Assembly: GCA_019358935.1 (NCBI GenBank) | Contig: JAHHIK010000036.1 | Span: 1-64,000, forward strand | Origin: Tolypothrix carrinoi HA7290-LM1 | GTDB taxonomy: Bacteria; Cyanobacteriota; Cyanobacteriia; Cyanobacteriales; Nostocaceae | DNA: 64,000 bases | Direction of reading: 5' to 3' | Shown: positions 1-64,000 of the stretch, piece by piece | How the letters are laid out: each line of letters starts with the position of its first letter | Numbering within the stretch: the stretch's first letter is position 1 | Program-made: the position numbers and the translations under genes | Notes under the pieces: model-generated | The model's input: only the letters and a program-made list of their open reading frames with translations | What the model was told of the DNA's origin: nothing | The model's database searches: none

Positions 1-155
1 TGAATACTGGTAACAACGGCATCGGCACGTTGGCGCTACGCACCAACGCCACTTTGTTGTACGCGATCGCATGAATTGAGTGATCACAAGCCGTATCAAT
101 CGATAACCCGCAACTTGGGTTAGTAGTCCACCAGATTAATTTTGATGAACTGCGA

Positions 156-187
156 GATCCCCGACTTCTCCAATAAGTCGGGGATCT
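156..187. repeat. Palindromic small dispersed repeat (GATCCCCGACTT-N7-AAGTCGGGGATC)
   Basis: 12-bp perfect inverted repeat; related copies at ~16643-16677 and ~57362-57394. Confidence 0.7.
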
Positions 188-234
188 GACCCCTCGCAAG
201 TATCCCTATTTTTTTGGCGATGTGAGAAAATACG

Positions 235-291
235 AAAAAAACCGCGATCGCGGTCGGGAAATTTATCCACAAACTGCGATCGCGGTTTTTT
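235..291. terminator. Hairpin downstream of hsp20 with HIP1 in both arms; probable terminator
   Basis: AAAAAAACCGCGATCGCGGT...ACTGCGATCGCGGTTTTTTT inverted repeat with A/T runs at both ends. Confidence 0.55.
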
Positions 292-348
292 TACATACCA
301 CCAAATCAAACCAATGTCAATTAAGCAGCTTTAGCTTCTTCAGTTTGG

Positions 349-810
349 TTAGCTTCGATTCGCTGTTTGAGCAGTATTATCTGCTAAATTAATTTTCACA
401 ACTTGGTTACGTGCTTCGATTACTTTGGGCAGTGTCAGCGTCAAAATACCATCTTTGAATTCAGCTTGCACCTTGTTGTTCTCAATCGCAACTGGTAGAG
501 GAATTACCCGTTGGAACTTACCATAGCGGAATTCAGAACGGAAGGAACTACCATTTTCAGCTTGATTTTCCTGACGCTTTTCGCCGGAAATAGCCACTAC
601 TTGCTGTGTCACCCGGATATTTAAATCTTTAGCTTCCACACCGGGAATTGATAAGCGCAAAATCAGGTTATTATTTGTATCTTCCAGTTCAGCCGCAGGC
701 TTCCAAGTAATAGCATCGCGCTTTTGGGTTAACATTTCATCAAAAATTTGATTCATTTGACGGTGTAGAGTTTGCATTTCTGTGAAAGGTTGCCAACGAA
801 TGATTGCCAT
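349..810 (-). CDS. hspA: Hsp20/alpha-crystallin small heat shock protein
   Basis: MAIIRWQPF start, SEFRYGKFQRVIPLP and AEFKDGILTLTLPK alpha-crystallin motifs; start moved from 855 to ATG at 810. Confidence 0.9.
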   Translation of the reverse strand: MAIIRWQPFTEMQTLHRQMNQIFDEMLTQKRDAITWKPAAELEDTNNNLILRLSIPGVEAKDLNIRVTQQVVAISGEKRQENQAENGSSFRSEFRYGKFQRVIPLPVAIENNKVQAEFKDGILTLTLPKVIEARNQVVKINLADNTAQTANRS

Positions 811-891
811 AGTTAACGTACTTCGATTGCTCTTTGTAATTGACTTTTGTTTCATACCTCTCTATAATGCCTGCGCCTTACTTAAAAGTTT

Positions 892-907
892 GTGAGGTAA
901 ACCGGAT
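892..907 (-). promoter_or_regulatory. K-box-like element upstream of hsp20
   Basis: Minus strand reads ATCCGG-TTTA-CCTCAC, a partial match to the cyanobacterial heat-shock K-box GTTCGG-NNAN-CCNNAC. Confidence 0.3.
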
Positions 908-935
908 CGAGATGGGAGTGAATACCAGAAATTAA

Positions 936-1140
936 TTGGGGCAATGGGCCCTATCGCAATGGGCATTGGGGAGGCAGTGCGTTGGACGGGTTTCCCGGCA
1001 GACGCGCACCTGCCGTCATTGGGCATTGGTAATTGGGAACGTGGTAATTGTCCCCCTGCTCCCCCTTGTCTCCCTTGTCTCCCCTGCCCCCTGCCCCCTG
1101 CCCTATGCCCTATGCCCCATTCCCCATTCCCCATTTCCCG
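936..1140. repeat. STRR heptamer arrays plus a small dispersed repeat
   Basis: GGGCATT, CCTTGTC, CCCCTGC and CCCCATT heptamer runs. Confidence 0.85.
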
Positions 1141-1237
1141 ATTATGTAATAGGCGATCGCAATCTCTTTCCAGGCAACTGCCATACAATTAAAACCAGAG
1201 CAGCGCTACTAGCAGACTTCCTTTTGAACTGTCAAGT

Positions 1238-1255
1238 TGTTTAAAGTTATGTAGC
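1238..1255 (-). promoter_or_regulatory. HLR1-like (RpaB) direct repeat upstream of psaC
   Basis: Reverse strand GCTACATA-ac-TTTAAACA resembles (G/T)TTACA(T/A)(T/A)-N2 repeats; a TAAACT -10-like hexamer follows at ~1287. Confidence 0.35.
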
Positions 1256-1350
1256 CTTTTGCTTACAGGTGCTAGAACACTGCGGTAAACTATGCCTTGA
1301 TTATGATTCTTTGGCAGAGAATAACACTTCAGTAAGGAGATTTTTTTTCA

Positions 1351-1599
1351 ATGTCTCATACCGTAAAAATCTACGATACCTGCATTGGTTGCACCCAATG
1401 CGTCCGCGCTTGCCCTACAGACGTGCTGGAGATGGTTCCTTGGGATGGCTGCAAAGCCCAACAAATTGCCTCTTCACCCCGCACAGAAGACTGCGTAGGT
1501 TGCAAGCGGTGTGAAACTGCTTGCCCCACTGACTTTTTGAGCATCCGGGTTTACCTGTCAAATGCCGAAACCACTCGCAGTATGGGTCTGGCTTACTAA
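1351..1599 (+). CDS. psaC: Photosystem I iron-sulfur centre subunit PsaC
   Basis: [22 protein letters not shown] and [12 protein letters not shown] 2x[4Fe-4S] motifs; [11 protein letters not shown]-terminus. Confidence 0.99.
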
Positions 1600-1665
1600 G
1601 AAATTCACCAGAATTTCTGATTATACTGGCAATTTACAGTCAATAGCAAGCAGATAACAAGATTG

Positions 1666-1716
1666 TAGGGTAGTAATTATACACTATTAATTTGAATAGC
1701 GTCTACTTACTACCCT
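1666..1716 (+). terminator. Stem-loop after psaC
   Basis: TAGGGTAGTAA...TTACTACCCTA inverted repeat. Confidence 0.45.
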
Positions 1717-1896
1717 ATAAAAATATCTGATGATGGCGAAAGTCGAAAATAAGATTGCACTATCGACTGATACAGAAAGCAAATTGCTCTTTTTATTTGT
1801 TCACATATAAACTTTGTTGAAAGTTAGCGAAAACCCCGCATTTGTGTTAACAACTATACTGGGTTTAGTCATCCTCAAAACAAAGTGGTGTGAGCA

Positions 1897-3777
1897 ATGT
1901 GCGGCATTGTAGGTTATATCGGCACTCAAGCAGCGACAGAAATTTTGCTCTCTGGGCTGGAAAAACTCGAGTATAGGGGTTACGATTCCGCCGGAATCGC
2001 CACTATTTGGGAAGGTGAGGTTAATTGCGTTCGCGCCAAAGGTAAACTGCATAACCTACGTTCCAAACTAGAAGCAGTAGAAGCCCCGGCACAAATTGGT
2101 ATTGGTCACACTCGCTGGGCGACTCATGGTAAGCCAGAAGAGTATAATGCTCATCCACACATGGATACAGCAATGCGGGTGGCGGTGGTGCAAAATGGCA
2201 TTATTGAAAACTACCGCGAGTTACGCCAGGATCTCAAACAAAAAGGCTATGTGTTTCGTTCCGAAACCGATACAGAAGTAATTCCCCACTTAATCGCCGA
2301 ATTCTTAAAAAACCCCCCCTCTTCCACCTTCCCCCATTCCTCTCCCTTCTTCGAGGCAGTGCGTCAAGCTGTGAATAAATTAGAGGGGGCATTTGCGATC
2401 GCCTGCGTTTGTGCTGACTTTCCCGATGAACTGATCGCCATCCGACAACAAGCACCGCTGGTGATTGGTTTTGGTCAAGGCGAATTTTTCTGCGCTTCGG
2501 ATACGCCGGCGATCGTTTCTCATACCCGTGCGGTGCTAACCCTGGAAAATGGCGAAATGGCACGGTTGACACCTTTAGGGGTGGAAATATATAACTTTGC
2601 CGGTGACAGGTTGAAAAAACAACCGCGCTTGCTCAACTTGAGTCCCATGATGGTAGAAAAGCAGGGATTCAAGCACTTCATGCTCAAGGAAATCTACGAG
2701 CAACCGGGAGTAGTCAGGGCTTGTTTAGAAGCTTACTTTACAAATGATGCATCTTCGCCGATTAATTTAAGCTTACCAGCAGAATTTTACGATGATTTAG
2801 AGCAAATTCAAATCCTCGCTTGCGGTACTAGTTGGCACGCAGCACTAATCGGTAAATACTTAATCGAACAATTGGCAGGAATTCCCACACAAGTGCAATA
2901 CGCTTCTGAGTTTCGCTATGCACCATCACCTTTGACAGCAAATACTCTCACAATTGGCGTAACTCAATCTGGCGAAACTGCTGATACACTAGCAGCTTTG
3001 GCGATGGAAAAAGAACGCCGCAGTGGTAGAGAACTCAAGTATCAACCGCGATTGCTGGGAATTACCAATCGTCCAGAAAGCACCTTGGGTGAAATGGTAT
3101 CTCAGATTATTGATATTCATGGTGGACTAGAAATTGGGGTAGCGGCAACGAAAACTTTTATCGCTCAACTGATGGCATTTTATGCTTTAGCCTTAGATTT
3201 AGCTTATCGTCGTCAAACAATTTCTCCCGACCAATTAGAGGAAATTATTACCTCTTTGCGACAGATTCCTAAAGAAATTGAAGCAACTTTGGAAAGTCAA
3301 GAAAATTTAATTGAACAGTTAGCGCACGACTTTGCAGAAACCACAGATTTTATCTTTGTGGGTAGGGGAATTAACTTCCCCATCGCTTTAGAAGGAGCGT
3401 TGAAATTAAAAGAAATCAGCTATATTCATGCTGAGGGCTATCCAGCAGGGGAAATGAAACACGGTCCGATCGCTCTATTAGATGCGAAAGTACCGGTAGT
3501 GGCGATCGCTATGCCTGGTAATGTTTACGAAAAGGTGCTTTCTAACGCTCAAGAAGCAAAAGCCAGAGATTCGCGCTTAATTGGTGTGACTCCCGTCAAC
3601 GATGGTGAAGCAGCGGAAATCTTTAACGACTTGCTCCCCGTCTCCAACGTGGATGAATTACTTTCGCCAATCCTAACTGTAATTCCTTTGCAATTATTAG
3701 CTTATCATATCGCAGCGCGGCGCGGTTTAGATGTCGATCAGCCCAGAAATTTAGCCAAGTCGGTAACAGTAGAATAA
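1897..3777 (+). CDS. glmS: Glutamine-fructose-6-phosphate transaminase
   Basis: MCGIVG N-terminus, GHTRWATHG, two SIS domains, DVDQPRNLAKSVTVE C-terminus. Confidence 0.99.
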   Translation: MCGIVGYIGTQAATEILLSGLEKLEYRGYDSAGIATIWEGEVNCVRAKGKLHNLRSKLEAVEAPAQIGIGHTRWATHGKPEEYNAHPHMDTAMRVAVVQNGIIENYRELRQDLKQKGYVFRSETDTEVIPHLIAEFLKNPPSSTFPHSSPFFEAVRQAVNKLEGAFAIACVCADFPDELIAIRQQAPLVIGFGQGEFFCASDTPAIVSHTRAVLTLENGEMARLTPLGVEIYNFAGDRLKKQPRLLNLSPMMVEKQGFKHFMLKEIYEQPGVVRACLEAYFTNDASSPINLSLPAEFYDDLEQIQILACGTSWHAALIGKYLIEQLAGIPTQVQYASEFRYAPSPLTANTLTIGVTQSGETADTLAALAMEKERRSGRELKYQPRLLGITNRPESTLGEMVSQIIDIHGGLEIGVAATKTFIAQLMAFYALALDLAYRRQTISPDQLEEIITSLRQIPKEIEATLESQENLIEQLAHDFAETTDFIFVGRGINFPIALEGALKLKEISYIHAEGYPAGEMKHGPIALLDAKVPVVAIAMPGNVYEKVLSNAQEAKARDSRLIGVTPVNDGEAAEIFNDLLPVSNVDELLSPILTVIPLQLLAYHIAARRGLDVDQPRNLAKSVTVE

Positions 3778-3948
3778 TTTCGTAGTGAGGACTTTAGTCC
3801 TCTCTAGAAAAATAACCTTTGAAGTAGTACGATCGCCTTAATGTAGGCGTGCGATCGCTCTTTTAAGGTTATTTTTTCTGGTCAGGAGCAGAGGAGAATG
3901 GACGCAAGCTAAAGAAAGAGCGCTACATGTCCGTTTTTCATTAACCAA

Positions 3949-3979
3949 TTGCTATTATGTAAGTACACCATGTACATAC
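3949..3979 (+). promoter_or_regulatory. Putative toxin-antitoxin promoter with palindromic operator
   Basis: TTGCTA (-35-like) followed by GTAAGTACA-cca-TGTACATAC inverted repeat just upstream of the antitoxin ATG. Confidence 0.5.
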
Positions 3980-3987
3980 GCCTGAAT

Positions 3988-4335
3988 ATGAGCAACTCCT
4001 ACAGCATTCGTAGTACTAAAATTGGTAACAGTGCAGGGTTTAGGCTACCGGCTGAGTTTTATCGGGAGCATCCTCAGTTTGCCAATGCAGATGGTTGGAT
4101 AGAGGTATTGTCGCCGGATACAGCAATTTTGCGAATAGTGCCTCAACCGACTGATGATGAAGACGCAGAAGATTCAGTAATGATGCGGCTCTTTCTCGAT
4201 TTTGCTATGACAGAAGCGTTAAAAAATAATACACTGCAACCTTATACAACTGAAATGTCTGAGGCTGCCCATAAACTTATTGCGAGTGTAGAATTAGACG
4301 ATGAGTTGTTAGAAGATGGCGAATTTTGCAAGTAA
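3988..4335 (+). CDS. AbrB/MazE/PrlF-like antitoxin
   Basis: N-terminal KIGNSAGFRLP swapped-hairpin motif, acidic C-terminus, 20-bp overlap with the downstream toxin. Confidence 0.75.
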   Translation: MSNSYSIRSTKIGNSAGFRLPAEFYREHPQFANADGWIEVLSPDTAILRIVPQPTDDEDAEDSVMMRLFLDFAMTEALKNNTLQPYTTEMSEAAHKLIASVELDDELLEDGEFCK

Positions 4336-4759
4336 TGGTTGGGAAGTTTACTATCATCCGCAACTATTTGGCACTCAATATCAAAAATTATTTTCGCGCG
4401 TTTCCCGTCTACAAAAGCAATTACCGGAGGCTGAATATAAAACCCATGCAACGGTAAAGTTATTTGCGGCAATTACTATTGCGATTGAAACGAAGATTCC
4501 CTCTGACCCGTTGGCAAGTCATTTTGCCTTGACAGGTGCGTTAAAACGCTATGGACGGGTGAAAAAGATAAGCTCACCGGAACGGTATCGGCTGTTTTTT
4601 CGGGCATTCGATACCGAAGAGTTGAAAGCGATCGCTATTTTGTGGTTAGGATTTCCGCGTAAAGAGGGGGCTAAGGATGACTGCTACCGCGTGTTTACTA
4701 AGATGGTTGAAGCCGGGAGATTTCCCGACAGTTTAGATGAGTTGCTGGCTGATGCATGA
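4316..4759 (+). CDS. Type II toxin-antitoxin toxin, YhaV-like (RelE superfamily RNase)
   Basis: NGWEVYYHPQLF, IPSDP, RYRLFFR, DCYRVFTKMVEAGRFPDSLDEL pattern resembles YhaV; 147 aa, basic. Confidence 0.8.
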   Translation: MANFASNGWEVYYHPQLFGTQYQKLFSRVSRLQKQLPEAEYKTHATVKLFAAITIAIETKIPSDPLASHFALTGALKRYGRVKKISSPERYRLFFRAFDTEELKAIAILWLGFPRKEGAKDDCYRVFTKMVEAGRFPDSLDELLADA

Positions 4760-4775
4760 GGTGATGGAGGATGAA

Positions 4776-4898
4776 TAGACTTCTTGCAGAAGTGGGGGAA
4801 AGGGGAAAGGGGAAAGGGGAAAGGGTAAGAAAAACCCCTCTGCTTTAACTTTTTTTCTTTGCCTAAGATTGCACTCACTTACTTTTGCAAGAGGTCTA
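4776..4898. mobile_element. MITE-like element, ~123 bp
   Basis: TIRs TAGACTTCTTGCAGAAGT / ACTTTTGCAAGAGGTCTA (16/18 match) with an internal GGGGAAA heptamer run. Confidence 0.7.
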
Positions 4899-4904
4899 AT
4901 GCTA

Positions 4905-5018
4905 ATACCGTTTCTATATGAAGATGCGCCTAATTAGCCCACGAAGGTGGGCTTTGTTTGTGTAGCCCCAGGCTTCCAGCCTGAGGGCAATCAAACGCAA
5001 CCTCACTAGAATTGGTAT
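4905..5018. mobile_element. MITE-like element with internal REP-like hairpins
   Basis: Imperfect TIRs ATACCGTTTCTATATGAAGATGCG / CGCAACCTCACTAGAATTGGTAT; internal AGCCCACGAAGGTGGGCT hairpin. Confidence 0.55.
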
Positions 5019-5025
5019 AAGGAAG

Positions 5026-5103
5026 TGCGATCGCATATTCAGCAATCATACGACTAAAATCTGTCGGTAAATGGTGACATTCCTCAAAAATAATCAAAGC
5101 ATA
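5026..5103 (-). pseudogene. Fragment of an SF2 (DExH, XPB/Rad25-like) helicase gene
   Basis: Reads YALIIFEECHHLPTDFSRMIAEYAIA, a Walker B DECH region; ends at a HIP1 site. Confidence 0.6.
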
Positions 5104-5237
5104 ATCAAACAGCGTGGTGAAAATATCAAGCATCTCAAAATTTAACGGAAAATCGAGATTCTTCCCTCCACTTCGTTGCCTTAAGAATGACGAAATCTCC
5201 CTTACGCATACTTTTAAAACATCCTCGAAGTCAAAAG

Positions 5238-7856
5238 CTAAAATCGCAAACGACGCTTCACAAATAACCGTATTTGCTTAAATCTAACTAACTTAGGATA
5301 AACAGGAATAAAAGACAGCTTTTGCTTGCTAAATCTAACTGCTAACGTCCTTGCTGAAGTGAAAACTGCGGCTTCATAAATGTCTATTTCCCAAAGTTGG
5401 ATGATTTTTTTTAACGCTTCTGCATTGCCAATATTACCCAAAGCCGATGCCGCGTTGCGTCTGACGTTAGAATTAGAGTCCTTGAGGGCGGCGATTAATT
5501 TCTGAAACATCCGTGAATTGACTTTTCCCAATGCCACTACAACCGATTCAATAAAATTAGCTTTGGGGTAACGTCGCCAAAATTTGTAAATCTTGTTGAT
5601 TATCTCGGCAATTAATTCGGAATTTTGGCTGATTCCACGAGAAGCCTCTTTATTCTGCTGAACTTCAACAATACATCTCCCCGCCAATAATAACAGCGTC
5701 TGAAAAATATCATCCTTTTCTTTAAACAACGCTTCTATCAACAGCATGGGATTTTCCATTAAACTTGCCAATAAAGTCAAAGTTTCATGGAAATCATATT
5801 CCCAAAATAGTTCTCTTGCTAAACCAATACCATCACGGGGATTATTTTTAATCGCTTGATTGAGATAATATGCTGTGAAATATTCCTGAAAAGTGCGATG
5901 TAAAAATAAATATTGCTCTCCCTCTCGTGAAAGCTTTTGAATAATTCCATCTGCTTCCGAAAGTTCTTTAATTAATTCCTCAGTAGTATTATTTCTCAAA
6001 TCGCGAATTTCTTGCTTGTTTAAATATGTTTCAATTCGATTATGCAATTCATCACGAGAAAAAACTTCTTTGCCATCGCTGCTAAACTTATATGCCAGTT
6101 CAGCCAATAATTTCTTTTTAGCAATCACATTTTCAGAAGATAATCGATTATTATCATTCCTCCATTGACTCAACATATAATCTACAGCTTTTTCATAAAC
6201 CTGGGCGCGACGTGCGGGAAGCGTCAGCCCTTTGGTTTGATACAAGCTACACAGCAAAGATAAAAGTAGGGGATTTTGTGCTAAACCAGCAATTTGTGGT
6301 TTATTTTGTATTTCGTCAATCAGCCCTTTTGCGGAAACAGAATCATCCTCAATATAACCAGCCGCATTCTTAAACCAAATTTGAATATATGCTTCTGTTT
6401 GCTTTTGACTAAAAGGAACAATTTCAACTTCCTTAGCGCCATCTACAAAAGCACCACCATAACCGACAATTCTGGAAGTACAAATAATTGGACAAGAATA
6501 ATTTCTCAGAAAACGGTTGAGCTTTTCTTTTAAACGAAGGCGATGTTTTTGTGGAACTTCATCCAAAGCATCTAAAAGTAAAAGACATTTACCATTATTT
6601 AATTTATCTGATAATAAATATTTGATAGATTTTGCTATTTTTGGATAATCTCTCTCAATAATTCGAGGAATAGCATCGATAATTTCTCCCTCAGCTTCAT
6701 CCAAATCAGATAACCGCAAAAACAACGGAAATATTACATCATTTACACCCCCTTCCCTTGTAGGCAAGGAAGTATCTTGCTCCCCTCCCCTACAAGGGGA
6801 GGGGTTGGGGGAGAGGTCTCTTAATAATTTCTCTTTTTCCTCACGAGCAATTAAGCCAGCCTCCATCCTTAACAAAGTAGATTTTCCCATACCTGGGTCA
6901 GCCAAAAGCATAATTTTTTGATTTTCTTTTTTCGCCTCTTCCCAGTCAACAACAACTCGCTTTGTTTCCTCTTCTTTTCTCCTTTGCAATTCCTCATCAA
7001 AACCTTTCATCGCATAGAGTCGCTTAAATTCCGCCTCACCTTCTGTATATGCCCAGCTTGTTTCTATTTCATGTTTGTATTTTCTTTCTAAAGTTACTTT
7101 AATCGGGATATATTGCTCTTTCAGGATAATTCTTTCTTGAGTATGGAACAGTTTAATATATTTAAAAGATTCTTCAATATCTGCCAAAAAATTGCCAACA
7201 GCATTTTTCTCTGGTTCTAATCCCAGCTTGTCTAATATATCAAGAATATTATCCCAGCGAATTACATAACTTGCATCGCTTTTACTGGATTGAATCACTC
7301 CCACCACACCGCCCAACTCTTCAGCCAAAACCGCACCGCCACTACTTCCCGATTCAACCTTCGCATCAAGTTGGTGAGACAAAAACGCAGAATTTTCCTG
7401 TGGTAGCTTATTCCAGGGATTATTAAACTTTATTTCATTTTGATTGCGAATTTTATAAGTTGAAACTACATTCAGAGGCGCACTAGCACGAATACTTTGG
7501 GCAAAAACATCAAACCCTTCCGGAAAATTAGCCTTTTTTGCTGGCGGAAAACCATAGACTTTTACCGATGTTGATAGCTGTTGAGGATTAATAATTGTAA
7601 CCGCCTTTGCATCCTCAACATCTATCTTTAAAATCGCAATATCTACTTCTATATTTGATAAATCTTCGCACCATTCTGCCTGATAAACTTGTCCTTTATA
7701 TTCTACTATGAGTGCATCCAACAAATAGATAACATGATGACAGGTGACAAGATAGCCATCAGCGTGAATAATAAACCCAGAACCGCCAGTCTCCCCGTTA
7801 GAATGGAGGATTTTGACCATTGATTTTCTCAGGTCATCCAGGGTGTAATTGCTCAT
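5238..7856 (-). CDS. Trypsin-like serine protease - NACHT NTPase - HEAT repeat protein (NLR-like), ~872 aa
   Basis: GSGF..YLVTCHHV (His), DIAILK (Asp), GSSGG (Ser); Walker A ADPGMGKS, Walker B LLLLDALDE, CTSR, NPLLLSLLC, FLHRTFQEYF; one HEAT_PBS repeat. Start set at MSNYTLDD (7856) because the ORF extension to 8036 is repeat-derived. Confidence 0.88.
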   Translation of the reverse strand: MSNYTLDDLRKSMVKILHSNGETGGSGFIIHADGYLVTCHHVIYLLDALIVEYKGQVYQAEWCEDLSNIEVDIAILKIDVEDAKAVTIINPQQLSTSVKVYGFPPAKKANFPEGFDVFAQSIRASAPLNVVSTYKIRNQNEIKFNNPWNKLPQENSAFLSHQLDAKVESGSSGGAVLAEELGGVVGVIQSSKSDASYVIRWDNILDILDKLGLEPEKNAVGNFLADIEESFKYIKLFHTQERIILKEQYIPIKVTLERKYKHEIETSWAYTEGEAEFKRLYAMKGFDEELQRRKEEETKRVVVDWEEAKKENQKIMLLADPGMGKSTLLRMEAGLIAREEKEKLLRDLSPNPSPCRGGEQDTSLPTREGGVNDVIFPLFLRLSDLDEAEGEIIDAIPRIIERDYPKIAKSIKYLLSDKLNNGKCLLLLDALDEVPQKHRLRLKEKLNRFLRNYSCPIICTSRIVGYGGAFVDGAKEVEIVPFSQKQTEAYIQIWFKNAAGYIEDDSVSAKGLIDEIQNKPQIAGLAQNPLLLSLLCSLYQTKGLTLPARRAQVYEKAVDYMLSQWRNDNNRLSSENVIAKKKLLAELAYKFSSDGKEVFSRDELHNRIETYLNKQEIRDLRNNTTEELIKELSEADGIIQKLSREGEQYLFLHRTFQEYFTAYYLNQAIKNNPRDGIGLARELFWEYDFHETLTLLASLMENPMLLIEALFKEKDDIFQTLLLLAGRCIVEVQQNKEASRGISQNSELIAEIINKIYKFWRRYPKANFIESVVVALGKVNSRMFQKLIAALKDSNSNVRRNAASALGNIGNAEALKKIIQLWEIDIYEAAVFTSARTLAVRFSKQKLSFIPVYPKLVRFKQIRLFVKRRLRF
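6748..6818. repeat. In-frame small dispersed repeat inside the NACHT domain
   Basis: GC-rich CTCCCCTCCCCTACAAGGGGAGGGG hairpin in an AT-rich gene; encodes LSPNPSPCRGGEQDTSLPTREGG. Confidence 0.7.
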
Positions 7857-7909
7857 GTTGGTGAGATATACTAAAAACGGCTTAAAACTGTCATTCTGAG
7901 CGAAGCCCT

Positions 7910-8320
7910 TAGTACAGCATTTCATTAATTTGTAGCAAATTAAATTTGGCAATACCCTGCAATGCCAATGCATCCCGATGCAATGCCAATGCATCCCGAT
8001 GCAATGCCAATGCATCCCGATGCAATGCCAATGCATCCCGATGCAATCTTAATGCATCCCGATGCAATGCCAATGCATCCCGATGCAATCTTAATGCATC
8101 CCGATGCAATGCCAATGCATCCCGATGCAATGCCAATGCATCCCGATGCGTTTAAAAACGCTACCCCAGCTCGCAAACAAAGCCTACTGACCCAGAGACT
8201 AAGTACAATTTTGCGTAAAAGCGTAGCGTTTTTAAACGCAGAGGAACACAGAGTAAGCGCAGAGGGACGCAGAGTATGTGCGGAATTTAATTCGTTACGA
8301 ATTTATGCAATATTGTACTA
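7910..8320. mobile_element. MITE-like element, 411 bp, with 37-bp TIRs and tandem-repeat cargo
   Basis: Left end TAGTACAGCATTTCATTAATTTGTAGCAAATTAAATT matches the reverse complement of the right end at 30/37; no transposase. Confidence 0.75.
7958..8146. repeat. Nine tandem 21-bp repeats (TGCAATGCCAATGCATCCCGA)
   Basis: Units start at 7958, 7979 ... 8126; units 5 and 7 carry a GCC>CTT variant; no spacers. Confidence 0.95.
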
Positions 8321-8362
8321 AGACCAATGAATCAGTTTTCAGTCTGCTTGGGCGGACTTCGT

Positions 8363-8743
8363 TCATGTAGCCGCAGGCTTTAGCCTGTCGGGTTTCTGTG
8401 GTGGATTCTGCTGACTCAAATTCCACTCAATCGTTACCTTGACATTAGCTTGTGCGCTTCCCTTAGTCACAAAAGGAACTCCTGTTTCTCCTCCAGCTTG
8501 CAAGCCAAATTCCATCGTCACCTTACTTGGTGCGCTATCACTCATTCCCTGCTTAACGCTATCGAGTATCAGTGTGGAATAATTGCGTACCGTACTAATC
8601 ATCATTTTTTGTAGCCTTTTTGACCTTTCCTGGATGTCGTCAATATATCCGACGGCTTGCAATTCATCACTATCAGCGTCGTCGTATTGAATATAGATTT
8701 TTTCTCCATCAGAGCCAATAACTTCTGTTATCTTTGCTGACAT
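8363..8743 (-). CDS. Trypsin-co-occurring small protein (Trypco1/CU044_2847-like)
   Basis: 126 aa with PSKVTMEFGLQAGGETGVPFVTKGSAQANVKVTIEW beta-hairpin motif; directly upstream of a trypsin-domain gene on the same strand. Confidence 0.75.
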   Translation of the reverse strand: MSAKITEVIGSDGEKIYIQYDDADSDELQAVGYIDDIQERSKRLQKMMISTVRNYSTLILDSVKQGMSDSAPSKVTMEFGLQAGGETGVPFVTKGSAQANVKVTIEWNLSQQNPPQKPDRLKPAAT

Positions 8744-8812
8744 AAGCGTTTTATTACAGCATTACCTTGACATCTATACCTTACCAAATGTTGCTCAATT
8801 TCTGATTTTCCG

Positions 8813-8993
8813 CTTTGCATCTACGCATTGCTGGCAAAATTAGATTTGGGGGTGAGGTTTGTAGGTAGAGTGCGATCGCACCTACGAAATATCGGTTTGT
8901 AAGATCGCGTCATGCCTGCGGAAAAACAACTTTGCGTCTACGCACCCTGGCAAAATTAGATTTGGGTGAGGTTTGTAGGTGGAGTGCGATCGC
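8813..8993. repeat. Two ~65-bp imperfect direct repeats, each ending in HIP1
   Basis: CTGGCAAAATTAGATTTGGG..TGAGGTTTGTAGGT.GAGTGCGATCGC at 8813-8879 and 8930-8993. Confidence 0.8.
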
Positions 8994-9388
8994 TTGCCTC
9001 ATACCAAAAGAACAATAGCTTAAAACCCATGCCCATTAAGCTTTCCGAAAATTGTACAACTTTTTTATTTGTTAATTTGAGCAATTTTAGATGAATTGTA
9101 CAACTTTATTTTTTATTGCTCGTACTATTAGCGACGAAATAATAGGGCTTTCAGATGCTCAAATTTAATAAGTTTTTTCTTTTTATACATCCTCTATCTG
9201 AGGACTGAAATTCTCACTACTAATTAACAGAATTCCGAAAAGAATCGTCTCATTATTTCTACTATCATCAAAAAGGCGTGCGATCGCTTAAAAATCGATA
9301 TCAGTGTTATCACCCTAACCCTTTTGTACAAACTATTGTCATTAATTGATATAAGTTTGTTGACTTAGGCTGAAGATAACACTCAAGG

Positions 9389-11704
9389 ATGAAAGCACCA
9401 TTACCTGATAACGAAGCACAAAGAATCGAAGCCCTTTTACAATATAAAATCCTTGACACTCCTCCGGAAGCTGTCTTTGATGACCTCACCCGTTTAGCTT
9501 CGTATATTTGTGGAACTCCTATCGCTAAGTTAAGTTTAGTTGATGCTAATCGGCAGTGGTTTAAGTCTAAAGTCGGTATAGAAGCACTACAAACACCCCG
9601 CGATATCGCATTCTGCGCTCATGCTATTCTTGAACCCGACGTTTTTGTTGTGCCTGATGCTACATCTGACGAACGTTTCGCAACAAATCCATTAGTAACT
9701 TCTGACCCCAATATCCGCTTTTACGCTGGTGTCCCCCTAATTAATCCTGAGGGACACGCTTTAGGAACATTTTGCGTGATTGATTATGTACCGCGAGAAC
9801 TTACTTGCGAACAGGTAGAAGCATTACGCACTCTCGGTCGCCAAATAATCAAGCAACTGGAACTGCGGCGCAATTTAGCTTCTTTGGTACTAACAACTAA
9901 TCAAGGCAAACAGACACGCAAACACAATAAATTCTTTAAAAGCATTGCTGGCGGTTTTGGGTTAGCATCGGCAATTTTAATTTTAATCGGCGTGGTTTCA
10001 TATCAACAGACAAAATTTTTTATTGAAACTAATAATCAGGTAAGAAAAACTGAAGAAAAAATCACCAAATTGTCAGAACTACTCTCCCAAATAAAAGATG
10101 CTGAAACTGGACAACGCGGTTACATTCTCACCGGTTCAGCTTATCTACAACATTATAAAGCTACACTGGCAAAGATTGATATTGCAGAACTGAATAATTT
10201 CACAACAGATAATTATATTCAAAAAAGTCAAATAGAGACGCTGAAACCTCTGATAGCAGCAAAGCTAAACGAACTCAAAAAAACTATCGATTTGCGCCAA
10301 AATCAAGGGTTTGATGCTGCATTGCAGGTAATTCGCACAAATCAGGGAAACAACATCATGAATTATATCCGTGAGATGGAAAACGAGGAGAAAAAGCGAC
10401 TTCAGCAGCAGTTAAAAGTAGCAAAATATAGCGCTCAGAAGACAATTTTTAGATTAGCGATCGCTATTTGCCTCAGTTGTCTCATTCTCGCAGGAATCTA
10501 CTACTTAATTTATCGTGAAATAATACGACGCAAGTTAACAGAAGAATCTCTGCACAAAGAACGCAACTTTATCTCAGCAATTCTTGATACTGTCAGCGCT
10601 TTAGTAATAGTTCTCGACTCCCAAGGGCAAATTATCCGCTTCAATCAAGCTTGTGAGGAAACAACTGGTTACTCATTCGATGAAGTCAGAGGTAGGTATT
10701 TTTGGAATTTGTTTCTACTTCCCGAAGAGATGGAACCAGTCAAAGCAGTTTTTCAGCAGTTAAAAAATGGTGAACATTTAAAAGAGTATGAAAACTACTG
10801 GGTAACAAAAAATGGCACGCGACGCTTGATTGCCTGGTCGAATACCATCCTGTATGATGATCGAGGTGCAGTAGAATATATTATCGGCACTGGCATTGAC
10901 ATTAGCGATCAAAAGCGAGTCAATCGCCATTTAACCGCACAACATACTACCACCCGCGTATTAGCCGATTCTACCACCATCGCTGAAGCGACTCCCCGAA
11001 TTCTACAAGCGATTTGCGAAAGCTTGGAATGGGATTTGGGTGAAATTTGGATGGTGGATGCACAAGCCAATGTTTTACGTTGTCTTGACATTTGGCATAA
11101 AGAATGCATCGAAGCGTCAGAATTTAAAGCACTAAGGCAAATTACTTTTGCAAAAGGAATTGGGCTACCTGGTCTTGTTTGGGCTAATAATGAACCTGTA
11201 TGGTTTACTGATGTCCTTGATAATGCGAAATTCCTCAGAGGAACAATTGCCCAGAAAGCAGGACTGCATGGAGCTTTTGGTTTTCCGATTCGCAGTGGTA
11301 ATAACATTTTGGGTGTAATTACCTGCTTCAATCAGCAAACTCAACAACCCGACCCAGATTTAGTGCAGATGATGAGTTCTCTTGGTGAGCAAGTCGGTCA
11401 ATTTATCGAGCGCAAACAAGCAAAAGAAGAACTTCAACGCCAAAACTTGCGATCGCAACTATTTACTGATATTACTCTGAAAATTCGTCAATCTTTACAA
11501 ATCGAAGAAATTCTTCAAACCACCGTCACCGAGGTGCAAAAAATTCTCCAGACCGATCGAGTGTTGATTTATCAGCCTTTGCCTAACAAAACTCAAGCTG
11601 TGGTAATAGAAGCTGTAGTTTCTGGCTTACCGACAATTAAAGACCAAAACATTATCGATTCCTACTTTCGCGCCGAATATTTACAACAACGTCCACTTGT
11701 GTAG
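9389..11704 (+). pseudogene. N-terminal part of a hybrid histidine kinase (GAF-CHASE3-TM-PAS-GAF-truncated GAF)
   Basis: GAF (FCAHAI, IRFYAGVPL), CHASE3 (DAETGQRGYILTG), PAS, GAF; the third GAF stops after DSYFRAEYLQQ; no H-box. Confidence 0.75.
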
Positions 11705-11709
11705 AAGAA

Positions 11710-13200
11710 GTGTTGGATTTATTAGCTCCCCAAGCTCATAATAAAGGATTAGAAATTGCGGCGTTAATTTATCGTCACGTCCCCATTCACCTGAAAGGAG
11801 ATGTTAGTCGTCTGCGGCAAATTCTCATGAACCTGCTCGGTAACGCGATCAAGTTTACTAGCACTGGAGAAGTGATCGTGCGGGCAGATGTGCGATCTGC
11901 CGAAGGCAGCAGCGCTTCGCTATCGCTTTCCTTCAATAAAGTTATTATCTACTTTACGGTTACAGATACCGGTCTTGGCATTACTCCAGAAGACCAATGC
12001 AAACTCTTTACGCCATTTACGCAAGTTGATGCTTCCACGACCCGCAAGTATGGTGGCACCGGTTTGGGATTAGCCATTTGCAAACAACTTGTTACTTTGA
12101 TGGGAGGACAAATTGGCGTAGAAAGTCAATTAGGGAAAGGTTCAACATTTTGGTTTGAAATTCCTTTTACTGTTGCAGTTGAACCTGTTTCTTCAGCAAG
12201 CGATCGCAAAGTCAAAAATCGGCACATCTTACTAGTAGATGACAAGGGGGCAGGCAGCAGGGAGCAGGGGGCAGGGGGCAGGGGGCAGGGGGCAGGGGGA
12301 CGAGGGGACAAGGGAGACAAGGGGGACAAGGGGGTAGGGGGCACTTTGCACTTTGAGTTTGCCTCCTCGTCTTCCTTGTCTTCCCCATCTCCCTTGTCTC
12401 CCTTGTCTTCCCCCTCTCCCCCATCCTCCACTCCCCCAGCTAAATCCAAATTAAAAATTCTCCTGGCTGAGGATAATTTGGTAAATCGAAAAGTAGCCCT
12501 AAAGCTGCTTCAAAGCTTGGGATACGAAGCTGATGTTGCTGTCAATGGCAAAGAAGTATTGCAGCTATTAGAAAAAATTCCTTACGACTTGATTTTGATG
12601 GATTGCCAAATGCCAATTCTTGACGGTTTGGCAACCACACGAGAAATTCTTAGTTGGCAAAGTGCTTCTTTTATTAATCATTGTCGTCCTGTAATAGTTG
12701 CGATGACTGCTAATGCGATGAAAGAAGATAAACAAATGTGTTTAGATGCTGGAATGGACGACTATCTGAGCAAACCAGTGTTGAAAGAAAAATTAGCAGC
12801 AATATTAGAGTATTGGGCAAGCGTGATACTCACAAAAGAAGAAACAATTGCATCTGATGAGGCTTCACTCGACTTACCAATTGATTGGGAACACTTGCAT
12901 CAACTCTCAGAAAACAACGCAGAATTTGAATTGGAATTATTGCAAATATTTGTTGAAGATATCCAACCTCGTTTAGAAGCGGTGAAACAGGCGATCGATA
13001 AAAGTGACTTTGAAAAAATCGCTCACGAAGCTCATCACCTCAAAGGTGCTAGTGCCAACATCGGTGCTACAGCCATGCATTTAGCCGCAGAAACATTAGA
13101 AAAACTGTCTCAAAAATTCGAGCGTAGAGGTACTGATAAGTTAATTACCGAATTTGAAGAATTTGTCAACCGTATTAAACTTTATTTAATTAGTAAATAA
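11710..13200 (+). pseudogene. C-terminal part of the same kinase (HATPase-REC stub-REC-Hpt), lacking HisKA
   Basis: RLRQILMNLLGNAIKFT, DTGLGI, GGTGLGL; REC1 cut after ILLVDD; intact REC2 (AEDN, LMDCQMP, SKP); Hpt AHHLKGAS. Confidence 0.75.
12243..12430. repeat. In-frame STRR cassette inside the kinase
   Basis: GCAGGGG, GACAAGG and CCTTGTC heptamers. Confidence 0.85.
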
Positions 13201-13364
13201 ACATAAATAAACGGAACTTTGTAGTAATGCACTCGTAGGGTGCGTTAGCGACAGCGTAACGCACCATTATCAAAGATTTGGTGCGTTACGGATTTCATCC
13301 TAACGCACCCTACAATACCTTTATTTAATTAGTAAGTAAACATAAATAAACGGAACTTTGTAGT
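13180..13364. repeat. 46-bp direct duplication of the kinase 3' end flanking a REP-like double hairpin
   Basis: 13180-13225 vs 13319-13364 differ at one base; GTAGGGTGCGTTA...TAACGCACCCTAC lies between. Confidence 0.8.
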
Positions 13365-13469
13365 GAGGGCTGAAGCCCTCAGCGATTCTCAGGGCAGAAG
13401 GCTAAAGCCTTCATTACGAAACATAAAATAATTTTATGTTTAATCAAGTCCGCGTAATTAGTATAAATT

Positions 13470-13570
13470 ATATGATTCCGGCAAATCAACTCTAATAAAA
13501 AACCATCAAATCGTGTAGAGACGTTATATATAACGTCTCTACAATATAGGCAATTTACCGGATATGGTAT
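13470..13570. mobile_element. Degenerate MITE-like element with a central GTAG...CTAC hairpin
   Basis: TCCGGCAAAT / ATTTACCGGA inverted ends; GTAGAGACGTTATATATAACGTCTCTAC palindrome. Confidence 0.45.
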
Positions 13571-13764
13571 TAGAGAAAATTAGTAAGCTTGGAAAGCCGC
13601 TTGCCACCGTAAAGCTTGAAATTCAGGTCGTTAAATTGAAAAGATATCTGCGTCGGCTGCCTGAATTATTTACTTTATTTGCACATCTGGCTAATGATTT
13701 ATTGAGGCTGAAGGGTTGATTAACTATAAAGTTTTCGCTTTTGCATCAAAAAAAACATGAAATT

Positions 13765-14052
13765 TTAGCAATAAGCTGTCACATCTTCACCGCATTCATC
13801 AGCTAGATAACACAAAGCTTTGAAACGCAGACCAACTACTTGCTCATAAAGAGGATTTAACTTACACATTGGGGGAATGTGAAATAATTTGCGTCCAAAT
13901 ACTTTGATATCTCTTTCAAAAGGACATTGAGCCGGAATAAGTTGACACAAGAAATGGGCAAGTTTAGGATTATTAATTTCTCTCGATTCCATCCACTGGC
14001 GGATTGGTTGTAGTAAATCGTTTTGTGATTGGATTTGAGTAAAGCTAGTCAT
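13765..14052 (-). CDS. Mo-dependent nitrogenase C-terminal domain family protein (function unknown)
   Basis: IPAQCPFERD and HIPPMCKLNPLYEQVVGLRFKALCYLADECGED motifs. Confidence 0.85.
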   Translation of the reverse strand: MTSFTQIQSQNDLLQPIRQWMESREINNPKLAHFLCQLIPAQCPFERDIKVFGRKLFHIPPMCKLNPLYEQVVGLRFKALCYLADECGEDVTAYC

Positions 14053-14273
14053 GATTGATCTCCTGATAATTTATGATTAGGTTGCCTTTTGTTTTTGGGT
14101 TTGAACTTGATTGTTATAAGTAAGTAGGTTCTGGTTTATTAGCTTATGCAGTTATTTGTCTTGCCTTTTTTATAAGGGATAGCGCTGAATATATCTCTCT
14201 CGTCGGCACAATTTTAACTACCAACTCAAATAATGCCGTTCCGGATAATCTTCAAAATATTTGCCTCTCAACA

Positions 14274-14466
14274 CGGGGAGGGGGGATGGGGGGATGGGGG
14301 GATGGGGAGATGGGGAGATGGGGAGAGGGGGAAGACAAGGGAGACAAGGGAGATGGGGAAGACAAGGAAGACGAGGAGGCAAACTCCCCCTTGTCCCCCT
14401 TATCCCCCTTGTCCCCCTTGTCCCCTTGTCTCCTTGTCTCCTTATCCCCCTTGTCTCCTTGTCCCC
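14274..14466. repeat. STRR cassette
   Basis: GGGGATG, GACAAGG and CCTTGTC arrays. Confidence 0.85.
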
Positions 14467-15884
14467 AAAGCGGGCAAGGTGATTGTAAACACACTTCCTT
14501 CACTTAAACGCGATCGCACTGTGACACTTCCATCCATCCCCTCGACAAGTGTCTTCACAATCGACAACCCCAAACCACAACCCCCGGTGGAACTTGTACG
14601 CGCTTCATCTACACGGTAAAATCTCTCAAAAATCCGCGATTGGTGTTGTAAAGGAATCCCATAACCTTTGTCGCGAACTTGAATAATTGCCGATTCTTCT
14701 TGTTGATATAACTTCACAATCACGGTTGTATCGGGTTGCGAATACTTAACAGCATTATCAATTAAATTAAGCAATACTTGTTTGAGGCGGTTGTAGTCTG
14801 CTTTTACTAAGAGTGATTCATTTTTTGATTCAATTATAATAGTGCGATCGCTATACTTTTTTGCCATAGTCACAACTTCTGCAACCAAGTCATTCAGCAC
14901 GCAAGGTTCTATCCGAAAATGCAAATAACCACTATCTGCCCGTGCTAAGTCAAGTAAATCTTGTAAAAGCCGAATCGTGCGTTCTGCTTCGGATGCAGCT
15001 GTTTCTAAAGCTTCCCGTTGAATTTCTGTTAAGTTATTTTGCCGCCGCAATACGCTTTGCAAGTAACCATGTACAATAGTTAAAGGCGTGCGTAATTCGT
15101 GAGAAACATTACTAACAAATTGTCGCTCTTGCTCCCAAGATTGAGAGAGGCGAGATAACATCATATTGAATGTTAGGGTTAATTCTTTAACTTCGCTAGG
15201 TGCGTTATCAAGATATAAATGCGCTTCTGGTAAATCTTCAGCAGAAATAACTTCTGTCATTTGACTAAGCTGGCGCAGAGGTTGCAAAGAACGTTTAATA
15301 TAAAAGGCGATCGCCACAGAAATCATCAGAATCGCCAAAACACTGGCAATACTCAAACTCCTCAGCATTGCTTGAAACATTGTTTGTTCGTAGGTAATAT
15401 CCTGCACAACAAACAGATTTCCCAGCACCTTGCCCTGCACGCGCAACGAATTGCAATATAAAACAAAGTAGCGTTGACTAACTTTGTGAACCTGGGGTTT
15501 AGCCGGCATCTCTGTCAAAGACATTAACTCAGCTGCTGTAGAATCAGATAGCAAATTGCCAGTGGTAGATTTTACCAGCATTTTGCTTTCAGGATTTTTT
15601 ACCCATAACAATGTATTTGCACTAGTTAAGTTATTAATTGCCTTTTGCAACCCTGTTTCTGGTGGCAACATTTCACTATAAAGTTGCACATCACGCGGTA
15701 AACGTGTAGCAATTTGTTCAATACTATGTTTACGACTATCAATCAAAATTTGTTGCATTTTCCAACTTGTCCAGATAGCAAAGCTACCTAATCCCAAAGC
15801 TGAAACCGCAGCAACACCAATTGTTAAGCGCACCCGCAATGAAAACGGGTCAATATTTCTGCAAATTTTCTTGATTTGATTCAC
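14442..15884 (-). CDS. Membrane sensor histidine kinase (2 TM, HAMP, HisKA, HATPase)
   Basis: FVSNVSHELRTPLT H-box, NLIDNAVKYS, FERFYRVD, GCGLGL; start uncertain. Confidence 0.93.
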   Translation of the reverse strand: MNQIKKICRNIDPFSLRVRLTIGVAAVSALGLGSFAIWTSWKMQQILIDSRKHSIEQIATRLPRDVQLYSEMLPPETGLQKAINNLTSANTLLWVKNPESKMLVKSTTGNLLSDSTAAELMSLTEMPAKPQVHKVSQRYFVLYCNSLRVQGKVLGNLFVVQDITYEQTMFQAMLRSLSIASVLAILMISVAIAFYIKRSLQPLRQLSQMTEVISAEDLPEAHLYLDNAPSEVKELTLTFNMMLSRLSQSWEQERQFVSNVSHELRTPLTIVHGYLQSVLRRQNNLTEIQREALETAASEAERTIRLLQDLLDLARADSGYLHFRIEPCVLNDLVAEVVTMAKKYSDRTIIIESKNESLLVKADYNRLKQVLLNLIDNAVKYSQPDTTVIVKLYQQEESAIIQVRDKGYGIPLQHQSRIFERFYRVDEARTSSTGGCGLGLSIVKTLVEGMDGSVTVRSRLSEGSVFTITLPALGTRRQGG

Positions 15885-16049
15885 TCTTATGTTTGGCTAT
15901 AGTTAGGATTAAATATTAAGGAGTTAAGAGTAATAGCGAATTCAATTGAATACTTTTCGTATTTGTATTTTCTTATACTTAACTCCTAACTCCTAACTCA
16001 CAAATTTAATTACCAATTACCTCCTTCATGCTTGCTACTCACAGTATAA

Positions 16050-16526
16050 CTATTTACCCAAAGGCGCGTAGCCAAAAGTAGCATTGAATTTACGACACCA
16101 TACCGCCACAGAACGAAAGTCTGCTAAATTAACATTGTCAGGAAGCGCATAACGTTGAGCACCGCTTGTCTTTTGTAAACGGGCAATGCTTGCATAATCT
16201 TTCTTTTTAATACCCGTTATTGGGGGTGCATCCGAACGATGCAAAATCACGTATAAGTCGGGACCATTATCAGTTTTGAAACTTTGATCAAACTCTAGGT
16301 AGCGTTTTCCTTTATCGGTAACTACGCTAACCGTACCTTGAGTAGGGTGTTCCGCAGCTTTAAAAGTTCCAGAATCTGTGGCTGTACCTTGCGTCGCTTG
16401 TGCAACAGTAGTACTTGCCGTTGTATGCTGCATCTGCGTACTTACTTGCTTTGAGGTTGCCTCTTTTGCATAGCTTACGCTTAAAACAGCAGCGATACCC
16501 AAAACTGCTAAAAACTTGAATTTCAT
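16050..16526 (-). CDS. Secreted DM13 domain protein
   Basis: Signal peptide; EHPTQG, GPDLYV, GAQRYALP, VAVWCRKFNATFGYA. Confidence 0.88.
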   Translation of the reverse strand: MKFKFLAVLGIAAVLSVSYAKEATSKQVSTQMQHTTASTTVAQATQGTATDSGTFKAAEHPTQGTVSVVTDKGKRYLEFDQSFKTDNGPDLYVILHRSDAPPITGIKKKDYASIARLQKTSGAQRYALPDNVNLADFRSVAVWCRKFNATFGYAPLGK

Positions 16527-16641
16527 AGCTTTAGTGTCCTTAAATTCGTCTCTAATGACACTTTAAAGCCTCATTCCCCTGACTAAATTAATTTAAGCTG
16601 AGAATTGGTTTAAATTTTCTGTTCAGTTTTGCTCAACTTGT

Positions 16642-18327
16642 TTAGATACCCGACTTCTTTGAGAAGTCGGGTATCTTGTGTGAAATATTGCGTTGGCGCC
16701 AAATCTGGGGTTTTGTTAGTTTCCAAAGTGAATAATAGTTATCTTGATAAACAACATTTAGTTTAGATTTATTGCTTTTTTCTATTTTTTGGCGGAAATC
16801 ATTTGCAGGATTTAGGAAAAATATATCTGTAAATTGATTATAAATTTTAGGTGTCTTTTGTTCTTTCACCAACTGAAAGCGCACTTTTGATTCTAAAAGA
16901 TAGCTGAGAGAAAAGACATTTCCATAATTAATGCCAAAAGAATCACTAATTAAAAGTGGACGAGAAGCTTGATTGATAATTGTGGCAACTTGTGGATTAC
17001 CATAACTAATTACCTTACTCCACCAAGTTTCGGCTTGAGAATTTACCCCACAAGAAATCATTCCACAGGTAATTACTAGCACTGTAATTATTTGCCAGAT
17101 TTGCCGACGCGCTAAATTTCCGCTATATATCTGAGTAGCTAACAGATAAGCAACAGCAATTTGAATACCCAAATAAGAAGGCAATAAATAGCGATCGCTT
17201 AATGAGCGTATTCCCCCAAACAGCAAATCTGGTAAGATTAAAGGTAACGCTGGGACGGCAATCAACAATACAACAAACAACCAGCTTTTTTCGTTAGTTG
17301 TTCGATAAATAAAATAAATTGCATAACCAACCAATATTAAAATAACTGGTGTAATGAAATAGCTGAGAGGATTTTCAAACCCAAAGTTAAAATCAAAGAA
17401 AATATGGTTTAACTGAATCAGCCAAGCTGGAATTAAATTGATAAAATTAATTTGCGTCTTTGTCCAAGATGTTACCAAGTCCAATTGAGAAAAGTTGAAC
17501 AAGACAACTAATATCCAAGGCATAAAGGCTAAAAAGCCTGCCAGTGAAGCAAAAAGATAATTTTTTACTGTTTTAGTAAACTGAAATTTAGCAATGATAA
17601 GTATATAAATAGCATGAGCAAGCGCGACAAATCCACTTAATAAAAATGTATATAAGCTTACTGCTAAAGTAGCTGCATAAATTCCCCATGCAAAAATAGA
17701 ATCTGACGCTTGGTGTTTTTTGGCTAACTCTTTACTTTTTGATTCTAGTCGAATTGCTCGCAGCAGTGAGGCGCTAGATAGTAATATAGTTACTGTCCAA
17801 AGCATGTATTCTCGTGCTTCTTGAGCATAGACAAGATGAATCGGGGAGATTGCCATAAGAGCGATCGCTATAAAAGGAACTGACAATGGCACTCTAAATA
17901 ATTCTTTGCATAACCAGTAGACGCAGGGAAACACCAGCAAGCTGATAAAAGCAGACAAACTTCTAATTGCTGTTACTGAACTGCCAAAAATTTGCACCCA
18001 AAATCGAGCTATTATATAATAAAGCGGTGGATGCTGTGGATCTTCTATTGCTAAAGATTTAATTGTGTCACCTAAGTTCTTTTCCGGATTGGGACGTTGG
18101 TACTTATCAAAATATGTCCCCGTAATTACACGATTATTAAAAATTTGCTGCTTAACTTCTTTTACTGTGTAACCAGAAATCCGCAATGAGGTATAAGTTT
18201 CATCATGCCAGTAAACTTTACGCTCTAGGTTAACAAAACGAAAAAATATACCTATCACCAACAAGACAACAATTAAAAATCGCAACCAACTGGGAGCAAG
18301 TTTAAAATGGTGCATAACTAATCCCAA
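16642..18327 (-). CDS. GT39/PMT-like multi-TM glycosyltransferase
   Basis: YWHDE, HPPLYY, SPIHLVYAQEAREY, many TM helices. Confidence 0.85.
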   Translation of the reverse strand: MGLVMHHFKLAPSWLRFLIVVLLVIGIFFRFVNLERKVYWHDETYTSLRISGYTVKEVKQQIFNNRVITGTYFDKYQRPNPEKNLGDTIKSLAIEDPQHPPLYYIIARFWVQIFGSSVTAIRSLSAFISLLVFPCVYWLCKELFRVPLSVPFIAIALMAISPIHLVYAQEAREYMLWTVTILLSSASLLRAIRLESKSKELAKKHQASDSIFAWGIYAATLAVSLYTFLLSGFVALAHAIYILIIAKFQFTKTVKNYLFASLAGFLAFMPWILVVLFNFSQLDLVTSWTKTQINFINLIPAWLIQLNHIFFDFNFGFENPLSYFITPVILILVGYAIYFIYRTTNEKSWLFVVLLIAVPALPLILPDLLFGGIRSLSDRYLLPSYLGIQIAVAYLLATQIYSGNLARRQIWQIITVLVITCGMISCGVNSQAETWWSKVISYGNPQVATIINQASRPLLISDSFGINYGNVFSLSYLLESKVRFQLVKEQKTPKIYNQFTDIFFLNPANDFRQKIEKSNKSKLNVVYQDNYYSLWKLTKPQIWRQRNISHKIPDFSKKSGI

Positions 18328-18713
18328 GAAGTTGTTAAAAAAAATTACAAAAGTAGGTGAATTAATTAGATCGGGTTTGCTAGCGTACTCACACAGAACC
18401 GTTTATTGTAAAACATCACCAACCTTACTTTGACAGTAACCTAATTTGGCACATTAGCGATAAATACCTCACCATACCATTTTTCTATAACAATGAGTTG
18501 AAGTAGGGCTTTATACCTGCAACATCCCAAGCTTCATCCTAAAAGCGAATAAAGCGCAACCAGAGCAAAGAATTGGAATTACGTAACTAGCACATGAACC
18601 TCTTATAAAACAAAGGCTGAAAAAATAATCGCAAATATGTGAGCTTAAGGCTGTCATACAGGGAACAATAACTGAGAACAACTGTTATCAGCCACAGGAA
18701 AAACAAGCCATCT

Positions 18714-20393
18714 ATGAGCGTTAAAATTCAGGCTACCCAGTATCCCATCCATAAAGTATTTAGCAATGACTTTGTTTTTAGCATCCCCCTTTACCAGCGT
18801 CCCTATGCTTGGACTACCGAGCAAGCAGAAGAACTGCTAGATGACCTGATTACATCTTTGGGAGACGGTAGAGAACCGATTGATGAGGTGAATCCTTATT
18901 TTTTAGGCAGCATCGTCTTAATAAAGGAAAACGAAGATAAACCAGATGCTCAGGTTGTAGACGGACAGCAACGCTTAACTACCCTTACTATTTTGCTTTC
19001 AGTTCTTAGGACATTGGTAGAACCAAAATATGCAAGTGCCTTAACAAAGTTGCTTGGAGAAAGCGATCCGTTTAATTACAGTTCCAACCATTACCGTTTA
19101 ACTTTAGCAAAGCGAGATGCAGACTTTTTCAAGCAATACATTCAGGATGAAAGCGGTATCAGCAAGCTCAAAGATTTAAACTCTGCTACCTTATCAGATA
19201 GTAGGAAAAACATTAAAGAAAATGCTTTACTATTTTTAAATAAGCTTTGTACGTTTTCAAATGATGAGCGGTTTCGCCTAGCCCAATTTGTTACTAAACG
19301 GTGTTTTTTAGTTATTGTTTCTACCTTAGATTTAGATTCTGCTTATCAAATATTTTCTGTGCTGAACGACCGAGGTTTAAACCTTTCTCTGTCTGATATT
19401 TTAAAGGCTGAAATCATAGGCAAAATATCGGAATCAGAGAAGGAAGCATACGCGAAAAAGTGGGACGATATCCAAGAGGATTTGGGACGAGATAAATTTC
19501 AATATCTCTTCACTCACATCCGCATGATTTATAGAAAATCAAAGCCAAAAGAAAGCATTCTCAAAGAATTTCGTCTATATATTAAACCGACAAATAATCC
19601 GGAAAGTTTTATTGATGAAATACTATGCCCTTATGCCAATTCGTATTTTGATATTAGCAAAGTAAATTATCGCCATCATCAATGTGCTGATAAAATTAAT
19701 AAGCTATTTGGGTGGTTAAAGCAGCTAGATAATTCTGACTGGATACCACCAGCAATTCTCTACCTATCGCAACAATATAATAATCCTGATGAACTGTTGC
19801 GTTTTTTTACTGCTTTAGAACGCCTTGCAGCAGGGATAATGATTCAACGGGTTAATATTAATGAGCGCATTGAACGTTACGGTAAATTGCTTTTGGCAAT
19901 TGAAAAGGGGGCAAATCTGTATGCAGAAGATTCACCACTTCAACTGACAATAGAAGAACGACGTAATATTATTAAGGTTCTCAATGATGACCTTTATTTA
20001 ATTTATAAAATTCGTCTCTTTGTTTTACTTCGTTTAGATGCTGCCCTTTCAAATGGCGAAGCTAGTTATGAATTTCCGACAATTAGTGTTGAACATGTTC
20101 TTCCACAAAATCCAGCTTCTAATAGTGTTTGGGTAAGTAAGTTTACCGACCGAGAACGCGAGAAGTACGTGCATCGTTTAGGAAACTTAGTTTTGCTATC
20201 TCGGAGGAAAAATAGTGAAGCGCAAAACTATGACTTTAAGAAGAAAAAAGAGAAGTATTTTACCATTAAAACAGGTGTTTCACCTTTTGCGCTGACTACT
20301 CAAGTGTTGCAAGAAAATGAATGGACATCGGCAGTTATTGAGCGACGACAGCAAAATTTGATTGGTGTTCTCAAGCAAGTTTGGCGATTATAG
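18714..20393 (+). CDS. GmrSD/SspE-like DUF262 + DUF1524 (HNH) protein
   Basis: IPLYQRPYAW, VVDGQQRLTTL, FSVLNDRG (DUF262); VEHVLPQ and LGNLVLL..KNS (DUF1524). Confidence 0.88.
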   Translation: MSVKIQATQYPIHKVFSNDFVFSIPLYQRPYAWTTEQAEELLDDLITSLGDGREPIDEVNPYFLGSIVLIKENEDKPDAQVVDGQQRLTTLTILLSVLRTLVEPKYASALTKLLGESDPFNYSSNHYRLTLAKRDADFFKQYIQDESGISKLKDLNSATLSDSRKNIKENALLFLNKLCTFSNDERFRLAQFVTKRCFLVIVSTLDLDSAYQIFSVLNDRGLNLSLSDILKAEIIGKISESEKEAYAKKWDDIQEDLGRDKFQYLFTHIRMIYRKSKPKESILKEFRLYIKPTNNPESFIDEILCPYANSYFDISKVNYRHHQCADKINKLFGWLKQLDNSDWIPPAILYLSQQYNNPDELLRFFTALERLAAGIMIQRVNINERIERYGKLLLAIEKGANLYAEDSPLQLTIEERRNIIKVLNDDLYLIYKIRLFVLLRLDAALSNGEASYEFPTISVEHVLPQNPASNSVWVSKFTDREREKYVHRLGNLVLLSRRKNSEAQNYDFKKKKEKYFTIKTGVSPFALTTQVLQENEWTSAVIERRQQNLIGVLKQVWRL

Positions 20394-20406
20394 TAGTCAG
20401 GTGTTG

Positions 20407-20448
20407 AGCGATCGCATATTCTTTGTTAACTTAATAAATGCGATCGCT
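20407..20448. terminator. HIP1-containing hairpin between convergent genes
   Basis: AGCGATCGCAT...ATGCGATCGCT. Confidence 0.45.
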
Positions 20449-20458
20449 TCTACTTCTA

Positions 20459-21382
20459 TCAATTGTGCTGATTATTATTACTGTAGCGAATCCTTGTCCC
20501 CGTCCACAGTAATTTTTCTCGCAGCGTTTGATAGTAGGAATAATTTTCCCGCAGAATAATAAACTTAGAGCGACAATCTGCCATCCGCACATCAACGCGG
20601 TGTCCTGGCCAAATTGAAGTAGCTAAAACCCCATCCATCCACAGCTTGGTACTCAACTCATAATCCCCCAAGGGCCAGATGCTGACAACGGAACCGGGAG
20701 GTAATACCAGAGGACGACTAGAAAGACTCATCGGACAAATGGGAGTGATGGTAATCGCTTCCATACCATCGTGCATAATCGGACCATTGGCAGAAACGGT
20801 GTAACCAGTGGAACCTGTGGGAGTAGCCAGAATCAAACCATCTCCTTGATACTGATCGACAATTTCACTATCAATTTCCATTTCTAAAATTGAAGTGATC
20901 ATGCGATCGGCAGAAGCAGGTTTGATACTCATATCATTCAAAGCCAGGTAGCGTTCGGTAACAGGTTCAATATTTGTCCCATGTCCCTCATACACCGCAG
21001 CTTGTAGCATCATACGCCGCTGGATAGCATAGCGATCCTCCAGCAGTCGATCCCAAACCTTCTCTGTATCCTGAAATTCTTCCACCGACTCAGTTAAAAA
21101 CCCCAGATGACCTCCCACATTCACTGCCAGAATTGGGATACCAGCTGGGGCTAAATGTCTTGCACCAGTTAAAACAGTACCATCACCGCCAAGTACCACA
21201 GCCAGATCGATTGGTTGCCCTACAGAAGCCAAAAACACCGGATAAGGATTGTCTTTTGGTCCACTGGGTCCCATCAATACGTGGCATTGGCGGTCTTCAA
21301 GTTGCTTGGCGCAGATTTCAGCCCAGCGTTTGCTTTGGGGGTCTCTTGCCTTATAAGCAATGATTACTTGCTTGAGTTGCAC
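20459..21382 (-). CDS. nadK: NAD(+) kinase
   Basis: LGGDGT, GHLGFL, LND, TPTGSTGY motifs; follows ndhE. Confidence 0.95.
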   Translation of the reverse strand: MQLKQVIIAYKARDPQSKRWAEICAKQLEDRQCHVLMGPSGPKDNPYPVFLASVGQPIDLAVVLGGDGTVLTGARHLAPAGIPILAVNVGGHLGFLTESVEEFQDTEKVWDRLLEDRYAIQRRMMLQAAVYEGHGTNIEPVTERYLALNDMSIKPASADRMITSILEMEIDSEIVDQYQGDGLILATPTGSTGYTVSANGPIMHDGMEAITITPICPMSLSSRPLVLPPGSVVSIWPLGDYELSTKLWMDGVLATSIWPGHRVDVRMADCRSKFIILRENYSYYQTLREKLLWTGTRIRYSNNNQHN

Positions 21383-21388
21383 TTCATA

Positions 21389-21694
21389 TCACCACTTCAG
21401 AAGATTAAACTGCTCCATATCGACAGTATCGCGGTTGCGATAAATGGCAAGCACGATCGCTAAACCAACTGCCGCTTCAGCAGCTGCCACGGTAATCACA
21501 AATACTGTGAAAACTTGACCTTTAATTAATGTTGAGTCTAGGAAGTTGGAAAATGCCATTAAATTCAGATTAACAGCATTCAGCATCAACTCAATCGACA
21601 TCAGCACCCGCACGGCGTTACGGCTAGTAATCAAGCCAAAGATGCCAATACAGAACAAAGCCGCTGCTAGTAATAAAAAGTACTGGAGTTGCAT
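21389..21694 (-). CDS. ndhE: NDH-1 subunit E (NuoK)
   Basis: [27 protein letters not shown]. Confidence 0.97.
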
Positions 21695-21716
21695 GAATTT
21701 GTTTGTTGGTTGTTAA

Positions 21717-21817
21717 TGGGCATTGGGAATTGGGCATGGGGCATTGGGCATTGGGGCATTGGGCATTGGGGCATTGGGCATGGGTAATTGGTAATTGGTA
21801 ATTGGTAATTGGTAATT
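21717..21817. repeat. STRR array
   Basis: GGGCATT and GGTAATT heptamers. Confidence 0.85.
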
Positions 21818-21838
21818 GATAATTATTTTTATTCACCT

Positions 21839-21981
21839 ATTCCCCATTACCCCCTTCGGGGTTCGCCAGTCGCTCATGGGGGAGACCCCCAAGACCGCGC
21901 TGGCTCACCATTCCCCATTACCCCCTTCGGGGTTCGCCAGTCGCTCATGGGGGAGACCCCCAAGACCGCGCTGGCTCACCA
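21839..21981. repeat. Tandem 2 x 71-bp small dispersed repeat
   Basis: CCCCTTCGGGGTTCGCCAGTCGCTCATGGGGGAGACCCCCAAGACCGCGCTGGCTCACC repeated with a 71-bp period. Confidence 0.9.
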
Positions 21982-22022
21982 TTCCCCATTCCCCATTACC
22001 CATTCCCCATTCGCTTGTTTGA

Positions 22023-22670
22023 TTATTCGCGACGAGAACCACCACGATAAGTATCAGTACCATCTAAGTCAGTACTAGTACCAGCCGATACCAGTTCTCT
22101 GGGGCGTTCTGGTAAAGTTAAAATGGTTTGCGGCAATCCAGATGATATCGGTTCTGGTAAATACTCGCGACGCGCCAAAATAATTGCTCCCACCATTGCC
22201 ATTAGCAACAAAATAGAAGCGAGTTCAAAAGGTAGCAAAAAGTCACTAAAGAAATGCTCACCAATTAAAACGATGGAACTTTCACCACCCACAACAGGAG
22301 TTGAATGACTCCAAGGTGTCGCTAAGACCATCGTACTTAACAGGGCAAACAATCCTAGACTGACTACCCCCGTTAGGGCTTTACGTATCCAAGCATTGGG
22401 AAACGGCACAAAATCTTCCCGTTTATTTACCAACATAATGGCAAACAAAATCAGCACGTTCACCGCACCGACGTAAATTAGCAATTGCGCTGATGCTACA
22501 AAGTCACCATTTAGTAACAAGTACAAGCCAGCAATGCTAATAAACACGCCTCCTAACATAAAAGCAGAATAGACAATGCTTGAGAACAGCACTACACCAA
22601 GCGCTGACCCTACCATCATCACCGCCAGTATGCCAAAGGAAACGATTTGTACTCCTTCCGCTAGATTCAC
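22023..22670 (-). CDS. ndhG: NDH-1 subunit G (NuoJ)
   Basis: GTG start (NLAEGVQ), IYVGAVNVLILFAIML, LLPFELAS. Confidence 0.95.
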   Translation of the reverse strand: MNLAEGVQIVSFGILAVMMVGSALGVVLFSSIVYSAFMLGGVFISIAGLYLLLNGDFVASAQLLIYVGAVNVLILFAIMLVNKREDFVPFPNAWIRKALTGVVSLGLFALLSTMVLATPWSHSTPVVGGESSIVLIGEHFFSDFLLPFELASILLLMAMVGAIILARREYLPEPISSGLPQTILTLPERPRELVSAGTSTDLDGTDTYRGGSRRE

Positions 22671-22840
22671 TGTTTTTTTGTCCTCTGTCGGTTGATTGTT
22701 GGTTGTTAGTTGATAGTTGTCAATGGGCATTGGGCATTGGGCAATGGGCAATGGGCAATGGGAATAAAGCCAAATTTCGATCTCAGTCCACTTGGATGAT
22801 GCCCCATGCCCCATGCCCCATGCCCCACTAACCACTAACA

Positions 22841-23425
22841 TTATGATTTTTCCTGTTCCACTAAGTCTTCTGGACGGGCACCGGCGCTCTTGGCATCGGC
22901 TGGCAAACCGTGGGGTTCCATCACGCCTTTGGGTAGGTAAACCAGTTCGCGTAGCGGTGTTACCATCGGGTCATCTGTGACTTTGTAAGGCAAACGACCT
23001 AGCGCCACGTTGTCATAGTTCAATTCATGGCGATCGTATGTGGAAAGCTCATACTCTTCTGTCATCGATAAACAGTTAGTTGGGCAAAATTCTACGCAGT
23101 TACCGCAGAAGATACAAACTCCAAAGTCGATGCTGTAGTGGTTAAGCTTTTTCTTTTTGCTTGCCTTGTCGTATTCCCAATCAACAACAGGCAGGTTAAT
23201 TGGACAAACACGAACACAGACTTCGCAAGCAATGCACTTATCAAATTCAAAGTGAATTCTACCGCGAAACCGCTCCCCAAGAATCAGTTTTTCGTAAGGA
23301 TACTGTACGGTTATTGGACGCCGTTGCATGTGGTCGAAGGTGACAGACAAACCTTGACCAATGTAACGAGCAGCTTGTACCGTTTCTTTGGCGTAATCAC
23401 CAACTTGTTTTAGGAACTTTAACAT
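22841..23425 (-). CDS. ndhI: NDH-1 subunit I
   Basis: [23 protein letters not shown] and [12 protein letters not shown]. Confidence 0.97.
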
Positions 23426-23626
23426 TTTGTGTCTCTCTCTCAAAAAGTTAGGAGTTAGAAGTTAGGAGTTAGAAGTTAGGAGCTAGAAGTTAGGAGTTAG
23501 AAGTTAGGAGTTAGTGTTAAAAATACTCAGTATTGAATTGTTAATTTAACACTCAAATCAAAAAACTCAGACTCGTTAACTCTTAACTCCTCACTCCTCA
23601 CTCCTCACTCTTAACTCCTCATCCCA

Positions 23627-24745
23627 TTAGCCGCCAAAAGCAAAGGGAAAGGCTAGTTTCAAGGCTGCGGTTAATAGAAGGTTAACCAACCCAACTGGTA
23701 GTAAGAATTTCCATCCTAAATCTAGCAATTGGTCAATGCGAACCCGTGGCACTGTCCAGCGCAACAGAATTGCGAGAAAGACTAAGAAGTAAGCCTTAAG
23801 TAGAGTCATGGTGATGCCTAGTGAGGCATCTACGATCTGCAATACGGGATTAGTTTCGCTAACTCCGACCCAACTGGCAATCAAGTTAAGTGAAATGGGA
23901 AAATCCCAGCCACCCAAATATAAAACTGATACTAGCAAGGCAGAAAGCACCAGGTTGACATAAGAACTTAGGTAGAACAGAGCGAATTTCATCCCAGAAT
24001 ATTCAGTCTGGTAGCCTGCTACTATTTCTTCTTCGGCTTCGGGTAGGTCAAAAGGCATACGTTCGCATTCGGCAAGAGCGGAGATCCAAAAGATGATAAA
24101 ACCGACTGGTTGCCGCCAAACGTTCCATCCCAAAATGCCGTAACCCGATTGTTGATTGACGATATCAACGGTGCTGAGGCTGTTAGACATCATGACGATC
24201 GCTAACACCGATAACGCCAAAGGAATCTCATAACTAATCGATTGCGCTGCTGCCCGCAACCCCCCTAAGAGGGAGTATTTGTTATTTGAGGCGTAACCAG
24301 CCATCAGCAAGCCAATCGGCTGAATGCTAGATAAAGCAATCCACAAAAAGACTCCTGTACCAATATTGCTAATCAGGATATTCTGTCCAAAAGGCACAAT
24401 CAGATATGACAGAAATACTGGCAATACAACGATGATTGGACCGAGGGTAAACAGCCAGGGGTCAGCCTGAGTTGGCACTACATCTTCTTTGAATACCAAC
24501 TTTAGACCATCGGCTACAGGAGCCAACAAGCCTAAAGGTCCTATGTATTCAGGTCCAATCCGCTGCTGTGCGGCTGCGGAAATCTTCCTTTCTAACCAAA
24601 CACAAACCAGCACACCAACTGTTGCCCCAATGAGCATCAATATCATCGGCAGGGGCATCCAAATTGCTTTGGCTGTGCCGGGTGGTAGCCCCAAATCCAT
24701 CAGGGATTTAATAAAAGTTCCTTGGAGGTCAATTCCTGGATTCAT
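23627..24745 (-). CDS. ndhA: NDH-1 subunit A (NuoH)
   Basis: [34 protein letters not shown]. Confidence 0.98.
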
Positions 24746-25107
24746 TTTTCCGTTGTTGAAGTCATTGAGTCTTAGTCATTTACAACTATTAATTTAAGTT
24801 AATATTTGTAAACTTATCCATTAATAATTCTGCTGTTGTTGACGCTTGATTGAAGATTTGTTGCTAATTACCATGCCTAGTATATCGTTGGATGGTTTTT
24901 CCCCTCCTCAACCTAATGAGAAGTTTTACCTATGGTAATGATTGAGAATTGGGGAATGGGGCATGGGGCATGGGGCATGCGGCATGGGGCATGGGGCATG
25001 GAAAAAATCTCCCATTGCCCATTACCCATTGCCCATTGCCCATTGCCCATTGCCCATTGCCCATTGCCCATTGCGATAGGGCCCATTGCCCCATGCCCCA
25101 TTACGCA

Positions 25108-26244
25108 TTAACGCTCTTCAATGGCGGTGTAAGCAATTTCGTGCTGACCGTTGTAAACTTGGGTAGGACGGAAAATGCGGTTTTCTGCGAGTTGTTCTTT
25201 CCAGTGAGCTAACCAACCGGCAACACGAGCGATCGCAAATATTGGTGTAAACAAATCTGTAGGAATTCCTAATTTGGCATACACCAAACCCGAATAAAAG
25301 TCAACATTCGGATAAATTCCTTTATGACCGAGTTTCTCTTCTACCACCCGTTCCATCTCGACGGCGATATCATAGTACTTATCACTGCCAAATTTCGCAA
25401 ACAATTGCTGTGCTAAGTCTTGCAAAATCGTGGCTCGCGGGTCTTTCACTTTGTAAACACGATGTCCAAAGCCCATAATTTTGGCTTTGCGTTGCAGACA
25501 ATCTTCTAGGTAGGGACGTACATTCGCTACCGAGCCAATTTCTTCTAACATCTGAATTACTTCTTCGTTTGCCCCACCGTGCAAAGGTCCTCCCAAGGTT
25601 CCGACTGCGCTGGCAACCACGGCGTAAGGGTCAGTTAAAGTAGAAGCTGTCACCCTGGCGCTGAAGGTGGAAGCATTCATTGTATGCTCGGCATGAAGTA
25701 TCAAGCAGACATCAAAAATTCGCGCTGCTAGCGGATCGGGTTCTTTCTCGCTCAACATATAGAGAAAGTTAGCGGAGTAATCCAGGTCATCGCGAGGACG
25801 CACCGGATCGTTACCTTTTCGCATTAACTGAAACGCTGCTACCATTGTCGGAATGGTTGCCAACAAGCGAACCACTGCATCCCGAATGTAGGCAGGGTTA
25901 TGTAAGTCACGGCGCGAATAAAACAAGCCTAAAGCTGCGGCTGAGGCTTGCAGAGCATCCATTGGATGACCGCTTTCTGGAAAGCATTTCATCATGTCAC
26001 GGATGCGATATTTTATCCGTCTGTGGTGGCGAACTTCATGCTCAAACGCTTGCAGTTCTTCGGATGTGGGCAACTGACCCCAGATTAACAGATAAGCAGT
26101 TTCCAGAAATGTACTTTTTTCTGCTAGTTCCTCAATTCGGATGCCACGATATTCTAGTATTCCCTTTTGCCCGTCAACATTGCTGATACTGGATTCGGCG
26201 GCGGGAATGCCTTCCAAACCGGGCTTATATTCGCACACCATCAT
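25108..26244 (-). CDS. gltA: Citrate synthase
   Basis: HAEHTMNASTF, GPLHGGANE, GFGHRVY, YPNVDFYSG. Confidence 0.98.
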   Translation of the reverse strand: MMVCEYKPGLEGIPAAESSISNVDGQKGILEYRGIRIEELAEKSTFLETAYLLIWGQLPTSEELQAFEHEVRHHRRIKYRIRDMMKCFPESGHPMDALQASAAALGLFYSRRDLHNPAYIRDAVVRLLATIPTMVAAFQLMRKGNDPVRPRDDLDYSANFLYMLSEKEPDPLAARIFDVCLILHAEHTMNASTFSARVTASTLTDPYAVVASAVGTLGGPLHGGANEEVIQMLEEIGSVANVRPYLEDCLQRKAKIMGFGHRVYKVKDPRATILQDLAQQLFAKFGSDKYYDIAVEMERVVEEKLGHKGIYPNVDFYSGLVYAKLGIPTDLFTPIFAIARVAGWLAHWKEQLAENRIFRPTQVYNGQHEIAYTAIEER

Positions 26245-26356
26245 GGCAACACCATCTGTTTTTTGAAAGTTTTGCTCAAGCTAACTTACCAGAAATTGTT
26301 ATCGCCATAACAGTATCTCTTGTAACCATAGTTCTTTGAAAACTATAAAGAAACCG

Positions 26357-26851
26357 TTATAGCAAGTACTTGGGTGGTGTCAACCAAAACATCTGACTAC
26401 GACCCAGATATGAGCCTTTTTCTGGTAGTTTTATTCCGATCATACCTGCTTTTTTCAGGACTAAACCTCCTTTGGCATCACCCCAAAGGAGAATTTCTGC
26501 CCATTCGCTCAAACAAGGTTCATGTCCAACCAGCGCAAGTTGGGTTTGCGGTGAATAATTTCTCGGTTCCAACCAGTCCGCAACCCAACTATGAATATCG
26601 CCATCAAAGCCCAGGTAGATGCATTCTTCCATTTGCGAACTTAGTGCGGTGGCAATGAGGATTTCTGCGGTTTGACGAGCGCGTACTAAGGGACTGGTGG
26701 CGATTAAATCAAAGTGTAAACCCAACGTTTTCAGTCGTTGGGCAATTTTCTCGGTTTTTTGTCGTCCTTCTTTGGTAAGCGATCGCTCTTCATCTGTTAT
26801 CTGAGATCCACCCGATTCGGCGATACCGTGACGAATTAAATACAGTTCCAC
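26357..26851 (-). CDS. sixA: Phosphohistidine phosphatase SixA
   Basis: [26 protein letters not shown] start at 26851. Confidence 0.93.
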
Positions 26852-27012
26852 AGGTTGTTGGTTGATAGTTGTCAATGGGCATTGGGCATTGGGCATTGGT
26901 AATTGGGAATTGGTAATAGGTAATTGGGAATTAGGAATAATTCTTCCCCTTTCCCCCTCTTCAAATCCCCATTACCCATTACCCATTACCCATTACCCAC
27001 TATCCACTATCC

Positions 27013-28293
27013 CTACTCAGCTTGAATCAAATTATCTTTAGGATTCACCAACCGCAACAACTTTTGTTTAACTTGAGCATCGAAGACTTCCCATTTCATC
27101 CTCGCATAGGCAGAATTTTCGTTGCCTCCAGATAAGAAACCCATCGGAATCTCAAAACCCCCTGCGCTGGTTCTCCCACCACCAAAGAAGCGTCCTGTAC
27201 TATCTTGCCCAAAGGCTTCTTTGATAAACTCGTCGGGGTCTAGGGTAAGTTTGCTAGTTCTCAAAGAACCGACAACTACTTCGAGTTCCTCATCTTCGTC
27301 GTGAACAATGCCGTAAACTACGGCGGTATGAACGTTTTCTTCTGTCACCAAAAAATCTGCCGCTTGGGGGATGGCATCGCGGTCATCGTAGCGTAGATAC
27401 CCCACACCCGCAATGGAAAAGTTATTTTGGACGATGCGATTTTTAAGCGATCGCTCAATCACATCCATCACAGGTTTGGAACGATTTGCCTGAAGTACCG
27501 CGTTCAGCAATTGGACATCACAAAATCGACTTAGATACGCAGCTGCCATAAAGTCCTCTTCTTGCGCTTGCATCAGACGATTTGTATCAGATCGCAAGCC
27601 ATGCATCAAGGCAGTAGCGCATTTTATATGCTGATTTGTGCCATTATCTAAGCTCAGTAGCCCTGCTTGTAAGTACTGTGTAAAAATCGTTGCCGTCGCT
27701 CGCACAAACGGACGGATATCAACAAATTCTGACTTCAGTTCTCCTTGTGAACTATGATGATCGATGACCGCTACTAGTGGCATTCCTGCCTGCTGCACTA
27801 CTGGCAATAGTTGACTGGTCGTTCCTTGGTTATCGATTAATACGAAACCTTGATAATATGACAAATCCTTGCTTTTCAAGGTTTGCACTGACCAACGCTG
27901 TGCCGGTAAACCTGTCAGCTTGACTAAGGCAATGTTTTCTTGATGCGAGAGTGTGCCAGCGTAAATTATTTCACATTTTATATCGTACTGCTGGGCAATT
28001 AACTGATAAGCCCAAGCAGAAGAAAGAGCATCCGGGTCAGGAAAATCTTGTAGAATTATCAGCTGGCGATCGTGTCGGTGTGCTGTAAGCGTATGACGCA
28101 ATTCTTCTGACTTCTGATTTCCCTCGCTATTACGTCCAGCTAAAGAATTATGGACGTCACTTGTCACAAAGGACGGCTTTGTGGTTGGAAGCTCAATCGC
28201 TTCTTGGTTTATTTCCAAATCATCTGGGTTGACTTCCGATGTCAATGACAAGCTTTTTAATTGAGTACGGTGAGAATTTAATTGCATAAACAA
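27013..28293 (-). CDS. DHH family phosphoesterase (NrnA-like)
   Basis: PDPDAL, IDNQ, IDHH, SDT, GGGR..AGG motifs. Confidence 0.88.
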
Positions 28294-29007
28294 CTTTTTT
28301 CGTGAGTGTGAGGCTGGATTTAAATTTATTTGTTAATAAATACAACTGCTCATTTATTGATTTCGCCACACTTATACGATCTTCGCAAAATCTTTGCCGC
28401 CTAGCACTGTGTCTGCAAGTTGATTTTTTCCCAAGGCTAATCGTAAAGATTAATCTTTACAATTAGGCAAAAACTATAACTTATGAGGTTTGAAATTTTT
28501 CCCTATCTATGTAGCTATTACTAGTACACTGGATGAAAATGAGCCATAAGCTCAGAATACAGGTTTTTTAATTTTGCGTAAAGTTCGAGCAAAAAAAGCC
28601 TCAACTGAGAACTTTCAATCTTCTTGCGCGAATTTTTTATTTTTAATTTTTATCTATGTCTACTAGTCTCTACTTCCCGCTAAAAGCGAAATCAACAATT
28701 AACAATTATTTCTCAGCAATAACGGGCTGTTAATGTTTGCGTGTGAATATTCCGCTCATTTAAAGCGTATCTTAGTTACTTGGTAGCACTTTGATGTATA
28801 ATTAAAAGCTACGTTAGTTCGCACTTGATTTTCGCTGACAGCTTTGGCAGATGATGTGGCAAAATTTTCACGCATAAAGCTAAAATGCGGCGTTATCTCA
28901 CTGAACAGTTCATAACCCCCAAAGGAAAGTTAAAATGTCTGTCCTGGGAATATGCGACAAAAACGCTTACTTTCTTCCAACTGCTGTGTAGAAAGGAAAA
29001 ATGATTA

Positions 29008-29505
29008 TCAAAGTCCTATGACATATTTTTGCCACTCTTGGTGAAGTCCACTTTTAAGATGTTTGCTGACCTCAAAGTAGAGGCTGCTATAAGGCTGTCT
29101 GGGCGGATGACGCAAAGGCATGTTAGCTTCGTGAGGCGTGCGGTTGCCTTTTTTAACATTGCAGCGGACACAAGCTGTAACAATGTTATCCCAGGTATCG
29201 CCACCACGACGCGATCGCGGCAAAACGTGGTCTAGCGTCAACTCGTCTCCTGTGTAACCGCAGTATTGACAAGTGTGACCGTCACGATGCAAGATATTTC
29301 GGCGAGTAAGAGGAATTTCCTTGTAGGGAACGCGCACGTAATGGCGCAAGCGGATCACAGTTGGCAGGGGAAATTCCGAATATAAAAATTTCCCATTGTG
29401 TTCCACCCGCTCTGCCTTGCCTTTGATCAACAAAACCACCGCGCGACGCCAGCTTGTGATGTTGAGCGGTTCGTAAGAGGCGTTAAGGACTAAAACCTTC
29501 CCCAT
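29008..29505 (-). CDS. HNH endonuclease family protein
   Basis: VLVLNASYEPL, RDGHTCQYCG, TLDHVLPRS, TACVRCNVKKG. Confidence 0.92.
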   Translation of the reverse strand: MGKVLVLNASYEPLNITSWRRAVVLLIKGKAERVEHNGKFLYSEFPLPTVIRLRHYVRVPYKEIPLTRRNILHRDGHTCQYCGYTGDELTLDHVLPRSRRGGDTWDNIVTACVRCNVKKGNRTPHEANMPLRHPPRQPYSSLYFEVSKHLKSGLHQEWQKYVIGL

Positions 29506-29619
29506 TGATTAACGCTCAATGTATTAGTTTTACATATATTAACACAATTATACTCGGCTTGGAAGATGAGAATAAATTATACTTCCGGCAGAATTTAGAT
29601 ATTTTTGATAAGTCTTTCT

Positions 29620-29750
29620 GGGGAGTGGAGGAGTGGAGGAGTGGGGAGTGGGGGGAGTGGGGGACAAGGGGGACGACTTGGGGGACGACTTGGGGACAAG
29701 GGGGACGACTTGAGGACAAGGGGGACAAGGGGGACAAGGGGGACAAGGGA
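29620..29750. repeat. STRR array
   Basis: GGAGTG and GACAAGG runs. Confidence 0.8.
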
Positions 29751-29920
29751 AAGTGAAAAATGATACTGAGAGTGAACTTTGGCAGCATCAAATTATCAGC
29801 TTGTGCCAATCAAGTGACGAAAAGTCAACTTTCTGATTAAATCTGATGAGTGCTTCTAGCGGTGGAATAACTAGATAGTCACAAATATCTATCAAAGTGG
29901 TGTGATAGGAGAAAGTAAAA

Positions 29921-31108
29921 ATGTTAAGTCGCAAGCAAACTCATAGTGTGGCGCAAAATCAGCAGTGCGACACCTATGCGTGGTTCTCGCAACGCGCTTG
30001 GGTGGAAATTGATTTAGGTGCTTTGTCTTTTAATGTACATCAGTTGCGAAGTTTGTTATCGCCACGTACTGAGTTAATGGCAGTGGTGAAAGCTGATGCT
30101 TATGGACATGGATCTGTAACAGTCGCTCAGACAGTGTTACAATCCGGGGCAAGTTGGTTAGGAGTCGCTACAGTTCCAGAGGCAATTCAATTGCGCGAAG
30201 CTGGAATTAAAGCTCCGATTTTGATTTTAGGAGCAACTCATACATTAGAGCAAATTCACGCGATCGCTCACTGGAAACTTCAACCAACACTGTGCAGCCC
30301 AAAGCAAGCACTAATATTTTCCGACACTTTAGAAGCGATTAAATTTACTGACTCCATCCCCGTACACATCAAACTAGACACGGGAATGTCTAGATTAGGC
30401 ACTAATTGGCAGCAAGCAGGTGAGTTTGTCCAGTTAGTGCATTCTTTGCCTCATTTAGAAATAAAAAGCATTTATTCTCACTTGGCAACCGCAGATAGTC
30501 TCGATCCGCAAGTGATGATACAACAGCATCAACGATTTGATGAGGCGATCGCCCAAATTAAAGCTTTGGGAATACAACCACCAAGTTTACATTTGGCAAA
30601 TTCAGCCGCCACTCTTGCAGATCCGGCTTTACATTATGATATGGTGCGTGTCGGGTTAGCTATATACGGACTTTCACCAGCTGTTCACTTGCGATCGCGT
30701 CTCAACTTAAAGCCAGTTTTACAATTAAAAGCGCGAGTCACCCACATCAAAACCATCGCTGCCGGCACTGGTGTCAGCTACGGTCATCAATTTATTGCCC
30801 CACACGAAATGCGCCTTGCCGTCGTCGGTATTGGTTACGCTGATGGAGTTCCTCGCAATCTCTCCGGCAAAATGCAAGTATTAATTCAAGGCAGACGAGT
30901 ACCACAGATTGGCGCAATTACAATGGATCAATTAATGCTCGATGTCAGCACTTTACCGAATATACAAGAAGGCGAAATAGTCACCTTACTTGGGGAAGAG
31001 GGAAAAGAAAAAATCTCCGCCGACGATTGGGCAGAACAATTAAACACCATTTCTTGGGAAATTCTCTGCGGATTCAAACATCGTCTGCCTCGTGTTGGTG
31101 TGATTTGA
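29921..31108 (+). CDS. alr: Alanine racemase
   Basis: AVVKADAYGHG, KLDTGMSRLG, GYADG. Confidence 0.97.
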   Translation: MLSRKQTHSVAQNQQCDTYAWFSQRAWVEIDLGALSFNVHQLRSLLSPRTELMAVVKADAYGHGSVTVAQTVLQSGASWLGVATVPEAIQLREAGIKAPILILGATHTLEQIHAIAHWKLQPTLCSPKQALIFSDTLEAIKFTDSIPVHIKLDTGMSRLGTNWQQAGEFVQLVHSLPHLEIKSIYSHLATADSLDPQVMIQQHQRFDEAIAQIKALGIQPPSLHLANSAATLADPALHYDMVRVGLAIYGLSPAVHLRSRLNLKPVLQLKARVTHIKTIAAGTGVSYGHQFIAPHEMRLAVVGIGYADGVPRNLSGKMQVLIQGRRVPQIGAITMDQLMLDVSTLPNIQEGEIVTLLGEEGKEKISADDWAEQLNTISWEILCGFKHRLPRVGVI

Positions 31109-31450
31109 TTGAAAATTGGGCATTGGGCAATGGGCATAGGGCATTGGGCATAGGTTTGGCTGTGCGGTCTTGGGGTCTCACGCCACTCCCTACAACGGGG
31201 GGAACCCCCGCAACGGGGTGGCTCCCCAAGTGGAGCACCTGCCGTCAATGGGAAGGGTGGGGGAACCCGACCCCTACTTGTCTCCCTTGTCTCCCTTGTC
31301 TCCCTTGTCTCCCTTGTCCCCCTTGTCCCCCTTGTCCCCATGCCCCATGCCCCATGCCCCATGCCCATTGCCCCATGCCCATTGCCCCATGCCCAATTCC
31401 CAATTCCCTATTGCCACAGATGATTTGTTATGCTAATATAGAAAACTGAT

Positions 31451-31532
31451 GCGGATATGGCGGAATTGGCAGACGCGCTAGATTTAGGTTCTAGTTCCGA
31501 GAGGAGTGAAGGTTCAAGTCCTTTTATCCGCA
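31451..31532 (+). tRNA. trnL: tRNA-Leu (anticodon TAG)
   Basis: GCGGATA/TATCCGC acceptor stem, CTAGA-TTTAGGT-TCTAG anticodon arm, long variable arm, GGTTCAAGTCC T-arm; CCA not encoded. Confidence 0.95.
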
Positions 31533-31780
31533 CTATTTAAAAGTTGTAGTTTTTTGGCTACAATTTATACTTAAAGAATCATTTCAGCGGCGACTGTCAG
31601 CTTCTACTGGCATCTTGTTTAGGCAAAAATGCAGTTTAAAGCTTGATTCATTGCTTGCTTGAAACTTGTATAAAATCCAGGTTTATTCATTCTCGTTGAC
31701 AAAGAGTGCCGTATCACGTTCCTAGGTGCTTTGCTGGGGAAAGAGTCAAACAATGTGAAAATATACTTTGTATAAAAAAT

Positions 31781-31888
31781 ATATAGCGGTTCTCAATTGA
31801 GTGAAATACAGCTCAGTTGGTAGGGGCAATTCATGAATTGCCCCTACATTTATAAGCGTGTATTGGACGCAACCCTTGACCGCTATAT
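31781..31888. mobile_element. MITE-like element with REP-like core
   Basis: TIR ATATAGCGGT / ACCGCTATAT; internal GTAGGGGCAATTCATGAATTGCCCCTAC palindrome. Confidence 0.6.
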
Positions 31889-32360
31889 TACATATATTAC
31901 GAGCGATCGCATTTTAAATCTCAACTAACGGTGAGAACATGATTCTTGTTAACAATAAGTAAAGTTACTTTTTGTTAATTTTACTTTATATTTTCTGACT
32001 GCAAAAAAATCCTTAAGTATTAATACTACAAGTTACCAGTTGGAACTTGTGACCGAAGGCATTATTATTGCGGTTAGAACCATAGGACATTTACCTATAG
32101 GTGACTGCCTTTATTTAGTCTTTACATTTTTTGTGATTATTCTCAAAGAATGTTTGTTAATCTCAGGTAAGTAAATTAACACTCTTACTAAAATTTAATA
32201 GATAGAAAACCTTGCTACCATTAAGCTCTGCCACAAAAGAGCGCTATAATGTTTGTCTTTTAAGCTACAGCAGTTATGATATCAATATTTGATTAAAATT
32301 GTCAAAACCTCTGTACAATTTTAGATTAAATGTATCGAAATTATCCCTAGTAAAAGTAAA

Positions 32361-33431
32361 ATGAGCACAACTCCTATAGGTAGCTACAAGTTTTCCCAGA
32401 AACTACACCCGCTATCTCTGTTAGCACAACTAACCAGTCGGCGTGCTACAGGTTGCTTACGGATATTTACCGGGAGTGTTTCTTGGTCAATCTATCTAGA
32501 GGACGGTAAACTTACTTACGCCTCTTATTCAGATAAGTTATTTGAGCGGCTGGATAACCATTTACAACAGTTGAGTCAGCAAATTCCCGCTCTTAACAGT
32601 GCGACTATAGTGCAGATGCGGCTGATGTTTGAACCGAAGGGAGAAAATCAGCGGACATCAGATGCAGATTATCAAGCTATTTGCTGGTTAGTTAATCAAG
32701 ATCATATCACTTCTTCGCAAGCAGGAACGCTGATAGAGAACTTGGCTAAAGAAGTAGTCGAGTTATTTCTTACCTTAAAAGAAGGAAGCTATGAGTTTAT
32801 TGCTGAGAATAGCTTAAATCAACTGCCAAAATTCTGTAGCTTGGATTTACGCTTGTTAGTCGAACACTGTCAAAAGCAATTGAGAAGTCAGCAAAATAAC
32901 CAGTCACCACTTCCTTCCCCCGGACAAACAAGTGTGGAAAAAGCAACCAACCTGCCGCAATCTCAACCCCAACTAATGCAGCTTGGGCAACCATTGCCAA
33001 AACAAAGCAATTTTGATAGTCAAGATAGTAACAATAATAAAATGCCAGGGCAAACTGCTAGCAAACAACTGTATACAGTTGCCTGCATTGATGATAGCCA
33101 AACAGTCTTAAATTCCATCAAGAACTTTTTGGAGGAGAACACATTTTCAGTTGTCATGATTAACGATCCGGTGAAAGCGTTGATGCAAATTCTTCGCAGC
33201 AAGCCCGATCTCATCTTATTAGACGTGGAAATGCCGAATTTAGACGGCTACGAGTTATGTTCTTTATTGCGGAGGCATTCAGCATTCAAAAATACACCTA
33301 TTATTATGGTAACGGGCAGAACAGGATTTATAGATAGAGCCAAGGCAAAGATGGTTAGGGCATCAGGCTATTTAACTAAGCCTTTCACTCAACCCGAATT
33401 GCTGAAAATGGTGTTTAAACACATTGGTTAA
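32361..33431 (+). CDS. PatA-type response regulator (PixG-like)
   Basis: N-terminal PATAN-like domain, C-terminal REC (CIDDS, LLDVEMP, TKP); first gene of the taxis cluster. Confidence 0.88.
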   Translation: MSTTPIGSYKFSQKLHPLSLLAQLTSRRATGCLRIFTGSVSWSIYLEDGKLTYASYSDKLFERLDNHLQQLSQQIPALNSATIVQMRLMFEPKGENQRTSDADYQAICWLVNQDHITSSQAGTLIENLAKEVVELFLTLKEGSYEFIAENSLNQLPKFCSLDLRLLVEHCQKQLRSQQNNQSPLPSPGQTSVEKATNLPQSQPQLMQLGQPLPKQSNFDSQDSNNNKMPGQTASKQLYTVACIDDSQTVLNSIKNFLEENTFSVVMINDPVKALMQILRSKPDLILLDVEMPNLDGYELCSLLRRHSAFKNTPIIMVTGRTGFIDRAKAKMVRASGYLTKPFTQPELLKMVFKHIG

Positions 33432-33508
33432 CTGATAACTTAATAAGGAGTAAAAATTAGAAAAAGTAACTTTAATAGTCCAAAATTACTTTTTTAGGAG
33501 ATTTAGGA

Positions 33509-33886
33509 GTGAGTCTAACTTTGCTTGGCACAATTCTGATTGTTGAAGATTCCCCCAGTGAATTGGAACTAATGAGCCATTATCTGAACGAGAGTGGTTA
33601 CAACGTAATAAAGGCAAGTGGTGCAAAAGAAGCTTTAGAAAAAGCTGTGTCAGAACAGCCAGATGTGATTGTTACCGATGTAGTAATGCCGGGAATGAGC
33701 GGGTTTGAGTTGTGTCGTTCTCTCAAAAGAAATCCCATTACTCAAAAAGTACCGATAGTGATTTGCAGTTCTAAAAATCAGGAAATTGATCGATTGTGGG
33801 CAATGAGACAAGGTGCTGATGCCTATGTAACTAAGCCGTATACTCGCGAACAACTTCTGCGGGCTATTAAATCAGTAGCGATTTGA
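33509..33886 (+). CDS. CheY-like response regulator (PixH-like)
   Basis: Single REC domain: IVEDS, TDVVMP, TKP. Confidence 0.92.
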   Translation: MSLTLLGTILIVEDSPSELELMSHYLNESGYNVIKASGAKEALEKAVSEQPDVIVTDVVMPGMSGFELCRSLKRNPITQKVPIVICSSKNQEIDRLWAMRQGADAYVTKPYTREQLLRAIKSVAI

Positions 33887-33890
33887 ATCA

Positions 33891-34388
33891 ATGAATAGTT
33901 CAAAGACTATACTCTCTGGCAAAGAAGCTCAAAATAACTTAGGAGATGGCTATCTTAGGTTTCAATTAAATCGCCAGACGGCTGCTGTATTATCAATGAA
34001 GCACACGCAAGAAGCGATTGTTGTTTCTGTTGAGTCTGTAGCTGCAATTCCCACTATGCCAGCTTGCGTACTGGGATTGATGAATTGGCGCAGTCGGATA
34101 GTTTGGGCAGTTGATCTGTCAAAAATGCTGAATCTAGAAAGCCTAGATTATAGACAGCGGCAATACAATGTGATAATTATTCGAGTGGAATCAGTGCTTT
34201 TGGGTTTAGTGGTGCAAGAAATCACAGGTACTACCAAGTTTACGCCGGATGAAATCCACTCTCCTATAGGACAAGTTGCATCTAGTTTAGTTCCCTATTT
34301 ACGTGGATGCTTTGTGCAACACAAAGAAATCTTGCTGGTATTAGATGCACAGGCAATTGTCCAGTCTTCGATTCTTCGTAATGATTAG
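33891..34388 (+). CDS. cheW: CheW-like adaptor (PixI-like)
   Basis: [24 protein letters not shown]. Confidence 0.9.
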
Positions 34389-34450
34389 GGTGTACTACTA
34401 AAAGAACGGATTTTTGGTTTTTAGATAAACCTATTCAAGCAAATTACTTT

Positions 34451-37288
34451 ATGTTTAATAAAACTGATTCGGCTAAGAGTAGTGATGCTGATAAAAACGC
34501 ATCGTTTATTTCGTCTGAAGTATCATCGGAAATCACGGATAGTAATATACCACGATTGAGAAGCAATGCGCGATCGCCAAAAAATGCCAATTCTCCCTTG
34601 AATCGTGCCTTAACTGCTTTCAAACGCCTCAATTTGCGTAGCAAAGCTACAGTTTTGGCGATCGCTATCAGCACACTGCCTGTATTAGGTATTGGTAGTT
34701 TAGCTTATCACATTGCAAGCCAATCGATTAGTAACAAAATTTCCGAGCTGCAACAAGCTGAAGCCGAAGGCTTGGCAGACAAAGTAAACCGTTTCATGAT
34801 TGAACGGTATAACGATATTCAAGTGCTGGCTAATCTGCCAATTTTGACAAATTCCAGCGTCAAGACAGTTACAACTCAACAAGATAAACAAGCACTACTA
34901 AACAAGATTAGAGAAAGTTATAAAGTCTATGACAGCATTGCTGTGTTTGACTTAAATGGTGAGCCGATTTTGCAATCCCAAGGAGAACCACTCACCAACC
35001 ATAGCGATCGCGATTACTTTCAAGCAGCGCTAAAAAGCGATCGCCCATTAATTAGCCAAGCACAAGTATCTAAAAATACAAATAAAGCTAATATTTTCAC
35101 GGTTGCACCAGTTAAGGATGCCGTCACCGGGCAAACCATCGCCATAGTCAGAGCGCAGATGCCGGTAAAAAATTTAGAAGAGGTAATTAAAAATTACGCT
35201 CTTGCGGGGCAAAAATATCATTTGATTGATGCTTCCGGGAAATTTTTCATGTCTTCGGAATCGAAGCAAATAGGTAGAGAAGCAAGAATAAATTTTCCTG
35301 GCTTGGCGAACCTACAAGCCACAAAAAAAGAAGCCACATTCAAAACAATTAACCAAATTGACAATAAAGAACAGCTAGTTAGCTACGCTGCCGAAAAGCT
35401 CAACGGTTTGCCAGATTTAAAATGGCAAGTAATTTTGGCTACAGATACAGCAACGGCATTTGCGCCGCAAAGAGACTTACTTCTGGCTATATTAGGTGGG
35501 ACGGCATTAACAATATTGTTGGTGTCTCTGCTTGCAGCTTGGTTAGCTAAACGTGCCACACAACCAATTTTGAATGCGACTCAGACAGTAGCAAGGCTGG
35601 GACAAGGTGAACTGACTACTCGCTTAGAGATAGACTCAGAAGACGAATTCGGCGAATTGGGTGAAAATATTAATTTGATGGCAGAGCAATTACAGTTGTT
35701 GTTAAAAGAACAAGAACTGGATGCAGAACGAGCAAAAATAATCACAGAAATTACTTTGCGGATTCGCCGAAATCTCAAAACCGAAGATATTTTTAAAACA
35801 GCGGTGAGAGAAGTTCGCTCGTGCTTGAGAAGCGATCGCGTAGTTATCTATAACTTCGATCGTAGCACTTGGGATGGAATGGTCGTTGCCGAATCGGTTG
35901 CGCCCGGTTATGCGAAAATGATCGGAGTGCAAATCGACGATCCATGTTTTCGGGAAAGCCATGTAGAAACTTATAAAGATGGAAGAGTGCGGGCGATCGC
36001 CAACATTTATCAAGAGCCAAGCTTGCGAAATGCAAAGTGTTACATTAGAATGTTGGAAAAATTTTCCGTCAAGGCAAATTTAATCGCACCGATGATTACA
36101 GACGGGCAATTGGTGGGTTTAATGATTACTCATCAATGCGATAGCCCCCGTTTTTGGCAACAAGCAGAAATTGATTTATTTAAGCAGGTAGCCACTCAAG
36201 TTGGCTATGCCCTAGAACAAGCAAAACTTTTAGAGGAAGTAGAACAAGGTAGACACAAGGCAGAACAAGGTTCTGAAGATGAACGTCAACAAAAAGAAGC
36301 CTTGCAAATGCAACTTCTTGAACTACTAGGGGAAGTAGAAGGTGCAGCCAGCGGAGATTTGACAGTGCGGGCTGATGTCACCACCGGGGAAATTGGCACC
36401 GTCGCCGACTTTTTCAACTCCATCGTGGAAAATTTGCGGTTGATTGTTACCCAAGTAAAACTTGCGGCTTATCAAGTAAACTATGCGATCGGTTCTAACC
36501 AAGGAGCGATGCGCGAACTGGCAGAAGATGCTATCACCCAAGCCTCAGAAATCAACCGCACCTTAGATGCTGTTGATCAAATGACCAATTCCATACAATA
36601 TGTAGCCGAAAACGCGCAACAAGCGGCTTATGTTGCTCAAAATGCTTCGCACACCGCCAAAAAGAGCGGCAAAGCAATGGATATGACAGTGCAAAATATC
36701 CTAAGATTGCGCGAAACAGTAGGCGAAACAACGAAAAAAGTCAAGCGTTTGGGAGAATCTACCCAACAAATTTCCCGCGTGGTATCTTTGATTAATCAAA
36801 TCGCCATGCAAACCAACTTACTTGCCATCAACGCCGGCATAGAAGCAGCGCGTGCGGGAGATGAAGGTCAAGGTTTTGCTGTAGTTGCGGAAGAAGTAGG
36901 TGAATTAGCAGCTCGAAGTGCAGCGGCAACAAAAGAAATTGAGCAAATTGTCGAGAACATTCAAAGAGAAACTAGCGAAGTTGTGCAAGCGATGGAAGTC
37001 GGAACCGCCCAAGTTGTAGAAGGAACCCGAATTGTTGAAGATGCTAAACACAGCTTGAGTCAAATTTTGGATGTTTCGCGCCAAATTGATTCTTTAGTAC
37101 AGTCGATTTCCACCGCTACCACATCGCAGGTAGAAACCTCGCAAACTGTCAGCCACTTGATGAGAGAAATTGCTAAGGTATCAGAGCGCACCAGCTATTC
37201 TTCGCGGCAAGTTTCTGAATCTTTGCAACAAACTGCGGTGATTTCCCAAGAGTTACAGGAAACTGTTGAAACTTTCAAGGTGGATTAG
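34451..37288 (+). CDS. Methyl-accepting chemotaxis protein with Cache, HAMP and one cyanobacteriochrome-type GAF (PixJ-like)
   Basis: 2 [10 protein letters not shown] Cache region, HAMP, GAF with DPCF and [20 protein letters not shown] signalling domain. Confidence 0.9.
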
Positions 37289-37368
37289 TCATCAGTCATT
37301 AGTCAAAGGGCGATCGCACTTTTGACTCTTGACTGTTGACTGTTTACTGTTGACTATGGACAAAAACT

Positions 37369-40300
37369 ATGTCAAAGGATAAAGAACTTGAAATCCAGAT
37401 GCAGTTTCTGGAGGAAGCAACAGATTATCTCAATACTTTAGAAGAAGTATTGCTAGAAATCAACGCAACCAACCGCATCGAATTAGATAAAATTAATGCC
37501 GCACTGAGAGCTGCTCATTCTATCAAAGGTGGCGCGGGGATGATGGGGTTTCGTGCCCTAAGTGATTTGGCTCACCGTTTAGAAGATTCTTTTAAAGTTT
37601 TAAGGACGCGAAAAAACTCTTTAGAAATTGACACGCAATTACAAAGCTTGCTGCTATCTGGCGTAGATTGGCTGCGTCAGATAGTGGAATTGCTGTCAGA
37701 GGGTAATGTGGTTGAAGATGATTGGTTAGCAACTTTTTGTTATCCAGTTTTTGATGAACTGCACGATCGCCTGGGCGATCCCACCCCAGAAGATGCCTCA
37801 ACCATACTTTCCGCAGACGAAGGGCAAGATATTATACCTCTGCTTTTTGAAACAGAAGTAGAAGGATGTTTGCAACGTCTAGAATCTGTGTTGGCAGATA
37901 GTCAACAACCTTGCTTGCGAGAAGAAGTTGCGATTATGGCAGCTGAATTGGGCGGTTTGGGAGAAATGTTGCAATTACCAGCTTTTACCCAGCTTTGTCA
38001 GTCGATCGCGCATCACATAGCAGCTACCGTTACGGATACACAAGTTGAACAAATTGCTCGGTTAGCATTGCAAGCATGGCGGCGATCGCAAGCTTTGGTG
38101 CTGACAAATCAACGAGATAGTTTACCTACAAATATCGAAGTTGAGGCGATCGCACTTGGGAGTTATGCGAATGTGGATCTGCTATCCACAGAAGAAGCTC
38201 TAGCTGAGTTTCTCGCAAGCGATGCGGTAGAATCTCACGATCAAGATGTACAAGAAGCCCTAGCTGAGTTTCTCGCAAGCGATGCGGTAGAATCTCACGA
38301 TCAAGATGTACAAGAGGCTCTAGCTGAGTTTCTCGCAAGCGATGCGGTAGAATCTCATGAGAAAGATGTACAAGAGGCTCTAGCTGAGTTTCTCGCAAGC
38401 AGTGCGGTAGAATCTCACGATAAAGATGTACAAGAGGCTCTAGCTGAGTTTCTCGCAAGCGATGCGGTAGAATCTCATGAGAAAGATGCAGAAATAGTAG
38501 AACCACTACTTTTAGAAACAGAAGACAGCGAAGAAGCTTGGCTAAATCCAGAAATAATTGCCGCAAGTTTTGAATCTTTGGAAATAGAAATTATCGACAA
38601 CGCTACTATTGACGAGCCACCAAGCGTAGTAGTTTCTAGAGAATTTTCCACCACAGATTACAAATTTGTTGAACGCAAACCAGAGCCAATTGCAGTTGGC
38701 AAAGACCGCGAAGTTCATGAAAATACAGTTAGAGTTCCCAGCAAACAACTTGAGCAAATTAACGATTTATTTGGGGAACTAATTATCCAGCGCAATGGAC
38801 TGAACTTGCAAATGGAAAGATTACGCAAACTCATACGTAATCTTAGCCAGCGAGTGCATGTTTTAGAGCGAGAAAATCAGGAACTACGCACAGCATACGA
38901 CAAAATTACTACTCATGCTGGAGTACCATCTAATTCACCATCACTAACATATCCAGGTAATGGCAATTCAGACAACTTTGCATTTGACGATAGCGACTAT
39001 TCACCCCAGCTAGAAAGGGGATTTGATGCCTTAGAAATGGATCGCTATAACGAATTAAGCCTCTTGTCGCAGGAGGTAATGGAAACCATTGTTCAAGTAC
39101 AAGAAGTCACAACTGATATTCAACTGAGTGTTGACGATACAGATCAATTTGCCAGAAAGTTAAACAAAACATCAAAGCATTTACAAACAAAGCTTACACA
39201 AATACGGATGCGTCCGTTATCAGATTTACTCGATCGCTTTCCCAGAGCTTTGCGCGACATGAATGTAGAATATGGCAAAAATGTTCAATTGAAAGTTGAA
39301 GGTGGCAACACTTTAATTGAACGCAGCATTTTAGAAGCATTAAACGATCCTTTAATGCACCTATTAAGAAATGCTTTCGATCACGGCATCGAAGATCCAG
39401 CTACCCGTAAAGCTGCCGGTAAACCAGAACAAGCATTGATTGAAATTAAAGCCACTCACCGCAGTAATCGTACAATCATTACTATGCGTGATGATGGACG
39501 TGGCATGGACTTGGATAAAATTCGCGATCGTGCCGCAGCTATGGGTTTAGATGCAACTCTTCTGGCACAAGCAAGTGACGAAGAACTGTTATCGCTCATT
39601 TTTGAACCGGGATTTAGCACCTCCGACCAAGTTACAACATTATCCGGTCGCGGTGTCGGTATGGATGTGGTTCGCAACAACCTGAAACAAATCCGGGGAG
39701 ATGTCAAAGTTGATACAGTCCTCGGAGTTGGAACCACTATTACCATGTCAGTGCCGTTTACACTTTCTGTAGCACGAGTACTGCTGGTAGAAAGTAATCG
39801 AATGCTATTGGCATTTCCCACAGATGTAGTTTTGGAAATATTCTTACTCCAAAACGATCAAGTTTTCCCAATGGCTGGTAGCGAAGTTATCAATTGGCAA
39901 GGAACTATGCTGCCTTTGATTCGCTTAGGACAGCACTTAGAATTTAATTGCCCCCGTTATAATAGCCCAGATTTAGAAACTGCCCCGGCGATTAATGCTG
40001 CCAATGTGTTAATCATCAAAGGTAACAACCAGCCGGCAGCAGTGCAAATAGATCGTTGTTGGGGTGAACAAGAAGTTGCCATCCGCCAAGTTGAGGGAAA
40101 TATACCTTTGCCTAATGGTTTTAGCAACTGTACAATTCTTGGTGATGGTCGAGTAGTGGCTTTAGTTAACGCTAACGAGTTATTGTATTGGATTGCCACT
40201 AATCAGCGCACACCTAAAACCAGTAAATTGCCATCAACAAAATTAAAAACTGCCTTCCTCGTACCTAATGATGATAAAGCAATTTTGCCGCCGCCTGATA

Positions 40301-40698
40301 ACCAGAAAGGCACTATTTTGATCGTAGATGACTCAATAAATGTCCGGCGCTTTTTGGCTTTGACTCTCGAAAAAGGAGGGTATCAAGTAGAACAGGCGAA
40401 AGATGGTCAAGATGCTTTGGATAAACTTAATAGTGGCTTGCAAGTTCAAGCGGTGATTTGTGATATCGAAATGCCGCGCATTGATGGTTACGGATTTTTA
40501 GGTCGTGTTAAATCAAATAATGATATGAAAAATATACCGATTGCCATGTTAACATCTCGCAGTAGTGATAAACATCGGCAACTGGCATTGCAATTGGGTG
40601 CGCGAGCCTACTTTTCTAAACCTTACAATGAGCAAGAATTGTTGCGAACTTTAGAGCAAATCATCTTTCGTATGGCAGAGGCAGCATCATCTAATTAA
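37369..40698 (+). CDS. cheA: CheA-like hybrid kinase (Hpt-HATPase-CheW-REC; PixL-like)
   Basis: AHSIKGGA, HLLRNAFDHGIE, SGRGVGMDVV, C-terminal REC. Confidence 0.93.
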   Translation: MSKDKELEIQMQFLEEATDYLNTLEEVLLEINATNRIELDKINAALRAAHSIKGGAGMMGFRALSDLAHRLEDSFKVLRTRKNSLEIDTQLQSLLLSGVDWLRQIVELLSEGNVVEDDWLATFCYPVFDELHDRLGDPTPEDASTILSADEGQDIIPLLFETEVEGCLQRLESVLADSQQPCLREEVAIMAAELGGLGEMLQLPAFTQLCQSIAHHIAATVTDTQVEQIARLALQAWRRSQALVLTNQRDSLPTNIEVEAIALGSYANVDLLSTEEALAEFLASDAVESHDQDVQEALAEFLASDAVESHDQDVQEALAEFLASDAVESHEKDVQEALAEFLASSAVESHDKDVQEALAEFLASDAVESHEKDAEIVEPLLLETEDSEEAWLNPEIIAASFESLEIEIIDNATIDEPPSVVVSREFSTTDYKFVERKPEPIAVGKDREVHENTVRVPSKQLEQINDLFGELIIQRNGLNLQMERLRKLIRNLSQRVHVLERENQELRTAYDKITTHAGVPSNSPSLTYPGNGNSDNFAFDDSDYSPQLERGFDALEMDRYNELSLLSQEVMETIVQVQEVTTDIQLSVDDTDQFARKLNKTSKHLQTKLTQIRMRPLSDLLDRFPRALRDMNVEYGKNVQLKVEGGNTLIERSILEALNDPLMHLLRNAFDHGIEDPATRKAAGKPEQALIEIKATHRSNRTIITMRDDGRGMDLDKIRDRAAAMGLDATLLAQASDEELLSLIFEPGFSTSDQVTTLSGRGVGMDVVRNNLKQIRGDVKVDTVLGVGTTITMSVPFTLSVARVLLVESNRMLLAFPTDVVLEIFLLQNDQVFPMAGSEVINWQGTMLPLIRLGQHLEFNCPRYNSPDLETAPAINAANVLIIKGNNQPAAVQIDRCWGEQEVAIRQVEGNIPLPNGFSNCTILGDGRVVALVNANELLYWIATNQRTPKTSKLPSTKLKTAFLVPNDDKAILPPPDNQKGTILIVDDSINVRRFLALTLEKGGYQVEQAKDGQDALDKLNSGLQVQAVICDIEMPRIDGYGFLGRVKSNNDMKNIPIAMLTSRSSDKHRQLALQLGARAYFSKPYNEQELLRTLEQIIFRMAEAASSN
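38192..38490 (+). repeat. Five in-frame 60-bp tandem repeats in the CheA linker
   Basis: EALAEFLASDAVESHDQDVQ-like 20-aa unit, five copies. Confidence 0.95.
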
Positions 40699-41004
40699 AC
40701 TTGGGAATGGGGCAATGGGGGATGGAGACAAGGAGACAAGGGGGAGCAGGGGGGGCAGGGGGGGCAGGGGGGGCAGGGGGAGAAATATTTCTTCTTTACC
40801 CTTTCACGGCGGATGCTCCACTTGGGGAGCCACCCCCGTGGGCGGGTTTCCCGACTTGAGGGGAGTGGCGTGAAACCCCAAGACCGCACCGCCTCCCCTT
40901 TCCCCCTTCCCCCTCCTCAAATTGCCCAATGCCCATTGCCCTATGACGCCAGTTGCCTCAACGGAGGGCACCTCCGCACGGCACTGGCTCCCCCATGCCC
41001 ATTA

Positions 41005-42012
41005 TTAAACAACCCCTGCTTTAAACACTCGCCCAATCACTTCTTCCACAGGTGGTTCAGTTACAGTTAAATCAACTACTGCCAAATCCGCCAAAATTCG
41101 CGACACAGTACGAGTAAGAGCCTCTTGCGGCACCACATAACACACCGATGTCTGATTTTCATCTGTTTGTTGTGTATGCCCTTCTAAAAGCTTTACATCA
41201 CCGTAGGACATCAGTTTCTCTCTCGGTAGCGGATGAGCTAACTCTACATGAACTTGCCGGTAAGGAGCGAAACGTTCTAACAGTCCATCCAAGCTACCGT
41301 CATACATCAACTTTCCTTGGTGAATTAATAGCACCCGTTGACACAAAGCTGTAATATCAGCCATGTAATGGCTAGTCAATAACACCGTCGCTTGATAGCG
41401 CTGATTGTAGTCGCGTAAAAAATCCCGCACCCCAACTTGAGCATTCACATCTAGTCCCAGCGTCGGTTCATCAAGAAACAGCACAGAGGGACGGTGCAAA
41501 AGTGCGGCTAAAAGTTCCGCTTTCATCCGCTCACCTAAAGATAGCTTCCGCACAGCCTGAGTAAGCTTACCTTCCAGGGATAGCATTTCTGTTAATTCTC
41601 CCACGCGCCGCCGGAACTCTTTATCGGAGATGTTGTAAACAGCCGCGTTAATTTTTAAAGAATCCAGCGCTGGTAAATCCCAAATCAACTGCTGCTTTTG
41701 TCCCATCACCAAGGTAATTTTTTGCAAAAAAGCCTCTTGGCGACGAAAGGGAATTTGTCCAGATACTCTGACATTTCCGCTGGAGGGATGAATCAGTCCT
41801 GTGAGCATTTTGAGTGTAGTGGTTTTACCAGCACCATTGGGTCCCAAAAACCCGACAACTTCACCGGGAGCGATTTCAAAGGAAACATCTTGAACTGCTT
41901 TAATTTCCCGGTAGGTGCGGCGGAAAAAGTGGGTAATTGTCCCTTTAATACCTGACTCTTTAACCGCTACCGGATAAACTTTGCTCAGGTTTTCAGCAAC
42001 GATGATTGACAT
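41005..42012 (-). CDS. ABC transporter ATP-binding protein
   Basis: GPNGAGKTT, LSLGERMK, FLDEPT; start MSIIVAENL. Confidence 0.93.
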   Translation of the reverse strand: MSIIVAENLSKVYPVAVKESGIKGTITHFFRRTYREIKAVQDVSFEIAPGEVVGFLGPNGAGKTTTLKMLTGLIHPSSGNVRVSGQIPFRRQEAFLQKITLVMGQKQQLIWDLPALDSLKINAAVYNISDKEFRRRVGELTEMLSLEGKLTQAVRKLSLGERMKAELLAALLHRPSVLFLDEPTLGLDVNAQVGVRDFLRDYNQRYQATVLLTSHYMADITALCQRVLLIHQGKLMYDGSLDGLLERFAPYRQVHVELAHPLPREKLMSYGDVKLLEGHTQQTDENQTSVCYVVPQEALTRTVSRILADLAVVDLTVTEPPVEEVIGRVFKAGVV

Positions 42013-42150
42013 AGATTTTCTTTTAGGTGATGCACGCGATCGCTCGAAATTATCTGATGATTTCTGGTGATTCTCAGATAAATAAAAAATCATCAGCCAG
42101 GATTAATGATATCTACTAATATCAGGATTTTCGGAAATTGGTATAATTTT

Positions 42151-42228
42151 GCGCTTTTCGTACAGACGTTCCAATGGAACGTCTCTACCACGCTTTTCGT
42201 ACAGACGTTCCGGTGGAACGTCTCTACC
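42151..42228. repeat. Two tandem REP-like hairpins
   Basis: CGCTTTTCGTACAGACGTTCC..TGGAACGTCTCTAC twice. Confidence 0.75.
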
Positions 42229-42230
42229 GC

Positions 42231-43877
42231 TTAACGTAAACGACCCGATCGCAAGATACTAATAATTAACCACAAACCTAACAAACTCGCAGCGGCAAAC
42301 AGTACGTTGTTCAAAAACGATAACTGATCCGATCGCGGGTTGCTGGAAATAATTGCGGCTCCCATAATTAGTGAACCAACCAAAATGCTAAAAGAAAGTC
42401 GATTTGCGACATCATCGAGAGTGCGACGCAAGCCATCTAAGCCTCGTAGTGATAAATTCCACTGTAAGGTTTCTGATGTCACTCGGTCTAGGAGTAACTC
42501 AATTTGGCGGGGAGATTGTAACGAGAGACTTTTGAGATCCAGCGCTGTTCTTAAAAGCGATCGCACCGGACTATCACCAAACAACTGTCGTCTAAACAAG
42601 TCTGTCAGTAATGGCTTAATTTCATCAATAAAATTAAGTTCTGGGTTGAATCCCCGCGCTACACCCTCTAAATTCGCTAGAGTTTTCGCATATAAACCCA
42701 TATTGCTCGGCAAACGGATTTTATTATTGCGGGCAACTTGCAGAACTTCATAAATTATTTTACTGAAGTTGATTTCTGACAAGTTCATGTTGTGATATTT
42801 CCGCAACATGCGATCGTAGTCATTTTCCAGACGCGCTAAAATCACTGGTTGACGTGAATCCGCAAGCTGCAAAGTTAACTGAGCGCACCTTTGAGCATCT
42901 AAATCAACGATCGCCAACAACATTTCTGTTAATATTTGCTGAGTGCGGGGATCGAGTCTTCCCACCATCCCACAGTCTAAAAGGGCAACCCGACCATCTC
43001 GCAAATAAAATAAATTTCCTGGATGCGGATCTGCGTGAAAAAATCCATCTATATATAGTTGTTGAAAGAAAACGCGAAATAACAAAGTAGTAATCGCGTT
43101 GCGTTCTTCTGTGGGATCTTCACCATTTTGAGCGCTGATAAATTTCGCTGAAAGTAGCGGTACTCCGTCCAGCCACTCCATCACCATCAACTTTTCTGTA
43201 GTTAAATCCCAGTAAATTTCGGCAACTACTATTTGACTGGGATCGTACCACTTACTTTCAGATAAATTGCGCCGCAATTGATCGGTGTAACCGGCTTCGC
43301 GTGTAAAATCTAACTCAGCTTCTAACGCTTTGGTGAATTCTTCGGCGATCGCTTTAATTTCATAGTTTTGCCCAAATTCAGTTCGAGCAACTAAATCGGC
43401 AATTCCTTGAATTAAAGCGATATCTTGAGCAACCGTTAAATCTATTCCCGGACGTTGCACTTTTAGCGCTACTTCTCGACCATCTGCTAGTGTTGCTCGA
43501 TGGGTTTGAGCAATTGAGCCTGCTGCCACCGCTACAGGATTAATGATGGCGAAAGTTTCTTCTAAAGGACGTTTCAATTGCTTGCGAATCAGTACTTCAA
43601 TATCTGCCCAAGGAACTGCTGGGACTTCATCTTGTAGCGTTGATAATTCATCAATATAGGCTCCGCTAAGTAAGTCTGGACGGGTAGAAAGTAGCTGACC
43701 TAGTTTGACATAAACTGGTCCCAAATCCACCAGGATGTTTTTCAATACTGCCGGTGGGGGTAGCTGGGGATCATCGGCTTTCGCACCGGTGAGTACCCTT
43801 CGCATGTAGTCCCAGCCGTTGCGGAATAGGACTTCAACAATATCTCTTTGACGGGGAACAGTTTGAGTGAGGAACAT
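42231..43877 (-). CDS. ABC1/AarF/UbiB family atypical kinase
   Basis: VKLGQLLSTRPD, AAGSIAQ, VALKVQRP, FHADPHPGN. Confidence 0.93.
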   Translation of the reverse strand: MFLTQTVPRQRDIVEVLFRNGWDYMRRVLTGAKADDPQLPPPAVLKNILVDLGPVYVKLGQLLSTRPDLLSGAYIDELSTLQDEVPAVPWADIEVLIRKQLKRPLEETFAIINPVAVAAGSIAQTHRATLADGREVALKVQRPGIDLTVAQDIALIQGIADLVARTEFGQNYEIKAIAEEFTKALEAELDFTREAGYTDQLRRNLSESKWYDPSQIVVAEIYWDLTTEKLMVMEWLDGVPLLSAKFISAQNGEDPTEERNAITTLLFRVFFQQLYIDGFFHADPHPGNLFYLRDGRVALLDCGMVGRLDPRTQQILTEMLLAIVDLDAQRCAQLTLQLADSRQPVILARLENDYDRMLRKYHNMNLSEINFSKIIYEVLQVARNNKIRLPSNMGLYAKTLANLEGVARGFNPELNFIDEIKPLLTDLFRRQLFGDSPVRSLLRTALDLKSLSLQSPRQIELLLDRVTSETLQWNLSLRGLDGLRRTLDDVANRLSFSILVGSLIMGAAIISSNPRSDQLSFLNNVLFAAASLLGLWLIISILRSGRLR

Positions 43878-44336
43878 GATTTTAACGAACCGCGAAGATA
43901 CGAAGTAGCTTGTCGAAGACTAGACACGAAGAACGCGTTCGCGTAGCGTCTCCGACAGGAGAAGAAAGAATAAAGCAGAAGTTAAAGAGGTAAGTAGCAG
44001 GGGATAACAATTGTTTGATACCGTTGTTATTTTGCTTGCCTTGGTACAGTCTTTAAATCTTTATACATATGATTTTAGAGTTTTTGTTTAAGTTTGATTG
44101 GTAAGCATTGTTTTGACTTCATCTGAGCAGGAATCCCCACCGTGTAATAGACGATGGGGATGAAAAAATCCTTTGTGAGGAGAAGTATAATTTTTGTTAG
44201 CAATAATTGAGTTTATTGCCATTGTTTTGGCTAGAGGTTCAAGGCTATAGGCTTGCATAAATGTTAGAAAAAATAACAGATATTCAAGTTATAATGGAAA
44301 TGCTAGCTTTTGTGCCTCTGCCAAGGGTTTTAACTT

Positions 44337-45401
44337 TTACAAGAGTTCGGTAAATCGGGAATCGCTCTGTAAGGTTTTGAGGATTTGCTTGATTTCTTGG
44401 GTACGGTCTTTTTTGACAATGAGGGTGACATTGCGATCGCGCACAATCACTACATCCTCTAAACCGATAGTCACAATTACATCTTCTGGATCGGTAGCGT
44501 AAATAACTGCACCTTGGGTGTCCAGCCCCACATGGGTAGCTAGTTCCACATTGGGATTGTCTTCTTTTTTAAGTAAACGTTCGATCGCATTCCAATCACC
44601 TAAATCATCCCAACCAAATTCAACTGGCAATACATAGGCTATACTTGTTTTTTCCATTAAGGCATAGTCTATACTCTTTTTAGGCAACTGCGGATAAATA
44701 TCAGCACCCTGTTGTTCTAGCGGTTCAATAATTTCCGGAGCGTGGGTGTGCAGTTCTTTGAGAACAACCCCTGCTCGAAAAATAAACATACCGCTATTCC
44801 AGCTAAAGCGTTTCGTAGCAAGAAACTTTTCTGCCGTTTCTCGGTCTGGTTTTTCAGTAAAGCGATTAACGTGAAAGAAAGGCAACTCATCAAAGCTACC
44901 AATCTTTTCGCCTTCTTCAATGTAGCCGTAGCCAGTTGATGGAAAAGTAGGCTTGATCCCCAATGTGACAATCGCTTCTGAACTTGCCGCCAGTTGAGTT
45001 GCAGCACTTAAAGTACGTGCAAACGCTTCTAGGTCAGCAATCCAGTGGTCAGCAGGGAAAAAGCCGATAATCGCCTCTTCTCCGTAACGCTTTTTAATTT
45101 CCAAACTTGCCCAAGCGACAGCTGCGGCAGTGTCCCTTCCCTGTGACTCGACAAGTAAGTTTTCAGATGGCAGTGATGGTAGTTGTTCGACGACTCCTCT
45201 GTCTATCTGACTAGAAGTTATTACCCACAAATTCTCCCAACCGTCAGCAATTTGTAGCAGGCGATCGGCAGTTGCTTGTAGAAGACTTCTAGAGCTACCA
45301 TCGAGACTTAAAAATTGCTTTGGTCGCAAAGCGCGACTCAAAGGCCAAAAACGTTCACCTTTACCACCTGCAAGAATTACGGGGAAAAATGGAGTATTCA
45401 T
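44337..45401 (-). CDS. manC: Mannose-1-phosphate guanylyltransferase
   Basis: ILAGGKGERFWPLSR..PKQF, PADH, FTEKP, SIDYALME, WDDLGDW. Confidence 0.93.
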   Translation of the reverse strand: MNTPFFPVILAGGKGERFWPLSRALRPKQFLSLDGSSRSLLQATADRLLQIADGWENLWVITSSQIDRGVVEQLPSLPSENLLVESQGRDTAAAVAWASLEIKKRYGEEAIIGFFPADHWIADLEAFARTLSAATQLAASSEAIVTLGIKPTFPSTGYGYIEEGEKIGSFDELPFFHVNRFTEKPDRETAEKFLATKRFSWNSGMFIFRAGVVLKELHTHAPEIIEPLEQQGADIYPQLPKKSIDYALMEKTSIAYVLPVEFGWDDLGDWNAIERLLKKEDNPNVELATHVGLDTQGAVIYATDPEDVIVTIGLEDVVIVRDRNVTLIVKKDRTQEIKQILKTLQSDSRFTELL

Positions 45402-45499
45402 TATGTCATACAAACCTAAGCAACGAACATTACAAGTGTACTGTGACGATTTCCACTGGCAAGTTTTGTAGCTTGGATTAACATACGTTTAGGGAGTGG

Positions 45500-46987
45500 T
45501 TGAGTGGGGAGATAATCGTGATAAAACAAGTACAATTTTCAGAAAATCAAGTAACGCCGCATCAAGTAGAACTGCCGGAAAATCAGGTAGAACTGCCAGA
45601 AAATCAGCTTAGACCTGATGTACAGGATGAAATCGAGCTAAAAGAGCCGATAGCGAACCGAAGCGTTGTCGAATCGGTAAGTTCCATTCCCAACGAGCTT
45701 TATGATCGCTTGGGTTTAAGTATGCCTCGCTGGTTGTTGTGGATACTCACAGCAGTTTTAGGCATCGTCTTATCTGGTTTGCTCGTTTCCACATTGGCGC
45801 TGTGGACTCCACTATGGAGCGATTTGGATCGAACCGATGAAGAACTTCTTGCCGGTAAAGATCCGCAGAAAATGCCAATGCCTGGAGAGTTGGCAGACAG
45901 ACTCTCTGAATATCAGCTTTCACGCCCAATGAATATTTTAATCATGGGGATTGAACCAACTCAAGGCACTGTTGATGGTTCACCAGAAAGCTTTGCAGGC
46001 AAAAGCGATACCATGCTGCTGGTACGGTTAAACCCCAGCGACAAATCAATTCGGGTACTTTCAATTCCCAGAGATACGATGATCTCAATTCCGGAAAAGG
46101 GATTGACCAAAGTATCCGATGCTAACGCTCAAGGTGGTCCCGTCTTGGCAGCACGGGTAGTCAGTCGTACCTTGAATAATGCGCCTATCGATCGCTATAT
46201 TCGCATCTCTACCAGCGGCTTACGTCAGTTGGTAGATCAATTGGGTGGTGTCGAGGTCTACGTTCCTAGTTCGATGGAATACCAAGACTCATCTGGACAA
46301 ACTTCTTTAGTTAGAGGCTGGCAAACCCTCAACGGCGAACAAGCAGAAGAATTTGCCCGATACCGCGATCCAGGGATGGGAGATTTGCCGAGAGTACAGC
46401 GCCAGCAAGCACTTTTGGCAGGATTAGTCAATCGTCTCAATAACCCCACTGTACTACCCAGGTTGCCGCAATTAACCCGGATGATGCGGAAGTATTTTGA
46501 TACCAACCTGAAGATGGAAGAAATGATGGCGCTGGTCAACTTCTCCGTCAATGTGGAGCGAGATAATTTCCAAATGACGATGTTGCCAGGTATTTTCAGC
46601 CGTTTAAGCCAAGACCCAAATAGCTATTGGCTGGATATGACCGGACAACAAAGATTATTGAATGATTATGTTGGGGTGAATCTGACTGGTGTTAAACCAG
46701 ATGTCCGACCAGTCCAGAACCTCAAAATTACTATTCAAAATGCTTCTAATCAACCTCAGCTAACTGAAAAAGTTATCAAATATCTCAAACAAAAAGGCTT
46801 TACAAAAATTAACACAACAGCTGATTGGCCCGATACCCAACGCCAAACTCAGATTGTTGTCCAAAAAGGAAACCGCCAAGCAGGAGTTGACCTACAAAAT
46901 ATTTTAGGCTTAGGTAATATCGAAGTCTCCTCTACCGGCGACCTCGAATCTGACCTAACAATTCGTATTGGTAAGGATTGGAAGTAG
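45500..46987 (+). CDS. LCP (LytR-CpsA-Psr) family protein with LytR C-terminal domain
   Basis: TM helix, SDTMLL, LSIPRDT, ARYR, RVQRQQ; start uncertain (45500 or 45518). Confidence 0.9.
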   Translation: MSGEIIVIKQVQFSENQVTPHQVELPENQVELPENQLRPDVQDEIELKEPIANRSVVESVSSIPNELYDRLGLSMPRWLLWILTAVLGIVLSGLLVSTLALWTPLWSDLDRTDEELLAGKDPQKMPMPGELADRLSEYQLSRPMNILIMGIEPTQGTVDGSPESFAGKSDTMLLVRLNPSDKSIRVLSIPRDTMISIPEKGLTKVSDANAQGGPVLAARVVSRTLNNAPIDRYIRISTSGLRQLVDQLGGVEVYVPSSMEYQDSSGQTSLVRGWQTLNGEQAEEFARYRDPGMGDLPRVQRQQALLAGLVNRLNNPTVLPRLPQLTRMMRKYFDTNLKMEEMMALVNFSVNVERDNFQMTMLPGIFSRLSQDPNSYWLDMTGQQRLLNDYVGVNLTGVKPDVRPVQNLKITIQNASNQPQLTEKVIKYLKQKGFTKINTTADWPDTQRQTQIVVQKGNRQAGVDLQNILGLGNIEVSSTGDLESDLTIRIGKDWK

Positions 46988-46993
46988 AACAAA

Positions 46994-47205
46994 GTTAGGA
47001 GTTAGGAGTTAGGAGTTAGGAGTTAGGAGTTAAGAGTTAGGAGTTAGGAGTTAATGGTTAGTTGTTAGTGGTTAATGGATAGCAACCAACAACTAACAAT
47101 TCCCCAACCAACAACTAACAACTAACAACCAACAATTCCCCAACCAACAACTAACAACTAACAACCAACAGCCAACAACCAACTACTAACAACCAACAAC
47201 CAACA
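46994..47205. repeat. STRR arrays
   Basis: GTTAGGA and CAACTAA/CAACCAA heptamers. Confidence 0.85.
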
Positions 47206-47210
47206 AATTT

Positions 47211-47717
47211 ATGAAAAAGATTTTGCTTCGCTTTTTGAGTTTGGTTGTAACTTTGCTACTAGCTGCTTTGTGGATAATACTTAATCCGCATCCGGCTTTT
47301 GCTCAAGTAAATACAATCAACTACAGCAATATGAGTTTAGAAAACCGGGATTTTTCTAACATTGATTTGACGGGTGTAACTTTTGTGGCAGCGGAAATGC
47401 GCGGGGCAAATTTCCAAGGGAGCAATTTAACTAATGCAATTCTCACCAAGGGAGTTTTACTAAGAGCAAATTTAGAAGGTGCAAATCTTTCAGATGCTTT
47501 AGTTGATCGCGTAACTATGGATGGGGCAAATTTGAAAAATGCGATTTTTACACAAGCGACCTTGACAAGTAGCCGCTTTTATGATGCGGATATAACGGGT
47601 GCTGATTTTACCGATGCTTTGATTGACCGCTATCAAGTGTCATTATTGTGCGATCGCGCATCGGGCATCAATCCAGTTACAGGTGTTTCCACACGCGAGA
47701 GTTTGGGGTGTCGGTAA
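47211..47717 (+). CDS. Secreted/lumenal pentapeptide repeat protein
   Basis: Signal peptide ending AFA; ANF/ANL repeats; ITGADFTDA and TRESLGC. Confidence 0.92.
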
Positions 47718-47924
47718 AGGGGGGAGTGGGGGAGTGGGGGAGTGGGGAGTAGGGAGTGGGGGACAAGGGGACAAGGAAGAATTTATCCAATTCCCATTAC
47801 CCATTACCCATTCCCCATTCCCCACTCCCCATTCCCCATTTTCAAAATTTGCCTGACAGACTATCCAATTTCGGGTTAAATATTCAAGAGATACTGCTAT
47901 CGCTTGAGTTGTCAATAATAATTC

Positions 47925-49541
47925 GTGGCACAAGAAAAAACTTCTCGTTCTCTGGTTGGAATAGCTGGCATTGTCGCAGCTGCAACGTTAATTAGTAAAG
48001 TCTTTGGTTTAGTACGTCAGCAAGCGATCGCTGCGGCTTTTGGTTTGGGACCGGCTGCTGATGCTTTTAACTACGCTTATACGATTCCTGGGTTTCTGTT
48101 GATATTGTTAGGGGGGATTAACGGACCATTTTATAGTGCGGTTGTCAGCGTTTTATCCAAGCGCAGGAAAGAAGAAGCGGCGCCTTTAGTGGAAACGATT
48201 ACGACGCTGATCGGTGGTATGCTGCTAGTAGTGGCGATTTTTGTGGTAATTTTTGCACCGCAGATGATTGATGCGTTTGCACCTGGTTTAAGACTGGGAC
48301 ACAAAGATTTAGTGAGAGCGATCGCTATTTTACAACTCCAGATAATGGCACCAATCGCACTCTTAGCCGGACTGATTGGTATTGGCTTTGGAGTTCTCAA
48401 CGCTGCAAATCAATTTTGGCTACCTTCCATCAGTCCGTTATTTTCCAGTATTACAGTTATTGTTGGTCTGGGCGTCCTTTATCTGCAACTAGGTGAAAAA
48501 ATTAGCAGTCTTGAATATGCCAAATTGGGCGGAATTGTTTTGGCAGGAGGAGTTTTAGCCGGCGCAGTTTTGCAATGGTTGGTGCAGGTAATCGTGCAAG
48601 CAAAGTCTGGTTTGGGTACATTGCGGTTGCGATTTGATTTTAATCAGCCTGGGGTAAGAGATGTTCTGAAAATCATGGGACCTGCTACCTTTTCCTCTGG
48701 GATGCTGCAAATCAACCTCTACACAGATTTGTTTTTCGCATCTTTGATTCCCACTATCGGGGTTGCTGCTGCTTTAAATAATGCCTCATTACTAGTGCAA
48801 ACTCCTTTAGGAATCATTTCTAACATGATTTTGGTTCCTTTATTACCGATGTTTGCCCGACTTGCCGATCCGAATAATTGGGATGAGTTAAAATTACGCA
48901 TTCGCCAAGGTTTACTGCTTTCAGCTTTTACCATGCTACCTTTGGGTGCATTGATGATAACGCTTTCTGTGCCAATTGTCCGCATAGTCTACGAACACGG
49001 TGCTTTTGAAGAAAGAGATTCAGCGCTGGTGTCTTCGCTGCTAATTGCCAACGGAATTGGCATGTTTGTTTATTTGGGACGTGATGTTTTGGTGCGGGTG
49101 TTTTATGCTTTAGGCGATGGCGATACACCTTTTCGCATCAGTATGATTAATATCTTCTTTAACGCTGTATTTGATTACCTTTTAATTAAACGTTTTGGCG
49201 CTTCCGGCTTGGTTTTGGCAACTGTGACTGTAAATTGCAGTTCAGTATTAATGCTGTTATTTTTACTTAATCGCAAGTTAAATGGTTTACCTTGGCGCGA
49301 GTGGAGTTTACCGTTTTTGGGTTTGATTGCCGCTAGCATCGCAGGTGGAATAGCCAGCTTTGCGACTCTGGAACTTTCTCAGCACTATTTAGGTAAAGAG
49401 GGTTTGCTGATTTTGCTGCTTGAGTTATCTGTATCTGGTCTAGTGGGAATTGCCATTTTTGGCATCATTGCCTCATGGATCAGATTACCAGAGGTGAATG
49501 TTTTTGTCTCTCGTCTCAGCCAGCGGTTTTTGAAGAAGTAG
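47925..49541 (+). CDS. murJ: Lipid II flippase MurJ/MviN
   Basis: TLISKVFGLVRQQAIAAAFG, QTPLG, FYALGDGDTPF. Confidence 0.93.
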   Translation: MAQEKTSRSLVGIAGIVAAATLISKVFGLVRQQAIAAAFGLGPAADAFNYAYTIPGFLLILLGGINGPFYSAVVSVLSKRRKEEAAPLVETITTLIGGMLLVVAIFVVIFAPQMIDAFAPGLRLGHKDLVRAIAILQLQIMAPIALLAGLIGIGFGVLNAANQFWLPSISPLFSSITVIVGLGVLYLQLGEKISSLEYAKLGGIVLAGGVLAGAVLQWLVQVIVQAKSGLGTLRLRFDFNQPGVRDVLKIMGPATFSSGMLQINLYTDLFFASLIPTIGVAAALNNASLLVQTPLGIISNMILVPLLPMFARLADPNNWDELKLRIRQGLLLSAFTMLPLGALMITLSVPIVRIVYEHGAFEERDSALVSSLLIANGIGMFVYLGRDVLVRVFYALGDGDTPFRISMINIFFNAVFDYLLIKRFGASGLVLATVTVNCSSVLMLLFLLNRKLNGLPWREWSLPFLGLIAASIAGGIASFATLELSQHYLGKEGLLILLLELSVSGLVGIAIFGIIASWIRLPEVNVFVSRLSQRFLKK

Positions 49542-49626
49542 TTAGGAGTTAAGAGGCGCGGAGTTAGTAGGGTGCGTTACGGCTTCGCCTAACGCACCCT
49601 ACAAAAGTTTCATGGTCGTGGGAGTG

Positions 49627-50460
49627 TCAAGAATTATTAGGGAGTGCGATCGCTTTAAACTCGATGGCATCATGGCTGCAAAAAAGCTGTACTTCACTAC
49701 TGTGGTTCAAGGATAACGCACGCAACCGTTCTTGATTATAAAGTCGAGCTTTGCGGTCTACCTCCATCAACCATTGATAGGCACGCAGACCTGGTGTACA
49801 ACGCGGTTTGGTGGTTCCCATTTCCTCCCGATAAAAGTAGGCATCCCCCGCATGTAAAAGCCAACCTTCTGATGTCTGGATGGCGATGCCAGCATGACCC
49901 CGCGTGTGACCAGCGAGCGGGATGAGGAGAATCTCTGGTGGCAGTCCGTCGAGGTCGCGCACTGCCTCGAAGCCGAACCAAGGTTCACCAGAGGGCGAAT
50001 AGTACTTCCAGTGTTTTACTTCATCCCATTGACCTGGACGATAGCGTTCAGCTGCGATAAAGCCGCGCCTACTTTTTGCTGCTTCCATCTCAGTCTGCAT
50101 TACATGCACGGTTGCGTCGGGAAAATCCTCTAAGCCCCCAGCATGATCGAAATCAAGGTGAGTAAGCACGATATGCCGTACATCGCGTGGGTTCAAACCA
50201 AGCTGCTTGATTTGAGCGATCGCCGTGTATTTTTCTTCAAACTGTATGCGATTCAAATTCATGAAGAACGGGCTGAGTCTTGATAATGGCGCTTTGATGT
50301 CGCGATCGCCAAAGCCCGTATCGATGAGAACGAGTCCCTGATTTGTCTCAACCAGCAGGCAGTGGCAGACGAGACAGGCTGTTAGCCCGCGACTAAAACC
50401 GTCGAAGAGTGCCCCGCCAATCGGACACATGCAACCGCAATTAAGATGATGAATACGCAT
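49627..50460 (-). CDS. MBL-fold metallo-hydrolase
   Basis: LIDTG, THLDFDHAGG, GHTRGH, GDA, CSHD. Confidence 0.9.
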   Translation of the reverse strand: MRIHHLNCGCMCPIGGALFDGFSRGLTACLVCHCLLVETNQGLVLIDTGFGDRDIKAPLSRLSPFFMNLNRIQFEEKYTAIAQIKQLGLNPRDVRHIVLTHLDFDHAGGLEDFPDATVHVMQTEMEAAKSRRGFIAAERYRPGQWDEVKHWKYYSPSGEPWFGFEAVRDLDGLPPEILLIPLAGHTRGHAGIAIQTSEGWLLHAGDAYFYREEMGTTKPRCTPGLRAYQWLMEVDRKARLYNQERLRALSLNHSSEVQLFCSHDAIEFKAIALPNNS

Positions 50461-50771
50461 AAATGATTCCCCATCGCATCAATCTCTCTTAAAGACGAAA
50501 AAGTATGGACAATCAACATACTTAGGGCTGAAAAAATTGGCGTTGCACCAATCAAGATATGAAAAGCTCACGCAAAGACGAGGCAGTGGTTCACCAACAA
50601 CCAACAACCAACAACTAACAACTAACAACTAACACCTTCGTGTTCACCCAGTCGGGTGAAATATTTTAACCCATTCAGGCTATCCAAAAGTGCGAGGTTA
50701 CATTTTGTAAAAAAAGAGATTCTAGTACTAGAGAACATTGATTTCACTTAATTTCTAGTCAGGAAGAATCT

Positions 50772-51302
50772 ATGAAACTCGCAAAATTCGCAACCTCTGC
50801 ACTCGCTGTTGCTTCTGTTATCTTTAGTGCTGGAATTGCTAGCGCTCAAACACCTCAAACCGCTGAAACACTTGGTTTGAAAGGTAGCTACATCGGTGCT
50901 GGTCTTTCTGCTGGTGTCACTAATGGTGGAAGACAAAATGATGCCGCTTTGTTAGGTGGAAACATTCAAGGACGCGCTGCTATTCCTAATGCACCTGTTT
51001 CTGTTCGGGGTGCTGTTTTGTTCGGTGGTGATGCTACCGCAGCTATGCCTCTATTAACTTACGATGCACCTATTGCAAAAAATACTAACGTTTACGTTGG
51101 TGGTGGTTACTCGTTTGTTACCGATGAAGGTAAAGCTACCCAATTAGGAAACAAGAATACACCTGTAGTAACCCTTGGTGCTGAATCAGAAATTGCTAAA
51201 AACACCGTTTTGTATGGTGATGCTAAGTGGGGTATTGACGCTTACAAAGACAGCAATGCTGGTGCTTTAAGCTTGCAAACTGGTGTTGGTTTCCGCTTCT
51301 AA
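50772..51302 (+). CDS. Putative small outer-membrane beta-barrel protein
   Basis: Signal peptide, SYIGAG, amphipathic strands, terminal GVGFRF. Confidence 0.7.
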   Translation: MKLAKFATSALAVASVIFSAGIASAQTPQTAETLGLKGSYIGAGLSAGVTNGGRQNDAALLGGNIQGRAAIPNAPVSVRGAVLFGGDATAAMPLLTYDAPIAKNTNVYVGGGYSFVTDEGKATQLGNKNTPVVTLGAESEIAKNTVLYGDAKWGIDAYKDSNAGALSLQTGVGFRF

Positions 51303-51407
51303 TTTTTATGACTGATACTAAAATGCAGTCATTTAACTTGGCGGAAATAGTTATTAAAGGACGCGGAACACGGATAAACTATCCGCCTCACCGCGTCCTT
51401 TATAATC

Positions 51408-51482
51408 AGGACTTACGCAATCCGATATCGTAAGTAGCGGTAATTCATGAATTACCGCTACTGTTATTTTTGCGTAAATACT
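51408..51482. mobile_element. Short MITE-like element with REP-like core
   Basis: AGGACTTACGCA / TGCGTAAATACT ends; GTAGCGGTAATTCATGAATTACCGCTAC core. Confidence 0.55.
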
Positions 51483-51562
51483 AATAATGTTATTGTTAGC
51501 ATCAGTAGTTGTCTATAAAAAGTATAATTAAATGTATAGCCTTTACTAATAAATAAAAGTAT

Positions 51563-52198
51563 ATGAGTCGTCCACGCATTATACAGCCTGGTCAAAGCTA
51601 TACATTTAGTAAATATTTTGAATTACCTTTTACTCCCGAAGATATATTAGCAGAGCTAGGATGCTCTTATGAAAGGGAAAGACTGCTATTACCTAAATCA
51701 GAGTACGATGTAAATAAAATTGAGGATTTACAACGACTGATTGAACGTAATTTAAGACGTGTAAAGTTACTCAGCGAAGATGCCCGCAAACAAGCGATAA
51801 TTGCACCCATACTATTAGAAGTATGTGAAATCACGCAAACTCAATTGAATATTGAATATCCTGTTAGTGTCAGCGAACAACTCAAAGGTAGTTTTGACTA
51901 CTACATTAGCAAAGGTAAAGGATTATTAGTAATTGAAGCCAAACAAGCTGATTTAAGCCGGGGTTTTACACAATTAGCAGTAGAATTAATAGCGTTAGAC
52001 CAATGGACTAAATCAGATACACCAGTTTTATATGGTGCAGTCACAACAGGAGAAGATTGGCGATTTGCTATATATAAACGTCAAGAAAAGCAGATAATAG
52101 AAGATATAAAATTATATCGAATTCCCGAAGAAATGATTGAACTAATTAATATATTAATTGGTATTTTAATTGATACTACCTCATCAGCTAAAAATTAA
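51563..52198 (+). CDS. Conserved cyanobacterial protein, probable PD-(D/E)XK nuclease-like fold
   Basis: GSFDY..VIEAK..GFTQLAVELIA, YGAVTTGEDWRF. Confidence 0.7.
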   Translation: MSRPRIIQPGQSYTFSKYFELPFTPEDILAELGCSYERERLLLPKSEYDVNKIEDLQRLIERNLRRVKLLSEDARKQAIIAPILLEVCEITQTQLNIEYPVSVSEQLKGSFDYYISKGKGLLVIEAKQADLSRGFTQLAVELIALDQWTKSDTPVLYGAVTTGEDWRFAIYKRQEKQIIEDIKLYRIPEEMIELINILIGILIDTTSSAKN

Positions 52199-52296
52199 AC
52201 GTAAAATACTGTAGAGACGTTCGGTGTGGAACGTCTCTACGACGGTAGGTATGTTTTTATTAGTGTTAATTTTTGGACATAATATTATATACTCAG

Positions 52297-52698
52297 CTAA
52301 TTAGATGAAGCTAGATTGCCTTCTTCAAAAGCAACTTGAGAAAATTCTGGTTCGACTGCCGTCAGATGCTTTTCCAAAATTGCTAAATTGCGGATGTTAG
52401 ACTTATAAACAGCATCAAATAAGTCACCCACTAAAGGCACTGTACCAACGACTGCTTCCAAACCAACGTTGAAAATCATTTGCCTTAAGTCTTGATTTGG
52501 AATACCGACGCGGGTTGCTAAATATATTATATAAGCGGAAAATGCTGTACTGATTAAATCACCAGCACCAGGAACAAGACCAAGAATTGGGTCTAACCCA
52601 AAACGAAAGCGCGTCCCAGGAATACCGATAGATGTATCCATCAGACGGCTGAGTTTACGAATGCGGTTGAGAGTAGCTAGGCGTTTAGTGGTGTCCAT
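52297..52698 (-). CDS. DUF4112 domain protein
   Basis: LMDTSIGIPGTRFRFGLDPILGLVPGAGD, VPLVGDLFD..KSNIRN. Confidence 0.88.
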   Translation of the reverse strand: MDTTKRLATLNRIRKLSRLMDTSIGIPGTRFRFGLDPILGLVPGAGDLISTAFSAYIIYLATRVGIPNQDLRQMIFNVGLEAVVGTVPLVGDLFDAVYKSNIRNLAILEKHLTAVEPEFSQVAFEEGNLASSN

Positions 52699-52955
52699 AA
52701 TTTACAATATTTGCACTTTTGTTTGATATTTGTCTTATACCGTAAGAAAGAGTTTAGGAGTTAGGAGTTAGGAGTTAGGAGTTAGGAGTTAGGAGTTAGG
52801 AGTAGAGACGCGATTAATCGCGTCTGTACAAAAGTAAAATATTGACAAATATAGCTTAATGACTTTTTAAGTATTAGGTAGATTTTATAATTTTCCGGGG
52901 CTAATTCTCAAAACCAAGGATAGAATAACAAAAAATTAAGAGGGAAAGAGAACTT

Positions 52956-54227
52956 GTGGTGATGACACCCGACATTCCCAAATTGCCCCTACCATCTCCA
53001 TTTTTGGGGTCTGAAGTTGGTACTTTTACTGAGTATACAGTAACTCAACGAATGCCTGCGATCGCACGCCGAATCATCGCTGAAAATAATTACCCGCAAA
53101 ACATTAATGCTTGCTTAAAACAACTAGCTAGTGAGTTCCCCTCAGAACCTTTGTCACCTCTTTTACATGACACTGGTGTTGATTTTTCAGACTGGATGAA
53201 ATATCTACAACCATTCAAAGGTAAGCGTTGGATTGATGTTCCCTGGTTCTTAGCAGAAACTTATTTTTATCGTCTAATTCTGGAAATTACTAATTACTTT
53301 CGCAGGAGTGAATTCCAAGGTGTCGATCCATTTCAATTACAGAAAAATAAAGATTTAGAAACATCTATTGACTCGATAAACCCTTTATGCATTCAACTTA
53401 ATCAATGGTTAGCTGATGCACAAAAAGAGGAATTAAATCAAACAGCTTTGATTGCTTTGTTATATTTTGCTCTGTGGGGAAATCGTGTTGACTTAAGTTT
53501 GTGGTCAGCATTGGAGAGCGATGGCTTCTCTTCGAGACGCTCCGCGAACGCCAACGCCAAGGGCGAACGCAGTCGTTTTGATATTCAAAGCCAACAATCT
53601 CACATTTTAGTCGATGATGCCGCCAAAGTCACGAAATTGTTAGCGACTAAGGGTAAACGCATTGACTTTGTAATAGATAATGCTGGTTTTGAACTAGTTT
53701 GCGACTTATGTTTGGTAGATTTTCTCTTGGGTAGTGGTATAGCAAGTCAAGTGAAGCTGCATTTAAAGCCTCACCCGACTTTTGTCTCTGATGCCATGAT
53801 TAAAGATGTGCTGCATACAATCGACTTTTTAGCAGCTTCCAATCATGAAGATGTTACATTATTTGCCAAGCGGTTGCAAGAAAATATTGCCTCAAATCGC
53901 TTAGTTTTATCTGAAGATTACTTTTGGACATCACCTTTAGCTTTTTGGGAAATACCCGACACACTCAAAAGTGATTTATCAGCCGCGAATTTGATTGTAA
54001 TTAAAGGTGATGCGAATTATCGCCGATTATTAGGCGATCGCCATTGGGATTTTACCACGAACTTTGCAGATATCGTATCTTACTTCAGCGTCCCCATCGT
54101 CGCTTTACGCACTCTCAAGTCAGAAGTCGTCGCTGGGTTAAAACCGGAAGTTATTGAACAAGTAGCAAAATCTGACTCTGATTGGCTCACTAATGGACAA
54201 TGGGGTGCGATTCAATTGGTAGACTAG
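52956..54227 (+). CDS. ARMT1/DUF89-like damage-control phosphatase
   Basis: WFLAETYFYR, LWGNRVDLS, DNAGFEL, FVSDA, KGDANYRRL. Confidence 0.88.
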   Translation: MVMTPDIPKLPLPSPFLGSEVGTFTEYTVTQRMPAIARRIIAENNYPQNINACLKQLASEFPSEPLSPLLHDTGVDFSDWMKYLQPFKGKRWIDVPWFLAETYFYRLILEITNYFRRSEFQGVDPFQLQKNKDLETSIDSINPLCIQLNQWLADAQKEELNQTALIALLYFALWGNRVDLSLWSALESDGFSSRRSANANAKGERSRFDIQSQQSHILVDDAAKVTKLLATKGKRIDFVIDNAGFELVCDLCLVDFLLGSGIASQVKLHLKPHPTFVSDAMIKDVLHTIDFLAASNHEDVTLFAKRLQENIASNRLVLSEDYFWTSPLAFWEIPDTLKSDLSAANLIVIKGDANYRRLLGDRHWDFTTNFADIVSYFSVPIVALRTLKSEVVAGLKPEVIEQVAKSDSDWLTNGQWGAIQLVD

Positions 54228-54269
54228 ACTTACCTGAGGTGATTTAATAATCTTTGGTGAGAAAAAGCG

Positions 54270-55067
54270 ATGACTATTGAACCTGTCAGCCTTGTTTTAC
54301 CAGACCATACGCAGCTACCAGAATCAGACGGAACCTTCGTGAAGAATTTTCAGGAGCATCCCCAGAGTATCCTGCTGACAGACTCAATTCAACCGCGTTT
54401 GCAACAAATTCACGCAGATGGGCAATACTGTATTGGGCAAGATTGCGGTATATACTGGCGGATGACTACTCCTCCAGAACGAGGCGCCGAAGCACCAGAT
54501 TGGTTTTATGTTGCGAATGTCCCCCCAACTCTTAACGGTGAACTGCGACGCTCTTATGTATTATGGCAGGAACTGATCGCACCGTTGATTGTTTTGGAAT
54601 TTGTCTCTGGTAACGGGGAACAAGAGCGAGATAATACACCTTTTGAAGGCAAATTTTGGATTTACGAACAAGTTATTCGTCCTGCTTTCTACGGTATTTA
54701 CGAAGTGAAAAAGGCAGCAGTAGAAGTTTATCAAATGGTTGCGGGTAACTACCAGTTGATGGCTGCTAATGAAAGAGGACATTATGCGATCGCTCCTTTG
54801 AAAGTAGAGTTAGGTATATGGCTTGGTGAGTATCTCAATGCCAATTTACCCTGGTTGCGTTGGTGGGATGACCAAGGAAATCTTCTGCTGACTGGTGATG
54901 AACGCGCAAAACAAGAACACCAACGCGCTGAACAAGAACACCAACGCGCTGAACAAGAACACCAACGCGCTGAACAACAACATCAACGCGCTGAACAAGC
55001 TGAAGCAGAAAATGCACGTTTACGCGAACAATTACGCGCTTTGGGTGTAAATCCTGATTCCTTGTAA
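54270..55067 (+). CDS. Uma2/DUF820 family endonuclease
   Basis: LPESDG, APDWFYV, LEFVS, WLRWWD; C-terminal EQEHQRA 21-bp repeats. Confidence 0.9.
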   Translation: MTIEPVSLVLPDHTQLPESDGTFVKNFQEHPQSILLTDSIQPRLQQIHADGQYCIGQDCGIYWRMTTPPERGAEAPDWFYVANVPPTLNGELRRSYVLWQELIAPLIVLEFVSGNGEQERDNTPFEGKFWIYEQVIRPAFYGIYEVKKAAVEVYQMVAGNYQLMAANERGHYAIAPLKVELGIWLGEYLNANLPWLRWWDDQGNLLLTGDERAKQEHQRAEQEHQRAEQEHQRAEQQHQRAEQAEAENARLREQLRALGVNPDSL

Positions 55068-55140
55068 TGAAATAGTTACTAAAGAGCCAGTCCACCAATA
55101 TATGTTGACAAAAACGCTCCTGTGATGTAAATGTTGAACT

Positions 55141-55719
55141 TTAAGCCTGCCCAGCCGACAATATTTGGGCTGCGGTCAAATCCAGCATTGGAAAAGTCGC
55201 TGACTTAATAAGCTCTGTTCCTTCAAACACAGTTTCTTCATACAGCCCATCTATCAGAGTCAGCAGGGTAATTCTAGCTCTATCGGCATCAACAATCCAG
55301 TATTCAGGGATACCCCGTGCTGCGTACTCAGAACGCTTATAGCGGTAGTCTCTATCCTCATTTACCTTTCCTGGGGAGACAACCTCAACCACCATTGCTG
55401 GGGAAGGCATATCTGGAGCGATCGTAGCCCGTCTTCCTGCGATCGCTTCTAATAACTCCTGCGTCAAGATCATCAAGTCAGGCAGTCGCACACGAGTCCG
55501 GTTGCCTATGACCACGAGTTCTGTATCTTTATGGCGGATGAGTTGAATCGGGACAAACTTGAGAAACTGTGACAGTAAATAGAGAGAAATTAAGTTATTT
55601 CTATCACTTTCCGGTGGCATTTCAACCAACTCTCCATCCACAAGTTCGTACCGAGCATCTGTGCCATCATCATAGGCAAGATACTCGTTCAGAGTGAGTT
55701 TCTTGACTGCTGCGATCAT
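55141..55719 (-). CDS. Uma2/DUF820 family endonuclease
   Basis: YELVDGEL, PDL, VVEVVSP, KRSEYAARGIPEYWIVD. Confidence 0.92.
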   Translation of the reverse strand: MIAAVKKLTLNEYLAYDDGTDARYELVDGELVEMPPESDRNNLISLYLLSQFLKFVPIQLIRHKDTELVVIGNRTRVRLPDLMILTQELLEAIAGRRATIAPDMPSPAMVVEVVSPGKVNEDRDYRYKRSEYAARGIPEYWIVDADRARITLLTLIDGLYEETVFEGTELIKSATFPMLDLTAAQILSAGQA

Positions 55720-55980
55720 AAGCTTTTTGACTTAATCATCACTCTAAACCTATATTTTACCTCTATTCTGCGATGTTGATATTTTAATAGCTAATTGGGA
55801 ACAATAAATCGTCGTCTCTACAATATGCATGATTTGCCGGACACCTATTAAATGTAGCTTTGATTACTTTCACAAGATTTTCATCTGTGCAAGCCAAACT
55901 GCAATAAATGTGACAAACTTGATACAAAGAAATTTGTTAAGAATAGTAACAACGAAAGTTTGAAAAAGGAAACATTTCTT

Positions 55981-57339
55981 ATGACATCACTTGACAATCA
56001 GCCACCCCATCAGGTAGTAATCGTTGGTGGTGGTTTTGGTGGACTTTATGCCGCGAAAGCCTTAGCCAAAGCTTCAGTAAACGTTACACTGATTGATAAA
56101 CGGAACTTTCATCTATTTCAACCGCTTTTGTATCAAGTTGCGACAGGTGCGTTATCTCCCGCTGATATTTCTTCGCCATTGCGATCGGTGTTGAGTAAGA
56201 GTAAAAATACAAAAGTGCTGCTAGGTGAAGTGAATGATATCGATCCAGAAGCGCAAAAAGTGATTTTGGGTGATGAAGTAGTACCTTACGATACGTTAAT
56301 TGTCGCTACAGGTGCAAAACATTCTTACTTTGGTAAAGACGACTGGGAAGAATTTGCACCGGGTTTGAAAACTGTGGAAGATGCGTTGTTAATGCGTCGT
56401 CGCATCTTTACGGCATTTGAAGCTGCTGAAAAGGAAATTGATCCAGAAGTGCGGCGTGCTTGGTTAACATTTGTAATAGTTGGTGGTGGTCCAACCGGTG
56501 TAGAATTAGCAGGAGCGATCGCCGAATTAGCATACCACACCCTGAAAGAAGATTTTCGCAACATCGACACTTCCGAAGCGCAAGTTTTGCTTCTCGAAGG
56601 TATGGATCGCATTCTCCCACCTTTCGCACCCGAATTATCAGTTGAAGCGGAAGCATCTTTAACGAGGATGGGTGTCACGGTACAGACAAAAGCATTGGTA
56701 ACGAATATAGAAGATGATGTCGTTACTATCAAACAAAATGATGGGGTTACACAGATTGCTGCAAAAACGGTATTATGGGCAGCAGGTGTCAAAGCGTCGG
56801 CAATGGGAAAAGTTTTGACAGAACGAACTTTTGCGGAATGCGATCGCGCTGGACGAGTGATTGTTGAACCCGACTTAAGTATTAAAGGATATCCGAATAT
56901 TTTTGTAGTTGGTGACTTAGCAAATTTTTCCTATCAAAATGGTAAACCTTTACCCGGTGTCGCACCCGTAGCCAAGCAAGAAGGAGAATACGTAGCTTCG
57001 CTGATTCAACAAAAACTTCAAGGTAAAAGTTTACCACCGTTTCACTACATTGATCGCGGTAGTTTAGCGATGATTGGGCAAAATTTAGCCGTTGTGGATT
57101 TAGGTTTTATTAAACTGACAGGTTTCTTAGCTTGGCTATTTTGGTTATTGATTCACATCTACTTCTTAATTGAGTTTGACAACAAATTAGTAGTGATGAT
57201 TCAGTGGGGCTGGAACTATTTTACTCGCAATCGCGGCGCAAGATTGATTACAGGTAAAGAAATGCTCCAGGAAATAGAAGTTGAAGACAATAACGGTTAT
57301 TACAAATCACTGAAAAAGAAACAGGCAGTTAATGTTTAG
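55981..57339 (+). CDS. Type II NADH dehydrogenase (NDH-2)
   Basis: GGGFGGL, FQPLLYQVATG, GGGPTGVELAG, WAAG. Confidence 0.92.
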   Translation: MTSLDNQPPHQVVIVGGGFGGLYAAKALAKASVNVTLIDKRNFHLFQPLLYQVATGALSPADISSPLRSVLSKSKNTKVLLGEVNDIDPEAQKVILGDEVVPYDTLIVATGAKHSYFGKDDWEEFAPGLKTVEDALLMRRRIFTAFEAAEKEIDPEVRRAWLTFVIVGGGPTGVELAGAIAELAYHTLKEDFRNIDTSEAQVLLLEGMDRILPPFAPELSVEAEASLTRMGVTVQTKALVTNIEDDVVTIKQNDGVTQIAAKTVLWAAGVKASAMGKVLTERTFAECDRAGRVIVEPDLSIKGYPNIFVVGDLANFSYQNGKPLPGVAPVAKQEGEYVASLIQQKLQGKSLPPFHYIDRGSLAMIGQNLAVVDLGFIKLTGFLAWLFWLLIHIYFLIEFDNKLVVMIQWGWNYFTRNRGARLITGKEMLQEIEVEDNNGYYKSLKKKQAVNV

Positions 57340-57361
57340 AGAACAATAAAGTTTTTTTGTC

Positions 57362-57448
57362 AGAATCCCGGTTTCTTGAAGAAACCGGGATTCTCTTTGT
57401 TTGTTCAACAAACCGGGATTCTCTTTTCTTGAAGCCGGGATTCTCTTT
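57362..57448 (+). terminator. Palindromic repeat or terminator after NDH-2 with triplicated 3' arm
   Basis: AGAATCCCGGTTTCTT-G-AAGAAACCGGGATTCT, then two further CCGGGATTCTCTTT copies. Confidence 0.55.
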
Positions 57449-57550
57449 GCTATATTTTAGACCAGATATGCCCAATGCTGTCTTTTAAGATATTACTTAT
57501 TTATTTGGTGAAAACCAGTACATTAGATTTAGGGATTCAAAAATAAACTG

Positions 57551-58834
57551 ATGAAAGCAAACGCTTCTAGTTTTGCATCTATCGTAGGGGAAGATAATGC
57601 TGTCTGCGTATGGGAAGATATCGAACTTAGTCGCCAAGAGCGTATTCTACAGGCGATAATGCCTGGAAGCGTTCCTAGTTGCATTGTCTATCCTCACACT
57701 ACCGAAGAATTAGCACAAGCGATCGCCCACGCTCACCAAAATAACTGGCGCGTTTTAATCTGCGGTAATTGTAGTAAAATCAGTTGGGGCGGTTTAGCAA
57801 CTTGCGTTGATGTGGTAATCAGTACCGAACGCATTAACCGACTAATTGAACATGCAGTTGGGGATTTGACTGTCACCGTAGAAGCGGGAATGAAATTCTC
57901 GAAGCTCCAGGCAATTTTAGCAGATCGTCTGCAATTTCTCGCCCTCGATCCTACCACACCAGAGTCAGCAACTATTGGTGGAATTATCGCCACAGCTGAT
58001 ACAAATTCTTTGCGACAACGTTACGGCAGTGTGCGCGATCAACTTTTGGGTATTACCTTTGTCCGTGCTGATGGACAAATCGCCAAAGCTGGGGGACGTG
58101 TGGTGAAAAATGTTGCCGGCTACGATTTGATGAAGTTGTTTACTGGCTCTTACAGCACACTTGGGATTATAAGTCAAGCAACTTTTCGAGTTTATCCGTT
58201 GCCGGAGATATCGGGGACGGTGGTGTTAACTGGTAGGGCTCTTGCTATATCTCAAGCTGCGGAAACTCTGCGAGGTTCGGCACTGACACCAACTGGTGCT
58301 GATTTGCTTTCAAGTCAAGTTGTGTCTAATTTAGGTTTGGGTAAGGGTTTGGGTTTAATTGCTCGCTTTCAAAGTATAGTTGAGAGTGTGAAGGAACAGT
58401 CAAACCGACTTTTGGAAGTAGGGGAAAAGTTGGGTTTAGAAGGAACGATTTATTCTGCGGCAGATGAAGCTGATTTATGGCAGAAATTGCGAGAGCAAAT
58501 GCATTCTGGTGTTAGGGATGTAATTATTTGCAAAATAGGAGTGTTACCTACTGCTGGGGTGGAAGTTTTGACTCAAGTAGAGGTGGGGTTGGTTCATATT
58601 AATAGTGGTTTAGGGGTGTTGCGGCTTGAGGGTGAAGGTGAGGTTGTCAAGATGCGATCGCTCTGTGAAGGTAATAGTGGTTTCCTCACTATTTTGTCTG
58701 CACCGATTGCTGTAAAACAAAAAGTAGATGTGTGGGGATATAGGGGTAATGCTTTGCAGATTATGCGGGGTATTAAAAAAGAGTTTGATGGGAAGAATAT
58801 TTTAAGCCCTGGTCGTTTTGTGGCGGGGATTTGA
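57551..58834 (+). CDS. glcE: Glycolate oxidase FAD-binding subunit
   Basis: DLTVTVEAG, GGRVVKNVAGYDLMKLFTGS; adjacent to glcF. Confidence 0.85.
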   Translation: MKANASSFASIVGEDNAVCVWEDIELSRQERILQAIMPGSVPSCIVYPHTTEELAQAIAHAHQNNWRVLICGNCSKISWGGLATCVDVVISTERINRLIEHAVGDLTVTVEAGMKFSKLQAILADRLQFLALDPTTPESATIGGIIATADTNSLRQRYGSVRDQLLGITFVRADGQIAKAGGRVVKNVAGYDLMKLFTGSYSTLGIISQATFRVYPLPEISGTVVLTGRALAISQAAETLRGSALTPTGADLLSSQVVSNLGLGKGLGLIARFQSIVESVKEQSNRLLEVGEKLGLEGTIYSAADEADLWQKLREQMHSGVRDVIICKIGVLPTAGVEVLTQVEVGLVHINSGLGVLRLEGEGEVVKMRSLCEGNSGFLTILSAPIAVKQKVDVWGYRGNALQIMRGIKKEFDGKNILSPGRFVAGI

Positions 58835-58887
58835 GAAGAGAAACGAACCGCGAAGGCGCGAAGAACGCGAAGAAAGAGGGGAAAGGT

Positions 58888-60234
58888 ATGCAGGTTTCGG
58901 ATAATAATACGGCTAGTTTGAAGAATTTAAAAGGGTTTGATGCGAATCATCCGCCTGAGCCGAAGTTGATTGATAGTTGTGTGCATTGTGGGTTTTGTCT
59001 TTCGACTTGTCCTAGTTATAGGGTGCTTGGTAAGGAGATGGATTCTCCGCGAGGAAGAATCTATTTGATGGATGCAATTAATGAGGGGGAAATTGCGCTA
59101 AATGAGGCGACGGCATCACATTTTGATTCGTGTTTGGGATGTCTTGCTTGTGTGACTACTTGTCCTTCTGGTGTGCAGTATGACAAGTTAATTTCGGCTA
59201 CTCGTCCGCAAGTTGAAAGGAATTATCCGCGCAGTTTGCCTGATAGGTTATTTCGCCAATTGATATTTTCTCTGTTTCCTTATCCGAATCGGTTAAGGTT
59301 TTTATTGGTTCCATTGTTGGTTTATCAAAAGTTGGGTTTGAATAAATTTGTGCGTTTTACTGGTTTATTACCGCGCATATCTCCCCGCTTGGCTGCAATG
59401 GAATCAATTTTGCCGGAAGTTACTTTAAAATCTTTTCAAGATAATTTGCCTACTGTTATTAAGGCAAAAGGTGAAAAACGTTATCGTGTTGGTGTGATTT
59501 TGGGTTGCGTGCAACGCCTATTTTTCTCGCCGGTGAATGAAGCAACGGTGCGAGTTTTAACGGCGAATGGTTGTGAGGTTGTGATTCCTAAATCTCAAGG
59601 TTGTTGTGCCGCGCTTCCGGAACATCAAGGACAAACTGAACAAGCGAAGGCTTTGGCGAGACAGATGATTGATAGTTTTGCCGACACTAATGTGGATGCG
59701 GTGATTATCAATGCGGCTGGTTGCGGTCATACTTTAAAAGAATACGGTCATATGTTAGAAGATGACCCAGAATATCGAGAAAAGGCAAAGGAATTTGCTA
59801 GTAAGGTAAAGGATGCACAAGAGTTTTTGGCAACAATTGGTTTAACGGCGAAACTGTCACCAATTGCTGAGAAACCGTTGAATTTAGTTTATCAAGATGC
59901 TTGTCATTTATTGCATGGACAAAAGATTAGCGTGCAACCGCGTCAGTTATTGCGGCAAATTCCAGGGGTGAAGTTGAGAGAACCGATTGACGCGGCTTTG
60001 TGTTGTGGCAGTGCGGGAGTTTACAACATGCTGCAACCGGATGTTGCTGATGAATTGGGTAAGCAAAAGGTGCAGAATTTGTTGAATACTAATGCTGATT
60101 TAATTACTTCTGCTAATCCTGGTTGTACGTTGCAAATTACTAAACATTTAAAGTTGCAGGGTAAGGATATTTCGGTGATACATCCGATGGAATTGTTGGA
60201 TTATTCGATAAGGGGTGAGAAGTTGGAGGTTTAA
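58888..60234 (+). CDS. glcF: Glycolate oxidase Fe-S subunit
   Basis: CVHCGFCLSTCP, CLGCLACVTTCPSGV, two CCG domains. Confidence 0.9.
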   Translation: MQVSDNNTASLKNLKGFDANHPPEPKLIDSCVHCGFCLSTCPSYRVLGKEMDSPRGRIYLMDAINEGEIALNEATASHFDSCLGCLACVTTCPSGVQYDKLISATRPQVERNYPRSLPDRLFRQLIFSLFPYPNRLRFLLVPLLVYQKLGLNKFVRFTGLLPRISPRLAAMESILPEVTLKSFQDNLPTVIKAKGEKRYRVGVILGCVQRLFFSPVNEATVRVLTANGCEVVIPKSQGCCAALPEHQGQTEQAKALARQMIDSFADTNVDAVIINAAGCGHTLKEYGHMLEDDPEYREKAKEFASKVKDAQEFLATIGLTAKLSPIAEKPLNLVYQDACHLLHGQKISVQPRQLLRQIPGVKLREPIDAALCCGSAGVYNMLQPDVADELGKQKVQNLLNTNADLITSANPGCTLQITKHLKLQGKDISVIHPMELLDYSIRGEKLEV

Positions 60235-60900
60235 TATCAAAAGCCCTCACCCTAGAAGGGTGGGGCTACACGAACAAAGCCCGCCTGCGCGGGCTTCCTT
60301 ATATTTATATAGAGTTTTTTGATTCTGTTCTAACTGTTCCATTTTGGAAATTAGGGAATTTACATCTAGTTGAGAATCTGAGTAATTCATTTATCGTTCA
60401 CTGTGGTGATTTTACTAATACAAAGTTGACTTGTATGCAACTCTGTATTTAAGTTGCCCTAAATCATGCCCAAAGTAACAATATTTACTCTTTACAACTT
60501 TGTTATTTTGTGCAGTATATATTAAATAGAATTACACCCCCACAGGCAACTTTACATGCGTGCGATCGCACGAGTGCCACTACAGTTTTACCAATCTTAA
60601 GGTGCGATGGGCTTCATCCCCGCCGTAGGCGATCGCACCAAGACGCACTAATTTAACGAGTTGATTATCGGCGTTCAACAGAAGATATCTGCATTCTTAT
60701 AAATCGGGGTTATCTCTGCGTTCATAAATCTCAATGTAGAGGAAATTATCCTTCATGATTTCACGCACCCAAATTTAATGTTCTACCAGAGGTAAAAATA
60801 AGATTTATATACTTGTCATAAATCTACCACAAGGTATTTATAACTAAAAGCGATCGCCTCTAAACTTACAAGACGAAGCTTATTTTTTATCAAAATCTCT

Positions 60901-62199
60901 ATGGTAGATATTTATATTCTCAATCTACTTTTCATTGGTCTACTTTTGCTATTGGTGACGCTAGGTTCAGGCTTCATTTCACGCTTACCTCTTTCCTTTG
61001 CCCTCATCTATCTAGTGGTAGGTATTTTGGTAGGACCTTATGGATTAGGGCTGATTAAATTGCGTCAAGAGGGAACATTCAACGCCGAAATACTAGAAAA
61101 AATAACAGAGTTTGTCGTGATTGTTTCAGTATTCGGTTGCGGCTTAAAAATCGTTCGTCCGTTAAGCTTTAAGGCTTGGGATATTACGACGCGGTTGATT
61201 GTATTTTTGATGCCAATTTCCATTTTTGCGCTAGCCGTAGTGGGCAAATTCTTTTTAGGAATCAATTGGGGAGAGGCAATTTTATTAGGAGCAATTTTAG
61301 CACCAACTGACCCAGTTTTAGCATCAGAAGTACAACTGACAGATACAAACGACCAAGATGAGTTACGCTTCGGTTTAACTTCTGAAGGTGGTTTAAATGA
61401 TGCTCTAGCTTTTCCCTTTGTTTATTTTGGCATTCATGCCTTAAAAGATGATAATTGGAACAACTGGTTGAAACAATGGGTTGCAGTTGATTTAATTTGG
61501 GCGATCGCTTCTGGTATCGTCATGGGAATTATCGTTGCCAAAGCAGTAGTTTGGTTCGATAAAAAAGTTCAAAAACGCCGCCTGGTTGATGAGACGATGG
61601 AAGATTTTGTAGCCATCAGCACGATTTTGCTAACTTATTCTTTGACAGAAATTGTTAATGGCTATGGATTTTTGGCAGTATTTGTTGCTGGATTAGTTGT
61701 AGAGCGAAGTTATAGAAATCCAGAGAAACCTCTAGCAGAATTAAAATTTGTAGAGCGAATTGAAAAGCTATCGGAAGTCGGCACAATTTTAATATTGGGG
61801 TCGATATTATTATTTAAGCCGATGCTTGATTATGCTGGTCAATCTTTGTTAGTGATAGTAGTTTTGCTCTTTGTGATTCGACCTGTGGGAGCCTGGATTA
61901 GTACAATGGGTAAGCGATCAAAAGAGTCGCGTCACCGAAAAATGGACTCACGAACCCGCTGGCTATTTGGTTGGTTTGGTATTCGCGGTGTTGGCTCTTT
62001 ATATTATCTGGCTTATGCATTTGGTAATGGTTTAAAAGGCGAACTTGGTGAGCAAATTGGCTGGATTACTTACACAACTATTGTTGTTTCAGTAATTGTA
62101 CATGGAATTAGTTCAACTCCATTAATGAATTGGTACGAGCGCAGAATTGCCAACCATGAAAATGCAACTCCCCCCGCTACAGTTGATGAATTCGAGTGA
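60901..62199 (+). CDS. Cation:proton antiporter (CPA1/NhaP-like)
   Basis: LAPTDPV, SEGGLND, WFGIRGVGS, many TM helices. Confidence 0.9.
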   Translation: MVDIYILNLLFIGLLLLLVTLGSGFISRLPLSFALIYLVVGILVGPYGLGLIKLRQEGTFNAEILEKITEFVVIVSVFGCGLKIVRPLSFKAWDITTRLIVFLMPISIFALAVVGKFFLGINWGEAILLGAILAPTDPVLASEVQLTDTNDQDELRFGLTSEGGLNDALAFPFVYFGIHALKDDNWNNWLKQWVAVDLIWAIASGIVMGIIVAKAVVWFDKKVQKRRLVDETMEDFVAISTILLTYSLTEIVNGYGFLAVFVAGLVVERSYRNPEKPLAELKFVERIEKLSEVGTILILGSILLFKPMLDYAGQSLLVIVVLLFVIRPVGAWISTMGKRSKESRHRKMDSRTRWLFGWFGIRGVGSLYYLAYAFGNGLKGELGEQIGWITYTTIVVSVIVHGISSTPLMNWYERRIANHENATPPATVDEFE

Positions 62200-62344
62200 G
62201 GGATGGGAGAGAGGGGGGAGACAAGGGAGACAAGGGAGAGGGGGGAGACAAGGGAGACAAGGAGGCAAACTCCCCCTTGTCCCCCTTGTCCCCCTTGTCC
62301 CCCTTGTCCCCCTGTCAAGATAGTCCCCCTTCTCTCCTACACCT

Positions 62345-62731
62345 CTACTTCCCTGTCACCTTTTCAATCAGTTCTTTAGCTTTTTCACCGAAACTCTCTG
62401 GAGGATTTTCTGCTTTTTCAGCCTTCACATTCCTTTCGTAAGCCTTCTCCATTGTATTGAGGCTTTTACCATCTTTTATTGCTTGTTCGTAAGCTTCTTG
62501 TCGCTGTTCTTCGCGAAAACCTGCGGCTACGTTACGTTCGTAAGCGCGGTCAATCTTTTCTTCCGGCGTTGGTTTATACTCTGGAGGTATCAGCTTCAAT
62601 TCTTCTAGTGTGGTTGCATAACTAGGCTGAACCACCACGAATAAACCCGACAGGCTAATAAAAATCATCAAACCAAAAACTAAAATGCTTGAAAGTAGTG
62701 CTTGCTTTAAAGTTAATAAAAATCTTGGCAT
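62345..62731 (-). CDS. Hypothetical secreted/membrane-anchored protein
   Basis: Hydrophobic N-terminus ending SYA; charged helical C-terminus EKAKELIEKVTGK. Confidence 0.7.
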   Translation of the reverse strand: MPRFLLTLKQALLSSILVFGLMIFISLSGLFVVVQPSYATTLEELKLIPPEYKPTPEEKIDRAYERNVAAGFREEQRQEAYEQAIKDGKSLNTMEKAYERNVKAEKAENPPESFGEKAKELIEKVTGK

Positions 62732-62872
62732 GGAAAAACCCTCCTAATTTTCTGTTTTGAGCCTTTGTTTTGCGTAAATAAAGACAATTACTTACACCAT
62801 TTACAAGGGTCACAGGCATCCTAAATGTTTCATGACAATTCTTCTTCTATCGGAGGATACATTAATTTTTGG

Positions 62873-63964
62873 TTATAACCAATTGTGATAAATCTTAATT
62901 CCTCGGCTTTGCACTATATATTCAAATAAATCTGTTGGTAGTGCTTCTTCTACAGGAAAAACGCCTGGTTTATTAAGTTTGCCCTCTAATAATAATTGAG
63001 CAATACTACCAGTGCCACAACCCGAAGCCATTGCCGTATTTTGATGCAATAAGTCTGAGCAAAAAATACTTGTCTCACCGTTTTTTTGCCCTGTAACTTC
63101 TGCGCGAACTGCTACCCCAATACCAGTAAAGTTATTAGTTACATCCGTCATAAAATGACTTACATGAGCCAAAAACTCGATAGTTCCACGCTTCTGCATT
63201 AACCATTTAGGAAACACATGAGCAGTAATCCAAGTCATGTGATTGTAAAAATCGGGAACTGAGCCAAACTTAGTTATTACAGTTTTGATTGATGGGAAAG
63301 CGTGGGGTAATGTGAAGGTTTCTGGCATATCAAACCAGTAAACTCCAGTGCGTCCGTAGGGGGGGAGAAAGTTAACAGCTTCGCGTTGGCTATAAGGCTT
63401 AACTGTTTGCCATTTGCCGTCTATCCAAGCATCAAAAGGATGTTGCAACCCTAGAAATGTTGTTCGCATGACGGTGACACCAGCACCACCAGAACCAGAT
63501 ACTAAATAACTCAAATGTATCTTTTCGGCTGTATCGAATTGCTCGACACCTTGACGTACCATGCTATTAGAAATGCCGGGAAAAATCCCAGTATTAACAA
63601 TTGCCGTGACACCAGCGGCAACGGCTTGTTCATAATATTTTAAAGCCTTGCTGGTATATGAACGGTGATCGCTAACATCTACATAGTTGACACCTTGTTC
63701 GATGCAAATTTTCAGAACATTGGCATCGCGGTAATGAAATGGACCAGCACAGTGGACGACTAAATCGGCAGAGGCGATCGCACTCCGCAATTTGTCAACC
63801 TCCGCCAAGTCTAAAACCAGAAATTTCCGAGGCATATCGCTAGTTTCAGTATCTGGCGATCGCCCAGTGATGGTAATTTCCGCCTGCGTGTGGGTGGCTA
63901 AATCCTGGGCAACACTACTGCCGATCCGCCCCCGTCCTCCAAGAATTAAAACCCTTTGTGTCAT
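62873..63964 (-). CDS. Saccharopine dehydrogenase-like oxidoreductase
   Basis: LILGGRGRIG Rossmann motif, CAGPF, YVDV, TGIFPGISN. Confidence 0.88.
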   Translation of the reverse strand: MTQRVLILGGRGRIGSSVAQDLATHTQAEITITGRSPDTETSDMPRKFLVLDLAEVDKLRSAIASADLVVHCAGPFHYRDANVLKICIEQGVNYVDVSDHRSYTSKALKYYEQAVAAGVTAIVNTGIFPGISNSMVRQGVEQFDTAEKIHLSYLVSGSGGAGVTVMRTTFLGLQHPFDAWIDGKWQTVKPYSQREAVNFLPPYGRTGVYWFDMPETFTLPHAFPSIKTVITKFGSVPDFYNHMTWITAHVFPKWLMQKRGTIEFLAHVSHFMTDVTNNFTGIGVAVRAEVTGQKNGETSIFCSDLLHQNTAMASGCGTGSIAQLLLEGKLNKPGVFPVEEALPTDLFEYIVQSRGIKIYHNWL

Positions 63965-64000
63965 CGATCTAGCATTGGCAACACTGTTTTTATTACATCA

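Follow-up and report, generated by a model that had tools for sequence, protein, structure and literature searches.

Two adjacent genes in the window, a 64,000-nucleotide stretch of Tolypothrix carrinoi HA7290-LM1 DNA, very probably encode an NLR-like abortive-infection (cell-death) system. The best explanation for the locus as a whole, which we consider probable, is an NLR-like cell-death module in which a small Trypco1 protein is cut N-terminally and in which the sensor of this strain has contracted. The type of module is already known, because the mechanism was shown for a Streptomyces Pepco and a trypsin-Avs4 fusion: in Streptomyces subrutilus, the sensor-triggered protease of SsAvs4 cuts its small partner SsPepco into a pore-forming toxin (bioRxiv 10.1101/2025.11.14.688446). 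The text of this preprint counts Trypco1 as Pepco, describes the module as prevalent in cyanobacteria and places Pepco first among protease-linked effectors by breadth of distribution, with one member tested. The protease-to-pore-toxin route that an earlier note on this DNA had inferred is therefore probably right, though less new than assumed. A literature search, which included the running text of the preprint and of a STAND survey, returned no experiments on a Trypco1-type module or on one from cyanobacteria. What appears to be new here is the proposed N-terminal cut site together with the contracted hypervariable sensor array. Both had escaped the earlier note.

The ORF listing places both genes on the minus strand, at 8363-8743 and ending at 5238, with the Trypco1 gene upstream of the trypsin-NACHT-HEAT gene. 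The probable start of the larger gene is the Met at 7856, from which orthologues align, giving 872 aa. The longest ORF, 932 aa from a start at 8036, was rejected as repeat-derived, its start lying inside the 21-bp x9 tandem repeat. The features are as follows.

8363-8743, minus strand: Trypco1 (Pepco-type) pro-effector gene, 126 aa (PF19493, E 2.3e-18; NF041216, E 1.2e-21).
8681-8737, minus strand: N-terminal beta-hairpin, residues 3-21, proposed removable pro-piece (AF2 strands E3-9, E15-21).
8648-8653, minus strand: V31-G32, predicted scissile bond in the disordered acidic linker (low pLDDT; column conservation).
8546-8635, minus strand: amphipathic helix, residues 37-66 (AF2 model).
8423-8524, minus strand: long amphipathic beta-hairpin, residues 74-107, predicted barrel-forming stave (AF2 strands E74-88, E92-106).
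7958-8149, no strand: tandem repeat (21 bp x 9.1) between the two genes, a dispersed genomic repeat outside the system.
5238-7856, minus strand: trypsin-NACHT-HEAT NLR-like sensor protease gene, 872 aa (domain matches; orthologue-aligned start).
7212-7856, minus strand: HtrA-like trypsin domain with triad H41/D72/S172 (domain match; triad alignment).
6740-6830, no strand: in-frame dispersed repeat in a NACHT loop, about residues 345-372 (genome repeat search).
5847-6908, minus strand: NACHT module of P-loop domain, helical domain and winged helix (PF05729 at 320-497; motifs; model).
5412-5504, minus strand: single 31-aa alphaRep-type HEAT unit, residues 785-815, a first/last-unit hybrid of the ancestral array.
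5241-5411, minus strand: C-terminal cap, residues 816-872 (conserved after the array in orthologues).

The domain composition of the large protein was assessed by profile and structure searches, which bore out the fusion of protease, NACHT NTPase and "a HEAT repeat" that had been read from the translation. Trypsin_2 matches at 25-187 (E 9e-14), NACHT PF05729 at 320-497 (E 1.6e-7, above cut-off) and HEAT_2 at 773-824 (E 1e-7). The triad is indeed intact, with H41, D72 and S172 invariant in 47/47 aligned partner proteases, and the nearest solved proteases are HtrA, DegP and DegS. Walker A starts at 317 and Walker B at 425, the WHD motif was located, and the top Foldseek matches of the model are NLRC4 (E 4e-12), NOD2 and NLRP proteins. 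The repeat in the NACHT loop occurs at 26 places in the genome and has pLDDT below 50 at 349-368; orthologues bear variable inserts at the same site. The PADLOC 2023 system models gave no full-length match, only partial protease or HEAT matches, and the score against EruA was 38.9 bits with a cut-off of 1000. As in the bNACHT proteins described in 10.1101/2022.07.19.500537, an N-terminal effector precedes a NACHT with WHD and, in most orthologues, a C-terminal repeat array as sensor; unlike in that description, the effector is a protease predicted to act on the product of a second gene. The same source reports NACHTs in 58% of cyanobacteria.

The sensor of this allele differs from those of its relatives. 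In orthologues the sensor consists of tandem 31-aa alphaRep-type HEAT units, a repeat array of the bNACHT type with 6-15 units in 22/28 orthologues, whereas the allele of the window holds literally one unit. The tandem units are near-identical 93-bp repeats (median DNA identity 0.52-0.91 per array), and their top PDB matches are alphaRep binders. Within-array entropy is highest at unit positions 16, 13, 20, 17 and 24, non-synonymous codon differences far outnumber synonymous ones, and the hypervariability sits on one helix face. Such high-identity tandem units with variable copy number and a predicted hypervariable binding face resemble both fungal het-e/het-d NLRs and alphaReps. These fungal NLRs use WD40 units, unlike the HEAT units here, and alphaReps, unlike these natural arrays, are engineered. 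The spacing of the hypervariable positions agrees with that of the alphaRep variable positions 18/19/22/23/26/30 (PMC3754942). Recombination between the near-identical 93-bp repeats, whose products vary strongly on one face, is probably what diversifies the sensor.

The single-unit state is a real in-frame deletion. Collapse of the array during assembly was rejected, as run X1 covered 4977-7969 in a single continuous contig of 2993 bases, at one depth and without a difference; this run may be the source of the window itself and is thus not independent. Runs X2-X4, from relatives, showed 93-bp back-joints at 5499-5416, and the HEAT unit of the window is found nowhere else in the genome. The strain has lost all but one of the variable binding repeats of its sensor. 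With its array recombined down to one unit, the allele has probably lost recognition or kept it in a reduced or altered form, while the effector arm is intact. This contraction places the working state of the sensor in doubt, and that the allele still senses something is conceivable but somewhat doubtful.

The strongest competing account, which we rate a little below that last possibility, is that the locus of this strain is a decaying relic that nothing triggers any more, its sensor array deleted and its operon fragmented by repeats. Besides the loss of HEAT units, repeats swell the intergenic gap to 506 bp, compared to 79-80 bp in the orthologue loci L086-L089; the 21-bp tandem repeat is found at 15 places in the genome, a repeat is inserted in the NACHT, and the C-terminal cap has low pLDDT in this allele. 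However, neither ORF is broken or frameshifted, the triad and the Walker motifs are retained, and the promoter/terminator scan, otherwise uninformative, found no terminator-like site between the two genes. Moreover, the orthologue L091 independently has one HEAT unit with different variable residues, and a single internal repeat can suffice for nanomolar binding in alphaRep binders (PMC3754942). Decay in this strain is compatible with the preferred explanation at the level of the family.

Under that explanation, the HEAT array would bind a foreign, probably phage, protein, as family knowledge suggests. Oligomerisation of the NACHT would then, as shown for Avs-protease systems, activate the fused HtrA-like protease, which would probably cut the N-terminal linker of Trypco1 at V31|G32 and remove the acidic hairpin; SsPepco, by comparison, is cut C-terminally. 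Removal of the hairpin would shift the pI of Trypco1 from 4.9 to 9.4. The remaining core of helix and hairpin would assemble into a beta-barrel oligomer and kill the cell by permeabilising its membrane, as was shown for SsPepco, whose barrel is a 9-10-mer. A self or stress cue rather than phage, such as filament allorecognition, developmental cell death or photosynthetic stress, is an unlikely trigger. GUN4 is fused to the Trypco1-trypsin pair in locus L045, and the high-identity hypervariable arrays recall fungal allorecognition NLRs of the het-e/het-d type; on the other hand, those bacterial NACHT and Avs proteins that have been tested act against phage (10.1101/2022.07.19.500537; 10.64898/2026.01.04.697583), and diversifying surface positions suit an arms race.

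The identity of the small protein, for which a family search had been set beforehand as the refutation test, was borne out by PF19493 (Trypco1; 67.1 bits, cut-off 24.6) and NCBIfam CU044_2847 (77.2 bits, cut-off 23); PADLOC gave no match for it. Its two amphipathic strands, quoted in the earlier note as a peptide that corresponds to residues 75-107, are amphipathic beyond chance, since their hydrophobic moments were reached in only 11 and 48 of 5000 shuffles. For the helix at 37-66 the moment was matched by 101/5000 shuffles, and the alternating (dyad-repeat) strand pattern is kept across 108 sequences. The monomer model is only moderate (pLDDT 71, pTM 0.47). Sequence search against the PDB gave an unclear best E of 0.023 and the fold searches a best Z of 4.5 (rmsd 4.4, 64 aligned) and a best Foldseek E of 0.46, which does not imply a new fold. 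Trypco1 has no Pfam match to Trypco2 (PF19631) or Pepco (PF24393), and hhalign gave weak probabilities of 0.7% and 4.2%, respectively; profile comparisons were weak among all three families. In the ESM Atlas, the nearest non-Trypco1 clusters bear PF24393 at 0.75-0.77, a lead only. As homology to these families is unconfirmed by profile comparison, the barrel is transferred to Trypco1 by name and layout.

Compared to SsPepco and SsAvs4, the window likewise holds a small helix and beta-hairpin protein directly upstream of a fusion of a trypsin-like protease with a STAND NTPase, here NACHT-HEAT, unlike SsAvs4. Amphipathic strands, a helix and a beta-branched aliphatic residue at P1, here predicted, are shared with SsPepco. 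SsPepco, however, starts with a helix (L10, L17) and loses its C-terminal tail after Ile97 (10.1101/2025.11.14.688446), a layout which, judging the printed sequence by eye rather than by Pfam score, is that of NCBI-named trypco2 proteins; in Streptomyces Trypco2, a helix stands at the start and I/V occurs in the tail in 5/5. Trypco1 of the window instead has an extra N-terminal hairpin and linker, with a net charge of -6.5 over residues 2-31, and a 19-residue tail that is rich in Pro, Gln and Lys and holds no Ile or Val.

The alignment of linkers favours an N-terminal cut of Trypco1, predicted at V31|G32. The acidic linker is disordered, with its lowest pLDDT, below 50, at 27-33. Only one linker column is conserved to a high degree, and it carries V/I in 53/57 trypsin-linked and K/R in 32/34 caspase-linked Trypco1 proteins, for which the predicted cut is K|G. 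Metacaspase-type C14 proteases favour Arg/Lys at P1, according to PMC5756287. In the second caspase-linked family, PF24393, one N-linker column carries K/R in 18/19 aligned proteins, and the Trypco1 column is V or A in 6/7 additional trypsin-linked loci, which come from plasmids and Bacteroidota. On the Trypco1 tree, the caspase group lies on one side of a single branch (support 99/93), so the switch between V/I and K/R counts as one evolutionary event and not as 91 observations. Exceptions are L125 (K, with a trypsin partner whose S1 region is apparently unchanged), L177 (Q, trypsin partner) and the caspase-linked L002 and L146 (E and Y), and the column is unconserved in distant Trypco1 representatives with no partner assigned. 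Complex prediction of protease domain and Trypco1 scored 0.00 in both runs and was uninformative either way.

Trimming of the C-terminal tail as in SsPepco, which would license a pre-formed barrel and leave the N-terminal hairpin a structural role, seems about as unlikely as a self or stress trigger. The sole tested Pepco behaves in this way, its authors group Trypco1 with it (10.1101/2025.11.14.688446, main text), and the tail composition in the window is similar to that of SsPepco. Nevertheless, the conserved site that tracks the protease is N-terminal, while the tails of trypsin-linked Trypco1 are unconserved, have at most 6 residues in 17/57 and carry I/V beyond tail position +3 in just 9/57. 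Least probable is that Trypco1 acts as an adaptor, chaperone or protease inhibitor that is not itself toxic and has a pseudo-substrate linker, and that the protease causes death or sends a signal through cleavage of other host or phage proteins: Trypco domains have been described as co-occurring or adaptor domains (passages in PMC7159879 and 10.1101/2023.09.22.558884), a partner-matched P1 equally suits an inhibitory loop and the hhalign probabilities are low, but the conserved amphipathic strands of membrane-crossing length and the amphipathic helix repeat the layout of the tested pore-former, and deletion of SsPepco abolished toxicity (10.1101/2025.11.14.688446).

An N-terminal cut would liken Trypco1 to the EACC1-caspase module and the bacterial gasdermins, where a latent pore-former is freed by removal of an autoinhibitory piece. 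In EACC1 this piece is also N-terminal, as in the proposed pro-piece; EACC1, however, belongs to an unrelated sequence family, and its caspase cleaves it at Asp49 (10.1101/2025.11.14.688446). In a broader reading, on which we are evenly divided, Trypco1 and PF24393 Pepco form a second Pepco-pore class that is unlocked N-terminally, with one linker residue adjusted to the class of the partner protease, and NACHT-HEAT is a recombination-driven variable receptor. Val/Ile would then serve HtrA-like trypsins and Lys/Arg orthocaspases, and the receptor would be a natural alphaRep library of 1 to 15 repeats among close Nostoc relatives and a bacterial counterpart of fungal het-e-type NLRs.

The link of the small gene to trypsin genes in other genomes was also confirmed. 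An ORF matching the large protein lies downstream of Trypco1 in 36/40 closest loci, and the partner is present in 15/15 regions with a full Trypco1 ORF among 17 fetched. Of 113 distinct Trypco1 proteins, 91 are accompanied within 1.2 kb by a trypsin (co-downstream) or a caspase (divergent), 21 have no peptidase in the DNA examined and 1 has a convergent trypsin. The genome of the window also contains a caspase-linked pair. The Trypco1-trypsin pair is also coupled to other sensors, GUN4 and NB-ARC. Pairwise distances of Trypco1 and its partner protease correlate (Spearman 0.87 for 54 gene pairs, 0.74 for the 38 closest), with pairs that are not independent. Trypco1 was found in 45/251 sampled cyanobacterial genomes, in 24/31 within the family of the window, and in 3/301 and 3/401 genomes of two other phyla. 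None of four new loci outside cyanobacteria was caspase-linked and thus an independent switch; all six plasmid loci opened, of 49 records, were trypsin-linked, and no relative was found on viral contigs. Like the pairs of Kaur et al. 2020, the locus has PF19493 beside a trypsin peptidase; unlike the vWA-MoxR-VMAP ternary systems described there (PMC7159879), it is a NACHT system of two genes, and the ORFs at window positions 1-16000 include neither a MoxR nor a vWA gene.

With the proposed site (V31|G32, or K|G where the partner is a caspase), the Trypco1 family can be tested directly. If Trypco1 is cut at this other end, the published rule of a C-terminal tail and Ile fails to extend to it, and many cyanobacterial orthocaspases would gain a candidate natural substrate and death effector. 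A 2017 review noted one characterised enzyme among these orthocaspases. For studies of how specificity evolves in bacterial NLRs, the sensor provides a natural series in which the scaffold is 85% identical and the variable repeats number from 1 to 15. Beside the two genes stand a YhaV toxin-antitoxin pair, accompanied by glmS, and a histidine kinase of the GAF/PAS type; glmS and the kinase are named from a reading of their translations.

The earlier note had described two genes on one strand, the larger fusing a trypsin domain with an intact catalytic triad to a NACHT domain and a HEAT repeat, and both observations held. The pair and its surroundings are arranged as follows.

8363-8743, minus strand: Trypco1 gene, 126 aa (PF19493, E 2.3e-18; NF041216, E 1.2e-21)
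5238-7856, minus strand: trypsin-NACHT-HEAT gene, 872 aa (Trypsin_2, NACHT and one HEAT match)
7958-8330, intergenic: tandem array of nine 21-bp units and a second, dispersed repeat
~6740-6830: in-frame insertion of a dispersed genomic repeat into a NACHT loop
3949-4759, plus strand: toxin-antitoxin pair convergent with the cassette (YhaV PF11663, E 2.4e-45; PrlF-like antitoxin, weak, E 0.023)

The suspected Trypco1/CU044_2847 identity of the small protein was thus confirmed by two profiles. The trypsin residues H41, D72 and S172 show no variation across 47 partner proteases. Walker A and B and a winged-helix motif were detected in the large protein, and its AlphaFold2 model (pLDDT 76) best matches NLRC4, NOD2 and NLRP proteins. 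A longer reading frame starting at 8036 was rejected, as this start falls in the 21-bp tandem repeat and orthologues start from Met at 7856. The genome containing this contig comprises 7.96 Mb, and the nearest named relatives at the locus are Nostoc species.

Conservation of the neighbourhood, also raised earlier, was found on genome contigs, where an ORF matching the large protein lies downstream in 36 of the 40 nearest Trypco1 loci. One further partner was detected by profile (L118), two sequences end within 500 bases and one locus (L096) has no visible partner; L126 and L127, which lack a full Trypco1 ORF, were left out of the count. Across 54 gene pairs, which are not independent, the distance between two Trypco1 sequences correlates at 0.87 with that between their partner proteases. 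The same Trypco1-trypsin pair was also found with GUN4 or NB-ARC sensors, and the effector arm is therefore modular. When the first 20 kb of the window were compared at the DNA level with eight close loci, a flanking gene was common only to L088 (Nostoc foliaceum), indicating that the cassette occupies variable contexts. The intergenic gap, widened by the repeats at 7958-8330, measures 506 bp versus 79-80 bp in close relatives, and orthologues carry other inserts or none at the NACHT-loop site. In Calothrix parasitica NIES-267 (L101:6001-12346), one Trypco1 is followed by two tandem trypsin-NACHT paralogues. A 201-aa protein (P0122) combines a Trypco1-like N-terminus with HEAT Pfam matches and is possibly a fusion or a misassembly.

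The gene pair is a genuine conserved two-gene module of an already known kind. The names Trypco1 and Trypco2 come from Kaur et al. 2020 (PMC7159879, available text), who described them next to trypsin peptidases. According to the accessible part of a preprint (bioRxiv 10.1101/2025.11.14.688446), the Streptomyces subrutilus protein SsPepco, ‘also called Trypco1 and Trypco2’, assembles 9-10-mer beta-barrels, is cleaved after Ile97 by the trypsin domain of the STAND sensor Avs4, and with it kills cells upon sensing phage portal. These results therefore already establish, for this module type, the mechanism proposed in the earlier note, and the module is less surprising than was thought there because its kind is known. 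Within the literature covered, which did not extend to PMC10681802, no further experimental study of Trypco1, Trypco2 or Pepco was found. What the sequence itself shows is the domain content, the intactness of the catalytic motifs, the gene linkage, the amphipathic pattern, and the variation and contraction of the array. By transfer from Pepco-Avs4 and from the available parts of 10.1101/2022.07.19.500537 (bNACHT) and 10.64898/2026.01.04.697583, sensing in the window pair would cause NACHT oligomerisation and protease activation, and a barrel pore would lead to cell death. To this we add two steps that we infer here, a protease cut at V31|G32 of Trypco1 and diversification of the sensor by recombination. 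The module is a variant whose predicted cut departs from the published rule and whose sensor has unusual repeat dynamics.

SsPepco starts with an amphipathic helix (L10, L17) and is cut in its C-terminal tail of 20 residues (same preprint, accessible part), whereas the window Trypco1 carries an extra N-terminal hairpin (3-21) and a disordered linker (pLDDT<50 at 27-33) ahead of a modelled helix (37-66) and long hairpin (74-106), and its tail is without Ile or Val. The tail has at most 6 residues in 17 of 57 trypsin-linked Trypco1 proteins. Streptomyces proteins named trypco2 share the SsPepco-like layout, and in 5/5 the corresponding tail position is I or V; by eye SsPepco groups with them.

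Trypco1 is probably cut N-terminally, with V31|G32 as the predicted bond. The V31 column was read after 113 distinct Trypco1 proteins had been aligned blind to their partner. It holds V/I in 53 of 57 proteins with a co-oriented downstream trypsin (otherwise 1 A, 1 K, 2 gaps) versus K/R in 32 of 34 with a divergent caspase (1 E, 1 Y); another 21 have no protease in the flanking DNA examined, and one has a convergent trypsin. Within the linker this degree of conservation is unique to the V31 column, and the residue after it is one of the small ones G, S, A or T. Loss of residues 1-31 would remove ~6.5 negative charges and raise the computed pI from 4.9 to 9.4. By sequence and fold matches the partner trypsins are HtrA-like, and HtrA-like proteases take a small aliphatic residue at P1, just before the cut bond. 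Metacaspase-type C14 enzymes favour Arg/Lys (PMC5756287, available text), so the column is consistent with the chemistry of both proteases; Ile at P1 is demonstrated for SsAvs4 (bioRxiv 10.1101/2025.11.14.688446, accessible part). An inhibitory pseudo-substrate would also fit the linker motif, since a P1 residue matched to the partner protease suits it equally well. The same genome (G000) has two further Trypco1 genes, C57:11236-14802 (L001) and C64:9050-13697 (L002), each divergent from a caspase-nSTAND1 gene with a tail that by eye is pentapeptide-like or WD40-like; the C57 protein carries a K-G linker motif.

How far the column supports the predicted N-terminal cut depends on its history. 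In a tree of 87 Trypco1 cores, with the linker left out, caspase-linked proteins form one side of a branch (support 99/93), and the V/I-K/R switch therefore counts as one event; V/I is retained in each of two distinct trypsin-linked groups, of 36 and 17 rows. PF24393 Pepco has a caspase neighbour at 23/25 loci and K/R in one N-linker column in 18 of 19 aligned proteins (six loci left out of the alignment), which may or may not be an independent origin because homology to Trypco1 is weak in profile comparison. The lone exception in that column, L182 (G000 C46:33176-33526), has no caspase within the 3.3 kb examined. At L192:3-1863, a PF24393 Pepco lies upstream of a caspase-SAVED fusion, which suggests activation by a nucleotide signal. 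Of seven additional loci linked to a trypsin, six carry V or A in the predicted P1 column and one carries Q (L177). L125 has K though its protease is apparently unchanged; this trypsin-NACHT-HEAT cassette (L125:1692-5016) lies on a low-coverage contig of a non-cyanobacterial Thermodesulfovibrionales MAG. The column is variable in distant representatives, for which partners are not known. At L175:1459-3164, Trypco1 precedes a protease of S8 subtilisin type by eye, with Gln in the P1 column.

The number of HEAT units is 6-15 in 22 of 28 distinct orthologues with the whole N-terminal part covered and 0, 1, 2, 2, 3 and 3 in the rest, one low-count array being interrupted by a contig end; the window protein has one unit. 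The 21 arrays compared hold 213 units, and the median DNA identity within an array is 0.52-0.91. Entropy within arrays has its peaks at positions 16, 13, 20, 17 and 24 of the unit, where codon differences are mostly non-synonymous. Pairwise counts, which are no selection test, give 803 non-synonymous and 40 synonymous differences at position 16 versus 0 and 255 at invariant position 22. With position 12, the peaks have the spacing of variable positions 18, 19, 22, 23, 26 and 30 in alphaReps, engineered 31-aa HEAT-type binders (PMC3754942, available text), which are also the top PDB matches of the family profile. The window unit matches the first unit of L088 (6 units) at its 5′ end and the last at its 3′ end, and thus carries the signature of a deletion that joined two repeats in frame. 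Collapse of the array during assembly was rejected: contigs of run X1, possibly the window's own source, span the region unbroken, and the runs of three relatives show 93-bp back-joints. The single unit and the preceding helices (673-784) may or may not retain a sensing function. Tight binding is possible for alphaReps that have a single internal repeat (PMC3754942, available text), and L091 likewise has one HEAT unit.
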